DNA of 64,000 nucleotides from Patescibacteria group bacterium (lineage in GTDB: Bacteria; Patescibacteriota; Minisyncoccia; UBA6257; GWB1-50-10): positions 42,262 to 106,261 of the forward strand of contig JANBVK010000001.1 in the NCBI GenBank assembly GCA_024239035.1. Reading direction: 5' to 3'. How positions within the stretch are numbered: position 1 is the stretch's first letter; each line of letters begins with the position of its first letter. The notes below the pieces were generated by a model that saw only the letters and a program-made list of their open reading frames with translations, had not been told where the DNA came from and ran no database searches. The position numbers were made by a program, and so were the translations under genes. Positions 1 through 64,000 of this stretch are shown piece after piece.

Positions 1-55
1 TCTCATTTTATTTTTTGCTCGTCAGTGGCTTCCTGGCATAGGATCTACAATAGCG

Positions 56-421
56 GTGTCTTTTCCAATCATTGTTATAGCAGCTATAGGTTTTGCTGAG
101 CCAATTACAACGGGGACATCTGGAGTTGCACCCCACGCACACGCCCCTGGGTGGCTTATTATTCTTTCGTTATTACTTCCTGCACTCTTTTTGGATTTAA
201 AGAAATCCACAGGAGTTTTCTCCGCGGCACTGGCGGGTCTAATTTCAGGAGGAGTTCTGTATGGGTTTGCAACACTCTTTATTGATCCCGCTTTTCAGTA
301 TGGCGTTACAGAAGTTGTGACTGTCCTCATTGTAAGTTTCTTCGGTGGTTTGATAGCAGGGATACTTGTGAAAAGTGTTCTCAAGACTAAATTGTTTGGA
401 TCAGTTGAAAACTATACATAA
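56..421 (+). CDS. small hydrophobic membrane protein, hypothetical
   Basis: 121-aa ORF with several hydrophobic helices; no recognisable motif. Confidence 0.35.
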   Translation: MSFPIIVIAAIGFAEPITTGTSGVAPHAHAPGWLIILSLLLPALFLDLKKSTGVFSAALAGLISGGVLYGFATLFIDPAFQYGVTEVVTVLIVSFFGGLIAGILVKSVLKTKLFGSVENYT

Positions 422-525
422 AAAAATCCGTACTCTCTAAATCGAGCTTAGCCTGTATCCAGTTTATAGTTCTGAACATATCCTATAGGTTTATTTTAGA
501 ACTATAATAGTGTAGGATAAAAAGT

Positions 526-855
526 ATGAAAAAATTTGTATTTGTCTATTATGGCAAAATGAAACATGACGAGATGGACAAAGAAACCAGGAGTAAAATC
601 ATGAATAAATGGAAGGCTTGGTTTGGTTCATTCGGCGATAAGATAGTTGACGGCGGTAATCCGTTTGCTGATGGGGCCCAAGCAGTAACAGCAGGAGGCG
701 TAGACGCCATCCCAGAAGACAAGTGGCCCGCTAAAGGCTACACAATCATCAATGCCGAAGACATGAATGAAGCAACAGAAATCGCAAAAGGATGTCCGAC
801 ATTTGAAGATGATAGCGAAGGAGCTGTGCGCGTATATGAAGCTATGCCTATGTAA
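526..855 (+). CDS. YciI-like / dimeric alpha-beta barrel family protein (tentative)
   Basis: 109 aa; overall pattern (GYTIINAEDMNEATEIAKGCP ... VRVYE) resembles YciI-like small proteins; family recalled from memory. Confidence 0.4.
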   Translation: MKKFVFVYYGKMKHDEMDKETRSKIMNKWKAWFGSFGDKIVDGGNPFADGAQAVTAGGVDAIPEDKWPAKGYTIINAEDMNEATEIAKGCPTFEDDSEGAVRVYEAMPM

Positions 856-986
856 GCCAAGCGGTATATTAAAGTGAAAGTGTATGAAGCCCTGCGATAA
901 CATCAAGGGGCTTTTGTTTATATAACGGCGAGTAATTTTACCGGCCGAATGTGTTCTGTAGGGGGAGCAACTACTTAACATAATTA

Positions 987-1301
987 TTGCTTTGGTATAG
1001 AATATCATTAGCATTCTGGAGTAAACTTCCCTCAGAAATCATACTAAGAAAGGAGGCTCTTATGTCCGAGGTATCAGTCTTTCAATTCCTAGTTATTCTA
1101 TGTCTGGTAACTGGTTTCATCCGTACCTTAGTTTTTATTTTCCACCCCGCGAGTCCACACGATGACGTTGGTTTGACAGGCCCCGATATCTTTCTTTATT
1201 TTATCTTGGCAATATTGGGTGCTATATTCTGGCTTCCGGTCCGGACGTCTTACGGAATAGGTCGTTTTATCAAATTTTTACATGGTCTTCACCATGCATA
1301 A
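987..1301 (+). CDS. small membrane protein, hypothetical
   Basis: 104 aa, two predicted TM segments; hairpin plus T-run follows at about 1330-1370. Confidence 0.35.
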   Translation: MLWYRISLAFWSKLPSEIILRKEALMSEVSVFQFLVILCLVTGFIRTLVFIFHPASPHDDVGLTGPDIFLYFILAILGAIFWLPVRTSYGIGRFIKFLHGLHHA

Positions 1302-1423
1302 CTTGAGCTACAACCGCCCACGTGACACGGAAAAACCGTTGCTCATCACACAGGGCGGTTTTTTCTTTTTATGCCCCATCCCTCCAATTGCATTCAGTAT
1401 GAAGCGGGGTTATTGTTTTTTAT

Positions 1424-1867
1424 ATGAAAACAGGCATTGACCATATAGGCGTAACAACCGTTTTCTACTGCATAGACGGGAAGAGAAACTTTCTTTTTCA
1501 TAAGCGCAGCAAGAACTGTCGGGACGAACACGGGAAATGGGATTGTGGTGGTGGAAAATTAGAATTTGGTTCAACGTTGGAGGAGAATGTGTTGCGGGAA
1601 GTAATGGAGGAATATGGCTGCAAAGGAGAGATCCAAGAACAGCTGCCTGCCCATTCATCACTTAGAGAGTGGGATGGCGAGAAAATACATTGGGTTGCTA
1701 TTCCTTTTATAGTCAAAGTAAATCCCGATGAGGTAAGAAATAATGAACCAGAGAAGATTGATGAGATTAGCTGGTTTGGTTTAGATAATCTTCCGTCGCC
1801 GCTTCACCCTGCCGTGCAAGCTGAAATGGAGCGTTATAAAGAGCGGTTTAGGAAATATCTGAAATGA
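1424..1867 (+). CDS. NUDIX hydrolase
   Basis: Nudix box GGGKLEFGSTLEENVLREVMEEYG (GX5EX7REVXEEXG). Confidence 0.75.
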   Translation: MKTGIDHIGVTTVFYCIDGKRNFLFHKRSKNCRDEHGKWDCGGGKLEFGSTLEENVLREVMEEYGCKGEIQEQLPAHSSLREWDGEKIHWVAIPFIVKVNPDEVRNNEPEKIDEISWFGLDNLPSPLHPAVQAEMERYKERFRKYLK

Positions 1868-2496
1868 GCAAAAAGCAGAAGCGTGTCCTGTTATTTGACT
1901 TTGATGGTGTCATCGTAGATACCTTTGATTTGTGTTTGGGTATTAATAGAAAATTAGGCAGTTCGTCACTATCTGCTGACGACTATCGTAAGAGGTTCGA
2001 GGGAAACATCTATAAACATTTTGAAAAACAAAACATAGATATAGAACAAACTGATAATGCTTTCTTTAAACATTACAACCCTGAGCTATTACAATTTAAC
2101 CCCGTAGAAGGCATACAGGAAGTCATTAAAGAGCTTAGAAAACGATATACTCTCGTTATTATTTCTTCCACTATCAACAGTCCAATCCAAGCACATCTTG
2201 AGAAATATAACCTTGCGCAATATTTCGATAAAATATTCGGCAGTGATGTACATAGAAGTAAAATAGAGAAGATCAAAATGGTGTTTGAACAGTATAATGT
2301 TCAACCTAAAAACTGCATCTTCATCACCGATACACTAGGAGATATGCGAGAAGCAGAAGCCACAGGCGTGAGAGCGATTGGTGTAACATGGGGTTATCAT
2401 TCATTGGAAACGTTACAGAGAGGGAATCCTGTTGCTATCGTTCATAAGCCGGAGAATATTGTATCTGCGGTCAACGAGTATTTCACACACAACTAG
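1864..2496 (+). CDS. HAD-superfamily hydrolase (phosphatase)
   Basis: N-terminal LLFDFDGVIVDT (HAD motif I DxDG); ITDTLGDM region carries motif IV D; overlaps previous stop by 4 nt. Confidence 0.75.
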   Translation: MSKKQKRVLLFDFDGVIVDTFDLCLGINRKLGSSSLSADDYRKRFEGNIYKHFEKQNIDIEQTDNAFFKHYNPELLQFNPVEGIQEVIKELRKRYTLVIISSTINSPIQAHLEKYNLAQYFDKIFGSDVHRSKIEKIKMVFEQYNVQPKNCIFITDTLGDMREAEATGVRAIGVTWGYHSLETLQRGNPVAIVHKPENIVSAVNEYFTHN

Positions 2497-2571
2497 CTGT
2501 GAAACGGGTTCTAATATCGTCTAGTTGGGGGAGCCTTTTATTATTTGAAGTATCTTTGTTAGTATAATCTT

Positions 2572-2790
2572 ATGGAACAAGAAACAAACAATCACAACAA
2601 AACCCGTGCGGGGTGGTGTTGTGGCTGCAACACAAAAAGAGGTGCGCTCGGTTGGGGTATATTTTTCTTGATACTCGGAGGGTACTTTTTAGCCCAAGAG
2701 CTTGGTTATGTAAGCACAAGCGTTTCGGCATGGCCTGTCGTGCTTACAGCTTTTGGTATTTATCTCATTGTGAAAAACCTGGGAAAGTAA
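2572..2790 (+). CDS. small membrane protein, hypothetical; possibly leaderless
   Basis: 72 aa with 2 TM; TATAAT at 2562-2567 sits only 4 nt before the ATG. Confidence 0.35.
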   Translation: MEQETNNHNKTRAGWCCGCNTKRGALGWGIFFLILGGYFLAQELGYVSTSVSAWPVVLTAFGIYLIVKNLGK

Positions 2791-2802
2791 GTTATATTAT
2801 TT

Positions 2803-3975
2803 GTGGAGATACAGAAAATTTACATCGGGGCGTGGTTTCAGAGAACGCCTCTACACTTGTCGGAGATTTATGATTTCCTGACGGGCAAAGATTCCCCACT
2901 TGAACTCGATAAGAAAAAACTCAAGAAGTTACTGCAAGATCTTCAGATTCAGGAGCTTAAGCTGGTGCCGTCTGATCTCGATTATATCAATGTCTCAACT
3001 ACAAAGGGCATCAGTTTTAGAATATATGAGGATGGCTTAGTTCGGTTAGAAAAAGGGAACACAGAGTTGGCGCAGGATATCGAGCAACTTAGAAATTATT
3101 ACGAAAAAAAACTCTCGCCCGCGATAAGTTATCTTTTTATTTTGGGAGCACCCATACCGAAAGAACTCGCTAATATTAAGAACATTTATCCTTACTTCGT
3201 TGTGTTGCGAAATGCCGACAAGGAAGACATTTATAAAATAATTAAAGAGCACGGACAGAAAAAGCATTTTGAAATCCGCCAAAAGACATTTGAGGTGTAT
3301 CGAGGAGATAAGCTCTATATCATTAACAACCTTTCTGAAGATTTACTTTCGATTGAAAAGTTCATAGAGGAGAATATATTTATTCGCGAGTATAAAAGCC
3401 AACTTCACCGTTATTTAAACCTTCACAGAATTATTTGGGAGCGCATAGCGGACATTAAAGAAAAAGGAGAAATCAAGGGGCGAGACATTGGATTGTTTAA
3501 GAATAAGATGGAAGAGTATGACAAAACAATTAATTTGATTGATGCTCGTATTAACCAAATGGATACTTTTGTCTCGACGCGCAGCAGAGTGGTACAAGAT
3601 AACCCGTCCCTTAAGCCATTTCTTGAGATATTACAATTCAAGCACGAGACATTATCCGACACATTAAATTACATCAAGGATTTATGGAAAATGACACAAG
3701 AGTACGTCAAGTCCGCACTCAACATCTTCGCAGAGCTCCAAGCAAAAAGTACTGAGGGCGCAGTCAAGAACTTAACGGTAGTGACCTCGATGGGTGTCGG
3801 TGCGACACTGATCGGTCTCTTTACAAAGAAACTTCCCAGCTTAACATTCGATGGATTCGTTTACTTTCTTGTTGTTGCCGGGATCGGATATGCAGCTCAT
3901 AGGATAATAGCCCTTATTTACGCAAGGAAGAAATATTCTATTAAGGATATTAAAATCGCTAAAGATATTAAATAG
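2803..3975 (+). CDS. hypothetical protein, large soluble domain plus two C-terminal TM helices
   Basis: 390 aa; C-terminal TM1-loop-TM2 topology like CorA, but no GMN motif, so no transporter call is made. Confidence 0.5.
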   Translation: MEIQKIYIGAWFQRTPLHLSEIYDFLTGKDSPLELDKKKLKKLLQDLQIQELKLVPSDLDYINVSTTKGISFRIYEDGLVRLEKGNTELAQDIEQLRNYYEKKLSPAISYLFILGAPIPKELANIKNIYPYFVVLRNADKEDIYKIIKEHGQKKHFEIRQKTFEVYRGDKLYIINNLSEDLLSIEKFIEENIFIREYKSQLHRYLNLHRIIWERIADIKEKGEIKGRDIGLFKNKMEEYDKTINLIDARINQMDTFVSTRSRVVQDNPSLKPFLEILQFKHETLSDTLNYIKDLWKMTQEYVKSALNIFAELQAKSTEGAVKNLTVVTSMGVGATLIGLFTKKLPSLTFDGFVYFLVVAGIGYAAHRIIALIYARKKYSIKDIKIAKDIK

Positions 3976-4086
3976 GGTCGGTACTGGGATGAAATTCTAA
4001 TGGCGGGCGGTTTTCTTTATTGATAAAATAGCGTGTTTCGTTTAGAATGTTGGAGGTTCATCACACAACGCACATAGGAGGGGTTA

Positions 4087-4250
4087 TGCCGACTCTTGAA
4101 GAATTATGGCACGTAGTCGCAGAACCTTTGTTCAATGCGGCATTCGTGCTTCCTGTTATCTTCGTTATCTACCTTTTTATCACCATTATCTACGATTTTC
4201 TTATCTTCCTTGGTTTCATTTCAACCAAGAAAAAGAAAAGAAGTTCGTGA
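4087..4250 (+). CDS. small membrane protein, hypothetical
   Basis: RBS GGAGGGG 6 nt before ATG at 4087; hydrophobic stretch VLPVIFVIYLFITIIYDFLIFLGFI. Confidence 0.35.
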
Positions 4251-4610
4251 GGGAGGAAGAAAATGGTACATGAAGCATTAATGCGGGAACTCCCAAAGGA
4301 TCATGAAAGGGTGTCCGAAGACGGTATTTTCTACATTCGAGACAACAGTGGATCGTGGTCGGTTGTTGTTTTGGCTCCGGTCTTGGTTACTTGTGGAGGT
4401 GAAAATGGAAAGGGTAGAGCGACTCATCTCGCAAGGTGTTTCAATAATGTTTGGAATGAAGAAGTTGGAAAATAAACCGCCGGGTCATTATAAAATCCGC
4501 CAATAAAAAAGGGTCTGCTCTTTTGGCGGATTCTTTTTATATAAATAGCTTGTCCAGTGGGGGAGTAAACAAAAAACCGCTGCTGCGCTGTAACACGCGG
4601 CAACGGTAAT

Positions 4611-4850
4611 TTAGTTAAGGTTGGGTTGTTGTGGTCTGGGTAAAGAACATAGCGTGGATGGGTTAAGTGGCCACGGGGTAGGTAACTCACCCGGTGGCCC
4701 TGTAAGTTCAACAAGAACATCATCACGCGTGAACCCGATGACCAGATATATCTCCCCAAAAAAATCACCTTCTTTTACAACCATTACTTGTTGCCCACGA
4801 CGAAATCCAAACTTTGATTCTTCGCCTGTATCCTCAAAAGGATTGGTCAT
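4611..4850 (-). CDS. hypothetical small protein in GC-rich patch
   Basis: 79 aa; GAAAGG-like RBS before ATG; hairpin plus TTTTTT after stop at about 4560-4600. Confidence 0.35.
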   Translation of the reverse strand: MTNPFEDTGEESKFGFRRGQQVMVVKEGDFFGEIYLVIGFTRDDVLVELTGPPGELPTPWPLNPSTLCSLPRPQQPNLN

Positions 4851-5010
4851 AACAAACCTTTCTCATGTAGTGTTCTAAGAAAAATGTAGCAGAACTCTCT
4901 TTATTTGTCTATGAAATTGCTGTCAGAGAATTCCCCTCTAGCGACCCAGGTGTCTCAAATTCGCGAGTAGAAAAATCGTTCAAAAACCTTTACAATGTCT
5001 GAATAGTTTT

Positions 5011-5412
5011 ATGGAATTACAAGTCGGCGTAAAAGCACTGCTAAAAAATAAAGAAGGGAAGTATTTACTGCTTCGGCGGTCGCCGGAGAAGTACCCCGAG
5101 GTTGTCGGCAAGTGGGATATTGTCGGCGGGCGGATAGACCCCGGGTCGCATCTCTTAGAAAACTTAAAAAGAGAAATTAGAGAAGAAACCTCTCTTGAAT
5201 TGGAGGGAGAGCCGAAATTAATAGCCGCCCAGGACATTTTGCGCGTTTCCGGACGGCATGTAGTGCGATTGACCTACGTTGCCGACATTAACGGCGAACC
5301 GACGCTGGACGGGGACCATATGGAATTTAAGTGGTTTACAAAGGGTGAATTGGAAAATCTTGAGGACTTGGATGTATATTTTAAAGAGGTTTTAGATAGG
5401 GGATTGGTGTGA
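5011..5412 (+). CDS. NUDIX hydrolase
   Basis: GGRIDPGSHLLENLKREIREETSLELE Nudix box. Confidence 0.75.
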   Translation: MELQVGVKALLKNKEGKYLLLRRSPEKYPEVVGKWDIVGGRIDPGSHLLENLKREIREETSLELEGEPKLIAAQDILRVSGRHVVRLTYVADINGEPTLDGDHMEFKWFTKGELENLEDLDVYFKEVLDRGLV

Positions 5413-5426
5413 TAAAGTGGTAATGA

Positions 5427-6410
5427 ATGAACCAAGAATATAAAAAACTTAGAGTTGCGGTCTTAATGGGCGGGCCTTCAGAAGAGCACGAAGTGTCTTT
5501 GAAGAGCGGGGAGATGGTAGCAAATGTTCTGGATTCGGGTAAATACGAAATTAGAAAAGTTCTAATAAGCAAAGAGGGGGAGTGGGAAATTCTTCCTCAT
5601 CATTTGAAATCTTACGCCGACGTCGCTTTTATTGCTCTCCACGGGCCGTATGGCGAGGACGGTACCGTTCAGGACATGCTCGGCCAGGCGAACATTCCTT
5701 ACCACGGAACAGGTCCGCTTGAGAGCGCCTTAGCCATGAATAAATTTTTGTCTCTCCAACTTTTTCGGGACGCGGGGTTCGCCGTACCGCTTTCTTTCTT
5801 AATTACGGAGAAAGATTGGCAAAACGGACCTTCGGGCGTTTTGCGCCAGATTCAACACTATCTTGAGTTTCCATTCGTTGTTAAGCCGAATAATAACGGC
5901 TCAAGTTATGGGATAACCATCGTAAAGAATAAGAGCGATATCTCTCCGGCTTTTAATGAAGCGTTTAACGTTTCACAAGAGGTATTGATTCAAGAATACG
6001 TTGAAGGGAAAGAAGTTACCTGCGGCGTTTTGGACCATGGTTGGGCCGGCAGTGAGGTTGCTCTTCTCCCAACAGAAATCATTCCCAAGGTAAGCCACTT
6101 CTTTGACTACAAAGCTAAATATGACAAGGGTGGTTCAGATGAGGTTACTCCGCCCGAAGGAATGCCGGAACACACAATTCGTACCATTCAAAAAACCGCG
6201 CGGGAGATTCACAGGCTTGCGGGTTGTAAGGGAGTTTCTCGTGTTGATATGATTTTAAATAATCGCGGCCAACTTTTTATATTAGAAGTAAACACTCTCC
6301 CCGGACTTACGTCTGAAAGCTTACTGCCTAAAGCAGCTGAGGCAAGCGGGATTCCATTTACCACATTGCTTGACAGGTTAATTCATTCCGCGTTTCTTAA
6401 TTACTTCTAA
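5427..6410 (+). CDS. ddl: D-alanine--D-alanine ligase
   Basis: LRVAVLMGGPSEEHEVSLKSG ... ALHGPYGEDGTVQDMLGQANIPYHG; typical Ddl length and motifs. Confidence 0.9.
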   Translation: MNQEYKKLRVAVLMGGPSEEHEVSLKSGEMVANVLDSGKYEIRKVLISKEGEWEILPHHLKSYADVAFIALHGPYGEDGTVQDMLGQANIPYHGTGPLESALAMNKFLSLQLFRDAGFAVPLSFLITEKDWQNGPSGVLRQIQHYLEFPFVVKPNNNGSSYGITIVKNKSDISPAFNEAFNVSQEVLIQEYVEGKEVTCGVLDHGWAGSEVALLPTEIIPKVSHFFDYKAKYDKGGSDEVTPPEGMPEHTIRTIQKTAREIHRLAGCKGVSRVDMILNNRGQLFILEVNTLPGLTSESLLPKAAEASGIPFTTLLDRLIHSAFLNYF

Positions 6411-6411
6411 G

Positions 6412-7047
6412 ATGAGTTCCTTAGAAAAACTTATTAAAAGTTTAGTTGACGACGGCTATTTGAAAACACCGTCTATTATTGAAGCGTTCCAAAAAATTAA
6501 TAGGGTTGATTTCGTTCCTGAAGACCTGAAAGAGGTTGCCTATGAGAACAACCCGCTTCCTATCGGCTATGAGCAGACCATCTCACAACCGCTCACGGTT
6601 GCTTTTATGCTGGAGCTCTTGGAACCAAAGAAGGGAGAGAAAATTTTAGACATCGGAGCGGGGTCGGGTTGGCAAACGGCGCTTTTGGCGCACATCGTAG
6701 CAGACGGCGGGGGAAAGGTAATTGCTATTGAGCGCATTCCGGAATTAAAGACAATAGCAGAAGAAAACGTAGCCAAATATAATTTCCTGGAGAAGGATGT
6801 CGTCCAGATTATTCAAGGAGACGGATCTAAAGGACGTAAAGACAAAGCGCCGTATGACAAAATTATTGCGGCGGCCTCGGCAGACAAAATACCGTCCGCC
6901 TGGAAAGAGCAATTAAAAATTGGCGGTCGCATAGTCGCCCCGGTGGGTCAGAGCATTGTAATGATTGAAAAAACAGAACAGAATCAATTTGCTCAAAAAC
7001 AGTACTTTGGATTTAGCTTCGTGCCGCTTGTTAAGGGGAAAGTCTGA
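6412..7047 (+). CDS. pcm: protein-L-isoaspartate O-methyltransferase
   Basis: ILDIGAGSGWQTALLAHIV SAM-binding motif; QTISQP motif; 211 aa. Confidence 0.85.
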   Translation: MSSLEKLIKSLVDDGYLKTPSIIEAFQKINRVDFVPEDLKEVAYENNPLPIGYEQTISQPLTVAFMLELLEPKKGEKILDIGAGSGWQTALLAHIVADGGGKVIAIERIPELKTIAEENVAKYNFLEKDVVQIIQGDGSKGRKDKAPYDKIIAAASADKIPSAWKEQLKIGGRIVAPVGQSIVMIEKTEQNQFAQKQYFGFSFVPLVKGKV

Positions 7048-7183
7048 TAGAAACGGGAGTTTTTGGGGTTGACCCAGCGGGTGAAAATTTGACTAGGCAA
7101 AGGGCTAAAACTTTTGGATTTGAAAATAAAGAAGTCGCAACCCAAGGTTTGAATTACGACTTCAATATAACTACTTAATCATC

Positions 7184-7375
7184 CTACAGCAGAAGAACTA
7201 GCGCGATAACGACGAGTGCTAGAAGAATGACAAACCCGATATCGAACAGTTCCCAGTGTCGATCGAGAATAGGAACAATAATGGATAAATTCCTGATTCT
7301 CACAAGAAATTTAAACAGGAACAGTGCGATTGCGGCGATTACTCCGATAAGGAGCAATTTCAGTAGGATGGGCAT
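7184..7375 (-). CDS. small membrane protein, hypothetical
   Basis: 63 aa, two hydrophobic helices. Confidence 0.3.
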   Translation of the reverse strand: MPILLKLLLIGVIAAIALFLFKFLVRIRNLSIIVPILDRHWELFDIGFVILLALVVIALVLLL

Positions 7376-7535
7376 GAAACAGCTCCCTGAAAGGTCTAGA
7401 TAAAATCTTATTATAAAAATATATTTTTGTCGAACCTATATAACTGTGATATTACGCTAAAATTACTTGATTTTTAATAGAGAAAAACCCATTTTTTTGA
7501 TGTGAAAAGAGTCGTTTCCTTTACAAAAGGGCGGG

Positions 7536-7573
7536 GTCAATCCCCCACATAAGTACTTATGTGGGGGATTGAC
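7536..7573. promoter_or_regulatory. 38-bp perfect palindrome (gtcaatcccccacataagt|acttatgtgggggattgac) overlapping a TTGACA -35-like hexamer
   Basis: Read directly; same CCACATA..TATGTGG core as three other palindromes in this window. Confidence 0.5.
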
Positions 7574-7680
7574 AAATATTATCCTCTTGCTCTACACTTA
7601 TAGGGAATGAACATCAGAAGTGCATACCTCGGTGGACAGGGTTTTGATACCTAAGTGCTTTTGGGTGTCTTATAAATCTT

Positions 7681-7706
7681 ATCCGCCGGATCGGCGGATT
7701 TTTTGT
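7681..7706 (+). terminator. rho-independent terminator (8-bp stem atccgccg/cggcggat, loop gat, T-run)
   Basis: Perfect hairpin followed by TTTTTT, about 110 nt downstream of the palindrome and TTGACA. Confidence 0.6.
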
Positions 7707-7867
7707 TTGAAACGAAAGAACCTAATGCCATTTGAAAAATTAGGTGCAAAGTTGTTCAGTGTATGAGTATAGACAAACATTGAACTCATCTTACTTTGCA
7801 CAACGCCAATTTTGTTTTTGAACATGCGATTAGTTCTGCACAAAATCGGCATCAGTTTTTTGAGGTA

Positions 7868-10845
<2,978 letters not shown>

Positions 10846-10896
10846 ACCTCTAAGAACTGATAATGTAAGCGTTAATGAGTTAGTTGAGCTCTTACA

Positions 10897-11010
10897 TGCC
10901 GGTGTTTTATCTACGCGTGTCCCACCTCATTCCATTCCGAACTGAGAAGTGAAAACGTGTAGATCCGATGATACTGAGCCTTGAGCTTGGGACAGTAGGA
11001 TGTGCCGGCG
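10897..11010 (+). rRNA. rrf: 5S ribosomal RNA
   Basis: CCGAACTGAGAAGTGAAAACG core; helix I gccggtg/tgccggc; flanking processing stem gagctcttaca(10886)/tgtaagagct(11011). Confidence 0.8.
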
Positions 11011-11036
11011 TGTAAGAGCTTAACTTTTACACTCCT

Positions 11037-12317
11037 TTACCCTAACCGATCATTTTGGATAAATACCCAAAATCCCTTCAACCAAATTCTAAAAGCCCGC
11101 CAGATAGGCATAATTGAAATAAAATAATTCAACTCAACGAATCCCTTTAAAACCCAACCCAAAAATCCCGAAATTACAAACGGTCCAAACTTGGCAACCG
11201 CAAACTTCCCGCCAACCGGAATAATATAAGGATAAGTTTTGGGAATATATACGTACTGCTTAACAGACTTCACTAAACGGTTCTCTTTTTTTATCTCTTC
11301 AATAATGTTTTTAGCCACTACCTTCCCTTGGGTGATGGCCGCTCTGGCAACTTGCGGGACAGGTTGTTTAGTTTTCGGGTTATAAATACACGCAATATCC
11401 CCAATAGCATACATCCGGCCATAGATTTTCAAATCGGGACTCTCAGGCAAACATTCAAGGGCGCCGATTATCTCAACCCGCCCGCGCCCCTCACGTTTCA
11501 AGGGCAGCTTTTCCGTTAAAGATACTGCTCTCACTCCGCCGGCCCAAACCAAGACATCAAAAGGAATCGCCCTACCGCTTGCGAGGATCATTTTCTCGCC
11601 CGCAATCTTTTCAATAATTTCGTTATTAATAATCTTGACACCTAACCAGCGAAGCCGCCTACTTACTTTTTTAATAACTCGCGCGTCAAAGCCCGGAAGA
11701 ATCGCCGGCATCCCCTCAATAATAGTTACCTGAACCTCGCGGTTACCCTGCCCCTTATCCTGAAGATTATAAGTCCATTTCTTAATCTCACCGGCCAACT
11801 CCACCCCCGTTGACCCGCCGCCACCGACAACCACCCGCAAATCTTTTCTACTCTTTTTTGTATGGGACCAAATAGCATCACGAATGGCTATGGCTTCGTC
11901 AAAAGTTTTAAAACTAAAAGAGTTTTCTTTAAGTCCGGGAATATTGAAATAATTTGTCTCCGAACCCAGTGCCAAAACTAAATAATTAAACTGAACTTTA
12001 ACCTTCTTTAAATGAACAGCGCCCTGAGCCAGATCGATATGCATCACCTCGTCTTTTATAAATCTAACACCTCTCTTCTTTAAAAGTTCAGACAAGGAGT
12101 AAGTGACGAGCGATTTTAACTCCAGATAATCAGCCGTATTTTTTGAAGTAGTCGCAATTTCATAGAGAAGGGGAGTAAAAACGTGGTAGGTACACCGATC
12201 AATAAGCACCACTTCGTAATCGTGTCTTATGGGAAGTGCCTTAAGTTTTTTTGAAAGTATAAGGGCGGCCTGTAGTCCGCCAAAACCGCCGCCTAAGACG
12301 ACAATATTTTTCTTCAT
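11037..12317 (-). CDS. ndh: type II NADH dehydrogenase (NDH-2, FAD-dependent pyridine nucleotide-disulfide oxidoreductase)
   Basis: VVLGGGFGGLQAALIL FAD-binding GxGxxG; second GGGSTGVE NAD(P) motif; C-terminal membrane-anchor helices. Confidence 0.8.
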   Translation of the reverse strand: MKKNIVVLGGGFGGLQAALILSKKLKALPIRHDYEVVLIDRCTYHVFTPLLYEIATTSKNTADYLELKSLVTYSLSELLKKRGVRFIKDEVMHIDLAQGAVHLKKVKVQFNYLVLALGSETNYFNIPGLKENSFSFKTFDEAIAIRDAIWSHTKKSRKDLRVVVGGGGSTGVELAGEIKKWTYNLQDKGQGNREVQVTIIEGMPAILPGFDARVIKKVSRRLRWLGVKIINNEIIEKIAGEKMILASGRAIPFDVLVWAGGVRAVSLTEKLPLKREGRGRVEIIGALECLPESPDLKIYGRMYAIGDIACIYNPKTKQPVPQVARAAITQGKVVAKNIIEEIKKENRLVKSVKQYVYIPKTYPYIIPVGGKFAVAKFGPFVISGFLGWVLKGFVELNYFISIMPIWRAFRIWLKGFWVFIQNDRLG

Positions 12318-12355
12318 ATTTTCATTTAATTCGTGAATTCAAGTATAATTATTTT

Positions 12356-13492
12356 ATGTCCATCCCGCATCTTAACCAATCTAATTTAAAAAAATGGCGC
12401 GGTAAAACCTGCATATTGCGCGCTGATTTGGATATTAAATCCGGCGAAGAACATATCACTCTTCGAATCCCTGCCATTCTCCCAACAATACATCTACTCT
12501 TAAAACACGAAATTAAAGTAGTGCTCGTGGGTCATAGGGGGCGTCCTACAACACGTAAGCCGACGTTAAGTCTTAATCCTTTTGCAAAACTCATCGCTAA
12601 AAAACTGAAACAAAAAATAACCTTTATCCCTCATTTTAACTTTTCCCGTATCCAGAAACAAATCCAAAAATCAAAAAACCAAGTGTTCCTACTTGAAAAT
12701 CTACGCTTTCTACCCGCTGAACGAAAAAATAGCACCCGACTAGCCAAAACACTCGCTAGCTTAGGTGATTTTTTCGTAAACGATGCCTTTGCCGTCTCGC
12801 ACCATAAAAACGCCTCCGTCGTCGCAATCGCTAAATTCCTGCCATCTTACGCCGGCCTGCATCTTGAGCTTGAAATGCAACGTCTCACATATGTAATGAA
12901 ACATTTTAAACATCCGCTAACAATTATTTTAGGAGGGGTAAAAGTATTAGGCAAAGTAGGGGTTATCCAATATTTTTGGAAGAAAGCCGACCATTTTTTA
13001 TTAGGGGGTGGACCGGCTAACACTTTCTTTATGGCACAAGGTTTGCCAATAGCTGACTCAATCTCTGAGCCACGCGCAGTGCCACTCATAAAAAAATTCA
13101 TCAGTTCGGATAAAATCAAACTGCCGACTGATCTAAAAATTAAAAATCGTCAAATTTTTGACATCGGCCCGCAAACAGTGAGAGAATATGGCAAGCTTAT
13201 CAAGCGTTCCAAAACAATTGTATGGAGTGGTCCTTTAGGTTTATTCGAAAAGAAAGAATTCAGAGAGGGTACGAGGGGAATTTGGAAGGCAGTTTTATCC
13301 GTCAGCCGACGGAACAAAAAGGCATTGATTGTCGTAGGCGGCGGCGAAACCGCTGCATCATTAAAATTAATCACTAATTACAAATCACTAATTACTAGAA
13401 ACAAAAATATTTTTATCTCCACCGGCGGCGGCGCAATGCTGGCATATCTATCTGGAAAGAAATTGCCAGGAATTGAAGTATTAAAAAAATAA
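12356..13492 (+). CDS. pgk: phosphoglycerate kinase
   Basis: ILRADLDIK...ITLRIPAILPTI matches PGK N-terminus (RVDFNVP...RIRAALPTI); VVGGGETAASL matches the GGGD(T/S)A hinge motif; TATAAT lies 11 nt before the start. Confidence 0.85.
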   Translation: MSIPHLNQSNLKKWRGKTCILRADLDIKSGEEHITLRIPAILPTIHLLLKHEIKVVLVGHRGRPTTRKPTLSLNPFAKLIAKKLKQKITFIPHFNFSRIQKQIQKSKNQVFLLENLRFLPAERKNSTRLAKTLASLGDFFVNDAFAVSHHKNASVVAIAKFLPSYAGLHLELEMQRLTYVMKHFKHPLTIILGGVKVLGKVGVIQYFWKKADHFLLGGGPANTFFMAQGLPIADSISEPRAVPLIKKFISSDKIKLPTDLKIKNRQIFDIGPQTVREYGKLIKRSKTIVWSGPLGLFEKKEFREGTRGIWKAVLSVSRRNKKALIVVGGGETAASLKLITNYKSLITRNKNIFISTGGGAMLAYLSGKKLPGIEVLKK

Positions 13493-13494
13493 AC

Positions 13495-14346
13495 ATGAAA
13501 AAAATAGTCGTTCTATACCACTCTGATTGTCGCGACGGATTCAGCGCCGCATGGGTTGCGTGGAAAAAATTTAAAAACAAAGCCGACTACGTCCCGATTG
13601 AAGCAAGGGTGCTTCCTAAAAAACCGCTGAAAGGAAAAGAGATTTATGTTTTGGATAATAGTTTTCCGGCTTCAACTCTCAAGCGTCTCATAAAAAACAA
13701 CCTGAGTCTTATGGTGATTGACCATCATAAAAGCAGCGAAAAAGACGTCAAAAGCATCCCATCTCACGTATTTGATTTAAATCACTCCGGAGCAGTGCTC
13801 TCTTGGAAATACTTTCATCCCAAGAAACCGGTACCAAAGTTCCTCCGTTACGTGGAGGATGCGGATATTTGGCGTTTCAGAGAACCTTTCACTAAAGAGA
13901 TAAGCACTCGGCTCAATCTGGAAGAATTCACGTTCACGCGGTGGACCCACTTGGCAAATTTACTTGAAACAGCGGCAAAAAGAAAAAAGTACGCCGAGGA
14001 AGGGAAACTACTCCTTCGTTATAAGCACATGCTCATTGACCGACTGGTTGCCAAAGCGAATGACGTTGTTTTTGAGAAAATAAAAACAAAAGCCGTAAAC
14101 TCGCCTTTATTTAGATCAGAAGTCGGTCACATATTAGCAAAAAAACACGGACCCATTGGTATTATCTGGCGTCAAAGTAAGGAAAAAATAAACGTTTCCC
14201 TGCGGTCAAACGGAAAGGTTGATGTTTCAAAGCTCGCGGCAAAATACGGTGGGGGAGGGCATAAGGCGGCAGCTGCATTCACGCTTGGCATAAACAGTAA
14301 ACTCCCTTGGAGATACCTCAAACCCAAAACAAAAAATAGAAAATAG
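13495..14346 (+). CDS. DHH/DHHA1 phosphoesterase (NrnA-like nanoRNase/pAp phosphatase)
   Basis: DHH motif VIDHHK; DHHA1 motif GGGHKAAAAF. Confidence 0.75.
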   Translation: MKKIVVLYHSDCRDGFSAAWVAWKKFKNKADYVPIEARVLPKKPLKGKEIYVLDNSFPASTLKRLIKNNLSLMVIDHHKSSEKDVKSIPSHVFDLNHSGAVLSWKYFHPKKPVPKFLRYVEDADIWRFREPFTKEISTRLNLEEFTFTRWTHLANLLETAAKRKKYAEEGKLLLRYKHMLIDRLVAKANDVVFEKIKTKAVNSPLFRSEVGHILAKKHGPIGIIWRQSKEKINVSLRSNGKVDVSKLAAKYGGGGHKAAAAFTLGINSKLPWRYLKPKTKNRK

Positions 14347-14765
14347 TGGACACTCTTTTTGAAAATAAAAAAATAGTTATCTACACCGATGGCGGCGCCA
14401 GGGGTAACCCAGGCCCCGCCGCAATTGGCGCTGTCGTGGGAAACAAAAGGTATGCCGATACGATAGGGGAGACAACCAACAACGTCGCCGAATACAAAGC
14501 GATAATCTTCGCCCTTAAAAAAGCAAAACATTTAATCGGGAAAGCAAAAAGCAAGGAATCCGAAATAGAAGTGCGCTCAGACAGCGAACTTATAGTGAAG
14601 CAGCTGGAAGGGGAGTACAAAATTAAAGACGAAGAATTAAAACCTCTTTTCGTTGACGTTTGGAATTTAAGGCAAGATTTCAAAAATATTGAATTCACGC
14701 TCATTCCCCGGGAAGAAAACAAAGAAGCTGATAGACTGGTAAACGACGCGCTGGACTTGACTTAA
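14346..14765 (+). CDS. rnhA: ribonuclease HI
   Basis: IYTDGGARGNPGPAAIGAV ... C-terminal EENKEADRLVNDA; RNase H type 1 fold motifs. Confidence 0.8.
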   Translation: MDTLFENKKIVIYTDGGARGNPGPAAIGAVVGNKRYADTIGETTNNVAEYKAIIFALKKAKHLIGKAKSKESEIEVRSDSELIVKQLEGEYKIKDEELKPLFVDVWNLRQDFKNIEFTLIPREENKEADRLVNDALDLT

Positions 14766-14832
14766 CATTAGATTTCTGCTATTCTAAAACATTCACTATT
14801 GGAACATTAACAATTAGATATGGAGGTATAGA

Positions 14833-15525
14833 GTGAGTGAACACGCGGATTGTGAGAAGAAGATTCGTGAGTTGGAGAGAAAACTGGACGATGCAAGAAG
14901 AGAAAACAGACAAAAACTGGACGATGCAAAAAGAAAAAACAAACAACTTCAAAAACTCGCCCACCGAGATGAACTCACCAAACTTCTGAACCGTCGCGGA
15001 TTTGGTAACGGTTTCGAAAGATTTTTGGGGGAAGCGTTTGCGTCCGGGCGCAGTTCGGAACGAAGGTCGCACGCCTCAAAAACCGTTGTTAGTTTGGCTA
15101 TTATAGATGTCGATCACTTCAAAAAACTGAACGACGTCTACGGCCACGACGCCGGCGACGAGGCGCTGAAGGTGCTAGCCAAACTTCTCACGAAGTTAGT
15201 GAGGCACATTGACTTCGTCGCCCGGTGGGGCGGAGAAGAATTCGTCGTCGGTTTCGTCGGCGCAAACGAGGAGGACGCAGCACGGATCGTCGAGAAAATC
15301 AGAGCCGCGGTGGAAAAACTTAAAATTTCCTATAAGAGGGAAAAACTGTGTTTTACCATAAGCGCGGGTGTCGCAACCTCTAACCGAGCGCGGAGTTTTG
15401 ACGAGTTGCTCCGAAAAGCCGACCGGGCTCTCTTGAAAGCGAAGGGAGGAGGCAGGAATCGGGTGGTGAGATACAGCCAAGCAGAACAGGTGCCGTCAAT
15501 TCCCAAAACCGCCGTCGCAAAATGA
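14833..15525 (+). CDS. diguanylate cyclase (GGDEF domain) with N-terminal coiled coil
   Basis: RWGGEEFVV active-site GGEEF; LAIIDVDHFKKLNDVYGHDAGD; GTG start after GGAGGT; GC-rich relative to flanks. Confidence 0.8.
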   Translation: MSEHADCEKKIRELERKLDDARRENRQKLDDAKRKNKQLQKLAHRDELTKLLNRRGFGNGFERFLGEAFASGRSSERRSHASKTVVSLAIIDVDHFKKLNDVYGHDAGDEALKVLAKLLTKLVRHIDFVARWGGEEFVVGFVGANEEDAARIVEKIRAAVEKLKISYKREKLCFTISAGVATSNRARSFDELLRKADRALLKAKGGGRNRVVRYSQAEQVPSIPKTAVAK

Positions 15526-15603
15526 TAACTAATTCAAAAACAAGACCCGAGGTCAATGATCTCGGGTCTCTTGTTATTATGTAATCTTGATTTTAATCAA
15601 GTT

Positions 15604-15618
15604 TTATGCTAGTATAAT
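15604..15618 (+). promoter_or_regulatory. promoter of rnpB (ttttatgctagTATAAT)
   Basis: TATAAT at 15613-15618, 4 nt before the P1 helix start; same ttttatgctagt motif precedes the lipoprotein gene at about 18428. Confidence 0.5.
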
Positions 15619-15621
15619 TTT

Positions 15622-15960
15622 GGTAAGTCAAGCGATAGCGCTTCGCGCAAGCGGAGTGAGGAAAGTCCGGACACTCCTGTCTGCCGAAAGGTAGGTAGTA
15701 ACAAGGTAGCGGCTAACAGCCGTCGTTCGTAAGAATAGAGGTGCGAGCAGTGACGTCCTAAGGTGAAAGCTAAAGGAAGACCCAATCCCAAGCTTGCTGG
15801 TCTAACTCCGTGATAGGGATAACAAAGCGGAGATGAAACGGCTAAATCCTTACTGAGTGCAAGGTCGTACTGTCAGTTTGACAGAGTGCCGCATTGAGCC
15901 TGAGGGTAACCGATGGCCCAGACGAATTATCGCATAAACAGAATCCGGCTTATGACTTGC
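15622..15960 (+). ncRNA. rnpB: RNase P RNA (bacterial type, reduced, about 339 nt)
   Basis: GAGGAAAGTCCGGAC (P4 5' strand), AAGGTGAAAG, ACAGAATCCGGCTTA (P4 3' strand); P1 ggtaagtca/tgacttgcc. Confidence 0.8.
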
Positions 15961-15996
15961 CCCGAGCACTTAAATCTTAGGTGCTCGGTTTTTTTA
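15961..15996 (+). terminator. rho-independent terminator after rnpB
   Basis: ccgagcac-loop-gtgctcgg followed by TTTTTTT. Confidence 0.6.
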
Positions 15997-16035
15997 TTTA
16001 CACCTTCTGTTCCTTGTTGTAATATAAAAAGTTCA

Positions 16036-16509
16036 ATGATTATTACCCCACCAGAATTTCTCCACGACCGCAACGCGGCAATTATTTTCCTAGCCGGTCC
16101 GATTAAAGAAACTCCTCTCTGGAGAGAAGAGGCGATACGTATTATCCAAAGCAAAGACAAAACTCTCTGTATTGCATCTCCCCAGAGACCTGGAGAAATA
16201 GAAGAAGAGTTTAGGGGAAAGAAATTCCATGAACAAACCAGGTGGGAATTATTTTATATTAAGCGTGCTCTTGAGAAAGGAGTCATGTTATTCTGGTTTC
16301 CAAAAGAACAGCCGTACATCAGAAACTCAGGCCTTGAATTGGGGATAGCACTCGCCTCAAAAGGAAATATGGTCGTCGGTATAGAGCCAGGGTTCTCTGA
16401 AGTTTATCTTCGTATGACTATTGCTGAAACATGCCCCGACGTTAAAGTATGCAGCACTCTTGAAGAAACGTGCGTCACTGCGGCACAACTATTACAAGCG
16501 GCTCGATAA
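16036..16509 (+). CDS. hypothetical Rossmann-like protein, possibly nucleoside 2-deoxyribosyltransferase-like
   Basis: Start moved to MIITPPEF, because the annotated 15913 start lies inside rnpB; AAIIFLAGPI motif resembles NDT-like folds; weak. Confidence 0.35.
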   Translation: MIITPPEFLHDRNAAIIFLAGPIKETPLWREEAIRIIQSKDKTLCIASPQRPGEIEEEFRGKKFHEQTRWELFYIKRALEKGVMLFWFPKEQPYIRNSGLELGIALASKGNMVVGIEPGFSEVYLRMTIAETCPDVKVCSTLEETCVTAAQLLQAAR

Positions 16510-16563
16510 TGAGCCGCTTTTTTTTGATCCTTGAGAGGCGTTTCTCTTTTTAAAAGTGATACT

Positions 16564-16600
16564 TGACGAATAGCATATTATATGCTATTATCTGCTCAGA
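16564..16600 (+). promoter_or_regulatory. promoter TTGACG-17-TATTAT with overlapping 21-bp palindrome aatagcatat-t-atatgctatt (candidate operator)
   Basis: Read directly, upstream of the 16635 ORF. Confidence 0.5.
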
Positions 16601-16634
16601 TCTTCTATTTAGACTATACACAGAAAGGACAACG

Positions 16635-17186
16635 ATGTATAAGCGATTGGTGGTTGCAATTGTGGTGGCTATCGGGATACTCCCGACAACCACCTTCGCC
16701 CAGTCAGGGAATGTTCGGATATTGCTCCACGGAACGAAGACGATCACTGAGAATGGCTTCTTCGGTTGGAGTGGGTGGGTTGTAGCACCGAATGTCGCGA
16801 ACGTCCCAAGTAAGTGGCTTGTCGTGACCGGTCCGCGGCTTCAGACCGATAAGTGGTGGAGCGAGTTCAATTTCGGCGCTTTCGTCCACGATGGCGAGAC
16901 GACACCCACAATCGACATCCGCACCGACTGGCCGTTTCCTGCGCCCTTCTCGTTCTGGACCAACTTTCAATTGACCGATTTTTCTTCGTTCTACGCCTAC
17001 GGCGAGGTGAACTACACTCTTCCGGGCGGTTTCATCATCGGTATTGAGAGCGAGAACGCTCTACCAGACAAGTCGGTCGGTCCTCATCTGTTGATCCCAT
17101 TCGGCGAAGCAGTGATCCAATTAATTTACCAGTTTCACGAGGGAGAGGATCAGTTGTGGTTCCGATTGACGGTCAACTTCCGTTAA
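16635..17186 (+). CDS. secreted Trp-rich hypothetical protein
   Basis: RBS AAAGGA; signal peptide MYKRLVVAIVVAIGILPTTTFAQS; GC-rich; hairpin terminator at about 17200-17240. Confidence 0.5.
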   Translation: MYKRLVVAIVVAIGILPTTTFAQSGNVRILLHGTKTITENGFFGWSGWVVAPNVANVPSKWLVVTGPRLQTDKWWSEFNFGAFVHDGETTPTIDIRTDWPFPAPFSFWTNFQLTDFSSFYAYGEVNYTLPGGFIIGIESENALPDKSVGPHLLIPFGEAVIQLIYQFHEGEDQLWFRLTVNFR

Positions 17187-17484
17187 GAGCGGATAGAGCA
17201 CAAAAGGCGGGTCAGTAACAAACTGCACCCGCCTTTTACATTTCTTCGGTGAACCCCCGCCAACTTTTCTCACGTTCTAGAAGGTTTTCTTGCAGTGAGT
17301 ATACGCCGAAGTGTGTAAAAAAATTATCGAGTGAAGCTTCGCCTCTAAGAAAAGTGTCTCGGAGCCCGAGCGGGCATGGTTCGAAGCGTTGCTAAGAGAG
17401 CGAGGGTGAGAGTCAAGCGGGTGAGCGGCTCGCTGGGCCGCGAGACCCCGTCTTTTCGTGAGGCGAAGCTAAGCGAGAGACTTT

Positions 17485-18246
17485 CTAGAGATACCCAGCC
17501 TTCTTTAACCAATCCACATTCTCCCACTCCCACAACTTCTTCGCTCCCAAAAACGCTTCAAAATCTTCCTGCCAATAAGGGAATTCTCTAAGCTCAACAT
17601 GCCCCTCAATTTCACCCCACTCATGATTACACTTTCTCATAAAAGAGTTCCCCCAATCAACTTTTATCTTATCCCTGCCGCCTTTACTCCGGAGGACAGC
17701 GCCGCAGTTTAAGCAAGGTCGGCTCTGGTCAATACGCAGAATCCAACGAGTCTCTAATTTCTTAACTTGGTTTTTCATCGCTGCAATATAAGCAGAAGTT
17801 TGAAGATTATAGTCCCTGTAAATTTCTTGAGATGTCTTAATGTCCATAATACCCATTTTCCCGTCAATTAAAGCAACGGCATCAAGCGTCCCGGCATATC
17901 TATGCTCATAATTCACCAATCGCTTCTCAATATAATCATGGTCAACTTGAATGTTTCTCTTGGTCATAAATCTCAAAAAAGCTTTGATAGAGGGCTCAAT
18001 AGAGGAGGGGACTTCCGGTTTCTTTCCGGTCAAAATCTTCTCAATTACCTCATGAACCAAGGTTCCTTCCTTAGCTGAATTATTTTTAACCCTCTCGGCG
18101 GCCGCAAAATTACTCATCCCCGCATAAAAATAATAGAGAGCCGGTTTTGACTTAATATTCACTATCTTCGTCACCCGCGGATACCAAAATCCCTCAATCT
18201 CATATCCGCAAAGCTCTTTAAACTTTTCAACATCTCGGTAATACAT
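17485..18246 (-). CDS. PD-(D/E)xK nuclease superfamily protein (Cas4/RecB-like fold) with C-terminal Cys cluster
   Basis: GTLDAVALIDGKMGIMDIKTS (D..D-x-K); CLNCG...CNHEWG cysteines. Confidence 0.5.
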   Translation of the reverse strand: MYYRDVEKFKELCGYEIEGFWYPRVTKIVNIKSKPALYYFYAGMSNFAAAERVKNNSAKEGTLVHEVIEKILTGKKPEVPSSIEPSIKAFLRFMTKRNIQVDHDYIEKRLVNYEHRYAGTLDAVALIDGKMGIMDIKTSQEIYRDYNLQTSAYIAAMKNQVKKLETRWILRIDQSRPCLNCGAVLRSKGGRDKIKVDWGNSFMRKCNHEWGEIEGHVELREFPYWQEDFEAFLGAKKLWEWENVDWLKKAGYL

Positions 18247-18325
18247 ACAACCTCCATCTTAACAAGCGTTTAACTTTCTAACAAGATTTTTGAAACTTGC
18301 TACTAAAAAATAATACATTGACCGG

Positions 18326-18394
18326 CGGGGCTTTTTTTTCAAATTTAGAGCGTCTTCACTAGTACCACATATATATGTGGATAAAGTGAAGATC
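18326..18394. repeat. about 65-bp repeat unit (cggggcttttttttcaaatttagagcgtcttcact + imperfect palindrome ..ccacatatatatgtgg..), copy A
   Basis: Near-identical to 19087-19148; palindrome core shared with 7536-7573 and 57860-57893. Confidence 0.7.
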
Positions 18395-18488
18395 AACATA
18401 ACCATTGACAAAAAGTAGATTTTATGCTAGTGTCTTTAGTAGCACATCGCAGAATTCACTCTTGATGCCTAATAGGCGGAGGATACAA

Positions 18489-19022
18489 ATGAGTAGCAAG
18501 ATTACAGTTTGGTCTCTGGCTTGGGTGCTGGTTGCACTCAGCGCCTGCTCGTCGAGCAGTGAGATGGATTCGTTACCACTTCAAGAACAGACGGATTCTC
18601 AGGCCCTGCAATTGCAATGTCCCGAAGGAGTTGCCGCCTGCGAGTTCCCGGTAGTTGTGTCGGACGATTTCTTTTACTCGACTCGCTGGCTCATATTGCC
18701 CGGCGAGGTCGAGGAGGTTGGTCGTCGGCTTGGGTCTTCGCTCGAGTCCATCACCTCGTCGGAAACGGGATGGGTAAAAGAGATCACGTGCCCGCTCATG
18801 TTAACTAGCGAGGGGGCAACAACTCGGTGTTGGGATACTCTGTGTCGCTACGCCATGGGTGACGACACATGTGATGTCGCATCAGTGGCACAGCATCTAG
18901 TGAATGTGGTTGGTGGCTCGAAGCCCGATGAGTTAAGGCTTTTAGGCCTGACGAACCCAATAGAGGGTGGGTACTGGGGCTACGAGCGGGCACTGCTCGT
19001 AGCCTTCTATTACCGCCGCTAA
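18489..19022 (+). CDS. lipoprotein (lipobox LSAC), GC-rich, hypothetical
   Basis: RBS GGAGGA before ATG at 18489; MSSKITVWSLAWVLVALSAC lipobox; far higher GC than surroundings. Confidence 0.6.
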   Translation: MSSKITVWSLAWVLVALSACSSSSEMDSLPLQEQTDSQALQLQCPEGVAACEFPVVVSDDFFYSTRWLILPGEVEEVGRRLGSSLESITSSETGWVKEITCPLMLTSEGATTRCWDTLCRYAMGDDTCDVASVAQHLVNVVGGSKPDELRLLGLTNPIEGGYWGYERALLVAFYYRR

Positions 19023-19064
19023 CACTCCGCTGGTTTCAATTTATAGTTCGCGAGAACGACAAAG

Positions 19065-19097
19065 CCCCGCGGTCATCATCGACCAGCGGGGTTTTTT
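19065..19097 (+). terminator. rho-independent terminator (ccccgcggtc/gaccagcgggg plus T-run)
   Basis: Hairpin plus TTTTTT after the lipoprotein gene. Confidence 0.6.
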
Positions 19098-19148
19098 CAA
19101 ATTTAGAGCGTCTTCACTTCATCCACATATGTGGATGAAGTGAAGATA
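19087..19148. repeat. copy B of the about 65-bp repeat, with perfect 34-bp palindrome cttcacttcatccacat|atgtggatgaagtgaag
   Basis: Read directly. Confidence 0.7.
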
Positions 19149-20534
19149 TTATTTTTTAACTAATAAATCAGTATATTCCACAATATCCCCGGCGCCCATC
19201 ATTACAATTACCGAATTTCTGATTTCGAATTTAGGATTTAGGATTTCCGCCCGCAGGCGGGTGGGGGAGGGGAGATAAGAAACATCAAGCTTTCTTTTTT
19301 TAATTTTTTCCGCAAGATCTTTGGAGGTATACCCTTTATGCACTTTGTCGCGGCCGGCGACCTGGTAAATTGGTAATAAAATGAGGTAATCAACTTCTTG
19401 AAAAGCGGTTGTAAATTCCTTAAACAAGTTTTTTAAACGGTGAGCCTGATGTGGTTGAAACACGCAAATAATTTTCTTTTTAGGAAATTTTTCACGGAAA
19501 CCTTGAAGAGAGGCTTTTATCTCGGTCGGGTGATGAGCGTAATCGTCGTAAACAGGAATTTGCGATTTGCGATTTGCTATTTGCAGTTTGCCGCGAAGTT
19601 CCATTCTTCGCCATGCACCGCGATACCCGCCAAGCGCCTGCAAAATTACCCGCTCGCTGATTCCGAGCACCCTTGCTAGAGTATAGGCCGCGAGGGCATT
19701 TGATACGTTGTGCGTACCCGGCACCTTAAGCACTTTCTTAATTTTCTTGGATACATTGGGAGTCAAATAATACCAAACAACCCGAACTTTATGTCTTTTA
19801 CAAATAATCTGAACCCTGCTTTTCAAACTATAAAGATTCTTATTATCTTTGTTTAAAACTAAAACACCACCGGGCCGAATATTTCTGATAAATCTTAGAA
19901 ACGCCTTTTTAACGTTAGAGAAATTTTTATAGTAATCTAAATGTTCGCGGTCAACATTAGTAATAATTGCAAAAGCGGGGGAGTAGTTTAAAAATGATGC
20001 TTTCCACTCATCAGCCTCAATTACCAGATACTCGCTCCGGCCAAACCGAAAGTTTTTTCCGCCCGCCGGCGGACTGAACTGCCGAAGTTTCGTCCCGACA
20101 ATAACTGTTGGATCAAAACCCGCCTTAACTAAAATTAAAGAAAGTAGGGAAGTGGTGGTGCTCTTGCCGTGAGTGCCGGCAACGGCAATGGTTTTATATT
20201 CCTGACTTACGTCGCTCAACGCCTGCGGGTAGGATAAAGTTCTGACTCCTCTCCTCTTAGCTTCCTTAAATTCCGGATTTATTGGGAGAACAGCTTGACT
20301 GTATATAACCAGCGTGGTTTCAGGACTATGCCTGTCCACCACAGGCAGGTTGGCTTTTTTATGGCCTATTTTGACCTTTACACCTTCTTTTTTGAGGTCT
20401 TGAGTGATTACACTCGAACAGAGATCAGACCCCGAAACAGCCCAATTTTGAGCCAAAAACCACCTCGCAAGGGCACTCATCCCTATTCCTCCTATACCTA
20501 TAAAATGAACTTTATTTTGCCGTTTTTTCATCAT
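19149..20534 (-). CDS. murC: UDP-N-acetylmuramate--L-alanine ligase
   Basis: VHFIGIGGIGMSALARW signature; GTHGKSTTTSL ATP-binding; start set at MMKKRQ. Confidence 0.9.
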   Translation of the reverse strand: MMKKRQNKVHFIGIGGIGMSALARWFLAQNWAVSGSDLCSSVITQDLKKEGVKVKIGHKKANLPVVDRHSPETTLVIYSQAVLPINPEFKEAKRRGVRTLSYPQALSDVSQEYKTIAVAGTHGKSTTTSLLSLILVKAGFDPTVIVGTKLRQFSPPAGGKNFRFGRSEYLVIEADEWKASFLNYSPAFAIITNVDREHLDYYKNFSNVKKAFLRFIRNIRPGGVLVLNKDNKNLYSLKSRVQIICKRHKVRVVWYYLTPNVSKKIKKVLKVPGTHNVSNALAAYTLARVLGISERVILQALGGYRGAWRRMELRGKLQIANRKSQIPVYDDYAHHPTEIKASLQGFREKFPKKKIICVFQPHQAHRLKNLFKEFTTAFQEVDYLILLPIYQVAGRDKVHKGYTSKDLAEKIKKRKLDVSYLPSPTRLRAEILNPKFEIRNSVIVMMGAGDIVEYTDLLVKK

Positions 20535-20766
20535 TTTAGACACGGGTCTTTTACCCCTAAAAATCACGAGGGGAGTAGTATGATTTAAAAATCCTATCTG
20601 TCGCACAATATACCTTTTGTAACAGATGGGTATCTATTACAAAAGATTGCGGCCATTTTACAACAGTTGATTTAAGAAACTATCGTAAAATGGCCTTTCT
20701 TTATATTATGTCCTATTTATCTTACATAACAAGCATAGAAAAACCCGCCTAAGCTTCTAAGCGGGT

Positions 20767-21090
20767 TTAAACTTTCTCCAATAGATCCTGTAATCCCTTG
20801 AGAAATGTCTCCTCGGGAGCAGAATCACCATCGGATTCCCTAGTCCCAATCACGAACGGGAATTGGCGTTCGAAACGAAATACTTTCTTGTCCTCTCTAG
20901 CTATAGTGATAAATAGAAATCGGCGCCTAAAACGAATAAGCACGTAACGCCACTGGTTACTAGCACCCAAAAACGCGCCGAACCCATGAAGCGGAATGGT
21001 ATAACCACTCCTTAACAGTTCCAGCATCTCCTCTACGACCGCGCGATCAAAGTAATAAGACAGCGGTTTCTGTTCTATATCCTCCTGCAT
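20767..21090 (-). CDS. hypothetical protein
   Basis: 107-aa ORF, no motif recognised. Confidence 0.35.
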   Translation of the reverse strand: MQEDIEQKPLSYYFDRAVVEEMLELLRSGYTIPLHGFGAFLGASNQWRYVLIRFRRRFLFITIAREDKKVFRFERQFPFVIGTRESDGDSAPEETFLKGLQDLLEKV

Positions 21091-21186
21091 ACTTTACCCC
21101 ACCCCTTCTATTTTAGTAAATTGTCAAAGTTCTCCGCGAGCTATTAGCATAAAAAACCCACTCACAAAAAGCAAGCATATTATAAC

Positions 21187-21573
21187 TCACACAAAAGAAA
21201 TTCCCCATTCAATTAATCTAATAATCAACCTAAGCGACCATACAAAGAAATTAGCCACCACCCGGATAATTTCACGAAAACTCACCCCGATATTATCCTC
21301 AAGCCAGTTGTTTATATTATCCCAAACCCCTTGTACATATGAAAAAAACTCACCGGGTGTAAGAACAATTGTAAAGAAAAAGTCTTTAATGTTCTCTAGC
21401 GTCCTTTTTAAAAAAGATCCGCCGCCAACGTCAATATCAACCCGCACTTTACTGAACGTGTCCACTAATTCGGTTACCGGTTCCGGTATGTCTTCTAATG
21501 AAAATTCCTGAGCCAAGCCCATAAATGGAATGCCAATTGCTATTAAAATTATAATTGCGAAGGTTTTAATCAT
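21187..21573 (-). CDS. small secreted/membrane hypothetical protein
   Basis: N-terminal signal-like helix; 4-nt overlap with upstream M23 peptidase gene suggests an operon. Confidence 0.4.
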   Translation of the reverse strand: MIKTFAIIILIAIGIPFMGLAQEFSLEDIPEPVTELVDTFSKVRVDIDVGGGSFLKRTLENIKDFFFTIVLTPGEFFSYVQGVWDNINNWLEDNIGVSFREIIRVVANFFVWSLRLIIRLIEWGISFV

Positions 21574-22937
21574 CTTGCATCATCAAGTGAAGATAATTGT
21601 CTGCTGTTCGGCAGATAATCCGCAGGATCAATAGTTACTCCCACTGGAACAAACCCCGCCGCCGGAGCGATCTTTTTATACTGAATGCTCGGCGCCCAAT
21701 ACAGACCAAAATGAAGGTGCGCCCCGTAAGAGTAGCCTGTGTTGCCTGAGTAGCCAATCAAATCCCCTCTTTGCACAGTATCCCCTTCTTCTACAACAAC
21801 TCGCGAAAGATGCGCATAAAGCGTGCTTAGATTATTCTCGTGTTCAATCACAACATATCTGCCATATTGATATCTTCGCCACCGCGATGTTCCCTTATCA
21901 TTATTGTCCACCGCCGCCACCTTACCGTAAAAAGCGGCTAAAATAGGCGTGCCAAGACGAGCTCTAAAATCAACGCCGGTATGTGTCTTGGTTCGATATG
22001 CCCTTTGGGCAAACTTCGTCGGTCCATAATATTGCGTTATGAGCGGCTCTTCAACCGGAAAACCAATAACACCCGGTCGTTTTAGGGGGAGTAAACTTGG
22101 ATCAAAAGCTGCCCGCAGTTGGTCTTCAAATTCTTCTATTATCCGACTGATCTCTTCCTGTTTTTCATCAATTTCAGCAATCTGGCTCTCATAAACCCTC
22201 TCCTGATTTTTTGTTTGAGCAAGTACCTGATTTTTATAGTCTTTTTGGTCTCGAACAATATACTGCCGGTTTATCAAATTAGAACCTTCAATCTTCTTAT
22301 TCCTTTGCTTGCCCTGCTCCTCACTTAATTTCTGAACCATTTCATATTGAAAATTTCTTAGCTCCTCAGCGCTAACAGTTAAATCGCTATTCAAGGTTAC
22401 AATGGATTGGGCCTCAGAAACGCTCTCTGCTAAGCTCTTATTCTTTAGAAAAATTATCAGTATGTTTTCACGGTCTCTCTGCTGCAGTTCCACCATCAAC
22501 TTCGCAACGGTAGATTTCTTGTTTTGAATGCTCTCCTCAATACTTCTAATATCTCTTCCTAAAGAGGTAATCTCTAAATCAAGTCTTTCTAAAATTAATT
22601 TGTTTGCCTTAATGGAAAGATTGAGCTGGTTGATACTGTAATCAATAGTTCTTATCTCTCTTACAAGCGAGTTTTTTTGTTTGCTTGTCTCTTCTAAGTT
22701 TTTCTCAACCTCTTCCCGCTCTTCCAAAATTTTCTGGAGCAGGGTGTTTCTATTCTCAATCTCCTGCCTTAAGCTCTCAGCAGTAGAACCATTGGGTGTC
22801 ACCTCCTCCGCTGTATCTTCCGAACTGTCCGATGAATCGGCCTGTGAAAAAACCGGGTTCGCAGAAAATAACAAACCCACGACAAGAATGACGGATAATA
22901 AATAACGAAAAGTACGTTTTGTTAATTCTTTATTCAT
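21570..22937 (-). CDS. M23 family metallopeptidase with N-terminal coiled coil (EnvC/LytM-like murein hydrolase or activator)
   Basis: HTGVDF...; C-terminal YAHL...GDTVQRGDLIGYSGNTGYSYGAHLHFGLY; long coiled-coil N-terminal region; signal peptide. Confidence 0.8.
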   Translation of the reverse strand: MNKELTKRTFRYLLSVILVVGLLFSANPVFSQADSSDSSEDTAEEVTPNGSTAESLRQEIENRNTLLQKILEEREEVEKNLEETSKQKNSLVREIRTIDYSINQLNLSIKANKLILERLDLEITSLGRDIRSIEESIQNKKSTVAKLMVELQQRDRENILIIFLKNKSLAESVSEAQSIVTLNSDLTVSAEELRNFQYEMVQKLSEEQGKQRNKKIEGSNLINRQYIVRDQKDYKNQVLAQTKNQERVYESQIAEIDEKQEEISRIIEEFEDQLRAAFDPSLLPLKRPGVIGFPVEEPLITQYYGPTKFAQRAYRTKTHTGVDFRARLGTPILAAFYGKVAAVDNNDKGTSRWRRYQYGRYVVIEHENNLSTLYAHLSRVVVEEGDTVQRGDLIGYSGNTGYSYGAHLHFGLYWAPSIQYKKIAPAAGFVPVGVTIDPADYLPNSRQLSSLDDAR

Positions 22938-22952
22938 AACTCTAATTACTAA

Positions 22953-24734
22953 TTATACCACCTCACTTTGATAACATTGCTCACAGTAAACAACCTCTCC
23001 CCTCTCTGGTGCATAGCTCGTCTCAAATTCGTTGGGACATCTCCCTTCTGGGTGATGACTATGTTTTGCGGTATTCTGGTACATCTCGTAGTCACACACA
23101 CACTGACGGTGCCAGGTCAAAGGCGGATTTCGTAATTCTATTCGTTCCCCATGACGGCAGTTAGGACAAAGACGTGGAAGCGGCAGCTTGAGTTGCTTAT
23201 AGAACGCCAATTCCGAACTGATGATTCGGAATGCTTTCGTGCACGCGTGTTTGCATTCTGCATTGTGTTTGCAACCAACAATCTCTCTCACAACAGAATC
23301 TTCCACTTGCTCAATTGAGTCCGGTAAATCGTCAGGAGCAATCGTCACTTTGTAATCTCGCCTTTCTGGTTCTCTCCACAAATTGTAGCCCCGTTTTTTA
23401 ATCTCTTCTTTTGTGAGTGGAAAATATTCCTGCGCAGTTGTTTCGTTGTAGGCGAACGGGGAAATTTCAATGGGGAAAAATTCTCCATAACTATATTTTC
23501 TTCCGTTATCACCCTCGTATGGCAAATCGCTCATGTGTTTAATGATTTTCTCTCTCAAGGATTCGTATTCTTCTTTGGAGTATTGTTTGTTTAATATGCA
23601 ATATTGCTTCTTTCTTAAACTTACACACCCGAAAATATTTGATGAGCCCATAATTTGAACACCGTAATCAATATCCTGGCTATCATTCAAAACAAACCAG
23701 CTCCCTCGCACTCTGGAAATACCGTTCCCCCCTTGTAACACTTCATACGACAACTCTGTTCCCGCACCGAATTGCGAAATATCGTAACAATCTTTTGTGG
23801 TCGGAGCCACCTGATACTGCAAATACTTATTATCTTCTCCGTCATATACAATCCATGAATTGTAGGTGTTCTTTGAATTGTAAATGTAATCTCCAGAAAC
23901 ATTAATGTTTTGGATGCCATGTATATATTTGTGAATGCTTTTGCCCCAAAATTCTTTGCTTCTTGCCTTATGTTTTGCAATATTAAGGTACGATGTGAGA
24001 TTAAACTGCTTCAACTTCTTTTCGTAATCCTCTTTCGTATACGGCTTGTTAAAAATGTGGTACTTTTGGTTTCTTAAATTCGTGCATCCGAAACAGGACT
24101 GACATCCATGAAGGTCGCGAGAAAACCATACATCGCTGCATGCTTTGCAATCCTGAGACCAAAGCGTCTGATAGCACTTATGACAATTAATTACCTCGTA
24201 GCACAACTCTGATTCGCTCACTAAATTAGTGTCAACACAGTTTTTTGATTTCTCAAGTTCGCAACCATAAGAACAATCTTCATCAAAATCTGAATCGGTA
24301 AGCAGATAACAATTCTTTAAATCAAGCACCATATTGTTATAAGGGCTATTAAGCATTCTTGATTCATCTACTACGAAATTCGCTATAATTGGCACTCGCT
24401 TTAGGAGTGCGTCGAATTGCTCAAAAAAAGATTTATTAAAATCGTATTCGGTCCCATATTCCAAAGGATCCCATTTATCTGACCACCAACAAGACTGGCA
24501 ATACACAATATAAGGGCTGTCTTTGTGGTAGATGGAAATTACATCTTTCTCGCATCGACTACACTTCCGCTTAAAAAGCGTCCTGTCGTTACGGAAAGAA
24601 AACCGCCTCTGCATTCTGCAATGAAAGCAAAATGTCGGTGCCGGCACTTTTATCTTCTCGTAGAACGCAAAATCGTCCGGTTCAATTGTGAACTCGGATT
24701 TACAATTCTGACACTGTTTCTTCTCTTGATTCAT
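22953..24734 (-). CDS. cysteine-rich protein with terminal zinc-ribbon-like repeats, hypothetical
   Basis: N-terminal CQNCKSEFTIEPDDFAFYEKIKVPAPTFCFHCRMQRR mirrored by C-terminal CTKAFRIISSELAFYKQLKLPLPRLCPNCRHGER; internal repeat C..LRNQKYHIFNKPYTKEDYEKKLK / CVSLRKKQYCILNKQYSKEEYESLREKI. Confidence 0.6.
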   Translation of the reverse strand: MNQEKKQCQNCKSEFTIEPDDFAFYEKIKVPAPTFCFHCRMQRRFSFRNDRTLFKRKCSRCEKDVISIYHKDSPYIVYCQSCWWSDKWDPLEYGTEYDFNKSFFEQFDALLKRVPIIANFVVDESRMLNSPYNNMVLDLKNCYLLTDSDFDEDCSYGCELEKSKNCVDTNLVSESELCYEVINCHKCYQTLWSQDCKACSDVWFSRDLHGCQSCFGCTNLRNQKYHIFNKPYTKEDYEKKLKQFNLTSYLNIAKHKARSKEFWGKSIHKYIHGIQNINVSGDYIYNSKNTYNSWIVYDGEDNKYLQYQVAPTTKDCYDISQFGAGTELSYEVLQGGNGISRVRGSWFVLNDSQDIDYGVQIMGSSNIFGCVSLRKKQYCILNKQYSKEEYESLREKIIKHMSDLPYEGDNGRKYSYGEFFPIEISPFAYNETTAQEYFPLTKEEIKKRGYNLWREPERRDYKVTIAPDDLPDSIEQVEDSVVREIVGCKHNAECKHACTKAFRIISSELAFYKQLKLPLPRLCPNCRHGERIELRNPPLTWHRQCVCDYEMYQNTAKHSHHPEGRCPNEFETSYAPERGEVVYCEQCYQSEVV

Positions 24735-24744
24735 AGCTCAAAGT

Positions 24745-26175
24745 TCATGAATCTAATTTCTTAATCGCTTCATTTATTCTTTTCACCGTTTCGATTTTCC
24801 CCAGAACGCCTAGAATTTCTAAGGGCCCCGGCGATGCCGCTTGCCCGGATAACGCAACCCGGAGAGGCCACAACACGTCTCCCCTGCCCTCCCGCTCAGC
24901 AAAAGCCATAACCCGATTTTCTACCCTCTTTTTAAAAGATGAACCGGACGGAATGCTCTTAACTATCTCCAATACACCCCTTAAATTAGCTAAGGTTATC
25001 TTCGCGTCTGTTTTTCCCCAAATAAGCATCTCCTTCTTATAAGCCGGCAGCTTAAAGAAAAATTTTACTATTCCCGAAAACTCCTTCAAATTTTTTATTC
25101 TCCCTTTCTCCACTTCTAAAATTCTAATAAGCAGTTTTTTCTTACTAAGCTGCGCCGAAGTAACAAAAGGCTTTAGATAAACTAATAATTCTTCGGTCGG
25201 AAGCTGTCTGATGTAGTAAGTATTCAACCAGTCCAATTTTTCCTTATTAAACGCTGCGCCTCCTTTCTGAACCCGCTCCAAACTAAACTCCTTAATCATC
25301 TCCGGCACGCTCAACACTTCCCTATCCTGCTCCGGATGCCACCCCAAAAGAACCAAAAAATTGAGCACCGCTTGAGGCAAATAACCCATTTTTTTGTAAT
25401 CACCTAAAGATATATCCAACTTACGCTTGGATAGTTTCCTTCGGTCCGGCCCTAAAATCAAAGGGAGATGAGCAAACGTCGGATGGCTAAAACCAAGCGC
25501 CTCCTGAATTACAATCTGCTTCGGCGTGTTACTTAAATGGTCTTCACCTCTTATTACCTGATTCGCTCCCATCTCCACATCATCCACCGCCGCCGCAAAA
25601 TTATAGAGCGGTTTCTTTAAACCTTTTGCAATAATAATGTCCCCGAATAATCCGGTATCAAACTCAACTCTGCCTCTTACAATATCGTTAATAACTACCC
25701 GCTTGTCAGGCATTTTAAAGCGAATAACAGCCGAATCCCCTCTTCTCAAGCGCAGAGCAACCTCTTTCTCAGTAAGCGGCAGGCATCGTCCGCCGTACTT
25801 CGGAGCCAATCCTTGACTCAACTGCGCCTGGCGCTCCGCCTCAAGCTCCTCCGGAGTGCAAAAACAATAGTACGCTCTTTTTTCTTTAAGAAGTTTTTGC
25901 AGATGACCCTCATAGATATCCAATCGCTCACTCTGCCGAATAAGTTTTTCATCCCATTCAAGTCCAAGCCACTTTAAACTGTCTAAAATATCTTTCTCAA
26001 ACTTTTTCTTGGAACGCTCCTTGTCAGTATCCTCAATTCGCAGCAAAAACTTTCCTCCCTCGTGCCGGGCAAAAAGCCAGTTAAACAAGGCGGTACGGGC
26101 ATTCCCTATACTGAAAGGTCCGGTCGGCGAAGGCGCAAACCGCACCCTCGCGGGCTTTTTAGGGTCAGGATTCAT
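24745..26175 (-). CDS. gltX: glutamyl-tRNA synthetase
   Basis: RVRFAPSPTGPFSIGNARTALFNWLFAR...GGKFLLRIEDTDKERS class I GluRS N-terminus; KLSKR (KMSKS-like). Confidence 0.9.
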   Translation of the reverse strand: MNPDPKKPARVRFAPSPTGPFSIGNARTALFNWLFARHEGGKFLLRIEDTDKERSKKKFEKDILDSLKWLGLEWDEKLIRQSERLDIYEGHLQKLLKEKRAYYCFCTPEELEAERQAQLSQGLAPKYGGRCLPLTEKEVALRLRRGDSAVIRFKMPDKRVVINDIVRGRVEFDTGLFGDIIIAKGLKKPLYNFAAAVDDVEMGANQVIRGEDHLSNTPKQIVIQEALGFSHPTFAHLPLILGPDRRKLSKRKLDISLGDYKKMGYLPQAVLNFLVLLGWHPEQDREVLSVPEMIKEFSLERVQKGGAAFNKEKLDWLNTYYIRQLPTEELLVYLKPFVTSAQLSKKKLLIRILEVEKGRIKNLKEFSGIVKFFFKLPAYKKEMLIWGKTDAKITLANLRGVLEIVKSIPSGSSFKKRVENRVMAFAEREGRGDVLWPLRVALSGQAASPGPLEILGVLGKIETVKRINEAIKKLDS

Positions 26176-26288
26176 CCCCCTTATTATGCCACAATTCGGC
26201 TATTCTTAGGAAAACTATTACTCTAAGATGGATAAAAAAATGCCCCAGCGGTTAAAAAACCCGCCGAGGCACGATACTACATACTAGC

Positions 26289-26897
26289 TCACGTCACCTG
26301 CGTACTTAGACGTCGCTGGCGGCGTTGCCGTTGAAATTCTTCGCCGCTGGCCAGTAAATTGGCAAGCTCTATTTCTTCATCGCTGAAGTGGGACATGAAC
26401 TCGTGAACGAGATCTGGGAGCTGCGAAAAATGGTTATGACGAATGAATTGTCCGAAAGCTCGTCGGGCAACCCGGCCCCGAAACTCTTCCTCGTGGGCAC
26501 GCTCCTCACGGGCAATTTCAAGGGCTGACCCTACATCGTAGTTGGGGTGCTCAAGAGTGTGTTCGCTGCAGCGGACCGCCGCCTCGTAGATACGTTTGCC
26601 TAGTTTGTACTCTCGCGCAATCTTGAGCGCATCCCACGGCCGCTTCTCAAGAACACTCGCATACCACGTATCAATAATCCATCGGTAATCTATCCTGTGC
26701 TCCCGGGCGTAGCGCACAGCAACGGCATACTGCCCCTCCTCCACGTGCTCCCGCATCTTTGAGACGCGGGATTCTGTTGCGAGCTCTACATCACCCGTTG
26801 CCTCAGCAAAGAGAGCTAAGACATCGAGGTCATCGGTGTGAGTTTCAAGAATCTCCTGCAACTGCTCATGCGCTGCCATCATAAACCTCCATTTCAA
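26289..26897 (-). CDS. hypothetical protein, strongly GC-rich (likely acquired)
   Basis: 202-aa ORF with no recognisable motif; composition contrasts with neighbours. Confidence 0.4.
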   Translation of the reverse strand: MKWRFMMAAHEQLQEILETHTDDLDVLALFAEATGDVELATESRVSKMREHVEEGQYAVAVRYAREHRIDYRWIIDTWYASVLEKRPWDALKIAREYKLGKRIYEAAVRCSEHTLEHPNYDVGSALEIAREERAHEEEFRGRVARRAFGQFIRHNHFSQLPDLVHEFMSHFSDEEIELANLLASGEEFQRQRRQRRLSTQVT

Positions 26898-26961
26898 AAA
26901 TCATAAATGTTCTGCTAAGCAAAAATTAGCACCTCCGTGCTAATTTATCAACCCCGCCCCG

Positions 26962-28122
26962 CTACCTTACAAACTCCACAATCTGTCTTGCAATAATCTC
27001 GGCCGCCTCCGGCTTTGCGAAATTCCTTGCCGCCTCAGACATTCTCCGAACGGCTTCCGCATCTTTTAATAAATTCTCTATCTGAATCCGAACTACGTTA
27101 AACGTAAAATTTGTCTCTTCAATAACCACAGCCGCTCCCCCACGGGCATACTCATAAGCATTTATCCGTTGATGATCACTCGCCGCCTCGGGAAGCGGAA
27201 TGAGAATTGATGGTTTGCCGAAAGAGGCCACTTCAAAAATCGCGCCTGACCCCGCCCGAGACACAACAACATTTGCAGCAGTAAGCACGATTTTAGAACG
27301 CTCGGCATCAAGGAAACCCGCAAACTGATAACGGCCCTGAAGATCCCCCTTATCCTTAAAGAAAAATTTAACGAATTCCTGTGCCTCCTTAATATTCCCC
27401 TCCCCCACTAAATGAAAGACTTGGGTAACGTTAAGAAATCCCTCCAGATTATCAAAAACAAAAGTATTTAACCTAGCGGCGCCCTGTGACCCTCCCAAAA
27501 AAAGAACCAAAGGCTTTTTTGAGTCAAACCTAAGGCGTGCCTTAGCTCCTTCCATATCCGGCGGTCGGTTCAAAAAAAGTTCGTGTCTTATTGGGTTGCC
27601 CACCAGGGTGGTTTTAGACGCCTTAAAGTAGGACGCCGCAGTTTTGAAAGCTATAAAAATACGCTTGGTAAAAATTGCCGATATTTTATTAGTTAAACCC
27701 GGCACTGCATCGGACTCGTGAATTATAACCGGAATGAAATAAAAACGAGCGGCTAAAACAACAGCGAGCGCCCCCGGTCCCCCTTTTGAGAAAATTACAT
27801 CCGGCATTAAAAAGTAGAGCCGAAAAAGCGCCTGAAAAAAACTGAAGAAGAACTTAGGAATGTCTATAAAATTAGCCAGCGCAAAATAGCGCCTTAGCTT
27901 GCTTGAGGCAACCCTGTAAACCTGAATATCCCTTTTCACAAACTCTTCGTTCAATGTGTGTTTCGTTCCTAAATACAAAATCTCCACCTCTCCTTGGGTC
28001 ATTCTCTTAATCTCGTCGGCTACGGCAAGTAAAGGGTAAATATGTCCTCCCGTACCCCCGCCAGTTAGTAAAATTCTTTTCTTCATACGTCCGGTTAAAT
28101 CACCTTCTATACTTTGAAACAT
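26962..28122 (-). CDS. murG: undecaprenyldiphospho-muramoylpentapeptide beta-N-acetylglucosaminyltransferase
   Basis: KRILLTGGGTGGHIYPLLAVADE N-terminal G-loop; GT28 C-terminal region. Confidence 0.9.
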   Translation of the reverse strand: MFQSIEGDLTGRMKKRILLTGGGTGGHIYPLLAVADEIKRMTQGEVEILYLGTKHTLNEEFVKRDIQVYRVASSKLRRYFALANFIDIPKFFFSFFQALFRLYFLMPDVIFSKGGPGALAVVLAARFYFIPVIIHESDAVPGLTNKISAIFTKRIFIAFKTAASYFKASKTTLVGNPIRHELFLNRPPDMEGAKARLRFDSKKPLVLFLGGSQGAARLNTFVFDNLEGFLNVTQVFHLVGEGNIKEAQEFVKFFFKDKGDLQGRYQFAGFLDAERSKIVLTAANVVVSRAGSGAIFEVASFGKPSILIPLPEAASDHQRINAYEYARGGAAVVIEETNFTFNVVRIQIENLLKDAEAVRRMSEAARNFAKPEAAEIIARQIVEFVR

Positions 28123-29206
28123 TAACGATAATGCCGCTCATCGTCAAAAAAACAGCCAAAGAGGTTCCCCCAAAACTGATAAAAGGCAGAGGGACACCGG
28201 TTAAAGGAATAAGTCCCGAGACGGCAGCGATGTTGATAAAGGCCTGAACACCTATAAGCGACGAAAACCCCGTGACAATAAGCCGCCCGAAATTATCGGG
28301 CGCGGATCTGGCAATTCTCAAGCCCCGCCAAACCAAAAAAAGGAATATTGTAATGAGAAGAGCGGCGCCGACAAAACCAAACTCTTCCGCGATTACGGCA
28401 AAAATTGAATCTCCAATCTGTTCAGGTAAATACCTCAGTTTTGCGGTTGAATTTCCATAACCTACTCCAAGCAGTCCCCCGGAACCAATTGCAGTTAAAG
28501 ACTGGTCAATGTGGTACCCCGCTTCTAATCGGTCAACTTCTGGATTAAAAAAACTTATCACTCTCTCCAAACGATACGGCGTAATATAAATTATAACCGA
28601 GAGAGCCAAACCGGCTAAAAGAATGGCGGCAATTACAAACCTAAAATGAGCACCAGCGGTAAAGTACGTGATAAGAGCGGCTGCAAAAATGATAACTGCC
28701 GTTGTTGTGGAAGGCTGGAAAATTATAAGCAGCGTTACTACGCCCACCAGAATAAGAAAAGGGAAAAACCCTTCAACTAAACTCTTGCCTCTTTTCTGAC
28801 TCTTACTAAGCCAAGCAGATAAATATATAAGAAAAGTTAATTTTAAAATTTCGGCCGGCTGAATGGTAGATCCGCCGAAAGTCAACCACCTTGCCGCCCC
28901 CTTAACGGTCAAGCCCAGCGGAGAGAGCACTAAAATCAGCATCAGTATTGTAAGAGCTAAAAGAAACATTGACCACTTCTCCAAGCGGCGATAAAACACG
29001 AACGTCCCCAGAATAAATCCGCTTATCCCCGCCGAGAGACCGTACAAAATTTGGTGGTTTAAATAGTGATAACTGTTGTTAAATCTGGTCTGAGCTAAAT
29101 CAGAAGAAGCACTTGTGAGCATTACTAATCCGAAAATAACAAGTATCACTACAAGACCAATGAAAACGTAGTCTGGGGATGAAGTTACTCTAGTTTTATA
29201 GCGCAT
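28100..29206 (-). CDS. ftsW: SEDS-family peptidoglycan glycosyltransferase (FtsW/RodA)
   Basis: 10-TM profile; conserved C-terminal PLPFISFGGTSL motif. Confidence 0.85.
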   Translation of the reverse strand: MRYKTRVTSSPDYVFIGLVVILVIFGLVMLTSASSDLAQTRFNNSYHYLNHQILYGLSAGISGFILGTFVFYRRLEKWSMFLLALTILMLILVLSPLGLTVKGAARWLTFGGSTIQPAEILKLTFLIYLSAWLSKSQKRGKSLVEGFFPFLILVGVVTLLIIFQPSTTTAVIIFAAALITYFTAGAHFRFVIAAILLAGLALSVIIYITPYRLERVISFFNPEVDRLEAGYHIDQSLTAIGSGGLLGVGYGNSTAKLRYLPEQIGDSIFAVIAEEFGFVGAALLITIFLFLVWRGLRIARSAPDNFGRLIVTGFSSLIGVQAFINIAAVSGLIPLTGVPLPFISFGGTSLAVFLTMSGIIVNVSKYRR

Positions 29207-29207
29207 A

Positions 29208-30752
29208 TCACTTACTGGCCCTCAAAACGTTTCCTGCTAAAACTTTTTTGAAATTTCCCTGCTCCAACGCTAACTGACCATTCACTAACACGTCGCTGGG
29301 TCCGTCATCACGCAAAACCACAATATCAGCGTAGTTGTCTTCTTTAATTAATCCCCTCTTCTCAATTTTATACTTCCCGGCCGGCAAGGAAGTAACTTTG
29401 GCTATCGCTTTCTCCATTGAAATCTTCTTTTCCTTTTTCACCCACTTGATAAATTCGGTAAAAACCCGCGACTCACACCCGCTTTTTGAATCGGCGGGTT
29501 TACTCTGAGTCTGCCCGCCCTGAGGTATCTCGAGGGGTCGAATGGGCAGGCCCACTTCCCCTGAGGCAATAAAAGAATAAGACGAGGTCAAAAACCCCTC
29601 TAAAAGTCCAACATCAACAAGCCTGTGAAAAAGAACTGCCCTAAGATGAGAAAGTTTCATCAGTTTCAAGAGTGCCTCGTCAGACCTAAAATTATTGCCT
29701 CCAGCATACTCTTCTAAAGATTTTCCAACAAGAAACTTCAAGGATTTATCAACATGACAAATATAAACGTCCTCCGGGGAAACTTTCCTGAAGTGCGCCA
29801 AGAGTTTTTTCTCTAAATGATCTGAATTAACGCGACGGAGCATCGCCTCCAAATTACCCTTCTTTGCCCAGTCCGGTAGAAATTGGTAAATCGGCACAGC
29901 CAACTTATCAGAAGGATAACAGTCAAAATTAATGGAAGTTTCGGCCATCTCCCTCTCTATAACTTCTTTGGCTTTTAAGTAGTTTTTGTCAAATCCTTTT
30001 AGCGGTTGGAAGTGGCTAATCTCAATATTTGCCCCCGTAAGTTTCGCAATATCGATAACTTCCTGAAAAGATTTCTTCAGGCCGTTTCCTAACTCCCTTA
30101 AATGAGTAGCGTAAACCCGTTTTTCTTTTGCTGTGACTTGAACGAGCTCAGCAATCTCGTGGTGGGGAACCATTTTTGAGTGGACATACTCCAAACCGGT
30201 GGAGAAACCGTAGGCGCCATCCTTAAAAGCTTGGGTGAGAGTTTCCTTAAGGATTTCGAGCTCGCTGTCTGTTAAATCTCTGGGAGTTTCACCGGTAAGC
30301 GCCCGCCTAATCGTTGAATGACCCACTAAAGTGCCAAAGTTGACGCCCAATCCCTGCTTCTCAAGAGTTAAAAAAAATTCAGCTAAGCTGTGCCAATTAA
30401 TGTTTATTTCTGATACATTTCCCCATTTACGAATGGGGGCCAAAGAGCCGCTAAAGAGCGGCGCAAGCGATGCCCCGCAGTTCCCGCCAATAACAGTAGT
30501 AACTCCCTGCCTGATATAACCCTCCAGCGTGCTGTCGGTAAAAATATTAAGGTAGTGATCAAGAGAGGCGTTAATGTCAATAAAACCGGGAGTAACAATT
30601 GCGCCGACCGCATCAACAATCAAATCCGCCTGTCTTTTCGGCATATTATCCGAAATGCGCACAATCCTCTCTCCCCGCACAAGAATATCTTTTTTAACCG
30701 GTGTCTCCCCGCTTCCGTCATAAACAAGACCGTTTTTAATGAGAACAGTCAT
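29208..30752 (-). CDS. amidohydrolase family protein (N-acyl-D-amino-acid deacylase-like)
   Basis: ILVRGERIVRI...ADLIVDAVGAIVTPGFIDIN N-terminus typical of the amidohydrolase-3 / D-aminoacylase group. Confidence 0.65.
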   Translation of the reverse strand: MTVLIKNGLVYDGSGETPVKKDILVRGERIVRISDNMPKRQADLIVDAVGAIVTPGFIDINASLDHYLNIFTDSTLEGYIRQGVTTVIGGNCGASLAPLFSGSLAPIRKWGNVSEININWHSLAEFFLTLEKQGLGVNFGTLVGHSTIRRALTGETPRDLTDSELEILKETLTQAFKDGAYGFSTGLEYVHSKMVPHHEIAELVQVTAKEKRVYATHLRELGNGLKKSFQEVIDIAKLTGANIEISHFQPLKGFDKNYLKAKEVIEREMAETSINFDCYPSDKLAVPIYQFLPDWAKKGNLEAMLRRVNSDHLEKKLLAHFRKVSPEDVYICHVDKSLKFLVGKSLEEYAGGNNFRSDEALLKLMKLSHLRAVLFHRLVDVGLLEGFLTSSYSFIASGEVGLPIRPLEIPQGGQTQSKPADSKSGCESRVFTEFIKWVKKEKKISMEKAIAKVTSLPAGKYKIEKRGLIKEDNYADIVVLRDDGPSDVLVNGQLALEQGNFKKVLAGNVLRASK

Positions 30753-31020
30753 AACCTTATCTTACATTATCGGTTCCATTAAGTCCCTGTTAATCTTATC
30801 CAGCCTTATAGAACTCAGCGCTGATTTCACCAGTCTTAACAAGAATCTGTTTATCTGGTATAAGTATTTTAGCTCCGAGTAAATCATTCTAACCCAGGTG
30901 GAGAAGTAAACGGTGTTCTGTAGCTGTTGTATGCCCTCGGGTCCATCCTGAGAGCAAAATCACTTCCACTTCACGTTTGCACTTGAGTGAAAACGAGGAA
31001 GGATTAGGAAGGAGTAACAC

Positions 31021-31290
31021 ATGTTCAGAACGATTAAAGAAGGTCTTGGGGTCTACAAGCGAGAGCTCGGTAGATACAGGTGTTGGCTCTACAGGCTGCG
31101 ATCTGACTTCCCGAGATTATTTAGATCAGGAAGGTTCGGAGTCTTGGAGTTAGATGACGCAGACCGTGAGAGATATACCCACTGGAACGCCAAGCTCCGC
31201 GGTATGATTCTCTCTCTAGGACTCACAAAGAAAGAGGTAATAATGATTAACGAGGAGGTTGGTCTTGGTCCTCCTCTGGCTACAACCTGA
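31021..31290 (+). CDS. small hypothetical protein in GC-rich patch
   Basis: RBS GGAGG 8 nt before ATG; terminator hairpin gcccgctcag-taacc-tgagcgggc plus T-rich run at 31298-31330. Confidence 0.4.
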   Translation: MFRTIKEGLGVYKRELGRYRCWLYRLRSDFPRLFRSGRFGVLELDDADRERYTHWNAKLRGMILSLGLTKKEVIMINEEVGLGPPLATT

Positions 31291-31385
31291 TCCTCCACCG
31301 GGGTTTCGCGCCCGCTCAGTAACCTGAGCGGGCTTTCTCTTTTACGCAAAGGCAAGAAAAAGAAAATGCTCGCGAGGTCTTAACC

Positions 31386-31565
31386 TCAACGAGCACTTTG
31401 ATCACTATCAGGGGATTCTAGATCTCCCAATAAAAACTCCTGTTCACATTCGGTACACTGACCAGTATTGGTCCCCTTGATTGGATAAACCAACCCTCCA
31501 CAATCCGGGCAGGGTTCCTGCTTAACAACAAGGTTTTCTCGTTGTTTTCTCTCTGATTCTGCCAT
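31386..31565 (-). CDS. 59-aa zinc-ribbon protein (CPDCGG...CTEC)
   Basis: Hand-translated: MAESERKQRENLVVKQEPCPDCGGLVYPIKGTNTGQCTECEQEFLLGDLESPDSDQSAR; below the ORF-track length cutoff. Confidence 0.35.
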   Translation of the reverse strand: MAESERKQRENLVVKQEPCPDCGGLVYPIKGTNTGQCTECEQEFLLGDLESPDSDQSAR

Positions 31566-31591
31566 AGAAACCTCCTTCGCTGTTCATCCGC

Positions 31592-31804
31592 TCAAATCAA
31601 ACCCCGACTCACCGGGTCCCAAGGTTGACCGAATTTGTCACGGTCCGCAAAACCATCTTCATCACGGTAAACCTCACTCTCCCGGTCGAAAGTCAGTCTG
31701 CGAGCTCTAGCGGCTTCTAAGTTGTGAACATTGTCCGGAGGAAGACTGGGCTGAAACTCCGGTAGCTTCTTCTCTTTCTTTTTCTGCTGCCCTTTACTGT
31801 CCAT
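31592..31804 (-). CDS. hypothetical small basic protein (GC-rich patch)
   Basis: ORF only. Confidence 0.25.
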   Translation of the reverse strand: MDSKGQQKKKEKKLPEFQPSLPPDNVHNLEAARARRLTFDRESEVYRDEDGFADRDKFGQPWDPVSRGLI

Positions 31805-31828
31805 ACTACCCTCCTTGAAAAGCTTGAA

Positions 31829-32230
31829 TCAAGACCTTCTAAGCGACTTGATGATGCGTAGAATTACAAGACGTATCCTCGGTCTGACCTTCTCACCGTT
31901 GGTATGCCTATTCCCGCAATGTGGGCAAGGACCCGCATTGCCCAGAACTTTACCATCCCGCCTCCTGCCATTCCGACGAGCGATATCCTCACGAACCCGA
32001 CGCTCACAGTGGAAAATCCGTGAACTGTTAGGCAACTCCCAATACCAGCAACACGGTCCGCAATTCGTCACGAAATCAACTTCTTCTCCTGCCTGCCGAG
32101 CACGGACAACTTTTTCAGGAACGTACTGCGCCCCACGGTCTAGATCTTCAGTACTTCTTTCCGACCCTCTGACTAAAGAACCAAGCACATAAAAACCGAC
32201 TTTACTTGAACGCCTGTCGCCCGCTGCCAT
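31829..32230 (-). CDS. hypothetical Cys-rich protein (GC-rich patch); strand uncertain
   Basis: CGPCC...HCERR...CPHCGNRH cysteine/histidine pattern; an overlapping + strand ORF at 31815-32192 cannot be excluded. Confidence 0.3.
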   Translation of the reverse strand: MAAGDRRSSKVGFYVLGSLVRGSERSTEDLDRGAQYVPEKVVRARQAGEEVDFVTNCGPCCWYWELPNSSRIFHCERRVREDIARRNGRRRDGKVLGNAGPCPHCGNRHTNGEKVRPRIRLVILRIIKSLRRS

Positions 32231-32347
32231 AACGCCTCTTTCTTTTTTTAAGGTGCGATATTACCAACGCTCTCTCGCGAAACACTAGATCATCTGCCCG
32301 TCTGGTGCTAACTTACACATTATCAATTTAAGCCTATTAAGGTCAAG

Positions 32348-32860
32348 TCAAACCTCTCTCACCTCAAATTTATCAAAAGTATCGCCCTTGTCATTAAAAT
32401 GAAACTCGGCTTCAATTTTCTTACCCGCAAGAACAAGCGGCAACCAATGAATATCATCAGCCCACATTTCTTTATAAGGAATTTCCTGATGTTTATACCA
32501 CTGGGGTTTCATCTCCTCCGATTCCCTTGGTTCTCTCTCCCATTCCCTGATAAGGAAAACATGCATATGATTATCCCATCCCGGATTATCCTTAAAGTAG
32601 AACTTAATGCTACCGACGTTCTCTAAACACTCCAGATTCGCGGTTATTCCAATTTCCTCATTCATCTCCCGAATAGCAGCTTCTTCAACGGTTTCTTTTT
32701 TCCCAACTTTTCCTCCAACGCCATTCCACTTCCCCACCCCAAACCCCCGCTTCTTCATAGCGAGGAGTATCTCGTTCTCCCTAACCAATAAACACAAAGT
32801 TGTCGGTTTCATAAAATTTATTAAAACATTCTTACTTTTTTTATCCACGCCTTCATGCAA
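32348..32860 (-). CDS. NUDIX hydrolase (MutT-like)
   Basis: GKWNGVGGKVGKKETVEEAAIREMNEEIGI Nudix box. Confidence 0.75.
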   Translation of the reverse strand: MHEGVDKKSKNVLINFMKPTTLCLLVRENEILLAMKKRGFGVGKWNGVGGKVGKKETVEEAAIREMNEEIGITANLECLENVGSIKFYFKDNPGWDNHMHVFLIREWEREPRESEEMKPQWYKHQEIPYKEMWADDIHWLPLVLAGKKIEAEFHFNDKGDTFDKFEVREV

Positions 32861-33899
32861 ATCTCGCTAAGAAAAACAACACTAAACCGAGGGTGGTAGC
32901 AACGGCAGAAATTATCCAAAAGCGCATGGTAATCTGACTCTCAGGCCAGCCCAATGCTTCAAAGTGGTGATGAATCGGCGCCGAGAGAAAAACTTTCTTC
33001 CCCCTAAGCTTCTTGCTCGTAACCTGTATAATCACAGAAAGCGATTCTATTACCAAGATAAATCCGAAAAACGGAAGAAAAAGAGCGGTATTCGTAAGCA
33101 TTGCCATAACCCCAAGAGTAATCCCTAAAGACATTGAACCGGTGTCCCCTATAAAGAATCTCGCCGGGTAAATATTAAACCAAAGAAATGCTAAGAGCGC
33201 CCCCAAAATTGCCGCATTCATAACCGCCAAGTCAAACCTACCGAGAACAAATGAAACAACCGCCAAAGCAGCAAAAGCAAAAAAGAGCACCCCCTCCATC
33301 AACCCGTCTAAACCGTTCGTTTCATTGGCTGAAAAGGCCGTGGCAACAAGTATGAAAATAAAGAATGGAATGTACCAAAGGCCAATTGTGATGTTGCCAA
33401 TAAAAGGAACGTATAAAACGTCAAACCCTAATTTAAAATAAAACCACCACGCCCCGAGAACTGCTACCGCGGTGTAAAGAAGCAGCCTTTGTTTCATGTT
33501 CAGTCCCCCGCCGTGAGGCCCCTTTCCAAAAATTCCAAAAAAATCATCAACCAGACCAACAAGCGCCGCAAGAAATAATGCCGCAAGAGGCAAATACGTC
33601 TCGGCGCGATTCACAAAATCAAAGTAGTTCGCAAAGCCGTCAAATAAAGCGCGCAGAATAAAAAACACCAGCGCTATCCCCAAAACAGTAACCCATATAA
33701 TCACTCCCCCCATCGTGGGAGTATTCGATTTATTTTTATGAAACTGATAAAAGACGGGTGCGCTTTCTTTTCCCCGAATATTATTTTTTCTTAAATTAAA
33801 CTTTTCTAAAAAGTATACAAAAAAGGGCGTGATGATAAGAGCCACCACAAAGGACAAAGCAAACATTATTAAAACCCTAACTGCTTCAAATATTATCAT
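32853..33899 (-). CDS. mraY: phospho-N-acetylmuramoyl-pentapeptide transferase
   Basis: Polytopic membrane protein; VGLVDDF and ANETNGLDGL motifs; start trimmed to MIIFEAV to limit overlap with upstream gene. Confidence 0.9.
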   Translation of the reverse strand: MIIFEAVRVLIMFALSFVVALIITPFFVYFLEKFNLRKNNIRGKESAPVFYQFHKNKSNTPTMGGVIIWVTVLGIALVFFILRALFDGFANYFDFVNRAETYLPLAALFLAALVGLVDDFFGIFGKGPHGGGLNMKQRLLLYTAVAVLGAWWFYFKLGFDVLYVPFIGNITIGLWYIPFFIFILVATAFSANETNGLDGLMEGVLFFAFAALAVVSFVLGRFDLAVMNAAILGALLAFLWFNIYPARFFIGDTGSMSLGITLGVMAMLTNTALFLPFFGFILVIESLSVIIQVTSKKLRGKKVFLSAPIHHHFEALGWPESQITMRFWIISAVATTLGLVLFFLARFA

Positions 33900-34881
33900 A
33901 CGCCTCTTCAATCCAATTAAAGAGTGACTTAATTTCTTTATTCCGGTCTGGACTGCCGAGCAGTATCGCAATCAATCGTTTGTTGCCTAAAGATAAAATT
34001 GCCAAAAGATTCTCCCCTGCCACATCAGACGTTCCTGTCTTCCCTCCCAGAAAATTCTGTTCGTTTACCAAAGCGTTGATGTTTAAAATAGTGCGGCTTG
34101 TTACGTCATTTATCGGCTGAACAAGCTGGCTCGGCAAGCGGCTCCAGTTAAAAATGTCCGGCTCGTTTTCCAAAATGTATTTGGCAAGCCGCAAGAGATC
34201 ACTGGCGGTGGAAAAATTGATATCCGACAAACCCGAGGCATCATGGAGTATTGTCTGAGTCATACCCAACTTCCGGGCTTTTTGGTTCAGCAATCTCACA
34301 AACTCGTCCTTGCCCAGATAGTTCTCAAAAGCGGCGGCGGCGTCATTGCTTGAGGTTAAAAGCATTATCCTTAAAAGGTCCCTTGCTGTGTAAACCTCGC
34401 CGCTTCGGAGTTCTCCGGCTTTCCCTTCGGTAGCCACAACCTCTTCAGTAATTAGAATTTTTTTATTAGCACCGACGTCCTCCAAAACAACCAAAGCCGT
34501 CAAAAGCTTTGTTAAAGATGCCATCGGCCAGGTTTTATACGTGTTGAGGTGGAAAAAGGGGTAGTTATCATCAAGTGACTGAATAAGCACTGACTCCGCC
34601 CCCACTCGCGGATCCAAAACTTCCCAATCACGCGCCGGGGCTTTCTCTACTTCAAAGGAAGTTCTTAAAATAGAAGTTCTTTGAAAATCAAGCTCCGGTG
34701 AAGGTGTCAGAGAGTTAACCGCGCTATTTTCCTCCGAAGATACTAACGCCTCCGAGGGGCGCACGGACTCATCTCCAATCCTCGTAATTGTAACTGAAAC
34801 CAAAATTAAAATTACCAATAATAATGTCTGCCACTGAATATTCATGCTAATTTTTTCCGATATTCCATGATTTTTATTCAC
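33886..34881 (-). CDS. D-alanyl-D-alanine carboxypeptidase (class A low-molecular-weight PBP)
   Basis: SxxK (MASLTK), SxN (TSSNDAA), KTG (GKTGTS) motifs; N-terminal signal anchor. Confidence 0.8.
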   Translation of the reverse strand: MNKNHGISEKISMNIQWQTLLLVILILVSVTITRIGDESVRPSEALVSSEENSAVNSLTPSPELDFQRTSILRTSFEVEKAPARDWEVLDPRVGAESVLIQSLDDNYPFFHLNTYKTWPMASLTKLLTALVVLEDVGANKKILITEEVVATEGKAGELRSGEVYTARDLLRIMLLTSSNDAAAAFENYLGKDEFVRLLNQKARKLGMTQTILHDASGLSDINFSTASDLLRLAKYILENEPDIFNWSRLPSQLVQPINDVTSRTILNINALVNEQNFLGGKTGTSDVAGENLLAILSLGNKRLIAILLGSPDRNKEIKSLFNWIEEAYDNI

Positions 34882-35437
34882 TGCTACTCACCTCAAATCG
34901 TTGCAATATATCCTTATACTTTTCATACTCCGGTAACTCCTCCTGTTTACTCAAACCTATGTGCCCTAAGAAATTAAAGCTAACCCGATATTCATAAACG
35001 TTTTTCTTTTTAGGGTCCGTCTCCCGTTCAATAAGTCCTCGCATTAACAGGCCTCTTAAAATAAAGCTGGAATTCACGCCCCGTACATAATCAATCATTA
35101 ATCTGGGTATGGGCCCCAAATAAGCAATAATAGAAAGTGTCTCAAGCGATGCTGGTGAGAGCTCTTCTCTAAACTCCTCCCGAATTAAACTTTCATTAAT
35201 GTTTTTCAAGTCAGGCTTAGTTACTAGCTGAACCCGCGTTTCTTGCCGCAAAAGCATAAGTCCTCTAGCTGAATTCTGTTTCAGTTCTTGCTCCAAGCCG
35301 TCCAGCAATTTCCCGCATTCAACTTCTTTTATTTTAAGCAACTTAGCGATTTTTTTAACGGTTATCGGCTCTCCGTAATGAAAAAGCAGCGCCTCAAGCT
35401 CCGCTGATTTCTTCGGATTCAATCCACTTACATCCAT
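34874..35437 (-). CDS. scpB: segregation and condensation protein B
   Basis: LEALLFHYGEPITVKKIAKLL winged-helix N-terminus; adjacent to scpA. Confidence 0.85.
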   Translation of the reverse strand: MDVSGLNPKKSAELEALLFHYGEPITVKKIAKLLKIKEVECGKLLDGLEQELKQNSARGLMLLRQETRVQLVTKPDLKNINESLIREEFREELSPASLETLSIIAYLGPIPRLMIDYVRGVNSSFILRGLLMRGLIERETDPKKKNVYEYRVSFNFLGHIGLSKQEELPEYEKYKDILQRFEVSSSE

Positions 35438-35476
35438 CTTGTTTATCCTATCAGCCCTATTTAATCTTATCTAGTC

Positions 35477-36184
35477 CTACGCCGCCTTTCTCTTTGTAAT
35501 CTTGATTTCATCAAAATGCCCGCTCTGTTCTACGTGTACAAGCTGATCCTTAATAAGATGTAAAATTGCCAAGAAAAGCACCACCAGCTCACTCCTCGAA
35601 CGACGCCCGTGCAACTCTCTAAACCCCGTGGGATTCTCAGTCAATCTTTTCAACACTTCCTCAATCTTAGTTTCTAAATTAACAACTTCGGTTTTAATGG
35701 TTAGAACCGGCTTAAACACTTTTTCTAACTCACCAACCACCTTAAACAGCGCCCGAGCAAGCTCTTTTTTAGTCACGCCCGGCGGCGGATAAAACGACGG
35801 ACCCACACCCATCAAAAATTCCCGACCCGCCATCTGAGGTAAATTATTCCATTCTCCTTTAATAAGTTTCTGGGCATGCTTGAGCTCAGCATAAAGTTTA
35901 AGCCGCTCCTCAAGACCCCTTATATCTGATTCTTCCTCCTCATCTAACGGTAAGGATGGCAGAAGCACTTTTGACTTTATGAGCACCAACCTTGAAGCCA
36001 CAACCAAAAAATCACTGATCAACGAACGATTCGGCTGATTTTCCTCTAATTTCTTTAGATAGTTTAAAAAATCAGCCGTAACTTCGGCTAAACTAATCTG
36101 GGTAATTTCAAGCTTTTTCCCCTCTACTAATTCTAAAAGCTTATCTAACGGCCCCTTATAATATTCCAAAGACAGCTCATACAT
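35477..36184 (-). CDS. scpA: segregation and condensation protein A
   Basis: YKGPLDKLLELVEGKKLEITQISLAEVTADFLNYL kleisin N-terminus. Confidence 0.85.
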   Translation of the reverse strand: MYELSLEYYKGPLDKLLELVEGKKLEITQISLAEVTADFLNYLKKLEENQPNRSLISDFLVVASRLVLIKSKVLLPSLPLDEEEESDIRGLEERLKLYAELKHAQKLIKGEWNNLPQMAGREFLMGVGPSFYPPPGVTKKELARALFKVVGELEKVFKPVLTIKTEVVNLETKIEEVLKRLTENPTGFRELHGRRSRSELVVLFLAILHLIKDQLVHVEQSGHFDEIKITKRKAA

Positions 36185-36206
36185 ACCTCTGTGTTATAAT
36201 GTTAAC

Positions 36207-36593
36207 ATGTTCAAAATCAAAAATCTTAAATTAATAAATCCTGCGCTAGCCCTCCGAATCGGTTTGGGTTTAACTCTAATCTACGCCGGTGTTAACATGT
36301 TCCTAAACCCGTTCAACTGGATTGGTTTCATCCCCCGCTGGATAGGCAATATTATTGATCCCCAAACGTTCCTCTATATTCACTCAACCTTCGAACTTGT
36401 CTTGGGATTAATACTTATTATAGGCCTGTGGCTGCCTCTCGCGGCGCTTCTAATGTTCCTTAATATGTTTGCAATCCTTCTGTTCTTCGGCGTAGACGAC
36501 ATCACTTTCCGCGACTTTGGATTACTTATGGCCGCCCTCGCTCTTTTCCTCCTCGCAGTTGAACGAAAGAGCGGATCTAGCCGTGACGGATGA
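36207..36593 (+). CDS. DoxX-like small membrane protein
   Basis: 4 TM; LIYAGVNMFLNP pattern resembles DoxX family. Confidence 0.4.
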   Translation: MFKIKNLKLINPALALRIGLGLTLIYAGVNMFLNPFNWIGFIPRWIGNIIDPQTFLYIHSTFELVLGLILIIGLWLPLAALLMFLNMFAILLFFGVDDITFRDFGLLMAALALFLLAVERKSGSSRDG

Positions 36594-37578
36594 CCATCAC
36601 GTCCCCGTCCTGAATCACATACTCTTTCCCCTCCAACCTTAACCAGCCCTTTTGTTTTGCCGCACTCCAACCACTGCTCTCCAAAAGTTTATCCCATTGA
36701 ATTACCTCGGCTCTGATAAATTTTTCTTCAAAGTCCGTATGGATTACACCGGCCGCCTCAGGAGCCTTGGCGCCGGAATGAATTGTCCAAGCCCGAGATT
36801 CATCTTCCCCTGTAGTAAAGAAACTGATTAAATCCAAAACTTCATATGCTTTTTGAATTAATTTTGATAAATCAATATCAGAAAGAGACAGATTATAAAT
36901 AACATAGTCAGCGTCTAGTTTCTTTATCATGACTTTAAGTTCGTCGGATACATCGCTCTCAGTCCCGTTCAAAAGAAAAAGCTGCTGCTTAGCCGTTAAA
37001 AGATTTAATTGCTTGTGATACTTAGTATCGGTTGTAATCTGCCGGACTAATTCTCCTCTTTCAAGTCCGCTCTTAATAATTTCAAGTTCCTTGCATTCCG
37101 CAATCGCATCCTTTTCCCCGGAACGGGCTTCTTTCGCGGCACTGCTTAGTCTTTTTTCAACTGTATCAAGGTCTTTAAAAATAAGTTCTGTGTTAACGAT
37201 TTCCAAATCTCGAATTGGATGAACGGTATTTTCAACGTGAGTAATATCGCTACTTTCAAAACAACGCAGCACCGTGCAAATCGCATCAACTTCGCGAATA
37301 TGCGTAAGAAATTGATTCCCTAATCCCTCACCCTTTGAAGCGCCGCGAACCAGCCCCGCAATATCATGGAACTCGACAACAGCCGGAATGACTTTTTTTG
37401 AATCGCTAAGTTCACCAAGTTTAATAAGGCGTTCATCAGGAACGCTCACAACGCCGACATTCGGGTCAATAGTCGCAAACGGGTAATTCGCAATGTTCAC
37501 CTCCTGCTTAGTAAGCGCCTTAAAAAGCGTTGACTTGCCAACGTTCGGCAAGCCGACAATTCCTATACTTAATTTCAT
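36577..37578 (-). CDS. ychF: ribosome-binding ATPase YchF (Obg-like)
   Basis: MKLSIGIVGLPNVGKSTLFKALT G1 motif; C-terminal TGS domain. Confidence 0.9.
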   Translation of the reverse strand: MKLSIGIVGLPNVGKSTLFKALTKQEVNIANYPFATIDPNVGVVSVPDERLIKLGELSDSKKVIPAVVEFHDIAGLVRGASKGEGLGNQFLTHIREVDAICTVLRCFESSDITHVENTVHPIRDLEIVNTELIFKDLDTVEKRLSSAAKEARSGEKDAIAECKELEIIKSGLERGELVRQITTDTKYHKQLNLLTAKQQLFLLNGTESDVSDELKVMIKKLDADYVIYNLSLSDIDLSKLIQKAYEVLDLISFFTTGEDESRAWTIHSGAKAPEAAGVIHTDFEEKFIRAEVIQWDKLLESSGWSAAKQKGWLRLEGKEYVIQDGDVMVIRHG

Positions 37579-37639
37579 AAGTATAGATTCTACACCTTAT
37601 ATGGTTTAAATTCCAAACTGATGTATAATTTAAAATATA

Positions 37640-37981
37640 ATGGCTCAGAAAATTACTACGGAAGAATTAAAAAAGAAAATAGACGGCAAAGAAAATTTAT
37701 ATCTCATTGACACCCTTTCTGCTAATAGTTTTGAAGGCCGTCATATACCGGCCGCAAAAAGCGTCCCTTTCGGAGCAGATTTTATGGAGAAATTTGAAAA
37801 AGAAGTAGAAGCGCCTAAAGATGCGGAGATTATTACCTACTGCGCTTCAAGTAGTTGTCAAGCAAGTGTCTTAGCGGCTAATGCTCTTGAAAAAGCCGGA
37901 TACACCAACGTAAAGCATTTCGAAGATGGTATTGCCGGCTGGCAAAATGCCGGATATCAGTTCGAAGGCGAGGCGGCTTAA
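37640..37981 (+). CDS. rhodanese-domain protein (sulfurtransferase)
   Basis: Active-site loop ITYCASSSCQAS with catalytic Cys. Confidence 0.8.
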   Translation: MAQKITTEELKKKIDGKENLYLIDTLSANSFEGRHIPAAKSVPFGADFMEKFEKEVEAPKDAEIITYCASSSCQASVLAANALEKAGYTNVKHFEDGIAGWQNAGYQFEGEAA

Positions 37982-37988
37982 AACTTCA

Positions 37989-38528
37989 TTATTTCTCAAC
38001 GTAAAACCTATACAATTTCTTCGACCACACCGGCCCGGCGTAGTGAACGCCGATGCGAGGTGAGCGTTTAATTTTTTTCCGCCCGCTGACTGATTCCACC
38101 CCCCTATCCTCCATCCATAAACCGCTCTGCCGACTGGCGAATTTACTATTAAAACGCTTGTCAATTTTAAAAAATTTAGTGAGGCGAGCCGGACCGTTAA
38201 TCCGGCCGTGGACGGACTCCACTCCCCGAATAAGCACCGCCGCCGGATACCCTTTTTCTCCCGTCACAATGTTCAGCATCCAGTGCATCCCGTATGTAAA
38301 ATACACATACCAGTGTCCTGCGGGCCCAAACATGACCTTATTTCTTGGCGTAAGCCCCCGCGAGGCATGACACGCCTTATCGCGCGGCCCATCATACGCC
38401 TCAACTTCTGTAATCATCGTTCGGATAATCTTCCCGCGACCTTGTCGCACAAGATATTTCCCAAGCAGCCCACGCGCAACCGCAACCACCGGCCGCTCAA
38501 AGAATTTTGCAGTTAGAATTTCAGACAC
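37989..38528 (-). CDS. mpg: DNA-3-methyladenine glycosylase (MPG/AAG family)
   Basis: FFERPVVAVARGLLGKYLVR...EVEAYDGPRDKACHASRGLTPRNKVMFGPAGHWYVYFTYGMHWMLNIV. Confidence 0.8.
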   Translation of the reverse strand: MSEILTAKFFERPVVAVARGLLGKYLVRQGRGKIIRTMITEVEAYDGPRDKACHASRGLTPRNKVMFGPAGHWYVYFTYGMHWMLNIVTGEKGYPAAVLIRGVESVHGRINGPARLTKFFKIDKRFNSKFASRQSGLWMEDRGVESVSGRKKIKRSPRIGVHYAGPVWSKKLYRFYVEK

Positions 38529-38531
38529 TTT

Positions 38532-38873
38532 TTATAGAAGTTTTCTCACCTCTTCAATTACTTCTTGCGGAATCGGGTCCCGTTCCGGACTTTTCCCCGG
38601 ATAACGCCACGCGGTAATAATCTTCAATTTCTTAGCCCCCTGCTCTTTCCCGCTTACGCTTTGCACCTTATACATCACCCAAACTTCCTGATAACGCTTA
38701 GTGCCTGCCGATTGCATCACCGCCACCGTATCCAGCGCAATTCCCTCTTCCGTACGTTGCGGGTACCGAATAATCCTTTTTATACGACTCTCGGAGATAC
38801 CGTACTGCCGCATTTTCACAAAAGAGTGCGCCGTCCAGGAATATCTCGCATCTTCTTTGGGTTGTTTGAACAT
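38532..38873 (-). CDS. DUF4258-like putative toxin-family protein (orphan)
   Basis: HSFVKMRQYGISESRIKRII ... IITAWRYPGKSP matches the DUF4258 pattern from memory; no adjacent antitoxin-sized ORF seen. Confidence 0.4.
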   Translation of the reverse strand: MFKQPKEDARYSWTAHSFVKMRQYGISESRIKRIIRYPQRTEEGIALDTVAVMQSAGTKRYQEVWVMYKVQSVSGKEQGAKKLKIITAWRYPGKSPERDPIPQEVIEEVRKLL

Positions 38874-38879
38874 GCCTGT

Positions 38880-39335
38880 TCACTTCCTTTGATAGAGCCC
38901 CGTAAAAACTGTCTTGTCTAAAACGTGTCCTTCCATTGCTTTTAAAACTTCAGTTTTTGGGGATCCTTCGGGGATATCAAGCATTACGTCCAACGCGAAC
39001 ACTCTAAACATATACCGATGTGCCTTATCCCCTTTCGGCGGACAAGGACCACCATAACCCTCGCGACTAAAACTCGTTTTCCCTTGAAGAGCACTCCCCG
39101 GCACACTGTCCTCCGGAATATAGTGCGTCTTGGGATCTATGTTCCATAAAATCCAGTGATCCCAAGTGCCGGCCGGCGCATCGGGGTCATCCATAATTAA
39201 GACAGTGCTCTTTGCTCCCTCGGGAACATTTAAAATTTCAATCAAGGGATTCACGTCCTCACCGTCACAAGTGTACTTAGCGGGAATAAGCCCATTATTC
39301 TTAAAAGCCGAACTTTTTAGTAAAAGATTTCCCAT
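38880..39335 (-). CDS. YbhB/YbcL (PEBP/Raf-kinase-inhibitor-like) family protein
   Basis: FKNNGLIPAKYTCDGEDVNPLI...DPDAPAGTWDHW...GPCPPKGDKAHRYMFRVFALD. Confidence 0.8.
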   Translation of the reverse strand: MGNLLLKSSAFKNNGLIPAKYTCDGEDVNPLIEILNVPEGAKSTVLIMDDPDAPAGTWDHWILWNIDPKTHYIPEDSVPGSALQGKTSFSREGYGGPCPPKGDKAHRYMFRVFALDVMLDIPEGSPKTEVLKAMEGHVLDKTVFTGLYQRK

Positions 39336-39369
39336 AAATTTCTTTACTTATTAATCTAACAGAAAGACA

Positions 39370-40656
39370 TCACTCCAGAAAGAGCGCCCGTCGATCGTAG
39401 ATATTACTCGGATTCCAAAGCATAAACCCGTCAATAAACTCCAGCGTGCTCGTGGGAACATCATAAACGGCGTCAATTTGTAAACGGACCATCTCGGGAG
39501 TATACTCCGCCCCCAAATCGAATGCCTGCAGCCAAGGACGCAACTTAGATTTTACTTGAGGACTTGCCGGCAGGGTTTCTGGTGTGGATGTTGCCGTTGA
39601 GGTGCTGTTACCGATTCCAAGCGTATAATCCCTAAGCCGAGCCGCCGCCCTGCTTATTGAATAGTTCACCACTTCATATGGATGAACGGCAGGATTCTGA
39701 AAATCCAAAAAACCGCTTATGTAGTGCGAGGGATACACCATCGGAGAAACGTAGTCAAAACTCTCATAAGCGTCTTCAATAATTTGCCCTATTCCTAAAT
39801 CGCCAAAATCCACCGTACTCTGCCCGAAAAGATCCGCAGAAATTTTTGCATCACCCAATTCCTTGCGGAGATACCTGTAAAAATCTCTCATCACTTCATT
39901 TCTCGGAGTCACGCCGTCCCAAAACGGATACGCAATCGCACTAAGATCACCGTCTGAAGGAAACCGAATGTAATCAAAATTAATCTCATCAAAACCGTGG
40001 CTTAGAACGTCACGCACAATTTTAATGTTATAATCCCATACTTCCTTGCTTGCCGGGTCCATCCATCCCAACCCTTTCCGGTCTGTCCAGATACCGCCTG
40101 TCTCCTTGTTCTGAACCGCCAAGTCTGGTCGCGCCAGCGAAAGCCTCGGATCCTGGAAAATCGTAACTCGTGCAATGGCATATATATTTTTCTCGTGCAA
40201 TCTTCTTACTAAATCATCAATGTTTGCAATCCGAATTTCCTTCGCATTGTATTCCTCTACCTCCGGCACTGCAGTATCATACCCCACATACCCTGAGTAA
40301 TCCTTAACGTCAACAACAATGGCGTTTAACTCGGTGGCTCCAATAAGATCAACGAGATAATCAACTCTACTGCGGGTCCCCGCCGACCAATTTGTGGCGT
40401 AGACAGCTTTAATGGTTGAAGGAGGATTTGCAAGGGGTTTAGGCGGCGGGGGTGGAGGTGGAGGCGGCTCTCGTGAAAGCTCCGGACGAGAAGACGTCGC
40501 GGTAAGAGCTAACTCCCCGCCATTATCCCCCGCCTCAGACACAACAACCTCAGTAGTGTTCTCATAGAGAAATAAAAAAATACCGCCCGCAACGAGAAGC
40601 AATATTAACGTAATATAGGTTATAATCCGCACCATACTTTCTATTCTTTTTAACAA
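39370..40656 (-). CDS. putative glycoside hydrolase-like TIM-barrel protein (GHL/YngK-like), membrane-anchored, with poly-Pro linker
   Basis: N-terminal TM; PPPPPPPPPKP linker; GFDEINFDYIRFPSDGD region typical of glycoside-hydrolase-like family proteins. Confidence 0.5.
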   Translation of the reverse strand: MLKRIESMVRIITYITLILLLVAGGIFLFLYENTTEVVVSEAGDNGGELALTATSSRPELSREPPPPPPPPPKPLANPPSTIKAVYATNWSAGTRSRVDYLVDLIGATELNAIVVDVKDYSGYVGYDTAVPEVEEYNAKEIRIANIDDLVRRLHEKNIYAIARVTIFQDPRLSLARPDLAVQNKETGGIWTDRKGLGWMDPASKEVWDYNIKIVRDVLSHGFDEINFDYIRFPSDGDLSAIAYPFWDGVTPRNEVMRDFYRYLRKELGDAKISADLFGQSTVDFGDLGIGQIIEDAYESFDYVSPMVYPSHYISGFLDFQNPAVHPYEVVNYSISRAAARLRDYTLGIGNSTSTATSTPETLPASPQVKSKLRPWLQAFDLGAEYTPEMVRLQIDAVYDVPTSTLEFIDGFMLWNPSNIYDRRALFLE

Positions 40657-40678
40657 TCCCTATAATAAGTTTACCATT

Positions 40679-41806
40679 ATGCTCGCAATTTACCGAAAAT
40701 ACAGACCCGTCACATTTGAAAGCCTCCTGGGGCAGGACTTAGTCGTAAAAATCTTAAAAGAAGCAGCAAGATCCGACAGACTAGCCCATGCTTATCTCTT
40801 AGCCGGGCCTCGCGGCACCGGTAAAACTACGACCGCCCGGCTTATCGCCAAAATTGCCAATTGCGAAACCAGGAGTACCGACAAAACCTTCAAACAAAAA
40901 GGCGAACCCTGCAACAACTGCAATTCATGCAATACCATAAACGACGGCAGAGCGCTTGACGTTATTGAAATTGACGCCGCATCCAACAGGGGCATCGATG
41001 AGATCAGAAATCTTAAAGAAAGCGTCCGCGTCTCACCCGCCTCTTTGCGCTATAAAGTTTTTATTATTGACGAAGCGCACATGTTAACTAAAGACGCCTT
41101 TAACGCGCTCTTGAAAACCCTTGAAGAACCGCCGCCGTACGTCATTCTCATTCTGGCGACAACGGAAGCGGAAAAAATCCCCGCCACCATTTCCTCGCGA
41201 ACCCAGCAATTCTACTTTAAAAAAGTTTCCGTAAACCAAATTGTAAATAAACTAAAAGACATCATTGCCAAAGAGAAAATAAAAATCTCCGGCGAAGCGC
41301 TGGAGTTAATTGCCGCCTCAGCCGAAGGCAGCTTCCGGGATGCTGAATCTCTCTTGGACCAGTTGGTTTCTTTTAGCTTGCCCGTCGGCAATCAGGGCGG
41401 CTCGGAAATCAATCTAACCGACGTTGAGAAAACACTCGGCAAGGTTGGTTTTGACAAGCTCTCAGAATTTAGCGGGTTCTTATTAAACAGTAACTTGGAA
41501 AAAGCCCTTGAATCAATATCACAAATTGAAGATCACGGGTTTAACCTTGCTCAATTTACCAAGGACTTAATTCAATATCTCCGCCGCGCAGCCGTCCTAA
41601 AATACAATCCTGATATGAAAGATATGTTTAAAAGCGAACTTATGGAAGAACACTTGAATAAACTTATAAACCACTCTAAACTCTTCAATGAAAATCACTT
41701 AGACCTCTTAAAAGGCCTTATCAACGCATATTCTCAAATGCGCTACAGCCAATTCCCAATCATCCCTCTAGAAGTAGCGATTGTTGAGAGTTTAAAAGAC
41801 AAATAA
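40679..41806 (+). CDS. dnaX: DNA polymerase III subunit gamma/tau (short form)
   Basis: AYLLAGPRGTGKTTTARLIAK Walker A; CNNCNSCNTINDG zinc module; FIIDEAHMLT Walker B; SRTQQF sensor. Confidence 0.85.
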   Translation: MLAIYRKYRPVTFESLLGQDLVVKILKEAARSDRLAHAYLLAGPRGTGKTTTARLIAKIANCETRSTDKTFKQKGEPCNNCNSCNTINDGRALDVIEIDAASNRGIDEIRNLKESVRVSPASLRYKVFIIDEAHMLTKDAFNALLKTLEEPPPYVILILATTEAEKIPATISSRTQQFYFKKVSVNQIVNKLKDIIAKEKIKISGEALELIAASAEGSFRDAESLLDQLVSFSLPVGNQGGSEINLTDVEKTLGKVGFDKLSEFSGFLLNSNLEKALESISQIEDHGFNLAQFTKDLIQYLRRAAVLKYNPDMKDMFKSELMEEHLNKLINHSKLFNENHLDLLKGLINAYSQMRYSQFPIIPLEVAIVESLKDK

Positions 41807-41845
41807 AAAAAATCAGCAACCGAATGGGTTACTGATTTTTTTATA

Positions 41846-42325
41846 CTACCTAGTCACTGCTATACTCTCACTCAACTCTGCCGACGTCGCTCTCACCGTA
41901 ATTCTCCCCGTCGTTGCATCCCTAATGACTTCGTAGCCAGTGTCGTAGTCGGTATTACTTGTGTAATGCGCTGCTGTATCACTCGGGTCAAACGGCATGG
42001 TTGAAATGTAGGTCGGAACTACACACGGAGCAATATCATAACCACCACTTGAAGCCATCGTTGTTGATGCAGTTGGAATCACCCCGGCAGCACAACCCGT
42101 CTCAAATAGACCTTGGTTATCCGCCATCCTCTGACCAATGGAATTTAAAATAGTGTTCACATTACTCCAACGCTGGGTGTTCCGGGCCTGGGCAAACTGA
42201 CGAGCGGGGTTAAGAGCGACGATAACCACTCCGGCTAAAATGGCAATGATGCCAATCACTACCAAAAGCTCAATTAGGGTAAATCCGCCATCACCGCCTC
42301 TAATTTGCAGTTTTTTCTTGGTCAT
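41846..42325 (-). CDS. type IV pilin (prepilin with class III signal)
   Basis: GFTLIELLVVIGIIAILAGVV prepilin N-terminus. Confidence 0.7.
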   Translation of the reverse strand: MTKKKLQIRGGDGGFTLIELLVVIGIIAILAGVVIVALNPARQFAQARNTQRWSNVNTILNSIGQRMADNQGLFETGCAAGVIPTASTTMASSGGYDIAPCVVPTYISTMPFDPSDTAAHYTSNTDYDTGYEVIRDATTGRITVRATSAELSESIAVTR

Positions 42326-42481
42326 TCTGTTTATTTTCTAATTTAAAAATTCGACCTTGTTTTAATAATGCTAACACATCTCTACTTTTTGGGTTATCCA
42401 CATGCCGATTTTCCCCAAGAACGAAGTGATTGGCTGAAAAATCGAGCATCCCGAGAAGCAAAGCGACGAGGGACAGCAAAA

Positions 42482-42892
42482 CTAAAACGCAACCACCTCC
42501 TCCAACAACACCGTCTCCAGTGTGTAATCATCAATTGTTAGCCGCAAATTCGTCGTCCGGTTACTAACTGAGGCGGTGGACTTAATAATAATCTGATTAC
42601 TTATGGTCTCAATCGGCAGCACACGACAAGAATAACTTCCAACACTTACCGTTTCATCACCGTTGTAGGGCCCGGTCGCAATCTGCAATCTGGCATACTC
42701 CAGACATCCCTCCCCTACTTTCCTTGAAATATCCTTCATCTCCAATGCCTGGCTGTCAAAACGCCCCAAAAAATTACTATTGCTAAAAATAATAGCAATA
42801 ATCATAACGATGGCTGTAATAATAATAGCCGAAACTACGGCAACGTAGCCGCCTTCTGAATTTTTTGCTTTGTCTTGTGTTGGTATTCGCAT
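42482..42892 (-). CDS. minor pilin-like membrane protein, hypothetical
   Basis: N-terminal hydrophobic helix; lies inside the pilus gene cluster. Confidence 0.4.
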   Translation of the reverse strand: MRIPTQDKAKNSEGGYVAVVSAIIITAIVMIIAIIFSNSNFLGRFDSQALEMKDISRKVGEGCLEYARLQIATGPYNGDETVSVGSYSCRVLPIETISNQIIIKSTASVSNRTTNLRLTIDDYTLETVLLEEVVAF

Positions 42893-42904
42893 TTTCTAGG
42901 GATC

Positions 42905-43426
42905 CTATCTCAGAACGTAAAAAAGTGTCTCAACAGAAACAAGATAAGGGAAAATCTCACTCTGGAGACTTAAAGAAATTTTCAACGTTGACGTTGCCTC
43001 ACTGCTGGAGAAATGTTCAACCTCAAACTTGGTTACTTTAATTCTGTTATTTGTAATAGGTGCCGCCGGTTCACCGCCCAGTGAAAGCAGGAGTTCACCG
43101 GTAGAGAGAGAAAGAACTGCTGGATCAATGTTTCCCTGTCTTTCTTTTAATTCCAACTGGGTTGAAGAACTACCTGCTGGCGGAGCCGTAACGCTCGCCG
43201 CCTGACTAACAAGCCACTCCAGCTTACCGTCAATAAATTCCCTGTTTACAACCACCTCCCCCCGCTCAACAAGCGTATCAGTTGTGCTAAAAATACTGCT
43301 AATAAAGGAAAATGCCGCTCCTAAAAACATGGCGAGGATAAGGGAATAAATTAAAACCTCAATAAGCGTAAAACCGCCTTCGGTTTTTAGTTCGTTGTTT
43401 TTAGTTTGTTGTTTCTTTAATTTCAT
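42905..43426 (-). CDS. pseudopilin/minor pilin
   Basis: GGFTLIEVLIYSLILAMF prepilin N-terminus. Confidence 0.6.
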   Translation of the reverse strand: MKLKKQQTKNNELKTEGGFTLIEVLIYSLILAMFLGAAFSFISSIFSTTDTLVERGEVVVNREFIDGKLEWLVSQAASVTAPPAGSSSTQLELKERQGNIDPAVLSLSTGELLLSLGGEPAAPITNNRIKVTKFEVEHFSSSEATSTLKISLSLQSEIFPYLVSVETLFYVLR

Positions 43427-43454
43427 CTAAAACCTAAAAGCTAACACCTATCAC

Positions 43455-44909
43455 CTACGGTGAAGACGTAATAATTCTCAAAGCATCATTACTCCTGACT
43501 GAGATGTAAACCAGGTTACTTTCATAATCAATGCCGGTTGCGACCTGCGGAAAATTAAGATGAGAATGAAGTGTTGGATTTGTCGGGTCGGAAACATTAA
43601 TTACTTGAAACTCACGATTACCGTTTGAAGTGGCAAGAAATGCAAGATGATTACGGGTTGTCATATCATTTATAACATTGCCAACGTTAATAAATCCTAG
43701 ATTTGTCATGTTTGCCGGGTCAGTTGTATTAACGGTATAAAAATCCTGGCCGGGAGCTATAAGCGTAAGCGAAGAACGGATGTTAAAAACACTCGCTACG
43801 TCTCCGGAAAACGTCTGTCCCAAAAAAGTAATTGCCGCAGGGTTGGAAACATCTAAAACCATAAGGCCTGCTCCGCCCTTATCAGTTGCAAGATAAGCTC
43901 TTCCGTCACGCACATGAATGTCATTCACATTATCGTTTATCTCATACGAACCCAACGTGGAAGGGGTTGAGGGTTGGGAGACGTCAACTATGAAAAACTC
44001 CGAACCGTCTGAATCTTCTTGAGTTCCGACGTAGACTTTGGAGTCCAGGTAAAATACTGTATTCCCCACAGTATCATCCTCCGTAGTTCCCGGGAGTCGG
44101 TATGAAACAATTAGCGCTGGATTATTGATATCACGCACATCAATAATTTGGAGCTGAGCCGTTCCTTCATTATTGGCAACATAAGCATAGTCTCCCGACA
44201 CATCTATCGCATTTAGGGTCGGACTGGTATTTAAACTTGACGCAATAAAAGGATTTTCTCCGTCAGTTGCATCAACTATCCAAAAATCCGGTTTCGCTGC
44301 CGCAGAAGCAGCGGCAGATATGTAGACAATTTTATTCAAAACATCAAGGTCTGTCGCCTCATTACCTGGACCAAGATCAACCGAACCAAGCGTCTGAGGA
44401 TTCTGCCAATTCCCGGATACACCCCCTCCCCCGGTGTCTCCTGGATCCCCTCCTCCCGGCGGAGCGTTCTGCCAGTCAGTCAAAAGCGTGACCAGTTCAA
44501 CTTTCTGTTCTCTTTGGGGGTCAGTCTGCCAGGTAACCCTGCTCTCTATTCTCTTTGTATCACTACTCTCACTCACAACAATAACCTTTCGGGTTAACAC
44601 TCCGATTACGTCGGACGTGCCGCTAAACTGCCATTTACCTCCCGAAAAAGTTAAGCCGTGTTCTCCATCAGTAAGCCCGTCCCAGTCAAGATCACGAATA
44701 GTCCGAGCGGCTTCAAACCCTTCTTTAGCTAACACTCTCGCTTGAACAGCATTATCCCGGTCAATGAGAATTTTCTGGCCGCCAAAAACTAAAATCACGG
44801 CAAAACTCACGCTAAGCGCAATCAAAGCCAAACCAATCAAAATATCAACCAATGTTTGGCCTGCCTCACCTCGCTTATCACCAGGAAATTGTCCCATGTT
44901 CATTAACAT
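43455..44909 (-). CDS. large pilin-like protein with C-terminal beta-propeller/LVIVD-like repeats (pilus tip adhesin candidate)
   Basis: GQTLVDILIGLALIALSVSF prepilin-like N-terminus; Gly-rich linker; repeated ...YVANNEG..L.IIDV.. blades. Confidence 0.55.
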   Translation of the reverse strand: MLMNMGQFPGDKRGEAGQTLVDILIGLALIALSVSFAVILVFGGQKILIDRDNAVQARVLAKEGFEAARTIRDLDWDGLTDGEHGLTFSGGKWQFSGTSDVIGVLTRKVIVVSESSDTKRIESRVTWQTDPQREQKVELVTLLTDWQNAPPGGGDPGDTGGGGVSGNWQNPQTLGSVDLGPGNEATDLDVLNKIVYISAAASAAAKPDFWIVDATDGENPFIASSLNTSPTLNAIDVSGDYAYVANNEGTAQLQIIDVRDINNPALIVSYRLPGTTEDDTVGNTVFYLDSKVYVGTQEDSDGSEFFIVDVSQPSTPSTLGSYEINDNVNDIHVRDGRAYLATDKGGAGLMVLDVSNPAAITFLGQTFSGDVASVFNIRSSLTLIAPGQDFYTVNTTDPANMTNLGFINVGNVINDMTTRNHLAFLATSNGNREFQVINVSDPTNPTLHSHLNFPQVATGIDYESNLVYISVRSNDALRIITSSP

Positions 44910-45408
44910 TCATTGTTTGAGCATTAACGTTATTGGTTAAAACAATTGTCGTCGTCACGTTAGGCAGCCCCGAAATCTGCGAAAAAACAATCTCATCAAG
45001 CCCGGAAACCCCAATCAAAGGAGCTCTGAAATAATCTTCGTCAAAAGCGGGGTCCCGACCGGCGAAAGACAACCCTTGGAAAAGAACGAAACGGTCACTC
45101 TCCAGCGAAACGCCGCGGCTAATCTCGCGATCGTTGGCGGCGGCTAAACTCCGGGCTCTGCGCAGAATGCTCAAAAGATTTTTCGTCTCAGAAGTTAAAA
45201 CGTAGCTCCGGTAACCGTCCATGCTAATGGGTAAACCAATACTAAACAAAAGTCCCAACAACCCTAAAACGATTAGAACCTCAATGAGAGTGAATCCTGC
45301 CCTCATACTAAAATCTAAGTCCCTGTGTAACTTTATAAATGGGGGTGATGATCGAAATTGCCACAAACCCCACCAAGAGTCCCATAAATAGTAAAAGTAA
45401 GGGTTCAA
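44878..45408 (-). CDS. pseudopilin (GspH/FimT-like)
   Basis: GFTLIEVLIVLGLLGLLFSIG prepilin N-terminus. Confidence 0.6.
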   Translation of the reverse strand: MNPYFYYLWDSWWGLWQFRSSPPFIKLHRDLDFSMRAGFTLIEVLIVLGLLGLLFSIGLPISMDGYRSYVLTSETKNLLSILRRARSLAAANDREISRGVSLESDRFVLFQGLSFAGRDPAFDEDYFRAPLIGVSGLDEIVFSQISGLPNVTTTIVLTNNVNAQTMNVNEHGTISW

Positions 45409-46387
45409 GAATGGTGGTAAAATTCTTCACAATTTCCTCAATCTCACTTTCATAGTATTCGGAAAGATAAAGCAGGTTCTGTTCCAGGTTACCGGTACTT
45501 TCCCCGACCTCAATCATCCCCACTAGCATCGGTGGAAAGAACTTCGGTTTTTGAGCCAAATATCGAGCTATCTCTTCTCCTTTTTTCACCCGTTCAATCA
45601 TCTGATCAATTAGATAACGGTAGTAAAGATTATGAACGGTTCCCCGAGTAGCTGTGAGAGCATCAATAATGGTCATACCGCTTTTTAAGAGAATGCCCAA
45701 AGATCGGCTGAAATTAACCATCGTAACGTCAATAATAATTCCTGAAATAAAGGGGAAAGAAAGCAAAGCTCTGTCAAATACAAAATGTATTTTTTTAACG
45801 GTCAGCAAAACCTGAATTAAAATAACAAAAGCGATGACACCGCCGAGAATTACAAAACCGTAACTGCTCAAAAGCGTCAGAACTTTAATGAGAAGTTGGG
45901 TAGTAAAAGGGAGCTCAACGTTCAAACTGACGAATATCGGCAAAATCTTGGGAAAAATAAAAAGCGTTAGAAAAAGAGTAACACCTAAAGTGGCAAAGAG
46001 AATGACCGCCGGATAAATAAGCGCCGACCGAATTTGATGATTGATTTCTTTTTGTTTCTTTAATTCCTGGGAAAGATGAAGAAGCGTAGAGGAAAGAGTG
46101 CCGCTCTTCTCTCCCACCCGCACCATATTGACAAAAAAACCACTGAAGAGATAACTAAAATTCTCCAAGCTTTGAGCTAAGGACTGGCCGCTGTTTACAT
46201 TATCCGTAATGGTATCAATAACTTTCGCAAACCGTTTAGCCCGCGTCTGACGACGAATAAGGCGCAGCGCCTCAATAATAGGCAAACCGCTTTTTATGGT
46301 TACCGACAAGTGGCGGGCGAAATTTATTCTTTCCTGGAGAGAAGCTGGTTTAAAAATCTTAAGAAAAAAATTCCGCAATTTATTCAT
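45308..46387 (-). CDS. pilC: type IV pilus assembly platform protein PilC (GspF family)
   Basis: Two GspF-like repeats; 3 TM; typical length. Confidence 0.85.
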   Translation of the reverse strand: MNKLRNFFLKIFKPASLQERINFARHLSVTIKSGLPIIEALRLIRRQTRAKRFAKVIDTITDNVNSGQSLAQSLENFSYLFSGFFVNMVRVGEKSGTLSSTLLHLSQELKKQKEINHQIRSALIYPAVILFATLGVTLFLTLFIFPKILPIFVSLNVELPFTTQLLIKVLTLLSSYGFVILGGVIAFVILIQVLLTVKKIHFVFDRALLSFPFISGIIIDVTMVNFSRSLGILLKSGMTIIDALTATRGTVHNLYYRYLIDQMIERVKKGEEIARYLAQKPKFFPPMLVGMIEVGESTGNLEQNLLYLSEYYESEIEEIVKNFTTILEPLLLLFMGLLVGFVAISIITPIYKVTQGLRF

Positions 46388-47606
46388 AGATTATCCGCAC
46401 CACCTCCTCAATGGTAGTAATCCCTTTCTGCGCTTTATCAAAACCGTCCTCAACCATAGTTTTCATACCATTTCTAACTGCCGCCTCCTTGATGTGTGAC
46501 GCATCGGCGCGGCTTACGATAAGATTGCGGATATCCTCATTCACTTCCAAAACTTCGTGAACGCCAATTCTGCTTTTGTAACCGCTTCCGTCACATTCCT
46601 TACAACCAGGACCAATTGTATACACCTTCTTGGTTTGAGAACTGTCTGCTGCAAAACCCAAACTCTTAATCTCGGGAATACTTAAAGAACGTTCCTTTCG
46701 ACAAGCCGTACACGCCATCCTCACAAGGCGTTGAGCTATAACGACGTTCAAGGTTGAGGCAGCTAAAAATGGCGGCACTCCCATGTCGGTCAAACGCGGA
46801 AAGGTGGTGGCGGCATCGTTAGTGTGAAGGGTTGAGAGCATAATATGGCCTGTAAGCGCCGCATTTACCGCAATGTTCGCGGTCTCGGAATCCCTGATCT
46901 CTCCTACCATAATAATATTTGGGTCCTGGCGGAGAATTGACCGGAGTCCATTTGCGAAAGTGAGCCCGGCTGAGACGTTAACTGGTATCTGGGTAATTCC
47001 TTCAATTGAATATTCAATCGGGTCCTCGATGGTTATAATGGAAACCTTACGGTCATTTAACTTCTTGATAACTGTATACAGAGTAGTTGTTTTCCCGGAA
47101 CCGGTCGGTCCATTAGCTAAGATCATTCCGTAGGGCTTATAAATTGCTTTGGTTAAAGACTTCATTTGCTCCTTGGTAAACCCTAAATCTTCCAGCGTGA
47201 ACTTCTGGGAAGTTTCGGCTAGAATCCTCATAACCGTGTTCTCCCCGTAAAAAGTGGGGGCAATGGAAACCCTGATATCAACCTCTCCCGACTTCTCTAT
47301 TTTCGCCTTAAACCTGCCGTCCTGAGGAAGGTGATGAATGTCGGTTTTCAAACCTGAGAGAACCTTCACCCGACTTACTATTTCCGATTGGAGCTCTTTA
47401 GAAAAGGAAAAAGCGTCTTTAAGAATTCCGTCAACCCGAAACCGAATAACTACCTTTTCCTCGGCCGGTTCAATGTGAATGTCGGAGGCTCGGGAGCTGT
47501 AAGCGTACTCAACAAAGAGGTCAACAATATCAATAATAGAGACCTCCCCCGCTGAAGCGGTAAGCTGCTTCTCAATTAACGGTTTTAAGGATTTAATATC
47601 ACGCAT
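46380..47606 (-). CDS. pilB: type IV pilus ATPase (GspE/PilB family) with tetracysteine motif
   Basis: GPTGSGKTTTLY Walker A; IMVGEIRD; LSTLHTND; CTAC...CKEC zinc motif. Confidence 0.8.
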   Translation of the reverse strand: MRDIKSLKPLIEKQLTASAGEVSIIDIVDLFVEYAYSSRASDIHIEPAEEKVVIRFRVDGILKDAFSFSKELQSEIVSRVKVLSGLKTDIHHLPQDGRFKAKIEKSGEVDIRVSIAPTFYGENTVMRILAETSQKFTLEDLGFTKEQMKSLTKAIYKPYGMILANGPTGSGKTTTLYTVIKKLNDRKVSIITIEDPIEYSIEGITQIPVNVSAGLTFANGLRSILRQDPNIIMVGEIRDSETANIAVNAALTGHIMLSTLHTNDAATTFPRLTDMGVPPFLAASTLNVVIAQRLVRMACTACRKERSLSIPEIKSLGFAADSSQTKKVYTIGPGCKECDGSGYKSRIGVHEVLEVNEDIRNLIVSRADASHIKEAAVRNGMKTMVEDGFDKAQKGITTIEEVVRIIYE

Positions 47607-47639
47607 TGGTTTGATTATATCATTTTCATTTCTATTTTT

Positions 47640-48611
47640 TTACTCTTCTAGCCCTTTTACGAGTAAATCTTGAACCTTTTTTATTGCTTCATCGTCATAT
47701 AAAGATATTGTGTAAACCGCCGGAGTAATCTTTTTCATCTTCTTCACAATTTTCTCAACCTCTTTTTTGTCGGCAATTAAGTCTGTTTTACTTAACAGTA
47801 TGATTTCTTTTTTCTCTAAAAGTTTTGAGTCGAAACTTTCTAACTCTTTTCTAATTGTTCTATAAGCTTTTACCATGTCTTCATTTTCTAAAGATATTAA
47901 ATGTACCAGTATTTTCGTGCGCCGCACGTGCCGTAAAAACTTATGTCCCAATCCCTTACCTTTAGCGGCACCCTCTATAAGTCCGGGTATGTCGGAGATA
48001 ATATACCCGTAAAACTCACCCAAGTTAGGTTCTAACGTTGTAAAGGGATAAGCGCCAACCTTTCCCTTGGCGCGCGTTAGGGTATTTAACAAACTGGTCT
48101 TACCCGCGTTAGGCAACCCGATAAAGCCTATGTCGGCTATCAACTCTACCTCTATAAAAAATTCTTCTTCATCCCCCGGTCTGCCAAGGGTAAATTCTTT
48201 AGGCGCTCGGTTAGTAGAACTTTTAAAAGATTCGTTCCCCCTGCCGCCTTTTCCGCCCGTTAATATTAAAACTCTATCCCCTTCTTTTTTAAAAGAAAAT
48301 TTCTCCCCGCTCTGAGTGTTAGTAATTATCGATCCCGTAGGCAGCAATATATCCAGGTCTTTGCCGTCAGCGCCGTGTAAGCTGTTTTTTCCACCATCTT
48401 TCCCGTTGTCGGCTCTAAACTCTTTTTTAGTGCGGTACTTAGAAAGTAAGTGAATGTCGCGGACGGCAACGGCGTAAACATTTCCACCTTTCCCCCCGTC
48501 ACCGCCGGAGGGTCCGCCAAACTCCCGGTTTTTTTCGTGCCGAAAGCGCCGAACGCCGTTGCCTCCAGACCCCGCAGCCACATCTATTATTATCTCATCT
48601 ACAAAAGCCAT
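47640..48611 (-). CDS. obg: GTPase Obg
   Basis: FVDEIIIDVAAGSGGNGVRRFRHEK Obg fold N-terminus; GLPNAGKTSL G1 motif. Confidence 0.9.
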   Translation of the reverse strand: MAFVDEIIIDVAAGSGGNGVRRFRHEKNREFGGPSGGDGGKGGNVYAVAVRDIHLLSKYRTKKEFRADNGKDGGKNSLHGADGKDLDILLPTGSIITNTQSGEKFSFKKEGDRVLILTGGKGGRGNESFKSSTNRAPKEFTLGRPGDEEEFFIEVELIADIGFIGLPNAGKTSLLNTLTRAKGKVGAYPFTTLEPNLGEFYGYIISDIPGLIEGAAKGKGLGHKFLRHVRRTKILVHLISLENEDMVKAYRTIRKELESFDSKLLEKKEIILLSKTDLIADKKEVEKIVKKMKKITPAVYTISLYDDEAIKKVQDLLVKGLEE

Positions 48612-48623
48612 TTTTTTAACACC

Positions 48624-49190
48624 TTAGAGTTTATTATACCTAAAACACCCCACCTCATGATCATTCACCATCCCTATCGTTTGCATAATAGCGTAGATAA
48701 TCGTGGAACCGACGAAGTTCATTCCGCGGCGTTTGAGATCTTTGCTTATATTATCCGACAGTTCTGTGCGCGCAGGCAGATCGGACATACGTTTCCATTT
48801 GTTTTTTATCGGTTTGCCATTCACAAACCCCCATATATATTTATCAAACGATCCAAACTCTTTCTGTATTTCTATAAACACCTTCGCGTTCCTCACGGCC
48901 GAGGCGATCTTTAATCTGTTACGCACAATCCCCTTATCTTGCAGTAATTTTCGTGTTTTCTTCGCATCGTACTTCGCGATTTTTTTCACATCAAAATTAT
49001 CAAACGCTTTTCGGTAATTCTCACGCTTGTTCAAGATAGTTCTCCACGAAAGCCCCGCTTGCGCGCCATCTAGGATAAGTATCTCAAACAAATGGCGGTC
49101 ATCGTGGACGGGAACACCCCATTCCTTATCATGATACTCCGTCATGAGCGTATCACTCCCATCCAACCACCGGCATCGAAGGAGACTCAT
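48624..49190 (-). CDS. tag: DNA-3-methyladenine glycosylase I
   Basis: MSLLRCRWLDGSDTLMTEYHDKEWGVP matches Tag N-terminus (RCGW...YHDNEWGVP); start trimmed accordingly. Confidence 0.8.
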   Translation of the reverse strand: MSLLRCRWLDGSDTLMTEYHDKEWGVPVHDDRHLFEILILDGAQAGLSWRTILNKRENYRKAFDNFDVKKIAKYDAKKTRKLLQDKGIVRNRLKIASAVRNAKVFIEIQKEFGSFDKYIWGFVNGKPIKNKWKRMSDLPARTELSDNISKDLKRRGMNFVGSTIIYAIMQTIGMVNDHEVGCFRYNKL

Positions 49191-49194
49191 CAGC

Positions 49195-49656
49195 TTACTT
49201 TCTCTCAATGTAGAACTTCTTTTGAAGATAATTCTCAATGACTTCAAAACTTGGAAAATAGCGGGGTTGAGGAAGATTATTTAAATCAAACCATTTCCAT
49301 TCAATGATTTCATCCGGCTCCGTAACAGAAGCCTCCCCTTCCCACTCATGAGCAACAAGTCCGACGGTCATAAAATGGGCATGCTCATTTTTACAATTAT
49401 GAACTGATATCACTTGAGGATTTTTAATTGTAATACTTGTCTCTTCTTTGACTTCGCGAATTGCTCCTTCTTCAAGGGACTCATTCCATTCAAGCTTGCC
49501 TCCTGGGATACACCATTCTCCTGAGCTTCTGAATTCGGAATCAGCTTTATCCGGATCAGGATGTCTCATACCAAGAAGAAGCTTCCCTTCTTTTTCAAGA
49601 ATGACTCCGAAACCTGCTCCTACCCTCTTTTTCTTTTCTGGTATAGGGTCTTGCAT
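49195..49656 (-). CDS. NUDIX hydrolase
   Basis: GGKLEWNESLEEGAIREVKEETSI Nudix box. Confidence 0.75.
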   Translation of the reverse strand: MQDPIPEKKKRVGAGFGVILEKEGKLLLGMRHPDPDKADSEFRSSGEWCIPGGKLEWNESLEEGAIREVKEETSITIKNPQVISVHNCKNEHAHFMTVGLVAHEWEGEASVTEPDEIIEWKWFDLNNLPQPRYFPSFEVIENYLQKKFYIERK

Positions 49657-49718
49657 TATCTTCCATTTTATTAGTATTATACGGCTAGTACAAACCCCAA
49701 CTGTTACAGGAGGATCTT

Positions 49719-50003
49719 ATGTCGTCTCTGAGCGCAGTAGCAAATCGGTTCATGGCATTATGGCAAGGGATTTTCCGTCGCGCAAGCATTGAGGTGATTT
49801 TCCTGAAAATCCTACTGGCACTTACGATTTTAGGTGAATACTTTGTAATCCGAGGGGGAGATCCAAATCAGTTTATTCTTGGATTCAGGACAAACATATT
49901 ATTTTTGGCTGGTGTAGCTCTTTTCGTGATTGCAGTTTGGCGTATCTCCTATATCAAGCATCGCAAGCAGAACCGGCGGGACTGTATGCTAGATTTCTTC
50001 TGA
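49719..50003 (+). CDS. small membrane protein, hypothetical
   Basis: 94 aa with 2 TM. Confidence 0.3.
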   Translation: MSSLSAVANRFMALWQGIFRRASIEVIFLKILLALTILGEYFVIRGGDPNQFILGFRTNILFLAGVALFVIAVWRISYIKHRKQNRRDCMLDFF

Positions 50004-50223
50004 GAAAGAGATCACAGCATGTAACAGTGGTGGTCGATAAAGCTAATTAAAGACCTGTGAGTAGCGAAAGCGAAAGCAGGTCTTTCTGTTTTTTAAACCC
50101 GCCTTGGTCTTCCGATACTATGTATTGAAGTGCTGCCCCTCCGGAACGCTTGCCCGCCCGAAAGTTTACTGAAAGAGGGATATTGGGATTATTTTAGCAC
50201 CAAAAGGGAAACATAGATAAATT

Positions 50224-51147
50224 ATGTGGGTTTGCTACTATGCATACATGAATCAAAAAGGTTCTATAACATTGATCATAGTGGTGATTATTGCCGTTGT
50301 GGCTACAGGTGGTGTTTATTTTGCATTGAAAGGAAAACAACAAACAGCACCAAAAGATATTAGCACTAACAAAAAAGGGAGCGTTACCGTAGCAGGAAAC
50401 TCTGCGGTAACGCCGGAGATTCCTAAAAACGTGATAGAAAAGTATCAGGAATTAGAAAAAATATACGAACAATCTCTGGGTGCTACTTTATCATACTGTA
50501 CAAAAGGAAGTGAATCTATTTATGACGTAAGTGGAAATGGTGGATTTTCTGCAGTTTCGTTCTATTTTGATACCAATGGAAATCAATTAGCGGAATACAG
50601 ACGAGGTGATGTTATTATCCCTGGAAAAGAATTGCCAAAACCACCAATAAATATATTAGAATATGAGTGCACGGTGCTCAAAGAGTCGAAGAGTGGCGAC
50701 ATAAATATTCCAACCGAGGAAGAAAATATCCCTGAGGGTACGGTTGTAATCCGCGCTGGGGAAACTGAATCGGTTAACATAGGCACGGGTGACCAACTGA
50801 CAGTGCCGGTTGTAGTTGATGCGTCTGATATAGGCAATTTAAGTGTTGCCAGTGTGGATATTACGTTAAAGTGGAATCCTTCCGTTTTACGTTTTGTGTC
50901 TACCTCGCAGGGCGAGTTTGGTTCATTAACTATAAACGATAGTGAAACAGGAAACGGAGTAATTCGAGCGGTCACTTTCAACGCGGAAGGCACAACTCAG
51001 TCTTTCACAATGTTTGAAGTAAAATTCCAAGCCGAAAGCTCTGGTATGACAAATTTGGACGTGACGGTTAATGTTGTAGGCGATGAGTTTGGTATCAATA
51101 TTACAAGCGCAGCATCGTCCAGAGATTTGAGCGTGGTAGTGAATTAG
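50224..51147 (+). CDS. membrane-anchored surface protein with C-terminal cohesin-like beta-sandwich domain
   Basis: N-terminal TM (ITLIIVVIIAVVATGGVYFAL); C-terminal VVVDASDIGNLSVASVDITLKWNPSVLRFVSTSQGEF resembles cohesin type modules. Confidence 0.5.
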   Translation: MWVCYYAYMNQKGSITLIIVVIIAVVATGGVYFALKGKQQTAPKDISTNKKGSVTVAGNSAVTPEIPKNVIEKYQELEKIYEQSLGATLSYCTKGSESIYDVSGNGGFSAVSFYFDTNGNQLAEYRRGDVIIPGKELPKPPINILEYECTVLKESKSGDINIPTEEENIPEGTVVIRAGETESVNIGTGDQLTVPVVVDASDIGNLSVASVDITLKWNPSVLRFVSTSQGEFGSLTINDSETGNGVIRAVTFNAEGTTQSFTMFEVKFQAESSGMTNLDVTVNVVGDEFGINITSAASSRDLSVVVN

Positions 51148-51148
51148 T

Positions 51149-54100
51149 TTATTTCCTCCAATACACCTTAAAATTCTCAATTTCAGAAACTAACTCTTTT
51201 GCCGATTGGCCGTTGTACTGAATAGCTCTATCATCCACATATACATATGCAATGGGTTTCCCTGGGTTCTTTCCCTGCAATTCCAGATTGTGATTGATAA
51301 AATCAAATGGAATTGAAAACTTTTTGCAGTATTTTTCTAAAAATTCATTCCCCCGTGTTGAATGAATCAAGATCCGGTATCCCCTCTCCCTTAATGTTTT
51401 GATTGTCTCTACTACCTCCTGTATTGGCTCTTTAATATCGTCCGGGGACACGAAACCGGTATATTTAGCGATTGTTCCGTCAAAATCAAAAGCAATAATT
51501 CTTTCTTTAGGCACAGGGTTAATTCTACTATAACAGTCAAACGAGTGAACCGATACATTAGGGATTCTTTGGAATATTTCTTTGACTTCTGATAAATTCT
51601 TCGCCTTATCATTGTCAACAACCAGTAAAATCCCGTGCGACGCGCCGAAACCGTATATGTATCGGCTCATACTGACATACGAGGGAGATCGATCTATTTT
51701 TGTACCTTTGAGATCAGTACTGGAGGTGAGTTTAGTTTCGACCACAATGGGGCCAACGAAACCATATCTAACAAGGAAGTCTACCTTTTTACCGTCAAGT
51801 AGTTCTACCTCTCTATCTACATCAACTTCAAAGCCACGTTTTAACATAATTTGTTCGATTTTCGATTTGAGAGTCTTCTGAATAAGCTTCTCGTACGCCT
51901 GCTGTTTCGCGTCGTAAACCTTTTCACCAAGTATGAGGTCGTACGCGCCCTCGCCCTCAATCCACCGCCTCAAGTCTGTTTCCAGAGCGTCTTGAAGCTG
52001 TCTAAATAGGTCTGTAGAGGTTAATATCTTCTTATCATCATACGCTCGGGCATCATTGTATTTCTTTATTGCTTCTGAAATATTACGGGGTTTGCCTAAA
52101 TAGCCTAGATAGGACCGCCGGAGGTTTATCATCCGACTGGCAAGCCAATTCGCTCCGTCTCGGTCTTTCATTTCGGCAATTTTTCTCTCAAGCTGCCGCA
52201 GGGGATCGTAAACACGTTCGTCCTTTAGATTATCAAAGTATGCGTACACTATGCTCCAAAGATACTCCGCATACGCCTGAAACTCCTTGCTCCGGGCGAA
52301 TACACCCATGGCTTCCTCCAATAATTTAAGGTAGTCTGGTTCATAGCCATGGTGTTTGAGATCCATGAGTGGCTTAGCAAAACTCTTGCTGTGCTCTATT
52401 TCTTCTTCAAGACTATTTACTTTGTGCATGCCTGGGAGTCGTATGAATGCTGCTGCCCTTTGAACCACTTCACGCAACCGCCACTTGATTGCCTCTGCGT
52501 CACCCTGGGAAGTAATGAGGAGCCCATTGGCAATGTAGGCAAGTTTTTTCTCGTCCTCATTTTTACTTTCCTTGTAGAGGTTGAATATTTCTTTAAGGAA
52601 GGTGGGGTCAGAAGAAAGCGTACCAACGACGGTGAGTGATTGCTCCCGAGTGTATCTGTCGAGAGCGGATTCTTTAATGAAACCTTTTAGAATAGGGATA
52701 GCTTCAACGACATGATATTGCTCTACTGCCTCCACGAAGCTAGAAGTCATATGTTGCCAGAGATCCGATTTTCTACTTTTGTACACCTTAAGCACTCCCT
52801 CCATTTCTCCGGGCTTTATATCTTTTACTAACTCAAAGATAGTTTTGAGTTCGTCGTTGTAAGCAAAGGGAATGAAATTGAGGATATTCTGCCGAAAAGG
52901 GGTTATATCAATTTCAAGATGCTTTGCGGTAACGAGAGCGTCACCGAACACGAACACTGAACTACTGGTCGTATAAGTCTTGGAGCCGTCGTGTTGCGCT
53001 GTGATGGTAAGATCGTGCTTTACGGGGTCAACGAATTTGAAAATCGTACCTGTGATGAGTTCGGCAAGACGCTTTTTCTCATCGGTCGACACGAGGGGTT
53101 CTAGGCACTTGATATTTTTATTGTAAAACTCAAATACGGAATTACTGAATTTCCCTGGATTAGGTTCCAAAAGTGTCCGAAATTGTTGCAGGAGCTTTTC
53201 ATTCTGCATTTCGGTATGCGTATCCGGTTTTGCGCGTGCCTCCTCCCACTGCTTATATTCCTCGGAGAGCAGGGACCGGCCAGCTTCGTATATCTCATTA
53301 GCCCCTTCTCTTTTCGAGAATTTCATCCTTGACATGACTGAAGCCGCGGAGTCTTTCTCTCCCATTGCAATCATTACTTCGATATAGCGCGGCACGTCTT
53401 CTTTCTCAATAACCTCCGCAAAAAATCTGTGCGCGAAATACAGACCAGTTTTGCCATCCTCGCTTTTCTTTATACGCTCGACCATTTCGGTGACGAAATT
53501 CGGGTCGCCCCTCCGCAGAAGTTTCCACAGACCAACGATAAACGTGGAGTGCTCCGCGTCATGTGCGATGTTGTAGTTTACGGAGCGCACCAGCGTCTCC
53601 TTGCACAGCTTTTTTATTTCGTCGTCAAGAACAGCTTCGATGTGTTCAACAAGTACGTGGTCTTCATCCTGGAATATCCGCGTATCGTTGATGAACTCGC
53701 GCCGGAAGTTCTCATCTACGTTGTACGTTTTTAAAAAGCTCTCTATCGAAGCTCTTTTCTTTAATGCGAAAATACCGTACCTACCGTGGAATTCGTTTCT
53801 CCTGATAGCCTCGAAAAAGTAACCAAGGGATTTTGGATTTTCAGGATTGAGCTCCACACACATATCGAGAAATTCCCTCCTTACAAGCTCGTCCGACTCC
53901 ATGAGATTGGGCAGTTCATCTATGACCGACGGATCACGCAGCCATGTGAGCGCCAGGAGCGCGTGCCGCTGCAGCACGCCGTTTTCGTTTTTGTCGCCCG
54001 CGTACTCGATGAGTTTGCCGCGCCAATATGACCGATCTAACGAGACACCCCGTCTAAACAGGTAAGCGATCACGTAGACGATGTTTCCGAGCGGCACGAA

Positions 54101-55504
54101 ACGAGCAGCATTTTTTTCTTTATCCGCTTTTGTGATTCCCGCTTTAAGTTTTCCCTCAAGCGTGTTGTCGAAAAAGCTTGGTAATGCTGAAGTGAGTTGG
54201 CCGGGCAACCATTGCAGAGTTCGCTGATGGTAATCCATAGCAAGTATAAATATCTGACGTCGGAGTTCCAATGGTACGTTGCGCGGATCTACCCTACTTA
54301 GAAACACCAAGAAACCCTCGTCGATAAGCTTGAATTGTGTGCCGCGCAGGCCCGAAAAATCAACAAGTTGTCCGAGTAAATCCGGCCGCATGTCTACCAA
54401 GAACGTCAGCGCGTTAAACCATGTTGGGTACATTTCTTTAGCGTCAGGGTCGATTGCAAAGCCAGCCGCCGCCCGGTTTGGATCGGGAAAGCGCGATATC
54501 TCTTTGGCGGCGAGATACTCTTGAAACTCCGTATTATCAAACTCGACCGTGTCCACATTATTTTTCAGCAGAGATTTATCGAAGAAAATTTCAAGTTCAA
54601 TTTGTGTGAGAGCCACAAGTTTTAGGTCAGATTTTATTTCGTCGAAAAAAGTCATAAGCTCATCCTTAGAGATTACATTTGTTTGGTATATCTCCATGGT
54701 GAGGGCGAGTTTTTCCAGCACACGCTTTATGATGGCACGTTTGTCAGCATTAAGTTTCTTATCTTCGAGTTCAAGCTTCGAGTAAATGAAATACTCGAAA
54801 AGTTTGTTGCGTGAGACCTCAGCAGCGGCTGGGATCCCTTTTTCCTCCAAGAATTTCTCCAGATATGAAAGGTATCGAGGTATCTGTATAACGAGCATTC
54901 TATGACTGAAAGGCATAATCCGACCCAGCAACGCGTCTATGTCGCTATCGGAATGTTTCGCTGCTCGTAGATACTCCCGTACCTGCCCTTGAGTGAATGG
55001 AGAAATAGTTATGAAACGGTAGTTGGGAAATGACGTGGCGTGTTGGTTAATAAAAATCCACCGAGAGGACAAAAATATAGGTAGGTTGGGATACCTAGTG
55101 GAAACCTCCTCGATTTTTTGCAGAACCGCTGGAAACAAGCTTGACTGAACCTCGTCCAGAGCATCTAGTAAGAGCGCTTTTGGTGCTTCAGTTTCAGTCG
55201 TCACAAAAATGTCAATGCGATCCATGGCGTTTGGTTGTCGAAGACCAACCAGCTCCGTCACACACCCATCCGTATCAAGTTGATCCTTTATCTTGCCGAG
55301 AAGCATAGATTTGCCAACGCCCGGTTCTCCCACAATTAGAGTACGCTGGCCTTTAATAATATCTACAATTCCAAGGCGTTCCTCGTCGTCAAAAATTGAG
55401 ACTCCTTGGAATTTATCGTAAAACTCCTTAGCCTCGGCGAATATCGAGTAGATCTTTGTGATAGGGATGATGTATTTATCAGCACTATTAATTTTTGTAG
55501 TCAT
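51149..55504 (-). CDS. 1451-aa NACHT/STAND-type NTPase fused to C-terminal PD-(D/E)xK nuclease-like and HAD phosphatase-like modules
   Basis: Walker A GEPGVGKS; Walker B LLLDALDEV; FLSSR (TSR-like); about 900-aa helical repeat region; VDFLV...VVETK (D..E-x-K); IIAFDFDGT / ILIHST / GKP...YVYVDDRA (HAD motifs I-IV). Confidence 0.8.
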   Translation of the reverse strand: MTTKINSADKYIIPITKIYSIFAEAKEFYDKFQGVSIFDDEERLGIVDIIKGQRTLIVGEPGVGKSMLLGKIKDQLDTDGCVTELVGLRQPNAMDRIDIFVTTETEAPKALLLDALDEVQSSLFPAVLQKIEEVSTRYPNLPIFLSSRWIFINQHATSFPNYRFITISPFTQGQVREYLRAAKHSDSDIDALLGRIMPFSHRMLVIQIPRYLSYLEKFLEEKGIPAAAEVSRNKLFEYFIYSKLELEDKKLNADKRAIIKRVLEKLALTMEIYQTNVISKDELMTFFDEIKSDLKLVALTQIELEIFFDKSLLKNNVDTVEFDNTEFQEYLAAKEISRFPDPNRAAAGFAIDPDAKEMYPTWFNALTFLVDMRPDLLGQLVDFSGLRGTQFKLIDEGFLVFLSRVDPRNVPLELRRQIFILAMDYHQRTLQWLPGQLTSALPSFFDNTLEGKLKAGITKADKEKNAARFVPLGNIVYVIAYLFRRGVSLDRSYWRGKLIEYAGDKNENGVLQRHALLALTWLRDPSVIDELPNLMESDELVRREFLDMCVELNPENPKSLGYFFEAIRRNEFHGRYGIFALKKRASIESFLKTYNVDENFRREFINDTRIFQDEDHVLVEHIEAVLDDEIKKLCKETLVRSVNYNIAHDAEHSTFIVGLWKLLRRGDPNFVTEMVERIKKSEDGKTGLYFAHRFFAEVIEKEDVPRYIEVMIAMGEKDSAASVMSRMKFSKREGANEIYEAGRSLLSEEYKQWEEARAKPDTHTEMQNEKLLQQFRTLLEPNPGKFSNSVFEFYNKNIKCLEPLVSTDEKKRLAELITGTIFKFVDPVKHDLTITAQHDGSKTYTTSSSVFVFGDALVTAKHLEIDITPFRQNILNFIPFAYNDELKTIFELVKDIKPGEMEGVLKVYKSRKSDLWQHMTSSFVEAVEQYHVVEAIPILKGFIKESALDRYTREQSLTVVGTLSSDPTFLKEIFNLYKESKNEDEKKLAYIANGLLITSQGDAEAIKWRLREVVQRAAAFIRLPGMHKVNSLEEEIEHSKSFAKPLMDLKHHGYEPDYLKLLEEAMGVFARSKEFQAYAEYLWSIVYAYFDNLKDERVYDPLRQLERKIAEMKDRDGANWLASRMINLRRSYLGYLGKPRNISEAIKKYNDARAYDDKKILTSTDLFRQLQDALETDLRRWIEGEGAYDLILGEKVYDAKQQAYEKLIQKTLKSKIEQIMLKRGFEVDVDREVELLDGKKVDFLVRYGFVGPIVVETKLTSSTDLKGTKIDRSPSYVSMSRYIYGFGASHGILLVVDNDKAKNLSEVKEIFQRIPNVSVHSFDCYSRINPVPKERIIAFDFDGTIAKYTGFVSPDDIKEPIQEVVETIKTLRERGYRILIHSTRGNEFLEKYCKKFSIPFDFINHNLELQGKNPGKPIAYVYVDDRAIQYNGQSAKELVSEIENFKVYWRK

Positions 55505-55615
55505 ATTTTTACTTCATTAATCCTCCAATCCCCCACTCTAGAACACTATAAATACAAAAATATCCCGCTACAAGAGCGGGATATCAAACCATCCTAACCT
55601 CCTCGCCATAATCCC

Positions 55616-55654
55616 GAAATACGTATTTTAATACGTATTTAAATACGTACTTTT
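55616..55654. promoter_or_regulatory. three tandem AATACGTATT palindromes (12-13 bp period)
   Basis: aaatacgtatttt aatacgtattta aatacgtactttt, read directly, upstream of the STAND gene. Confidence 0.5.
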
Positions 55655-55689
55655 ATTATACCTTTCCAACCCCTCAACAAACCAGAGAA

Positions 55690-55800
55690 TGATATGACGC
55701 GTCATATCACCTCTTCCACCACTCTCCAGAAACAGTATGACATGTCATACTGTTCATCTTCACAACAAATAGGGGTGTGATGACATGTCATCACACCCCT
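55690..55800. promoter_or_regulatory. three perfect palindromes (20, 24, 30 bp) sharing core ATGAC-NN-GTCAT with centres 43 bp apart
   Basis: tgatatgacgcgtcatatca (55690-55709); aacagtatgacatgtcatactgtt (55731-55754); aggggtgtgatgacatgtcatcacacccct (55771-55800). Confidence 0.6.
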
Positions 55801-56062
55801 TTAAACCAACCATTCGCTAACCCACTACAAGAGCGGGTTATTTTTATTAATACTGGGCAGGGAAATCGAACAAAATAATTTGACTAGCAAATTATTTTTT
55901 TAAAACCCTCGGTTTTAAATCCGTTGCACTCATTCCTACACAGGGGAACCTCGAACTTTCCCCCGACCCCCTGCCTACCGGCAGGCAGGCCTTTCGTGTT
56001 CGAATCATTGCTGCCGGGTACTTCAACTCACTGCGCTCGCTCAGCACGGGCAGGGATTCTCA

Positions 56063-56305
56063 CTACTCTCTTTTAACTAAATCTAACTTCTTTTCTCTGC
56101 GCCAACCTTTTATCTGTGCCTCACGTTTTAATGCCTCATTCTTCGTCTTGAATGTTTCTGTGTAAATAATCTTTTCTACTTTATGCGATGCAGTATAGTG
56201 ACCACCAATCTTGTCTTTGTGTTCCTTAAGTCTCCGTTCAATATCATTCGTGATACCGGTATATAAGCTAGCGTCTTCACATTGAACAATGTAGACATAG
56301 TACAT
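56063..56305 (-). CDS. GIY-YIG nuclease family small protein (UPF0213-like)
   Basis: MYYVYIVQCEDASLYTGITNDIERRLKEH (GIY..YIG with R and E); 80 aa. Confidence 0.75.
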   Translation of the reverse strand: MYYVYIVQCEDASLYTGITNDIERRLKEHKDKIGGHYTASHKVEKIIYTETFKTKNEALKREAQIKGWRREKKLDLVKRE

Positions 56306-56410
56306 AATTTGAAAGAGGTCCTTCGGCTTCGCTCAGGACACTTCGCCTCGCGTTATTGTTGAAGATGGCTTGCACTGAGCGAGCCCTTTATTTAAGGGCG
56401 AGTCGAAGTG

Positions 56411-56481
56411 CTGCCGGGCAGGGATTCGAACCCCGATACCCAGGACCAAAACCTGGTGTCCTACCGTTAGACGACCCGGCA
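56411..56481 (-). tRNA. tRNA-Gln (anticodon TTG), no encoded CCA
   Basis: Minus-strand cloverleaf TGCCGGG...CCAGG-TTTTGGT-CCTGG...GGTTCGAATCCC...CCCGGCA; U1:A72 typical of bacterial tRNA-Gln. Confidence 0.75.
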
Positions 56482-56496
56482 AATACAAAAAACCTA

Positions 56497-56536
56497 TTTT
56501 AAAATTCTGACACAAATCCCCGTTTCTAGCAATTTT
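56497..56536. repeat. 40-bp conserved element tttaaaattctgacacaaatccccgtttctagcaatttt (copy 1), immediately upstream of tRNA-Gln
   Basis: 37/40 identical to 59491-59530, which lies upstream of purB. Confidence 0.7.
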
Positions 56537-56612
56537 TACAGCCACCCCACAACGTCTCCCAACAAACGTCCTGACGCCTATCAGGATATTTTTTTGTGCT
56601 AAAATATACAAT

Positions 56613-57248
56613 GTGAAATTATATTTTGTTCGTCACGGAGAAACACAAACCAATAAAAAGGAAACCATTAGTGCGGCGGACGATAAACTTACATCGCTTG
56701 GCGTCAAACAAGCAGAAATTCTTGCAAAAAGATTCTCTAATATTACCGTTGATCTAGTACTGGCAAGTCCCTATCTTCGTGCTCAGAAAACAGCGGAAAT
56801 AATAAATACTACTCTTAAAAAGGAGATTGTCTCAACCAAGCTCTTAAAAGAAAGGAAATGGCCTAAAGAAATTGAGGGTGAACCACTTCAAGATCCCAGT
56901 GTAACAAAGTTATTAAACTTAGTAAGAGATAAGAGCTTAATCAACCCAAAGTGGCATTATAGTGACGAAGAAAACTTTTTCGATACAAAAGAAAGAGCAC
57001 GGCTATTTTTGGATTATCTTAATAAATTTTCTGAAAAATACATTCTTGCTGTTGCGCATGAATATATTTTAAAAGTAATTCTAGCCGTAATGATGCACGG
57101 TGAGAGTTTGTCTTATGAAATTTTTAGAAATTTCTTCCTTTTCACAAAATTAGATAATACCTCCCTAACGATCTGTGAAAAAAAGGAAAATGATCGCTGG
57201 AGACTTATCGTTCTGAACGATATCATGCACCTTGGAGAGATAAAATAG
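56613..57248 (+). CDS. histidine phosphatase family protein (phosphoglycerate mutase-like)
   Basis: LYFVRHGETQTN RHG catalytic motif; AHEYIL second His region. Confidence 0.75.
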   Translation: MKLYFVRHGETQTNKKETISAADDKLTSLGVKQAEILAKRFSNITVDLVLASPYLRAQKTAEIINTTLKKEIVSTKLLKERKWPKEIEGEPLQDPSVTKLLNLVRDKSLINPKWHYSDEENFFDTKERARLFLDYLNKFSEKYILAVAHEYILKVILAVMMHGESLSYEIFRNFFLFTKLDNTSLTICEKKENDRWRLIVLNDIMHLGEIK

Positions 57249-57344
57249 AAGTATCCCGGCTTTACACCGCTCCAACAAACATCCTACCTTGACCTTCCGG
57301 AAAAAATAAGATATTAATAAAATAGATTCTTTTCGGAGGTTATA

Positions 57345-57809
57345 ATGACTGTGATTGAACTCACAGCGCTCATTGAGGTGCCCTGCCTCAATTGCGGGAA
57401 GCCGGTAGCCGCGGCAGTCACAGGACGAGACGAATGCATAGAGCTTGACGAGAAAAGTTTAGTTGTTTACAACCGAACTTTCCCAGACAGCACCGGGTTC
57501 GTAGGCATATGCTCTTCTTGTTTATCCCAACTCTCTATCCCCCGATACATCTCGGGGATCGCATACTACTCATGCGGCGGGAAAGTTAACGGACAACACT
57601 GCCCCAACACGATCCTCTGCCTTGTCTCGGCTTTTGGAGATCAAAAAGTCTTTGGGGGAAGAGCTGTTTTCGAACCCAAAAGCGAGCGGTGGCTTTACGA
57701 CGTGTCTGAAACGAAATGCAACTCCTGCCTCAAAGCATTGCGGCCACTCGCACAACTCAAGCGGTTCGTCCAGCAGTTTATATCTGCTCTGCATGAACCC
57801 ACAGTTTAG
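57345..57809 (+). CDS. Cys-rich hypothetical protein
   Basis: CLNCGK...CSSC...CGG...CPN...CNSC cysteine pattern; GC-rich. Confidence 0.35.
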   Translation: MTVIELTALIEVPCLNCGKPVAAAVTGRDECIELDEKSLVVYNRTFPDSTGFVGICSSCLSQLSIPRYISGIAYYSCGGKVNGQHCPNTILCLVSAFGDQKVFGGRAVFEPKSERWLYDVSETKCNSCLKALRPLAQLKRFVQQFISALHEPTV

Positions 57810-57859
57810 AACGCCCAAAGCATAAAAAGTGCTACGGGCGTTCTTTCATTTTCCCACAT

Positions 57860-57893
57860 CCTCACTTCATCCACATACGTGGGACTAGTGAGG
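57860..57893. repeat. copy C of the CCACATA..GTGG palindrome family (cctcacttcatccacatacgtgggactagtgagg)
   Basis: Shares cttcacttcatccacata arm with 19112-19145. Confidence 0.55.
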
Positions 57894-57984
57894 ACGCCTT
57901 TTCCTGCCTGATCCTCCTTTTAAATAAAAAGAGCCCCGCGCTTTGCGCAGGGCTCACGATGACGTGTTATATTGAAACTTTTTC

Positions 57985-59412
57985 TTACACGCCAAGATAC
58001 TGTTCCGCACGGCTAGCAACTGCTAGCGCCTGTTCTTTCGCGTCGCCCGTGTATCGTTCAGGATGGCGCAGTAATTCAATGACGTCGCGAGGAATGCGAT
58101 CAAGAGCTTGAGTAATTACCCCATCATCGCTCCCGGCACATTCAGCAAGCACTTCGATGAAAGACCGACCGCTCGATCTGACTTTTGGTACAAGCTTCCA
58201 GTTGACCAGCTCGTGGGCATCGCCCTCGTAACCGGCCATCTGAAGAGCAATGTAGAGCGGCTCGGCTAAAATCACATTGGCACTCATCGCAAGATTTCGC
58301 TCTAGCGCTTCCCCGTCCACCGTAATTCGGGCAAGCCACGGCGTCCCGCTCTTGTCACACCGCAACAGTGTATCAAGCTGCTGCTGAAGATTTACCACAA
58401 TGATTGGGAAATCCCGGGAAACGGAACTCCCTACCAAATCGCGCTGGTGTTCACTGATGAGCGTCTGCTGTACCTTGAAAAACTCGGCGAGATTCCTGGT
58501 GAACATACCCTCAAGATTTTCAAAGTTAATTGGGTTGCGCTTGTGGGCCATGGTTGATGAACCGACCTGCCCCGACTCAAACGCTTCCGCAATCTCACCG
58601 ATCTCACTGCGCATGAGATGCCGACCATCCCTGCCAAACTGAGCAAAAGCCGCCGACATCATCACGCAGGAGAAAAGATAATAAGCGAGCCCCTCCGGCG
58701 GCAAAATCTGAGTACTGATCATAGCCGGTTTGAGACCAAGTTTTGCAAGCACGCGCTCTTCAAAACTCTTATCGCAGCAGCAGTCCGTAAATTGCAAACC
58801 GTACTGCGCGTTGTGGGCTCCAACCGCACCGGAGATTTTACCTTCCAGAAGTGACGCATACCTGTCCATCTCCTGCGCGTTGCGCAGGATTCGGTCAAGA
58901 ATTGTCGCGAGCCAAAAACCGACGGTGACCGGAAGGGCATGCTGGCCGTGAGTTCTGCCAATCTGCGCAACGTCGGCAAAACGCCGCACCATATCAATAA
59001 AAATAGAAACCACTTCTTTCACTGACGGCTTGATGACATCGTTGTGCGCGCGAACAAACTGTAGAACGCGGCCGGTTGAAATCGGATCATAGCTTGTGAG
59101 CGGGACATGAAGCCACCGACCCAACTTCGGATCCAGAATTTCCTGAGCGCGCCGCACCCATGCGCGAATGTCATGTTTTGTAATCTCGCGTTCAATCCTA
59201 TCAACCTCCGTAGTCGGAATCGCAAGAATTAAATCGCGTTTCTCCGGCGTGAGCAGAGCCATCTCATCGTCTGGGATAACACCAATCTCACCCAAGACCT
59301 CAAGCGTTGCAAGTTCAACCTCTGCTACGGTCTGGTAGAGACGGTCATAGCCAAATACCGGTTCGAGCTTCTGAGGCTGGTATCGGGGATTCCCCGGGAG
59401 AGCAGTATTCAC
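57985..59412 (-). CDS. purB: adenylosuccinate lyase (fumarate-lyase family)
   Basis: GSSTMAHKRNP lyase signature; N-terminal NPRYQP...LEVLGEIGVIP typical of PurB; GC-rich. Confidence 0.75.
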   Translation of the reverse strand: MNTALPGNPRYQPQKLEPVFGYDRLYQTVAEVELATLEVLGEIGVIPDDEMALLTPEKRDLILAIPTTEVDRIEREITKHDIRAWVRRAQEILDPKLGRWLHVPLTSYDPISTGRVLQFVRAHNDVIKPSVKEVVSIFIDMVRRFADVAQIGRTHGQHALPVTVGFWLATILDRILRNAQEMDRYASLLEGKISGAVGAHNAQYGLQFTDCCCDKSFEERVLAKLGLKPAMISTQILPPEGLAYYLFSCVMMSAAFAQFGRDGRHLMRSEIGEIAEAFESGQVGSSTMAHKRNPINFENLEGMFTRNLAEFFKVQQTLISEHQRDLVGSSVSRDFPIIVVNLQQQLDTLLRCDKSGTPWLARITVDGEALERNLAMSANVILAEPLYIALQMAGYEGDAHELVNWKLVPKVRSSGRSFIEVLAECAGSDDGVITQALDRIPRDVIELLRHPERYTGDAKEQALAVASRAEQYLGV

Positions 59413-59490
59413 GGATTCCTCCTGTTGTGCGAAATTAAGTTAAAGAGCAAAGAAAAAGGGCTTATAAAAAGCTATCACGTTTTTCAATAA

Positions 59491-59530
59491 TTTCAAAATT
59501 CTGACACAAATCCCTTTTTCTAGCAATTTT
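59491..59530. repeat. 40-bp conserved element (copy 2), upstream of purB
   Basis: See copy 1 at 56497-56536. Confidence 0.7.
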
Positions 59531-59653
59531 ATGCAATAAAAACCTAACGGCTCAACGAGGATTATCGTTGAGCCGTTCAGATTACCATCCCCCACATCTT
59601 CGCTTTGAAACTATAAATTTCAGACCGACCCACAAAAGCTTTATACTGTTAAG

Positions 59654-60157
59654 ATGGACGAACTAAAATTAATATACGACGAAGACCAGAAAGACAGGAA
59701 AGAAAAATTGTGGGAAAGAGATAGTAAATTGTTTGTAAAAAGAGACAAGATCAGACTAGAAAGAATTCTACAACTAATTAAAGAGAACAAACTCCGCTCT
59801 CCAGCGGATTACCTTCATGCGGCAATGATTCTCCAACACGGCAAAGAAACTAAACATTATGAACTCGCTCATGAATTTGCAAAAAGAGCCGCGGATAAAG
59901 GTTACACGCCACAAAAAGGAGAGGTGGATCCTTTATGGCTTTCCGCCGCCGCAAAAGATAGAGCACTCATGTCACAAGGGAAACCCCAACTCTATGGCAC
60001 CCAATTTAGAAAAAAATCACCAGATGGACCTTGGCATCTCTATGAGGTTGATCCGACCGTGACGGACGAAGAACGTGCTAAACTTCACGTCCCTCCTCTC
60101 ATAACAGCAAAAAAATGGACTGAAGAATCAAACAAATCAGAAAATGAGAAAAAATAA
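59654..60157 (+). CDS. hypothetical protein
   Basis: 167-aa charged ORF, no motif recognised. Confidence 0.35.
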   Translation: MDELKLIYDEDQKDRKEKLWERDSKLFVKRDKIRLERILQLIKENKLRSPADYLHAAMILQHGKETKHYELAHEFAKRAADKGYTPQKGEVDPLWLSAAAKDRALMSQGKPQLYGTQFRKKSPDGPWHLYEVDPTVTDEERAKLHVPPLITAKKWTEESNKSENEKK

Positions 60158-60230
60158 ATATAACTAAAACACCACCCCAACTTCTTCACCTCCCCACGTC
60201 CTCACTTCCAACCAATCCCCCCATTCCTTC

Positions 60231-61424
60231 TTATCTATAATATCTTTTTCCTTGACCTTCGGGAAAACTGTTCGGACAAATTCCACTAGAAGAATAAACA
60301 ACATCCATTGTCTCGTCATCAATTAACTTGAAATAAACCCATCCTTCCGCATCACCAAAGTTAGGATAAAATTGATAACAATGATTATTAGTAACATCTT
60401 TTAGATCTTTGTACGTAGGGTTATTTGGATAAATCCAATGGGTGTTTTTATCGCCTAAACGCCCTATCGTAATTCTTTCTTCATCTCCCACAATTGGAAG
60501 AACGCTTCCATAATCTCCATCTTGGTAATATTCATAGAAACTTGTTAATACTTCCTTATCCAAAAACCACTGCCCGGAAATTGTTCCGGGAAAATCTCTG
60601 GAAACAGGTCCGCATTCTTGAACTTCAAACAACGTTCCTCCTCCACCTCCAATCAAATTATAATAGGCTTCTTTTTTCTCTCCGCTGTAAAAATCATAAG
60701 GGCAAACAGCATGCAATAAATTACTTCCACGTCCTGCTTCCTGCCTTTCTTGATTAGCAAACTGATTCACAACATTTATGTCATGAACTATAAAATCAAT
60801 TCCTGGACCTGCTGAATCCTGAATAAAATATGCAATTAAATCTCCTGCTTCAAATTTAATAGGATCTAACTGCGCTCCCCTACTATCTGATTTAACCTCA
60901 GGCAATTGCTGTGCAACGGAATCAACAACTTCTTTTAAATGAGAAAAAGACATTGTAACACCACATCCTGCATCGAAACTCAAAGCATAATCAGGACTCG
61001 AAGCATAATCAGGCAAATATCCTTCTTTTCCCGTAACCAGGTCCGGGTAATAGCGGCTTCCATATGTTAAAACCATTTCAGTAGGAGCATAAATAGGGAC
61101 TTTCTCTGTGCTATTTTTATTTAAGTCAATATAAACTCTCCCTACAGTATACTTTCCAGAACCGTGAACGCCCCCTATCTGCGTAACTTTCTGAATATGA
61201 ATTGGATCAACAAAATACTCTGTAAACTCAAAATTCTCACAATTTTTATTTTCAATTACTTGCCTTCCCTCTGTTATCTCACCAATATTATTTTCTTCTA
61301 CTCCTCTTTCACGATCATCAAAATCACTTGAAAAAGAGTCTTGTTGGGATTGAAATATAAAAATTACTCCTACTACTAGAAGAACTATTACGATCACAAT
61401 GCTGATTATCAAGTTTCTTTTCAT
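60231..61424 (-). CDS. secreted/membrane-anchored paralog family protein 1 (Cys-containing extracellular domain)
   Basis: N-terminal anchor MKRNLIISIVIVIVLLVVG; shares CP.D.Y, QW/NWF and YCY...C motifs with the next two genes. Confidence 0.6.
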   Translation of the reverse strand: MKRNLIISIVIVIVLLVVGVIFIFQSQQDSFSSDFDDRERGVEENNIGEITEGRQVIENKNCENFEFTEYFVDPIHIQKVTQIGGVHGSGKYTVGRVYIDLNKNSTEKVPIYAPTEMVLTYGSRYYPDLVTGKEGYLPDYASSPDYALSFDAGCGVTMSFSHLKEVVDSVAQQLPEVKSDSRGAQLDPIKFEAGDLIAYFIQDSAGPGIDFIVHDINVVNQFANQERQEAGRGSNLLHAVCPYDFYSGEKKEAYYNLIGGGGGTLFEVQECGPVSRDFPGTISGQWFLDKEVLTSFYEYYQDGDYGSVLPIVGDEERITIGRLGDKNTHWIYPNNPTYKDLKDVTNNHCYQFYPNFGDAEGWVYFKLIDDETMDVVYSSSGICPNSFPEGQGKRYYR

Positions 61425-61449
61425 GGTTCTACTTATATATTATAAAAAT

Positions 61450-62667
61450 CTATCTTCCATATAGAGTGGGAGTCTTAAAGCTATAAGATCCCGAACAACT
61501 ACCAGATTGATGTTCAATTTTCAAATCTACATCACTGGTTAATTCCACAATTATCCTCCCTGATAAATCACTCCATCCAAAATTCCCTGCCTTTAAATTA
61601 TCATAGCAATAGATCTTTCCATCTGCCTTCACTTCATCAAAATCACGGTTAACGGTTCCTGAATGAGCCGGTACAAATTTCCAGAAATTGGCATCTGTAA
61701 AAACACCGCCTACTGAAATGACCTTATAATTTGGATCATCACTTGAGTGGACAAAAGAAAGATGCTCATCCCAAGGTCGAACTTGGTTGCTATCACCAAA
61801 AAACCAATTTCCCTGGAGCGTTGCAGGAACGTCCTGCGAAACCACACCGCACCTTGGGGCTTCCTCACGAGCAATTTTTCCGTAAAGCTCCGCTTGCACC
61901 TTTTGTTCAAAGTAATCAAGCGGACAAACAATATAAATAGATCTTTCGCCACTATACCTGTCCATATTTACATATTCTAAAAGGGTACGCGTATCATATG
62001 TTCCAAGATCAAAATTTCCTTGTAAATGTCCAACGCCTCCAATTACAGTTCCCGCAGCTACTTTGTATGATATTCTTTTCTCACAAGAATCATCTCCTCC
62101 AATGCCAAATTTTGTGCACTTCACCTTATTCAATTCCTCTTTCAAACCATCAGAGATTTCCTTCACATGATTATAATAACCATGAACGTCTTTACATAAT
62201 GAGAATTTAATAGAGTAATCTTTCCTGTCCGGGGCCATAAAATCAGAATTAGAGGTAACACTCGTTATAACAATGTCTCCCGGCGCTCTAAGAGGAATAA
62301 TTTCGGTTGTTAATCCCTGTTCATTGACGGCAATATAGATATGCTCGGTTGGGAACGTATGACCCGGAGGATGAAGACCTCCCAAGGGAGAAATGTCGTC
62401 AATTTCATCTAAGTCAACAGGAGAAACGGTGAAAAGTTCTTTTTTATCTCCACAAGAAGGAATGTTATTATTACTGAGAAGCTTTCTTTTTGCAGCATTG
62501 ATAAAATCAGAGATTGGTTTTGACTCTTCATCAACGTTTTCCTGAAAATCACTACTTTCACCAGAGTCTTCATATGTTTTAAACAAATTTGAGTTATTAA
62601 ATAAAAAAAATCCTCCAACGGCTAAAACCAATACTACTACAATTCCAATTATTAAATTCTTTTTCAT
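61450..62667 (-). CDS. secreted/membrane-anchored paralog family protein 2
   Basis: MKKNLIIGIVVVLVLAVGG anchor; PPGHTFPTEHIY, CPLDYF, QGNWF, IYCYD...C motifs. Confidence 0.6.
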   Translation of the reverse strand: MKKNLIIGIVVVLVLAVGGFFLFNNSNLFKTYEDSGESSDFQENVDEESKPISDFINAAKRKLLSNNNIPSCGDKKELFTVSPVDLDEIDDISPLGGLHPPGHTFPTEHIYIAVNEQGLTTEIIPLRAPGDIVITSVTSNSDFMAPDRKDYSIKFSLCKDVHGYYNHVKEISDGLKEELNKVKCTKFGIGGDDSCEKRISYKVAAGTVIGGVGHLQGNFDLGTYDTRTLLEYVNMDRYSGERSIYIVCPLDYFEQKVQAELYGKIAREEAPRCGVVSQDVPATLQGNWFFGDSNQVRPWDEHLSFVHSSDDPNYKVISVGGVFTDANFWKFVPAHSGTVNRDFDEVKADGKIYCYDNLKAGNFGWSDLSGRIIVELTSDVDLKIEHQSGSCSGSYSFKTPTLYGR

Positions 62668-62670
62668 TTT

Positions 62671-63981
62671 TTATCTGTTATATACAGTAGGGTTAATGAA
62701 CTTATAGCCTCCATTACAATCTCCGCTTTGATGTTCAATTTGCAGTTCTGTATCGCTAACCAATTCAATAATTATCCTGCCTTCGGGTTTTTCTTGACCT
62801 GTCCTACCGGGATCTTCGCCTTCGTAACAATAGATGTTTCCATCTGCAGTTACATCGCTAAATTTCCTATTGAAAAATCCTGTGTTCTTAGGCACGAATT
62901 CGTATTTTCCCGGACCCGTGAAACCTCCATCTATGGATATGATAATTTTAGACGGATTACTATTATCATGAACGAATGCAATGCTGTTTTCCCAGTCTCC
63001 TTCAACCTCACCAATAAACCAATTACCTTGTAATGTTCCCTTAATATCTTGCATCACTTCCCCACACTTTGGGTCGATACCACCAGTCACCTTATCATAA
63101 AGTTGCTGCCTCAACGGATCATCATATAATTCAATGGGGCAAACTACCGACCATCCTTTAACTTCACCCCGTTCAATAAAATATGGGATGCCATATCTTA
63201 AAGGATTGGCGTAGTTTAACCTTGTTCGATAATCATACGTACCAAAATCAACCTGGCCATGATGAGCGCCAACAGTACCCAGCACAGTTCCTGCTTTGAC
63301 CTTATATTGTAACTCTCTTGAACATAGGTCATTTGATTCTGTATACCAACTAGCACAATCAATATCCTTCACTGCTTCTCTGATCTCTTCTGAGAGCGTA
63401 CTTAAATGCCCGAAGTAACCGAACACATCCTTACATAACGCGAATCTAATACCTCGATCTATTTTGTCCAAATCTTTAGAGCCAGATACATCAATGATAT
63501 AGACATCCCCTGGTGCGACTAGCGGAACCTCCCCATCAATACCAAAGTACATATGCTCGGTAGGAAGCGTATGCCCCGGAGGGTTAATGCTCCCAAGTGG
63601 AAAAATATATTCAAGATTATTTACATCAACAACAGGAACTGTAAATGTCTGACCATCACATTCAGGCAGGACAGATTCCTCAACTTCTGTTTCCTGCTCG
63701 GCTAAATCGCTTTGTTCGTCAATTGGCTCTTCTTCAACATTTTCTTGAGAACCACTGACTTCACTAGAACCTTCGTCGTTATTACTGAGAGGCTTTCTTT
63801 CCGCAGTATCGATAAGATCAGAGACTGGTTTTGGCTCTTTATCAACGTTTTCCTGAAAATCACTACTTTCACCAGAATCTTCATATGTTTTGAACAAATT
63901 TGAGTTATTAAATAAAAAAAATCCTCCGCCAATGACTAAAACCAATACTACTAGAATTCCAATTATTAATTCTTTTTTCAT
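62671..63981 (-). CDS. secreted/membrane-anchored paralog family protein 3
   Basis: N-terminal about 65 aa nearly identical to paralog 2; PPGHTLPTEHMY, CPIELY, QGNWF, IYCYE...C motifs; acidic linker insert. Confidence 0.6.
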   Translation of the reverse strand: MKKELIIGILVVLVLVIGGGFFLFNNSNLFKTYEDSGESSDFQENVDKEPKPVSDLIDTAERKPLSNNDEGSSEVSGSQENVEEEPIDEQSDLAEQETEVEESVLPECDGQTFTVPVVDVNNLEYIFPLGSINPPGHTLPTEHMYFGIDGEVPLVAPGDVYIIDVSGSKDLDKIDRGIRFALCKDVFGYFGHLSTLSEEIREAVKDIDCASWYTESNDLCSRELQYKVKAGTVLGTVGAHHGQVDFGTYDYRTRLNYANPLRYGIPYFIERGEVKGWSVVCPIELYDDPLRQQLYDKVTGGIDPKCGEVMQDIKGTLQGNWFIGEVEGDWENSIAFVHDNSNPSKIIISIDGGFTGPGKYEFVPKNTGFFNRKFSDVTADGNIYCYEGEDPGRTGQEKPEGRIIIELVSDTELQIEHQSGDCNGGYKFINPTVYNR

Positions 63982-64000
63982 TCTATCTTATGTAAATTAT

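Follow-up and report, generated by a model that had tools for sequence, protein, structure and literature searches.

Patescibacteria have tiny genomes and few recognised mobile elements. In the genome of one Patescibacteria group bacterium, a tRNA-Gln gene is followed by a small GIY-YIG nuclease gene and by copies of its own 3' end, which raises the question of what has been inserting at this site and whether the nuclease gene belongs to it. We analysed a 64-kb stretch of DNA containing the locus (the window) by ARAGORN, Rfam and Pfam searches and compared it with loci from other genomes, denoted here by L numbers. The reading that we favour, with a probability of roughly 60%, is a selfish cassette of ~350 nt that hitchhikes on tRNA genes, having inserted into the 3' part of tRNA-Gln while regenerating the tRNA end.

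Relics of the tRNA 3' end at the tRNA-Gln locus

tRNA-Gln(TTG) is the sole tRNA that ARAGORN finds in the window, as had been stated, and all sequences listed in the original prediction are present. Directly behind the tRNA lies a cassette of ~350 nt, made up of a structured leader and a gene for an 80-aa GIY-YIG protein, which runs from the tRNA 3' end (left border, 56410) up to the first relic of that end. A search of the 64 kb for further cassettes returned this one copy. The features are, in the direction of the tRNA:

56410/11-56481, minus strand: tRNA-Gln(TTG), intact, without encoded CCA (ARAGORN; Rfam RF00005, 58 bits)
56306-56409, minus strand: leader between tRNA and start codon, 104 nt, of no Rfam family
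56373-56410, plus strand (antisense to the tRNA): GA-hairpin module A, CACT-GAG-...-CGA-AGTG (pattern scan; covariance model R1, 17.2 bits, E = 0.044)
56339-56351, minus strand: 3' strand of helix P1, GCGAGGCGAAGTG, pairing with 56398-56410 (CACTTCGACTCGC)
56319-56338, minus strand, sense: GA-hairpin module B, TCCT-GAG-CGAAGC-CGA-AGGA (R1, 26.9 bits, E = 1e-4)
56063-56305, minus strand: GIY-YIG nuclease gene, 80 aa, catalytic core only, of the UPF0213 / Slx1-like type (Pfam PF01541)
56047-56059, minus strand: relic 1a, GAATCCCTGCCCG, exact copy of T-loop, T-stem and acceptor, starting 4 nt past the stop codon
56019-56046, minus strand: 28-nt insert splitting relic 1, GTGCTGAGCGAGCGCAGTGAGTTGAAGTA, with CGGG on either side
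56009-56018, minus strand: relic 1b, CCCGGCAGCA, exact copy of the acceptor 3' strand and discriminator, a direct repeat
55872-56008, minus strand: filler between the relics, 137 nt, with hairpins at 55970-55989, 55904-55919 and 55869-55901
55855-55871, minus strand: relic 2, GTTCGATTTCCCTGCCC, truncated T-loop-to-acceptor copy (score 27 against a GATTCC tRNA variant)

The tRNA end recurs in two exact pieces past the nuclease gene: CGGGCAGGGATTC at 56047-56059 repeats 13 nt of the tRNA (56415-56427), and TGCTGCCGGG at 56009-56018 repeats 10 nt (56409-56418). Because both repeats jointly span the whole 19-nt tRNA end, TGCTGC-CGGG-CAGGGATTC (56409-56427), two of the copies described earlier are a single split copy. 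The "at least three" copies thus become two relics, one of them split, and the tRNA-Gln 3' end stands as an insertion hotspot with nested relics. Relic 2 scores 22 against the window tRNA and 27 against the GATTCC variant found in the close relative L083, from which it differs solely by one extra T; no tile in 10 shuffled windows scores 25. It is a second relic, older than relic 1. The filler between them has no homolog among the loci compared and is possibly what remains of an earlier insert.

For the split relic, the observed score was reached in 0 of 200 shuffles of the 150 nt that follow the stop codon. The complete 19-mer occurs nowhere else in the 64 kb, even when up to 3 mismatches are allowed. 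A 13- or 14-mer alone is not rare, so that the significance of the split relic rests on its position, its orientation and its recurrence in other genomes; similarly, "ttcgaatc" at 55999-56006 is weak by itself because TTCGAA is palindromic. These considerations bear on the idea that the repeats are chance similarities, to which a palindrome (TTCGAA) and an acceptor stem rich in GC would contribute; in its favour, an exact 14-nt chance match to the T-arm inside a pgk-like ORF (12462-12475) can be cited. We regard this idea as hardly credible, given that both halves of the 19-mer occur in order and in the right orientation directly past the stop codon, that relics occupy the same place in eight other loci and that relic 2 matches the tRNA variant of a sister lineage.

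The 28-nt insert in relic 1 is a slightly degenerate GA-hairpin module in sense orientation. It is closer to the 5' parts of the leaders of L003, L005, L007 and L014 than the local leader is, and does not reach E = 10 against the covariance model R1. Judged by eye, neither an inversion nor a fold-back gives the sequence of the split relic. The locus would have gone through at least two rounds of insertion or replacement, recorded in relics 1 and 2, and a stray module would have disrupted relic 1 afterwards.

This insert also accounts for half of the inverted repeat by which the nuclease gene had been said to be bracketed. The repeat exists (56020-56047 against 56372-56410, with a 10-nt exact core GCTCGCTCAG / CTGAGCGAGC); its right-hand arm is module A (56373-56410) and its left-hand arm the insert, that is, one arm is a conserved module of the leader and the other a module-like insert peculiar to the window locus. 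Among the loci tested, an inverted copy of the leader downstream of the gene was significant only in L024 and L058, and the pair in the window fell below significance. Such inverted copies do not characterise the family, and the reading of the repeats as the ends of the element is not supported: the bracket is peculiar to this locus, and the inverted repeats at both ends that would characterise a terminal-inverted-repeat transposon or MITE family are absent across the family. Elsewhere in the window, a palindrome at 31305-31335 was discarded as it looks, by eye, like an ordinary terminator hairpin.

The nuclease and its recurrence behind tRNA genes

The protein matches PF01541 over residues 1-73 (E = 9e-20; 71.2 bits against a cutoff of 22.6) and the PDB entries 1zg2 (E = 1.4e-14) and 1ywl (E = 7.6e-13) over residues 2-78, while no NCBIfam model matches it. 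Like BH0048 and EF2693, which it resembles, it consists of the domain only and falls within the ~80-110 aa of the UPF0213 / Slx1-like group. Y5, Y15, G17, R25, H29 and E62 are invariant across 26 aligned homologs, and the conserved Tyr, Tyr, Arg and Glu presumably have the catalytic roles known from the GIY-YIG family motif; judged from these residues, the active site is intact and conserved. The 80 residues comprise the GIY-YIG core and a basic tail, IKGWRREKK, and include no DNA-binding module with a long recognition site. Viral relatives are at most 46% identical and have no tRNA nearby, and as there was no PHROG match either, carriage by phage was rejected.

We examined 80 genome loci found via the protein for a same-strand tRNA ending at most 400 nt upstream. 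In 31 of them such a tRNA is present, with its end 27-281 nt ahead of the nuclease gene, against an estimated chance expectation of less than 1 in 80. Most of the linked tRNAs (24/31) are tRNA-Gln with a CTG or TTG anticodon, and the rest are Met, Pro, Ala, Phe, Arg and Leu. By eye, tRNA 3' ends missed by ARAGORN also precede the gene in L008, L011 (an initiator tRNA) and L078. Homologs outside the CPR, from Verrucomicrobiota, Acidobacteriota and others, are mostly without a neighbouring tRNA.

The relics recur as well. In 9 of 32 loci, the tRNA 3' end is significantly repeated in direct orientation, from 1-34 nt past the stop codon onwards. The copies run to the discriminator (20/20 nt in L006, 22 nt in L017), and most start within the T-loop (TTCGA) or beside it; for L036 and L054, the acceptor end alone is clearly aligned. 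The relic is followed by what appears to be the original tRNA terminator in L006 and L013 and by the start of another leader type in L017, and L022 holds a nested insertion. In L044, the whole tRNA has apparently been replaced. Finding this cassette behind tRNA genes throughout the phylum points towards a small selfish element that targets tRNAs, which bears out the proposal that the GIY-YIG gene sits in a minimal selfish unit and extends it to a phylum-wide family. A literature search returned no description of tRNA-linked GIY-YIG cassettes.

The classic integrase reading of the locus, by comparison, was not supported: no integrase is encoded within 12 kb downstream of the tRNA, where the genes are those for STAND, a cohesin-domain protein, NUDIX, Tag, Obg and type II secretion E/F, and the direct repeats enclose just 350 nt. 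Pfam searches of the ORFs from 43.4 to 62.7 kb found no integrase domain and GC content around the locus is flat, and on these grounds an integrase island was rejected; of its hallmarks, the direct tRNA 3' repeats at both ends are present and a tyrosine or serine integrase is absent. That the STAND gene is island cargo is unproven. Its 66% identical homolog (L104) adjoins a phage integrase and an HTH_17 protein, and around the window STAND gene no island boundary or integrase was seen.

A tyrosine integrase might instead act in trans at the T-loop of tRNA-Gln, in which case the unit would be a miniature integrative element or the residue of an island, the repeats would be attL and attR and the GIY-YIG gene would be cargo. 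An identity block from T-loop to 3' end is typical of T-loop integrase sites, and the direct repeats here have that span; the L104 context of the STAND homolog fits as well, as do the other short inserts with relics of their own behind Patescibacteria tRNA-Gln genes (L049, L034, L083). We nevertheless consider this unlikely, since there is no integrase within 12 kb of the window tRNA, the repeats enclose only leader and nuclease gene in nine independent loci and track the GIY-YIG cassette over several tRNA isotypes, and no complementary T-stem arm of a core-type site is visible by eye immediately upstream of the relics.

The presence or absence of the cassette was compared among 13 tRNA-Gln genes with a common 31-nt 3' half. 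L100 and L101 carry leader and gene, L092 and L094 the leader only (L094 being the same sequence as L097), and the remaining genes either a short, unrelated insert or simply a trailer or terminator. L083, the closest relative (~91-93% nucleotide identity; tRNA and 5' flank 91% identical), has neither cassette nor STAND gene after the same tRNA, and its homology with the window ends at most 2 nt from the tRNA 3' end. In L101, the tRNA is identical over 68/68 nt, yet the leader is different and the nuclease only 63% identical; overall, nuclease identity does not correlate with that of the tRNA (rho = 0.19). The 92.5% identity between L092 and L100 is confined to tRNA and leader.

Occupied and unoccupied alleles, as expected of a homing endonuclease, thus both exist, but their flanks differ, so there is no clean isogenic pair. 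The alignment to relatives that had been suggested for finding an empty site was accordingly successful in one half: L083 lacks the cassette, but no site matches on both flanks, the downstream sequence being wholly different. Two other routes to a clean empty site were abandoned. Via the neighbouring His_Phos gene, a 94% relative yielded an empty tRNA-Gln but proved to have rearranged flanks and no matching downstream sequence; via STAND homologs, the nearest is 73% identical and the 66% homolog sits in an unrelated integrase context.

These patterns also bear on a conserved host operon, in which the GIY-YIG protein would be a housekeeping factor of tRNA/RNA processing or DNA repair, co-transcribed with tRNA-Gln since the ancestor of Patescibacteria, and the tRNA-end copies would be debris of local duplications. 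Such an operon would suit the very widespread adjacency, the single copy per locus, a leader resembling a regulated 5' UTR and a protein with an intact active site that is 65-83% identical among the best 120 of 262 homologs; this GIY-YIG type has also been noted fused to a TrmH-like tRNA methyltransferase (PMC1564403). It is quite unlikely all the same, as the cassette is present behind some and missing behind other tRNA-Gln genes that share a 3' half, and is also missing from a ~91-93% identical relative, as it follows at least seven tRNA isotypes, as the relics are always in the same place and mostly share the T-loop boundary, and as nested and leader-only states occur and the similarities of tRNA and nuclease are incongruent.

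The leader and its GA-hairpin modules

From the tRNA onwards, the leader consists of module A, a spacer, a half-module that forms helix P1, and module B, and it is 66-74% identical to the leaders of L003, L004, L005 and L007. Whole-leader alignments (MAFFT/RNAalifold) were very gappy. The GA-hairpin module is a covarying 4-bp stem around an invariant GAG...CGA (tandem G·A). In a set of 21 sequences, the three outer stem pairs (CG:11/UA:10; CG:15/AU:4/UA:2; UA:15/CG:5/UG:1) show 21 double changes and 0 unpaired cells, and G7, A8, G9, C22, G23 and A24 are invariant. The covariation score of 0.38 was reached in 0 of 500 shuffles, and slid controls gave at most 0.16.

Modules are concentrated in the leaders (density above 10 per kb, compared with 0.35 per kb outside them), and one abuts the 3' end of 16/34 cassette-linked tRNAs as against 2/52 other tRNAs. 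They occur in both orientations, and after the stop codon in L024, L053, L071 and L072. In the window, module A abuts the tRNA 3' end and carries a local hairpin insertion, CCC-tttatttaa-GGG; module B, of which a counterpart is present in 27/34 leaders, lies 13 nt ahead of the ATG. The 5' strand of helix P1 begins at the tRNA 3' end, as part of a 13-nt inverted repeat that is 92% complementary. Across ~24 loci with very different sequences, P1 starts at an offset of -2 to +3 from the tRNA end and is 8-18 bp long.

A search of positions 55000-57000 against Rfam 15 (HDV-like, hammerhead, twister and hatchet families included) matched only the tRNA at E up to 10, and six other loci searched at E up to 1 returned no ribozyme family, although the theta-ribozyme motif may be absent from Rfam. 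A hammerhead or HDV-like ribozyme was rejected on this basis and on the misfit, by eye, of the core sequences. In a sense-RNA strand test of P1, G-U and A-C pairs stand at 16:15, with no excess of G-U, and the G·A asymmetry of module A is preserved on the strand complementary to the transcript, so that an RNA-level role of the leader stays putative. The original prediction had named, as a finding that would count against it, tRNA-like fragments belonging to a structured RNA; a structured element does exist here, but it is the leader, not the fragments.

The leader itself could be the active part, either as a new self-cleaving or processing RNA beginning at the tRNA 3' end, comparable to the HDV-like theta ribozymes of phages, or through its hairpin modules as DNA-level sites of recognition and mobility for a structure-specific Slx1-like nuclease, comparable to REP or IS200/IS605 hairpins. 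HDV-like ribozymes have a P1 of roughly 7 bp, for which the 8-18 bp found here are too long; a conserved unpaired core, as ribozymes require, is missing except for the tandem G·A, and the Rfam searches of the window region and of the six other loci matched no ribozyme family. Moreover, no GIY-YIG enzyme is known to rejoin DNA. These points make an active leader improbable, in spite of a structured element that begins within ~2 nt of the tRNA 3' end in ~24 loci, and of modules that lie in both orientations, after some stop codons, inside relic 1 and alone at 42447-42475. Precedents can be cited for either version, in the placement of theta ribozymes at tRNA 3' ends (PMC10879173) and in the classing of standalone bacterial GIY-YIG proteins as Slx1-like (PMC1564403).

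A candidate route of spread and its nearest known counterparts

How a selfish cassette of this kind might move can be sketched as follows. The nuclease, acting as T4 SegB does, would cut tRNA genes that lack the cassette, within or close to the T-psi-C region. An occupied copy would then serve as the repair template, with the tRNA body providing homology on the left and the relic acting as a portable homology arm on the right. By this route, the tRNA 3' part, the leader and the gene would be copied into the cut tRNA gene regardless of what flanks it. The tRNA would remain intact, with the cassette supplying its own T-loop-to-3'-end segment, and the displaced resident 3' end would stay as a relic just past the nuclease stop codon. 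The cassette probably rides the tRNA promoter, having no apparent room for one of its own; RNase Z cleavage after the discriminator would then leave an mRNA whose 5' end is flush with a protective helix P1, and module B, beside the start codon, may serve to regulate translation or as a binding site for the protein.

Several points weigh against this scheme or limit it. With a bare 80-aa core and no DNA-binding domain, sequence-specific targeting is hard to account for; the occupied tRNA retains the T-psi-C motif, so that self-immunity needs an extra assumption; direct repeats from T-loop to 3' end are also left by tyrosine integrases; and with a relic kept in only 9/32 loci, most copies could be old and immobile. 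A more far-reaching version, which we hold to be doubtful, would answer the first of these by letting a folded nucleic acid, either the leader RNA or extruded module hairpins in DNA, provide the target recognition that the bare core lacks. Structure- or RNA-directed homing of a nuclease into tRNA genes via portable arms of tRNA sequence would then be a new kind of mobile element.

Among the nearest counterparts, SegB is a protein of ~220 aa with DNA-binding modules. The site read by this T4 GIY-YIG homing endonuclease spans 27 bp and includes an 11-bp motif from the T-psi-C stem-loop of tRNA genes; the enzyme drives co-conversion of neighbouring tRNA genes (PMC2330249). Both are free-standing GIY-YIG genes among tRNA genes; the SegB site holds the T-psi-C motif and the relics here start in the T-loop, and SegB spreads with flanking tRNA sequence much as the whole tRNA seems replaced in L044. 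They differ in that SegB is a larger phage protein that leaves no duplicated tRNA end, whereas the cassette encodes an 80-aa core in a cellular genome, appears to regenerate the tRNA 3' end, leaves a relic and has a specific structured leader. Integrase-borne islands and prophages share with it the direct tRNA 3' repeats flanking the insert, the regenerated tRNA and the nesting of relics by serial insertion; in contrast, the cassette, at ~0.35 kb, has no integrase, and its sole gene encodes a nuclease without known strand-rejoining chemistry.

Insertions in CPR rRNA genes, which are not group I or II introns, also encode GIY-YIG ORFs, and their authors judge homing unlikely (PMC11270868). They occur in the same phylum, carry a similar small ORF and target a structural-RNA gene, but lie inside rRNA genes, with no tRNA linkage, relic or GA-hairpin leader reported (PMC11270868). 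The UPF0213 / YhbQ / Slx1-like proteins (1zg2, 1ywl; PMC1564403) have the same minimal domain and conserved residues (E = 1e-14), but no role in mobility has been assigned to them and no tRNA linkage reported. HDV-like theta ribozymes begin ~1-2 nt from the 3' ends of phage tRNAs (PMC10879173), much as the structured leader does here, whereas here there is no HDV-like fold or Rfam match, the junction helix has 8-18 bp and a protein gene follows. REP/RAYT elements, IS200/IS605 ends and integron attC sites likewise combine short covarying hairpins in either orientation, with conserved non-Watson-Crick positions, and one linked nuclease gene; there, however, the enzyme is HUH or tyrosine rather than GIY-YIG, and the modules here are few and tied to tRNA ends and give no sign of having dispersed as repeats, with one stray copy in 64 kb.

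If the favoured reading is true, a selfish cassette of ~350 nt sits behind tRNA genes throughout the phylum, keeping the tRNA working and probably borrowing its promoter, and would be the smallest candidate homing unit built on a GIY-YIG core. It would account for the many small "GIY-YIG nuclease family protein" genes in Patescibacteria genomes. With its tandem G·A pairs, the GA hairpin is a new, well-defined motif, and both its role and its partner are open to testing.

The one stray module of the window lies alone at 42447-42475. A second cassette relic near 42 kb was considered and rejected: the weak GIY-like and tRNA-end-like matches there fall inside a real pilin-like gene and are therefore chance. 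For annotation, relics and leaders behind tRNA genes yield spurious ORFs, such as the 92-aa ORF at 56333-56611; a shorter 70-aa gene call runs across the same stretch.

Cassette organization at the tRNA-Gln locus

All sequences listed in the original prediction were present in the window, and tRNA-Gln(TTG) was borne out as its single tRNA. Behind this tRNA lies a cassette of ~350 nt, consisting of a structured leader and a gene for an 80-aa GIY-YIG nuclease, together with displaced copies of the tRNA 3' end (relics). The leader contains two GA-hairpin modules (A and B) and a long-range helix (P1).

Features of the tRNA-Gln locus
56410/11-56481, minus strand: tRNA-Gln(TTG), the sole tRNA in the window
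56409-56427: terminal 19 nt of the tRNA, TGCTGC-CGGG-CAGGGATTC in plus-strand reading
56373-56410: module A, in plus-strand reading
56398-56410 paired with 56339-56351: P1
56319-56338: module B
56063-56305, minus strand: GIY-YIG ORF, 80 aa, confirmed
56020-56047 versus 56372-56410: inverted repeat, confirmed
56047-56059: relic 1 piece CGGGCAGGGATTC, exact repeat of part of the tRNA end
56009-56018: relic 1 piece TGCTGCCGGG, exact repeat of part of the tRNA end
55855-55871, minus strand: relic 2, GTTCGATTTCCCTGCCC, weaker against the local tRNA

Both exact pieces of the tRNA end recur 350-400 nt downstream of the tRNA. Three separate tRNA-end copies had been proposed, and their sequences exist, but the first two share CGGG and are separated by 28 nt, indicating that they are one copy split by an insert (relic 1). 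The closest relative carries this tRNA in a GATTCC variant, from which relic 2 differs by one extra T alone, and no comparable score occurred among tiles of ten shuffled windows. Because a 14-nt chance match was found within a pgk-like ORF (12462-12475), an isolated 13- or 14-mer is unremarkable; the significance of the relics lies in their order, orientation, site directly past the stop codon and recurrence at other loci.

The 80-aa protein is a bare GIY-YIG core of the UPF0213/Slx1-like type without a DNA-binding domain. Conservation of Y5, Y15, G17, R25, H29, E62 and a basic tail in 26 homologs suggests that the nuclease is functional. The protein and its neighbours are present on a 729-kb scaffold belonging to a metagenome-assembled Patescibacteria (CPR) genome, as well as on a Logan contig from the same sample. 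A neighbouring gene has its nearest named relatives in Giovannonibacteria (53-56% identity). A 92-aa ORF from a mechanical ORF list (56333-56611, minus strand) spans the tRNA and leader, and public gene calls for the window's scaffold place a 70-aa gene over the same stretch (L001, 5761-5973); each overlaps the tRNA and is almost certainly a spurious call.

tRNA linkage, relics and presence/absence polymorphism

Further GIY-YIG loci were recovered by scanning one genome per species with the 80-aa protein. In 31 of the resulting 80 loci, a same-strand tRNA ended 27-281 nt upstream of the nuclease gene; given the tRNA density of such genomes, we estimated a chance expectation of <1 such adjacency per 80 genes. 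The linked tRNAs were mostly tRNA-Gln with either anticodon (24/31), the others being Met, Pro, Ala, Phe, Arg and Leu, and inspection by eye added three loci with tRNA 3' ends missed by ARAGORN, including an initiator tRNA in L011. Nearly all linked loci belonged to Patescibacteria, and no tRNA was found near most homologs from other phyla or near any of nine viral relatives (9/9).

Two arrangements departed from this layout. A Giovannonibacteria locus (L088, 3960-4945) carries two GIY-YIG genes <1 kb apart, the second of which (~4600-4857) ends 1 nt ahead of a tRNA-Ser(TGA) by eye, indicating that the nuclease can also lie upstream of a tRNA and that several copies per genome are possible. 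In two different lineages (L010 and L012, ~2960-3000), a conserved ~35-nt non-tRNA sequence, AAAGTTTTCCARTGTTCTCKATTGGCCCTGC, precedes leader and nuclease, and could be either the insertion site of a cassette outside tRNA genes or the heavily eroded remains of a tRNA end.

Nine of the 32 loci with sufficient downstream sequence carried a direct, significant copy of the tRNA 3' end 1-34 nt past the nuclease stop codon. Most relics start within or beside the T-loop (GTTCGA, CGAATCC, GAATCC) and extend to the discriminator, while in L036 and L054 the acceptor end alone aligned clearly; what appears to be the original tRNA terminator comes after the relics of L006 and L013. These positions suggest that the inserted unit comprises the T-loop-to-3'-end segment of the tRNA, the leader and the gene, and would thereby regenerate the tRNA while displacing the resident 3' end. 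Signs of serial replacement, matching the two relics in the window, come from three loci: in L017 the relic runs into the initial 14 nt of another leader type, in L044 the relic and the working tRNA differ in acceptor sequence, and in L022 an insertion of 1.15 kb containing two ORFs separates the tRNA from an older junction.

The closest relative found, L083, has a neighbouring His_Phos protein 94% identical to that of the window and the same tRNA-Gln with one base different (by eye). The tRNA and its 5' flank can be aligned at 91%; homology ends ≤2 nt from the tRNA 3' end, which is followed by neither the cassette nor the large STAND/NACHT-like gene (STAND). When metagenomes were scanned with the 3' half of the tRNA (31 nt), 12 loci were returned, two with leader and nuclease (80% and 63% protein identity), three with the leader only, and the remainder with an ordinary trailer/terminator or an unrelated short insert. 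The tRNA of L101 is identical over all 68 available bases, whereas its leader is different and its nuclease just 63% identical; between L092 and L100, 92.5% identity is limited to tRNA and leader in otherwise unrelated contexts. Across 26 tRNA-Gln-linked loci, tRNA and nuclease similarity were uncorrelated.

Short GIY-YIG-free inserts with their own tRNA-end relics also occur behind Patescibacteria tRNA-Gln genes (L049, 1043-1140, with a 22-nt relic 70 nt past the tRNA; L034, 496-600; L083, minus strand, 100-215), and a motif, AGTCAGCRCAGT...GGGAGACCG, is common to L034, L093 and L101, which suggests that other element types may exploit the same hotspot.

The structured leader and its GA-hairpin module

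The sequence between tRNA and start codon has a conserved architecture built on a hairpin module in which a 4-bp stem encloses GAG and CGA, themselves separated by a variable inner part. The GAG...CGA unit is doubled in some modules and presumably forms tandem sheared G·A/A·G pairs. Among 21 aligned modules, three variable stem pairs showed 21 compensatory double changes with 0 unpaired cells, and the GAG...CGA bases were invariant. The covariation score was reached by 0/500 shuffles, and slid controls collapsed. A sense module stands just ahead of the start codon in 27/34 leaders, while at 16/34 cassette-linked tRNAs an opposite-orientation module directly adjoins the 3' end (offset 0), compared with 2/52 others, both exceptions being leader-only relics. 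A half-module base-pairs with the first module's complement; the resulting long helix, P1, starts ~2 nt or less from the tRNA end, and its sequence varies widely from locus to locus. No Rfam match to the leader was obtained for the window or six other loci.

These modules account for the inverted repeats predicted to bracket the GIY-YIG gene. The repeats are present, with module A as one arm and the 28-nt insert of relic 1, an oppositely oriented and slightly degenerate module, as the other, but inverted leader copies downstream of the nuclease gene are not a family feature. In plus-strand reading, the split relic aligns inverted to a tRNA-end/leader junction (81% over 48 nt); by eye, neither simple inversion nor fold-back yields this sequence.

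GA-hairpins also appeared elsewhere. A lone module, TCCC-GAG-AAGCAAAGCGA-CGA-GGGA (42447-42475, plus strand; 22.7 bits, E = 0.0016 with R1, the covariance model of the module), lies between two pilin-like genes, with GAAGTG ~20 nt upstream and no tRNA or GIY-YIG gene nearby. Within the window's rRNAs (7869-11011, plus strand; 23S 7869-10845, 5S 10897-11011), a 23S helix at 10428-10453 fits the pattern (17.9 bits), which shows the motif to be a generic fold of RNA. In L072 (2966-3300) and L024 (2939-3300), the nuclease ORF sits inside a structured element whose 5' half precedes the ATG and whose 3' half, with a GA-hairpin, follows the stop codon and closely precedes the next tRNA, a layout reminiscent of intervening sequences that carry an ORF in a loop.

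Candidate mechanism and neighbouring genes

The closest mechanistic precedent is T4 SegB, a GIY-YIG homing endonuclease located in a tRNA gene cluster, which recognizes a site that includes the tRNA-gene T-psi-C stem-loop motif and drives co-conversion of its own gene and neighbouring tRNA genes (PMC2330249). Because most relics start in the T-loop, we infer that cassette-free tRNA genes would suffer a break at or close to the T-psi-C region, with an occupied copy then acting as the repair template. The left homology arm would be the tRNA body, and the relic would provide a right arm that travels with the unit, allowing it to enter a tRNA-Gln gene regardless of flanks. There is too little space for a promoter in the cassette, which may be transcribed from the tRNA promoter, its mRNA being released by RNase Z and the flush helix P1 shielding the new 5' end. 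We infer every step of this break/repair and promoter-sharing scheme.

Several observations fit the scheme poorly. An 80-aa core should be unable to read a long site, and the T-psi-C motif is retained in the occupied tRNA, leaving self-immunity unexplained. P1 shows no bias of G-U over A-C (16:15). The G·A asymmetry of module A is maintained antisense to the transcript; what folds could therefore be DNA or an antisense RNA instead of the mRNA leader.

The repeats had been interpreted as a classic integrase-type signature, and a trans-acting integrase possibly made them, since tyrosine integrases too leave repeats running from the T-loop to the 3' end. Against an integrase-borne island, the tRNA end and first relic are only 350 nt apart, GC content is flat, and no integrase was found among the genes downstream of the tRNA (STAND, a cohesin-domain protein, NUDIX, 3-methyladenine glycosylase, Obg and type II secretion E/F). 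We rate the cassette as a free-standing homing-type nuclease gene combined with the tRNA-regenerating logic of integrative elements and a hairpin motif of its own. No description of tRNA-linked GIY-YIG cassettes was found in full-text literature with incomplete journal coverage; the nearest report concerns CPR rRNA genes with non-intron insertions that contain GIY-YIG ORFs (PMC11270868).

The original prediction took STAND as island cargo, which is unproven, since no island border or integrase is visible around it. Its homologs (46-73% identical among the best-scoring 120 of 330, with labels including Pacebacteria, Dormibacteraeota and Nitrosopumilus), one of which adjoins a phage integrase (L104), and its absence behind the tRNA-Gln of L083 are compatible with accessory, horizontally moving DNA. 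The 1451-aa protein (51149-55504, minus strand) has patchily distributed homologs of ~1340-1360 aa that cover 91% of it, and its extra C-terminal ~100 aa weakly match a HAD-hydrolase. Upstream, 55560-55850 is dense in repeats: three ATGAC(A/G)(T/C)GTCAT palindromes spaced 43 nt apart (55694, 55737 and 55780), three AATACGTATTT units (55617-55656), and two CCCGCTACAAGAGCGGG-type hairpins (55561 and 55818) that look like terminators in opposite directions.

Follow-up and report, generated by a model that had tools for sequence, protein, structure and literature searches.

Multigene families such as Mycoplasma vlp, vsp, and vsa share a near-identical 5′ end, which encodes the signal peptide and is followed by divergent mature regions. 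Their 5′ untranslated region and promoter are conserved as well, and their variation comes from phase switching and the expansion of repeats. In S. aureus lpl, tandem secreted paralogs contain a conserved nucleotide block that acts as a recombination site, shuffling the variable parts and altering the unit number (Tsuru & Kobayashi 2008, PMC2568036). The array described here resembles lpl in that tandem secreted paralogs share a conserved, recombining block and vary in unit number between strains; however, the lpl block lies in the middle and two adjacent ORFs make up one evolutionary unit (PMC2568036), whereas in the present array it forms the 5′ leader and a whole body is the unit, so every crossover would leave the genes intact and give them another leader or change their copy number. 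The products also differ: those of lpl are Lpl lipoproteins, whereas the proteins here are predicted to have an M23 fold. Overall, we consider it probable that the locus is an operon array of M23/LytM-fold surface proteins with conserved bodies and recombining leaders.

The window (the whole stretch of DNA analyzed, 64,000 nt) contains three consecutive paralogs, P1, P2, and P3, all on the minus strand, in agreement with the initial annotation of a tandem trio of about 400 aa. The features of this region are as follows.

59491 to 59585, minus strand: downstream hairpin-terminator and promoter-like (TGCTAGAAT) module of ~95 nt (repeat families D6/D9, terminator scan, and pattern searches)
60231 to 61424, minus strand: P1, an exact ORF of 397 aa
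61290 to 61424, minus strand: P1 leader module, type B, signal anchor and acidic linker, ~45 codons (six-leader alignment)
61450 to 62667, minus strand: P2, an ORF of 405 aa (KJI72_00655)
61453 to 61947, minus strand: predicted P2 C-terminal domain, residues 241–405, a beta-barrel that contains a disulfide and bears only a weak resemblance to calycins/lipocalins
61948 to 62460, minus strand: predicted P2 N-terminal catalytic-type domain, residues ~70–240, M23/LytM fold
62468 to 62667, minus strand: type A leader module of P2, covering the first 200 nt of the gene and forming the recombination/conversion tract (maximum chi-square breakpoint; dS 0.12–0.135)
62671 to 63981, minus strand: P3, an ORF of 436 aa (KJI72_00660)
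63776 to 63981, minus strand: P3 leader module, type A (leader alignment and breakpoint test)

As had been suspected, the array runs past the window end, where three more paralogs (G411, G278, and G251) and a gene for a membrane-anchored Amidohydro_2 amidohydrolase (G538) are found. The gene order is G538, G411, G278, G251, P3, P2, and P1, with P1–P3 forming the 3′ end, which amounts to seven genes in a tiny Patescibacteria genome. All point in a single direction and are tightly packed, with gaps of −4 to 25 nt. The array is bracketed by two copies of the ~95-nt terminator/promoter-like module, the second of which (L001 5520–5613) lies outside the window, immediately before the first gene of the array. 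Because of the packed spacing, the lack of a strong internal terminator within the array in a terminator scan, and the same module at both flanks, the seven genes appear to form one operon.

The N-termini of P1, P2, and P3 consist of MKK and a hydrophobic stretch of ~20 residues, followed by an acidic low-complexity linker (longer in P3) and a Cys-rich body, which bears out the architecture of signal anchor, acidic linker, and Cys-containing domain originally proposed; AlphaFold places a helix at residues 2–26 and a disordered stretch at 26–46 of the N-terminus. The motifs first described as common to the trio are all present in P2 and P3 (CPLDYF/CPIELY, QGNWF, IYCYD/IYCYE, YGR/YNR, and PPGHTFPTEHIY/PPGHTLPTEHMY), whereas P1 has variants only (CPYDFY, SGQWF, NHCYQ, and YYR) and lacks the PPGHT..H motif. 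Eight Cys are conserved in the family; the local leaders contain no Cys. P2 (which matches a protein of an NCBI MAG at 100%) is ordered as signal anchor, linker, M23/LytM-fold domain, and calycin-like barrel; P1 is two-domain like P2, and the C-terminal barrel is found in four array genes (G411, P3, P2, and P1). The P3 body shares 38% amino acid identity with that of P2, and P3 and P1 match the family HMM at E 3e-144 and 2.3e-62, respectively. The bodies of G411 and G278, the latter a truncated paralog, are only ~24–36% identical to those of P2/P3. The six genes after G538 are predicted to encode N-terminally membrane-anchored, extracytoplasmic, disulfide-bonded proteins with an M23/LytM-fold core.

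The AF2 model of P2 (pLDDT 89.2, pTM 0.84) has the characteristic M23/LytM beta-barrel, and all of the top 40 Foldseek matches were M23/LytM. In hhalign, the family matched an M23 profile of eight PDB-verified and locus-derived sequences only weakly (E 1.5e-5, probability 57%), and a single LytM sequence aligned over one strand only; the probability was 97% for G278 against the family N-domain and 77% for G251 against the M23 profile. Known M23/LytM metallopeptidases (LytM, lysostaphin, ShyA, NMB0315, and Csd3; PF01551) are covered by a Pfam model that misses this family: P1, P2, P3, G411, G278, and G251 gave no Peptidase_M23 match at E ≤ 1, let alone at the curated threshold, whereas the positive control, a canonical M23 peptidase encoded elsewhere in the window (21570–22937), scored 98.7 bits. 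The PDB sequence search returned nothing, and the family profile found no PDB chain at E ≤ 10. A candidate sequence bridge from G278 to canonical M23 through one homologous protein (L054) was rejected, as the BLASTP match fell in a second, G278-like domain (436–557) and not in the Pfam M23 domain (125–216). The initial annotation had taken placement in a well-known housekeeping enzyme family as evidence against its reading; the N-domain does have a well-known fold, that of M23/LytM cell-wall hydrolases, but is not a canonical member, so this counter-evidence applies only by half.

The putative active site departs from that of M23/LytM enzymes. On a residue register inferred from the weak hhalign match (57%) and beta-strand alternation, the H-x3-D motif (two zinc ligands, LytM H210 and D214) corresponds to H109-x3-H113 and the H-x-H motif (catalytic His and third zinc ligand, LytM H291 and H293) to N218-F-D220. 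Position 113 is His in 72 of 86 family members, but Ala in P2, Gly in P3, and Tyr in G411, whereas P1 has Arg at position 109 and Asp at 113; N218 is found in 81 and D220 in all 86. Conserved P2 residues are H103, H109, H167, N218, D220, and D225, of which the nearly invariant H103 is an addition relative to M23/LytM, as are the eight conserved Cys. Likewise, the calycin-like barrel stands at the C-terminus, with no SH3b, LysM, or other peptidoglycan-binding domain. The P2-type set reads H103, H109, usually H113, H167, N218, and D220, and the P1-type set R96/Y98/H162/D210, motif 1 being R96-S-Y98 rather than H103/H109.

These replacements raise the question of catalysis. The proteins could be non-catalytic LytM-type adaptors, activators, or adhesins, analogous to EnvC/NlpD, SpoIIQ, and Csd2, a reading that we regard as possible though rather unlikely. 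It fits the missing canonical HxxxD/HxH residues, the degenerate LytM domains (EnvC, SpoIIQ, DipM, and Csd2) among the top structural matches, and the presence of a canonical M23 peptidase elsewhere in the window. However, degenerate LytM factors (EnvC, NlpD, DipM, SpoIIQ, and Csd2) have lost site conservation, whereas here the replacement His/Asp/Asn set is 94–100% conserved, and in 86 diverse sequences the four His/Asp positions that topologically correspond to the M23 site show 99–100% conservation, a pattern that suits a functional metal site better than a relic. Although the M23 fold is present, the proteins do not group with the EnvC/NlpD type: no LysM, coiled-coil, or other partner-binding domains were detected, the 21-kb locus contains no amidase gene, and the genes are linked to a hydrolase gene (Amidohydro_2). 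Even so, since H113 is missing from the local P2-type paralogs and P1 lacks both motif-1 histidines (H103 and H109), some or all local copies may be non-catalytic.

The family is large, unnamed, and Pfam-invisible, with 2,612 representative clusters. Members are most plentiful in DPANN archaea and CPR, but Dehalococcoidia, Gemmatimonadota, Acidobacteriota, Gammaproteobacteria, a cultured Niabella, Hadesarchaea, and many free-living phyla carry the family too, so a link peculiar to episymbiotic CPR cells is not supported. The P1-type subfamily includes at least 67 proteins from DPANN and CPR, in which R96, Y98, H162, D210, and the Cys are invariant; P1-type and P2-type genes occur together in other loci only infrequently (2–3/80). 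Systematic neighborhood clustering revealed no universally conserved neighbor, most clusters being antisense ORFs of the family gene. An Amidohydro_2 gene adjoins family genes in four other loci, in both domains, and a Dehalococcoidia neighbor has a Pfam-valid M23 domain fused to a G278-like domain. PHROGs and PADLOC returned nothing for P1–P3 and a weak ‘metallo-endopeptidase’ match for G251 only, and viral contigs contained no relatives. We infer that the proteins, displayed on the cell surface, hydrolyze cell-envelope material or peptides, or assist such hydrolases without being catalytic themselves, and act with the amidohydrolase. Peptidoglycan is not assured as the substrate, because many carriers are archaeal or lack peptidoglycan-bearing partners.

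In contrast to the bodies, the 5′ ends of P2 and P3 are nearly alike. Their nucleotide identity is 91.5% before and 55.2% after a breakpoint at P2 nt 200 (window position 62468; maximum chi-square 92.2), and none of 1000 permutations reached this value (largest, 19.0). This confirms the reported identity of about 90% over the first ~200 nt and the far greater, hence non-uniform, divergence of the remainder. The upstream region had been included in the block in error: the identical stretch opens with the ATG, and there is no alignment further upstream, since what precedes P2 is the 3′ end of P3. For the block, an exact match of 35 nt was counted two times against an expectation of 0. As in lpl, a block conserved in paralogs stands against a diverged remainder, the type A leader being 83–94% identical at the nucleotide level in P2, P3, G411, and G278, compared with ~50% elsewhere. 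P1 and G251 form a type B pair (75%; repeat family D4). The description of near-identical 5′ ends for the whole trio thus stands for P2/P3 and not for P1, whose looser, second-type leader shares 61–64% with theirs. Leader types do not track body types. The leader motif was confined to the array; a 68-aa leader-only query against a collection of 5.8 billion proteins gave no match, not even its source protein, as the query was probably too short or biased.

Strains presumed to be related vary in copy number and in leader/body combinations. One (L082) has a P3-type upstream region, a mosaic P2/P3 leader, and a P2-type body. In three others (L083, L084, and L086), a G538-type leader precedes a P2-type or P1-type body, in L086 taking the place of the type B leader of the P1-type body. 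The L083/L084 breakpoints fall at P2 codons ~50–69. All four have chimeric junctions at the leader/body boundary and unit contents that differ. Junctions at the conserved block, unlike histories on its two sides, and strain differences in units match the pattern of lpl-type arrays, although these comparisons use short metagenome contigs, on which a unit change reads as deletion or insertion alike. The chimeras bear on whether leader identity could reflect constraint at the RNA or DNA level, such as mRNA structure, a translation-initiation ramp, or a binding site for an sRNA or protein, rather than recombination. The genes are translationally packed, so that 5′ coding sequence could affect initiation, and the leader is very AT-rich; however, the block starts at the ATG and leaves out the ribosome-binding region, and the L082 mosaic and the G538-type leader on the same bodies (L083, L084, and L086) indicate physical exchange and that the specific leader sequence is dispensable. 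Structured RNA in the leader was rejected, as leader RNA was less structured than shuffled controls (z = +1.36) and Rfam found no match in the region. Taken together, such constraint is improbable as the cause.

Recent tandem duplication, with fast diversifying selection on exposed bodies and a leader held by purifying selection, is very improbable and largely refuted. The genes do lie head to tail, with bodies alike at motif level only, but the dS of the P2/P3 leaders is ~0.12 (0.12–0.5 among array genes) against saturated dS in the bodies, meaning that synonymous sites are conserved too. Moreover, P2 and P3 bodies were never sisters, and those of P2, P3, and G411 were monophyletic in 0 of 100 bootstraps of a tree built from a custom distance matrix, P2 and P3 each being nearer to foreign homologs (mostly DPANN) than to each other. 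The same leader also precedes the G278 body, which is ~24% identical. Orthologous P2 bodies have dN/dS of 0.13–0.26, so the bodies initially described as diversifying under selection are shown by these comparisons to be old lineages that diverged separately and are kept by purifying selection; the paralogs are of ancient origin rather than fast-evolving. The proposed recent, 5′-confined gene conversion or cassette exchange is instead supported by the low leader dS against saturated bodies, the leader on unlike bodies, and the strain chimeras. Through leader-restricted gene conversion or homologous recombination, the first 45–68 codons (signal anchor and acidic linker) behave as an independent DNA module that is homogenized among array genes and also serves as a crossover site for the gain, loss, or re-heading of whole gene units, with the result that related strains differ in unit number and leader/body combinations.

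Programmed surface variation, whether Mycoplasma vlp/vsp-like phase or antigenic variation or a diversity-generating retroelement target, is scarcely credible here: a multigene family with a conserved 5′ leader, differing exposed bodies, and strain-variable unit content would suit it, but the upstream region is not conserved, per-gene conserved promoters, homopolymer tracts, and invertible segments are absent, the leaders lack Cys, and there are no internal tandem repeats. Apart from the flanking terminator module, the repeat scan picked up only repeats of the leader and stretches of conserved motifs, with no template/variable pair; neither recombinase nor reverse transcriptase is among the called genes in 21 kb, one apparent operon implies co-expression, and the bodies are conserved enzyme-like domains under purifying selection. 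Chimeric joining of strain variants in assembly or binning is hardly conceivable, since, although the source is a MAG and repeats can mis-join contigs, the leaders are 83–94% rather than 100% identical, the longest exact match (~35–50 nt) is shorter than typical assembly k-mers, the locus sits within a 729-kb scaffold, and four independent samples and assemblies contain these modules as well.

With leader-restricted recombination as the preferred reading, we tentatively propose that the P2- and P1-types are an unrecognized M23/LytM branch with a rewired His-His-Asp (not His-Asp-His) site and a calycin-like lid, spread by transfer between domains across DPANN, CPR, and other phyla. With a secreted amidohydrolase it would form a new extracellular system for degrading cell-envelope material or peptides, and in this episymbiont lineage a portable leader would quickly reset the number and kind of enzymes displayed. 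The leader module is a clean natural case of sub-genic concerted evolution, with the export/anchor segment following an evolutionary course of its own, and its behavior calls for caution in annotation and in orthology calls based on N-termini. The conserved but rewired predicted site offers testable ligand swapping in a classic metallopeptidase fold. Many named family members are DPANN archaea, and how DPANN and CPR attach to and feed on hosts is poorly understood. A Pfam-invisible M23-fold family of ~2,600 clusters would widen the archaeal and CPR repertoire of potential cell-wall-active proteins.

Three consecutive minus-strand ORFs (397, 405, and 436 aa) were found where the initial annotation had placed a tandem trio of secreted paralogs, each beginning with MK(K/R)xLII and continuing through ~20 hydrophobic residues and an acidic linker of low complexity into a Cys-rich body. 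On this 729-kb scaffold of a Patescibacteria MAG, the array does continue past the window end, as had been suspected: four more co-directional genes lie upstream of P3. Below, "leader" denotes the 5′ module (signal anchor plus acidic linker) and "body" the remainder of the gene; L001 covers the 10 kb past the window end, fetched in gene orientation, with its position 10001 equal to window 63981.

Genes of the array and its flanking repeats
Beyond the window end, co-directional, preceding P3: G538, Amidohydro_2 protein with its own MKKLLIL... anchor
Beyond the window end, co-directional, preceding P3: G411 (KJI72_00675), full-length paralog
Beyond the window end, co-directional, preceding P3: G278, truncated paralog, N-domain only
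Beyond the window end, co-directional, preceding P3: G251, matched to the M23 profile by hhalign (77% probability)
62671-63981, minus strand: P3 (KJI72_00660), 436 aa
61450-62667, minus strand: P2 (KJI72_00655), 405 aa
60231-61424, minus strand: P1, 397 aa
L001 5520-5613: ~95-nt terminator/promoter-like repeat, copy 1, upstream of the array's first gene
59491-59585 (L001 14397-14491), minus strand: ~95-nt repeat, copy 2, upstream of a Lyase_1 gene

The array comprises seven genes for anchored extracytoplasmic proteins, six of them with the M23 fold, and its intergenic gaps are −4, 1, 1, 15, 3, and 25 nt. A terminator scan found no strong terminator inside the array, and the two strongest hairpin terminators of the region, between which the array lies, are copies of one sequence. 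In this ~95-nt sequence, a 13-17-bp hairpin terminator precedes a promoter-like TGCTAGAAT (extended −10) element, and the full copies are direct repeats 8.9 kb apart that bracket the array. Because no strong internal terminator was found and the same module stands at both flanks, a single transcription unit would be the most economical reading of the seven genes. The promoter-like half has a third copy (window 56507-56535, minus strand) just upstream of a tRNA gene (56411-56481, minus strand), beside which lies a stand-alone 80-aa GIY-YIG-domain ORF (56063-56305, minus strand). Also within the bracketed segment, but leaderless and outside the family, a 167-aa ORF (59654-60157, plus strand) runs convergent with P1; its only matches, DUF6624 and Sel1-like, are weak. 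A large uncharacterised protein of 1451 aa is encoded a few kb from the array (51149-55504, minus strand), with only faint precomputed Pfam matches (ATP-synt_ab, DUF8371). Elsewhere, 23S and 5S rRNA genes occupy 7869-11011 (plus strand); the 16S gene is apparently not linked to this pair, since none was detected in the 64-kb window and the stretch immediately before the 23S gene (5427-7047) holds protein-coding ORFs.

The proposed 5′ identity block between P2 and P3 was borne out. In codon-aware alignment, nucleotide identity was 85-95% over the first ~65 codons and 46-68% thereafter, and a maximum chi-square scan placed the breakpoint after P2 nt 200 (window 62468), with 91.5% identity before and 55.2% after (maximum chi-square = 92.2; highest of 1000 permutations, 19.0). 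An exact 35-nt match had 2 occurrences, against none expected. However, the upstream region, originally counted as part of the block, is not: identity begins at the ATG, and the preceding bases cannot be aligned because those of P2 are the 3′ end of P3. The motifs listed as common to the three paralogs likewise hold only in part, as P1 has variant forms only; PPGHT..H, listed for P2 and P3, is absent from P1.

Across the array, leaders fall into type A (MKKxLIIGI..VLVLAVGGFFLFNNSNLFKTYEDSGES.DFQEN; G411, G278, P3, and P2; 83-94% nucleotide identity over the first ~124 nt) and type B (..LFQSxxDSFS.D.DF; G251 and P1; 75%), and in the ~74 kb examined the seven genes of the array alone carry the leader motif. 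Leader type does not track body type. In its body, G278 shares ~24% identity with P1 and ~25% with P2 (family HMM, E 5e-11; hhalign, 97% probability), yet its leader is type A and matches the P2 and P3 leaders at 90% identity; conversely, P1 combines the full-length architecture with a type-B leader. By the Nei-Gojobori method, leader dS was 0.12 for P2 versus P3, 0.44-0.51 for G278 versus P2 or P3, and ~0.7 for G411 versus other array paralogs, whereas body dS was saturated (1.4 to undefined) in every case. Because leader dS is this low against saturated bodies, synonymous sites of the leader are conserved, which constraint at the protein level cannot account for. The leader RNA proved unstructured (z = +1.36). 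In a neighbor-joining tree of bodies (86 sequences, 336 columns), neither P2 and P3 as sisters nor a P2/P3/G411 clade was recovered (0/100 bootstraps each), and the nearest relatives of the three bodies were foreign proteins, P2's own orthologs aside. The bodies are ancient and conserved.

We also compared orthologous bodies on contigs from other samples. On L082, the 3′ end of G538 joins directly to a G251 ortholog (94.6% nucleotide identity), and the next gene has the P3-type upstream 30 nt, a mosaic leader in which P2 and P3 states alternate site by site, and a P2-type body (90.6%); G411, G278, the P3 body, and P1 are missing. On L083 and L084, a singleton gene joins a P2-type body (87% and 84% nucleotide identity, respectively) to the G538 5′ region and leader, with similarity to P2 starting at codons ~50 and ~69. 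L086 carries a P2 ortholog, a P1 ortholog, a G538-leader fragment, and a G538-type amidohydrolase, in this order, with a G538-type leader on the P1-type body, and on L085 the N-terminus of a P1-type body is unrelated. In these arrangements the junctions fall where leader meets body, and strains differ in the number of units and in the pairing of leaders with bodies. Among the genes of the array the leader module is homogenised as DNA, and from strain to strain it is reassorted. Leaders probably recombine with one another, by gene conversion as originally proposed or by homologous recombination; since the genes run head to tail and share their block at the 5′ end, every crossover would leave intact genes. 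Among documented cases the nearest is the S. aureus lpl cluster, in which a conserved recombination block has been described (PMC2568036), whereas here the block is the leader. A weaker form of the effect is seen in an archaeon: two adjacent Woesearchaeota paralogs (L011) share 80% nucleotide identity in their first 30 codons versus 50-60% afterwards. Both have lipobox signals (…LTAC TTTIIEETE…; L011 125-2628). Multi-copy loci of the family are rare elsewhere (4 of 80), with at most two copies each. The suggestion that the bodies diversify under selection was not upheld, as dN/dS of the P2 body between orthologs (0.13-0.26 in both domains) is that of ordinary purifying selection.

P1-P3 matched no Pfam, NCBIfam, PHROG, or PADLOC model and no PDB sequence. 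The AlphaFold2 model of P2 (86 homologs) was confident (pLDDT 89.2, pTM 0.84), with a TM helix (2-26) that a disordered linker joins to two beta domains; the C-domain modelled in isolation reached pLDDT 89.3, and the Foldseek top 40 for the N-domain were all M23/LytM. With hhalign, the family N-domain aligned (E 1.5e-5, 57% probability) to a profile of LytM, lysostaphin, zoocin A, 6JMX, ShyA, Gp16, window ORF 21570-22937, and one locus protein, in which the LytM and lysostaphin sequences were checked at 100% against PDB. In P2 numbering, LytM H210, D214, H260, and H293 correspond to H109, position 113, H167, and D220, and H291 to N218 or a gap; these are putative ligand assignments from the alignment. 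Among 86 family sequences, H103 is conserved in 85, H109 in 85, H113 in 72, H167 in 86, N218 in 81, D220 in 86, and D225 in 84, along with eight Cys; locally, position 113 is A in P2 and its orthologs, G in P3, and Y in G411. P1 is one of at least 67 proteins that make up a subfamily of their own, in which R96-S-Y98 replaces the motif-1 histidines and H162, D210, and D215 are retained. The window ORF (21570-22937, minus strand) encodes a canonical M23 peptidase (455 aa; PF01551, 98.7 bits; HTGVD...HLHF motifs intact), and the genome therefore carries an ordinary M23 enzyme in addition to the divergent family.

At E <= 1e-3, an exhaustive profile search gave 2,612 representative clusters, and 936 remained at E <= 1e-30. 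Named members and loci come mainly from DPANN archaea (Aenigmat-, Woese-, Nano-, Micr-, and Pacearchaeota, Diapherotrites), and CPR members include Saccharibacteria, Parcubacteria, Sungbacteria, and Woykebacteria. Other carriers are Dehalococcoidia, other Chloroflexota, Gemmatimonadota, Acidobacteriota, Gammaproteobacteria, and Bacteroidota (including cultured Niabella hirudinis) among bacteria, and Hadesarchaea, an Asgard MAG, and Poseidoniaceae among archaea; with so many other groups represented, the CPR-specific host-interaction role first envisaged is not supported. Outside this array, most members have a lipobox signal in place of the TM anchor, and no relatives were found among 2.9 million viral contigs. 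Sequence comparison suggests that both subtypes (P2/P3-type and P1-type) may have moved by inter-domain gene transfer. The P1 subfamily is common to DPANN and CPR; the P2 and P3 bodies are 46-51% identical (aa) to DPANN-archaeal homologs versus 38-44% to each other (alignment A2). No neighbour of family genes was universally conserved, and a G538-like Amidohydro_2 gene adjoins a family gene at the following loci.

L019 5904-7661: Woesearchaeota
L045 6864-7553: SAR202
L054 6170-7567: Dehalococcoidia
L086 2007-2828: related CPR contig

This suggests that the pair of amidohydrolase and M23-like genes recurs across both domains. Immediately downstream of the family gene and amidohydrolase on L054, a Dehalococcoidia protein (~9200-11023) fuses a Pfam-valid Peptidase_M23 (125-216) to a G278-like domain (436-557; 39% identity to G278), and the amidohydrolase/family/G278-like trio of this array is therefore repeated there. 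We infer that the proteins are metallohydrolases, or non-catalytic partners thereof, acting on envelope peptides with the amidohydrolase.

The fold class and segmental concerted evolution are already known. Two things are new. The first is an M23-fold family, large and unnamed, whose conserved site is re-wired and whose C-domain is calycin-like; it would have escaped a homology-based survey in which only 10 archaeal genomes had the zoocin-type M23 domain (PMC12356512). The second is the behaviour of an export/anchor leader as a portable recombination module, of which this array is a clean example.
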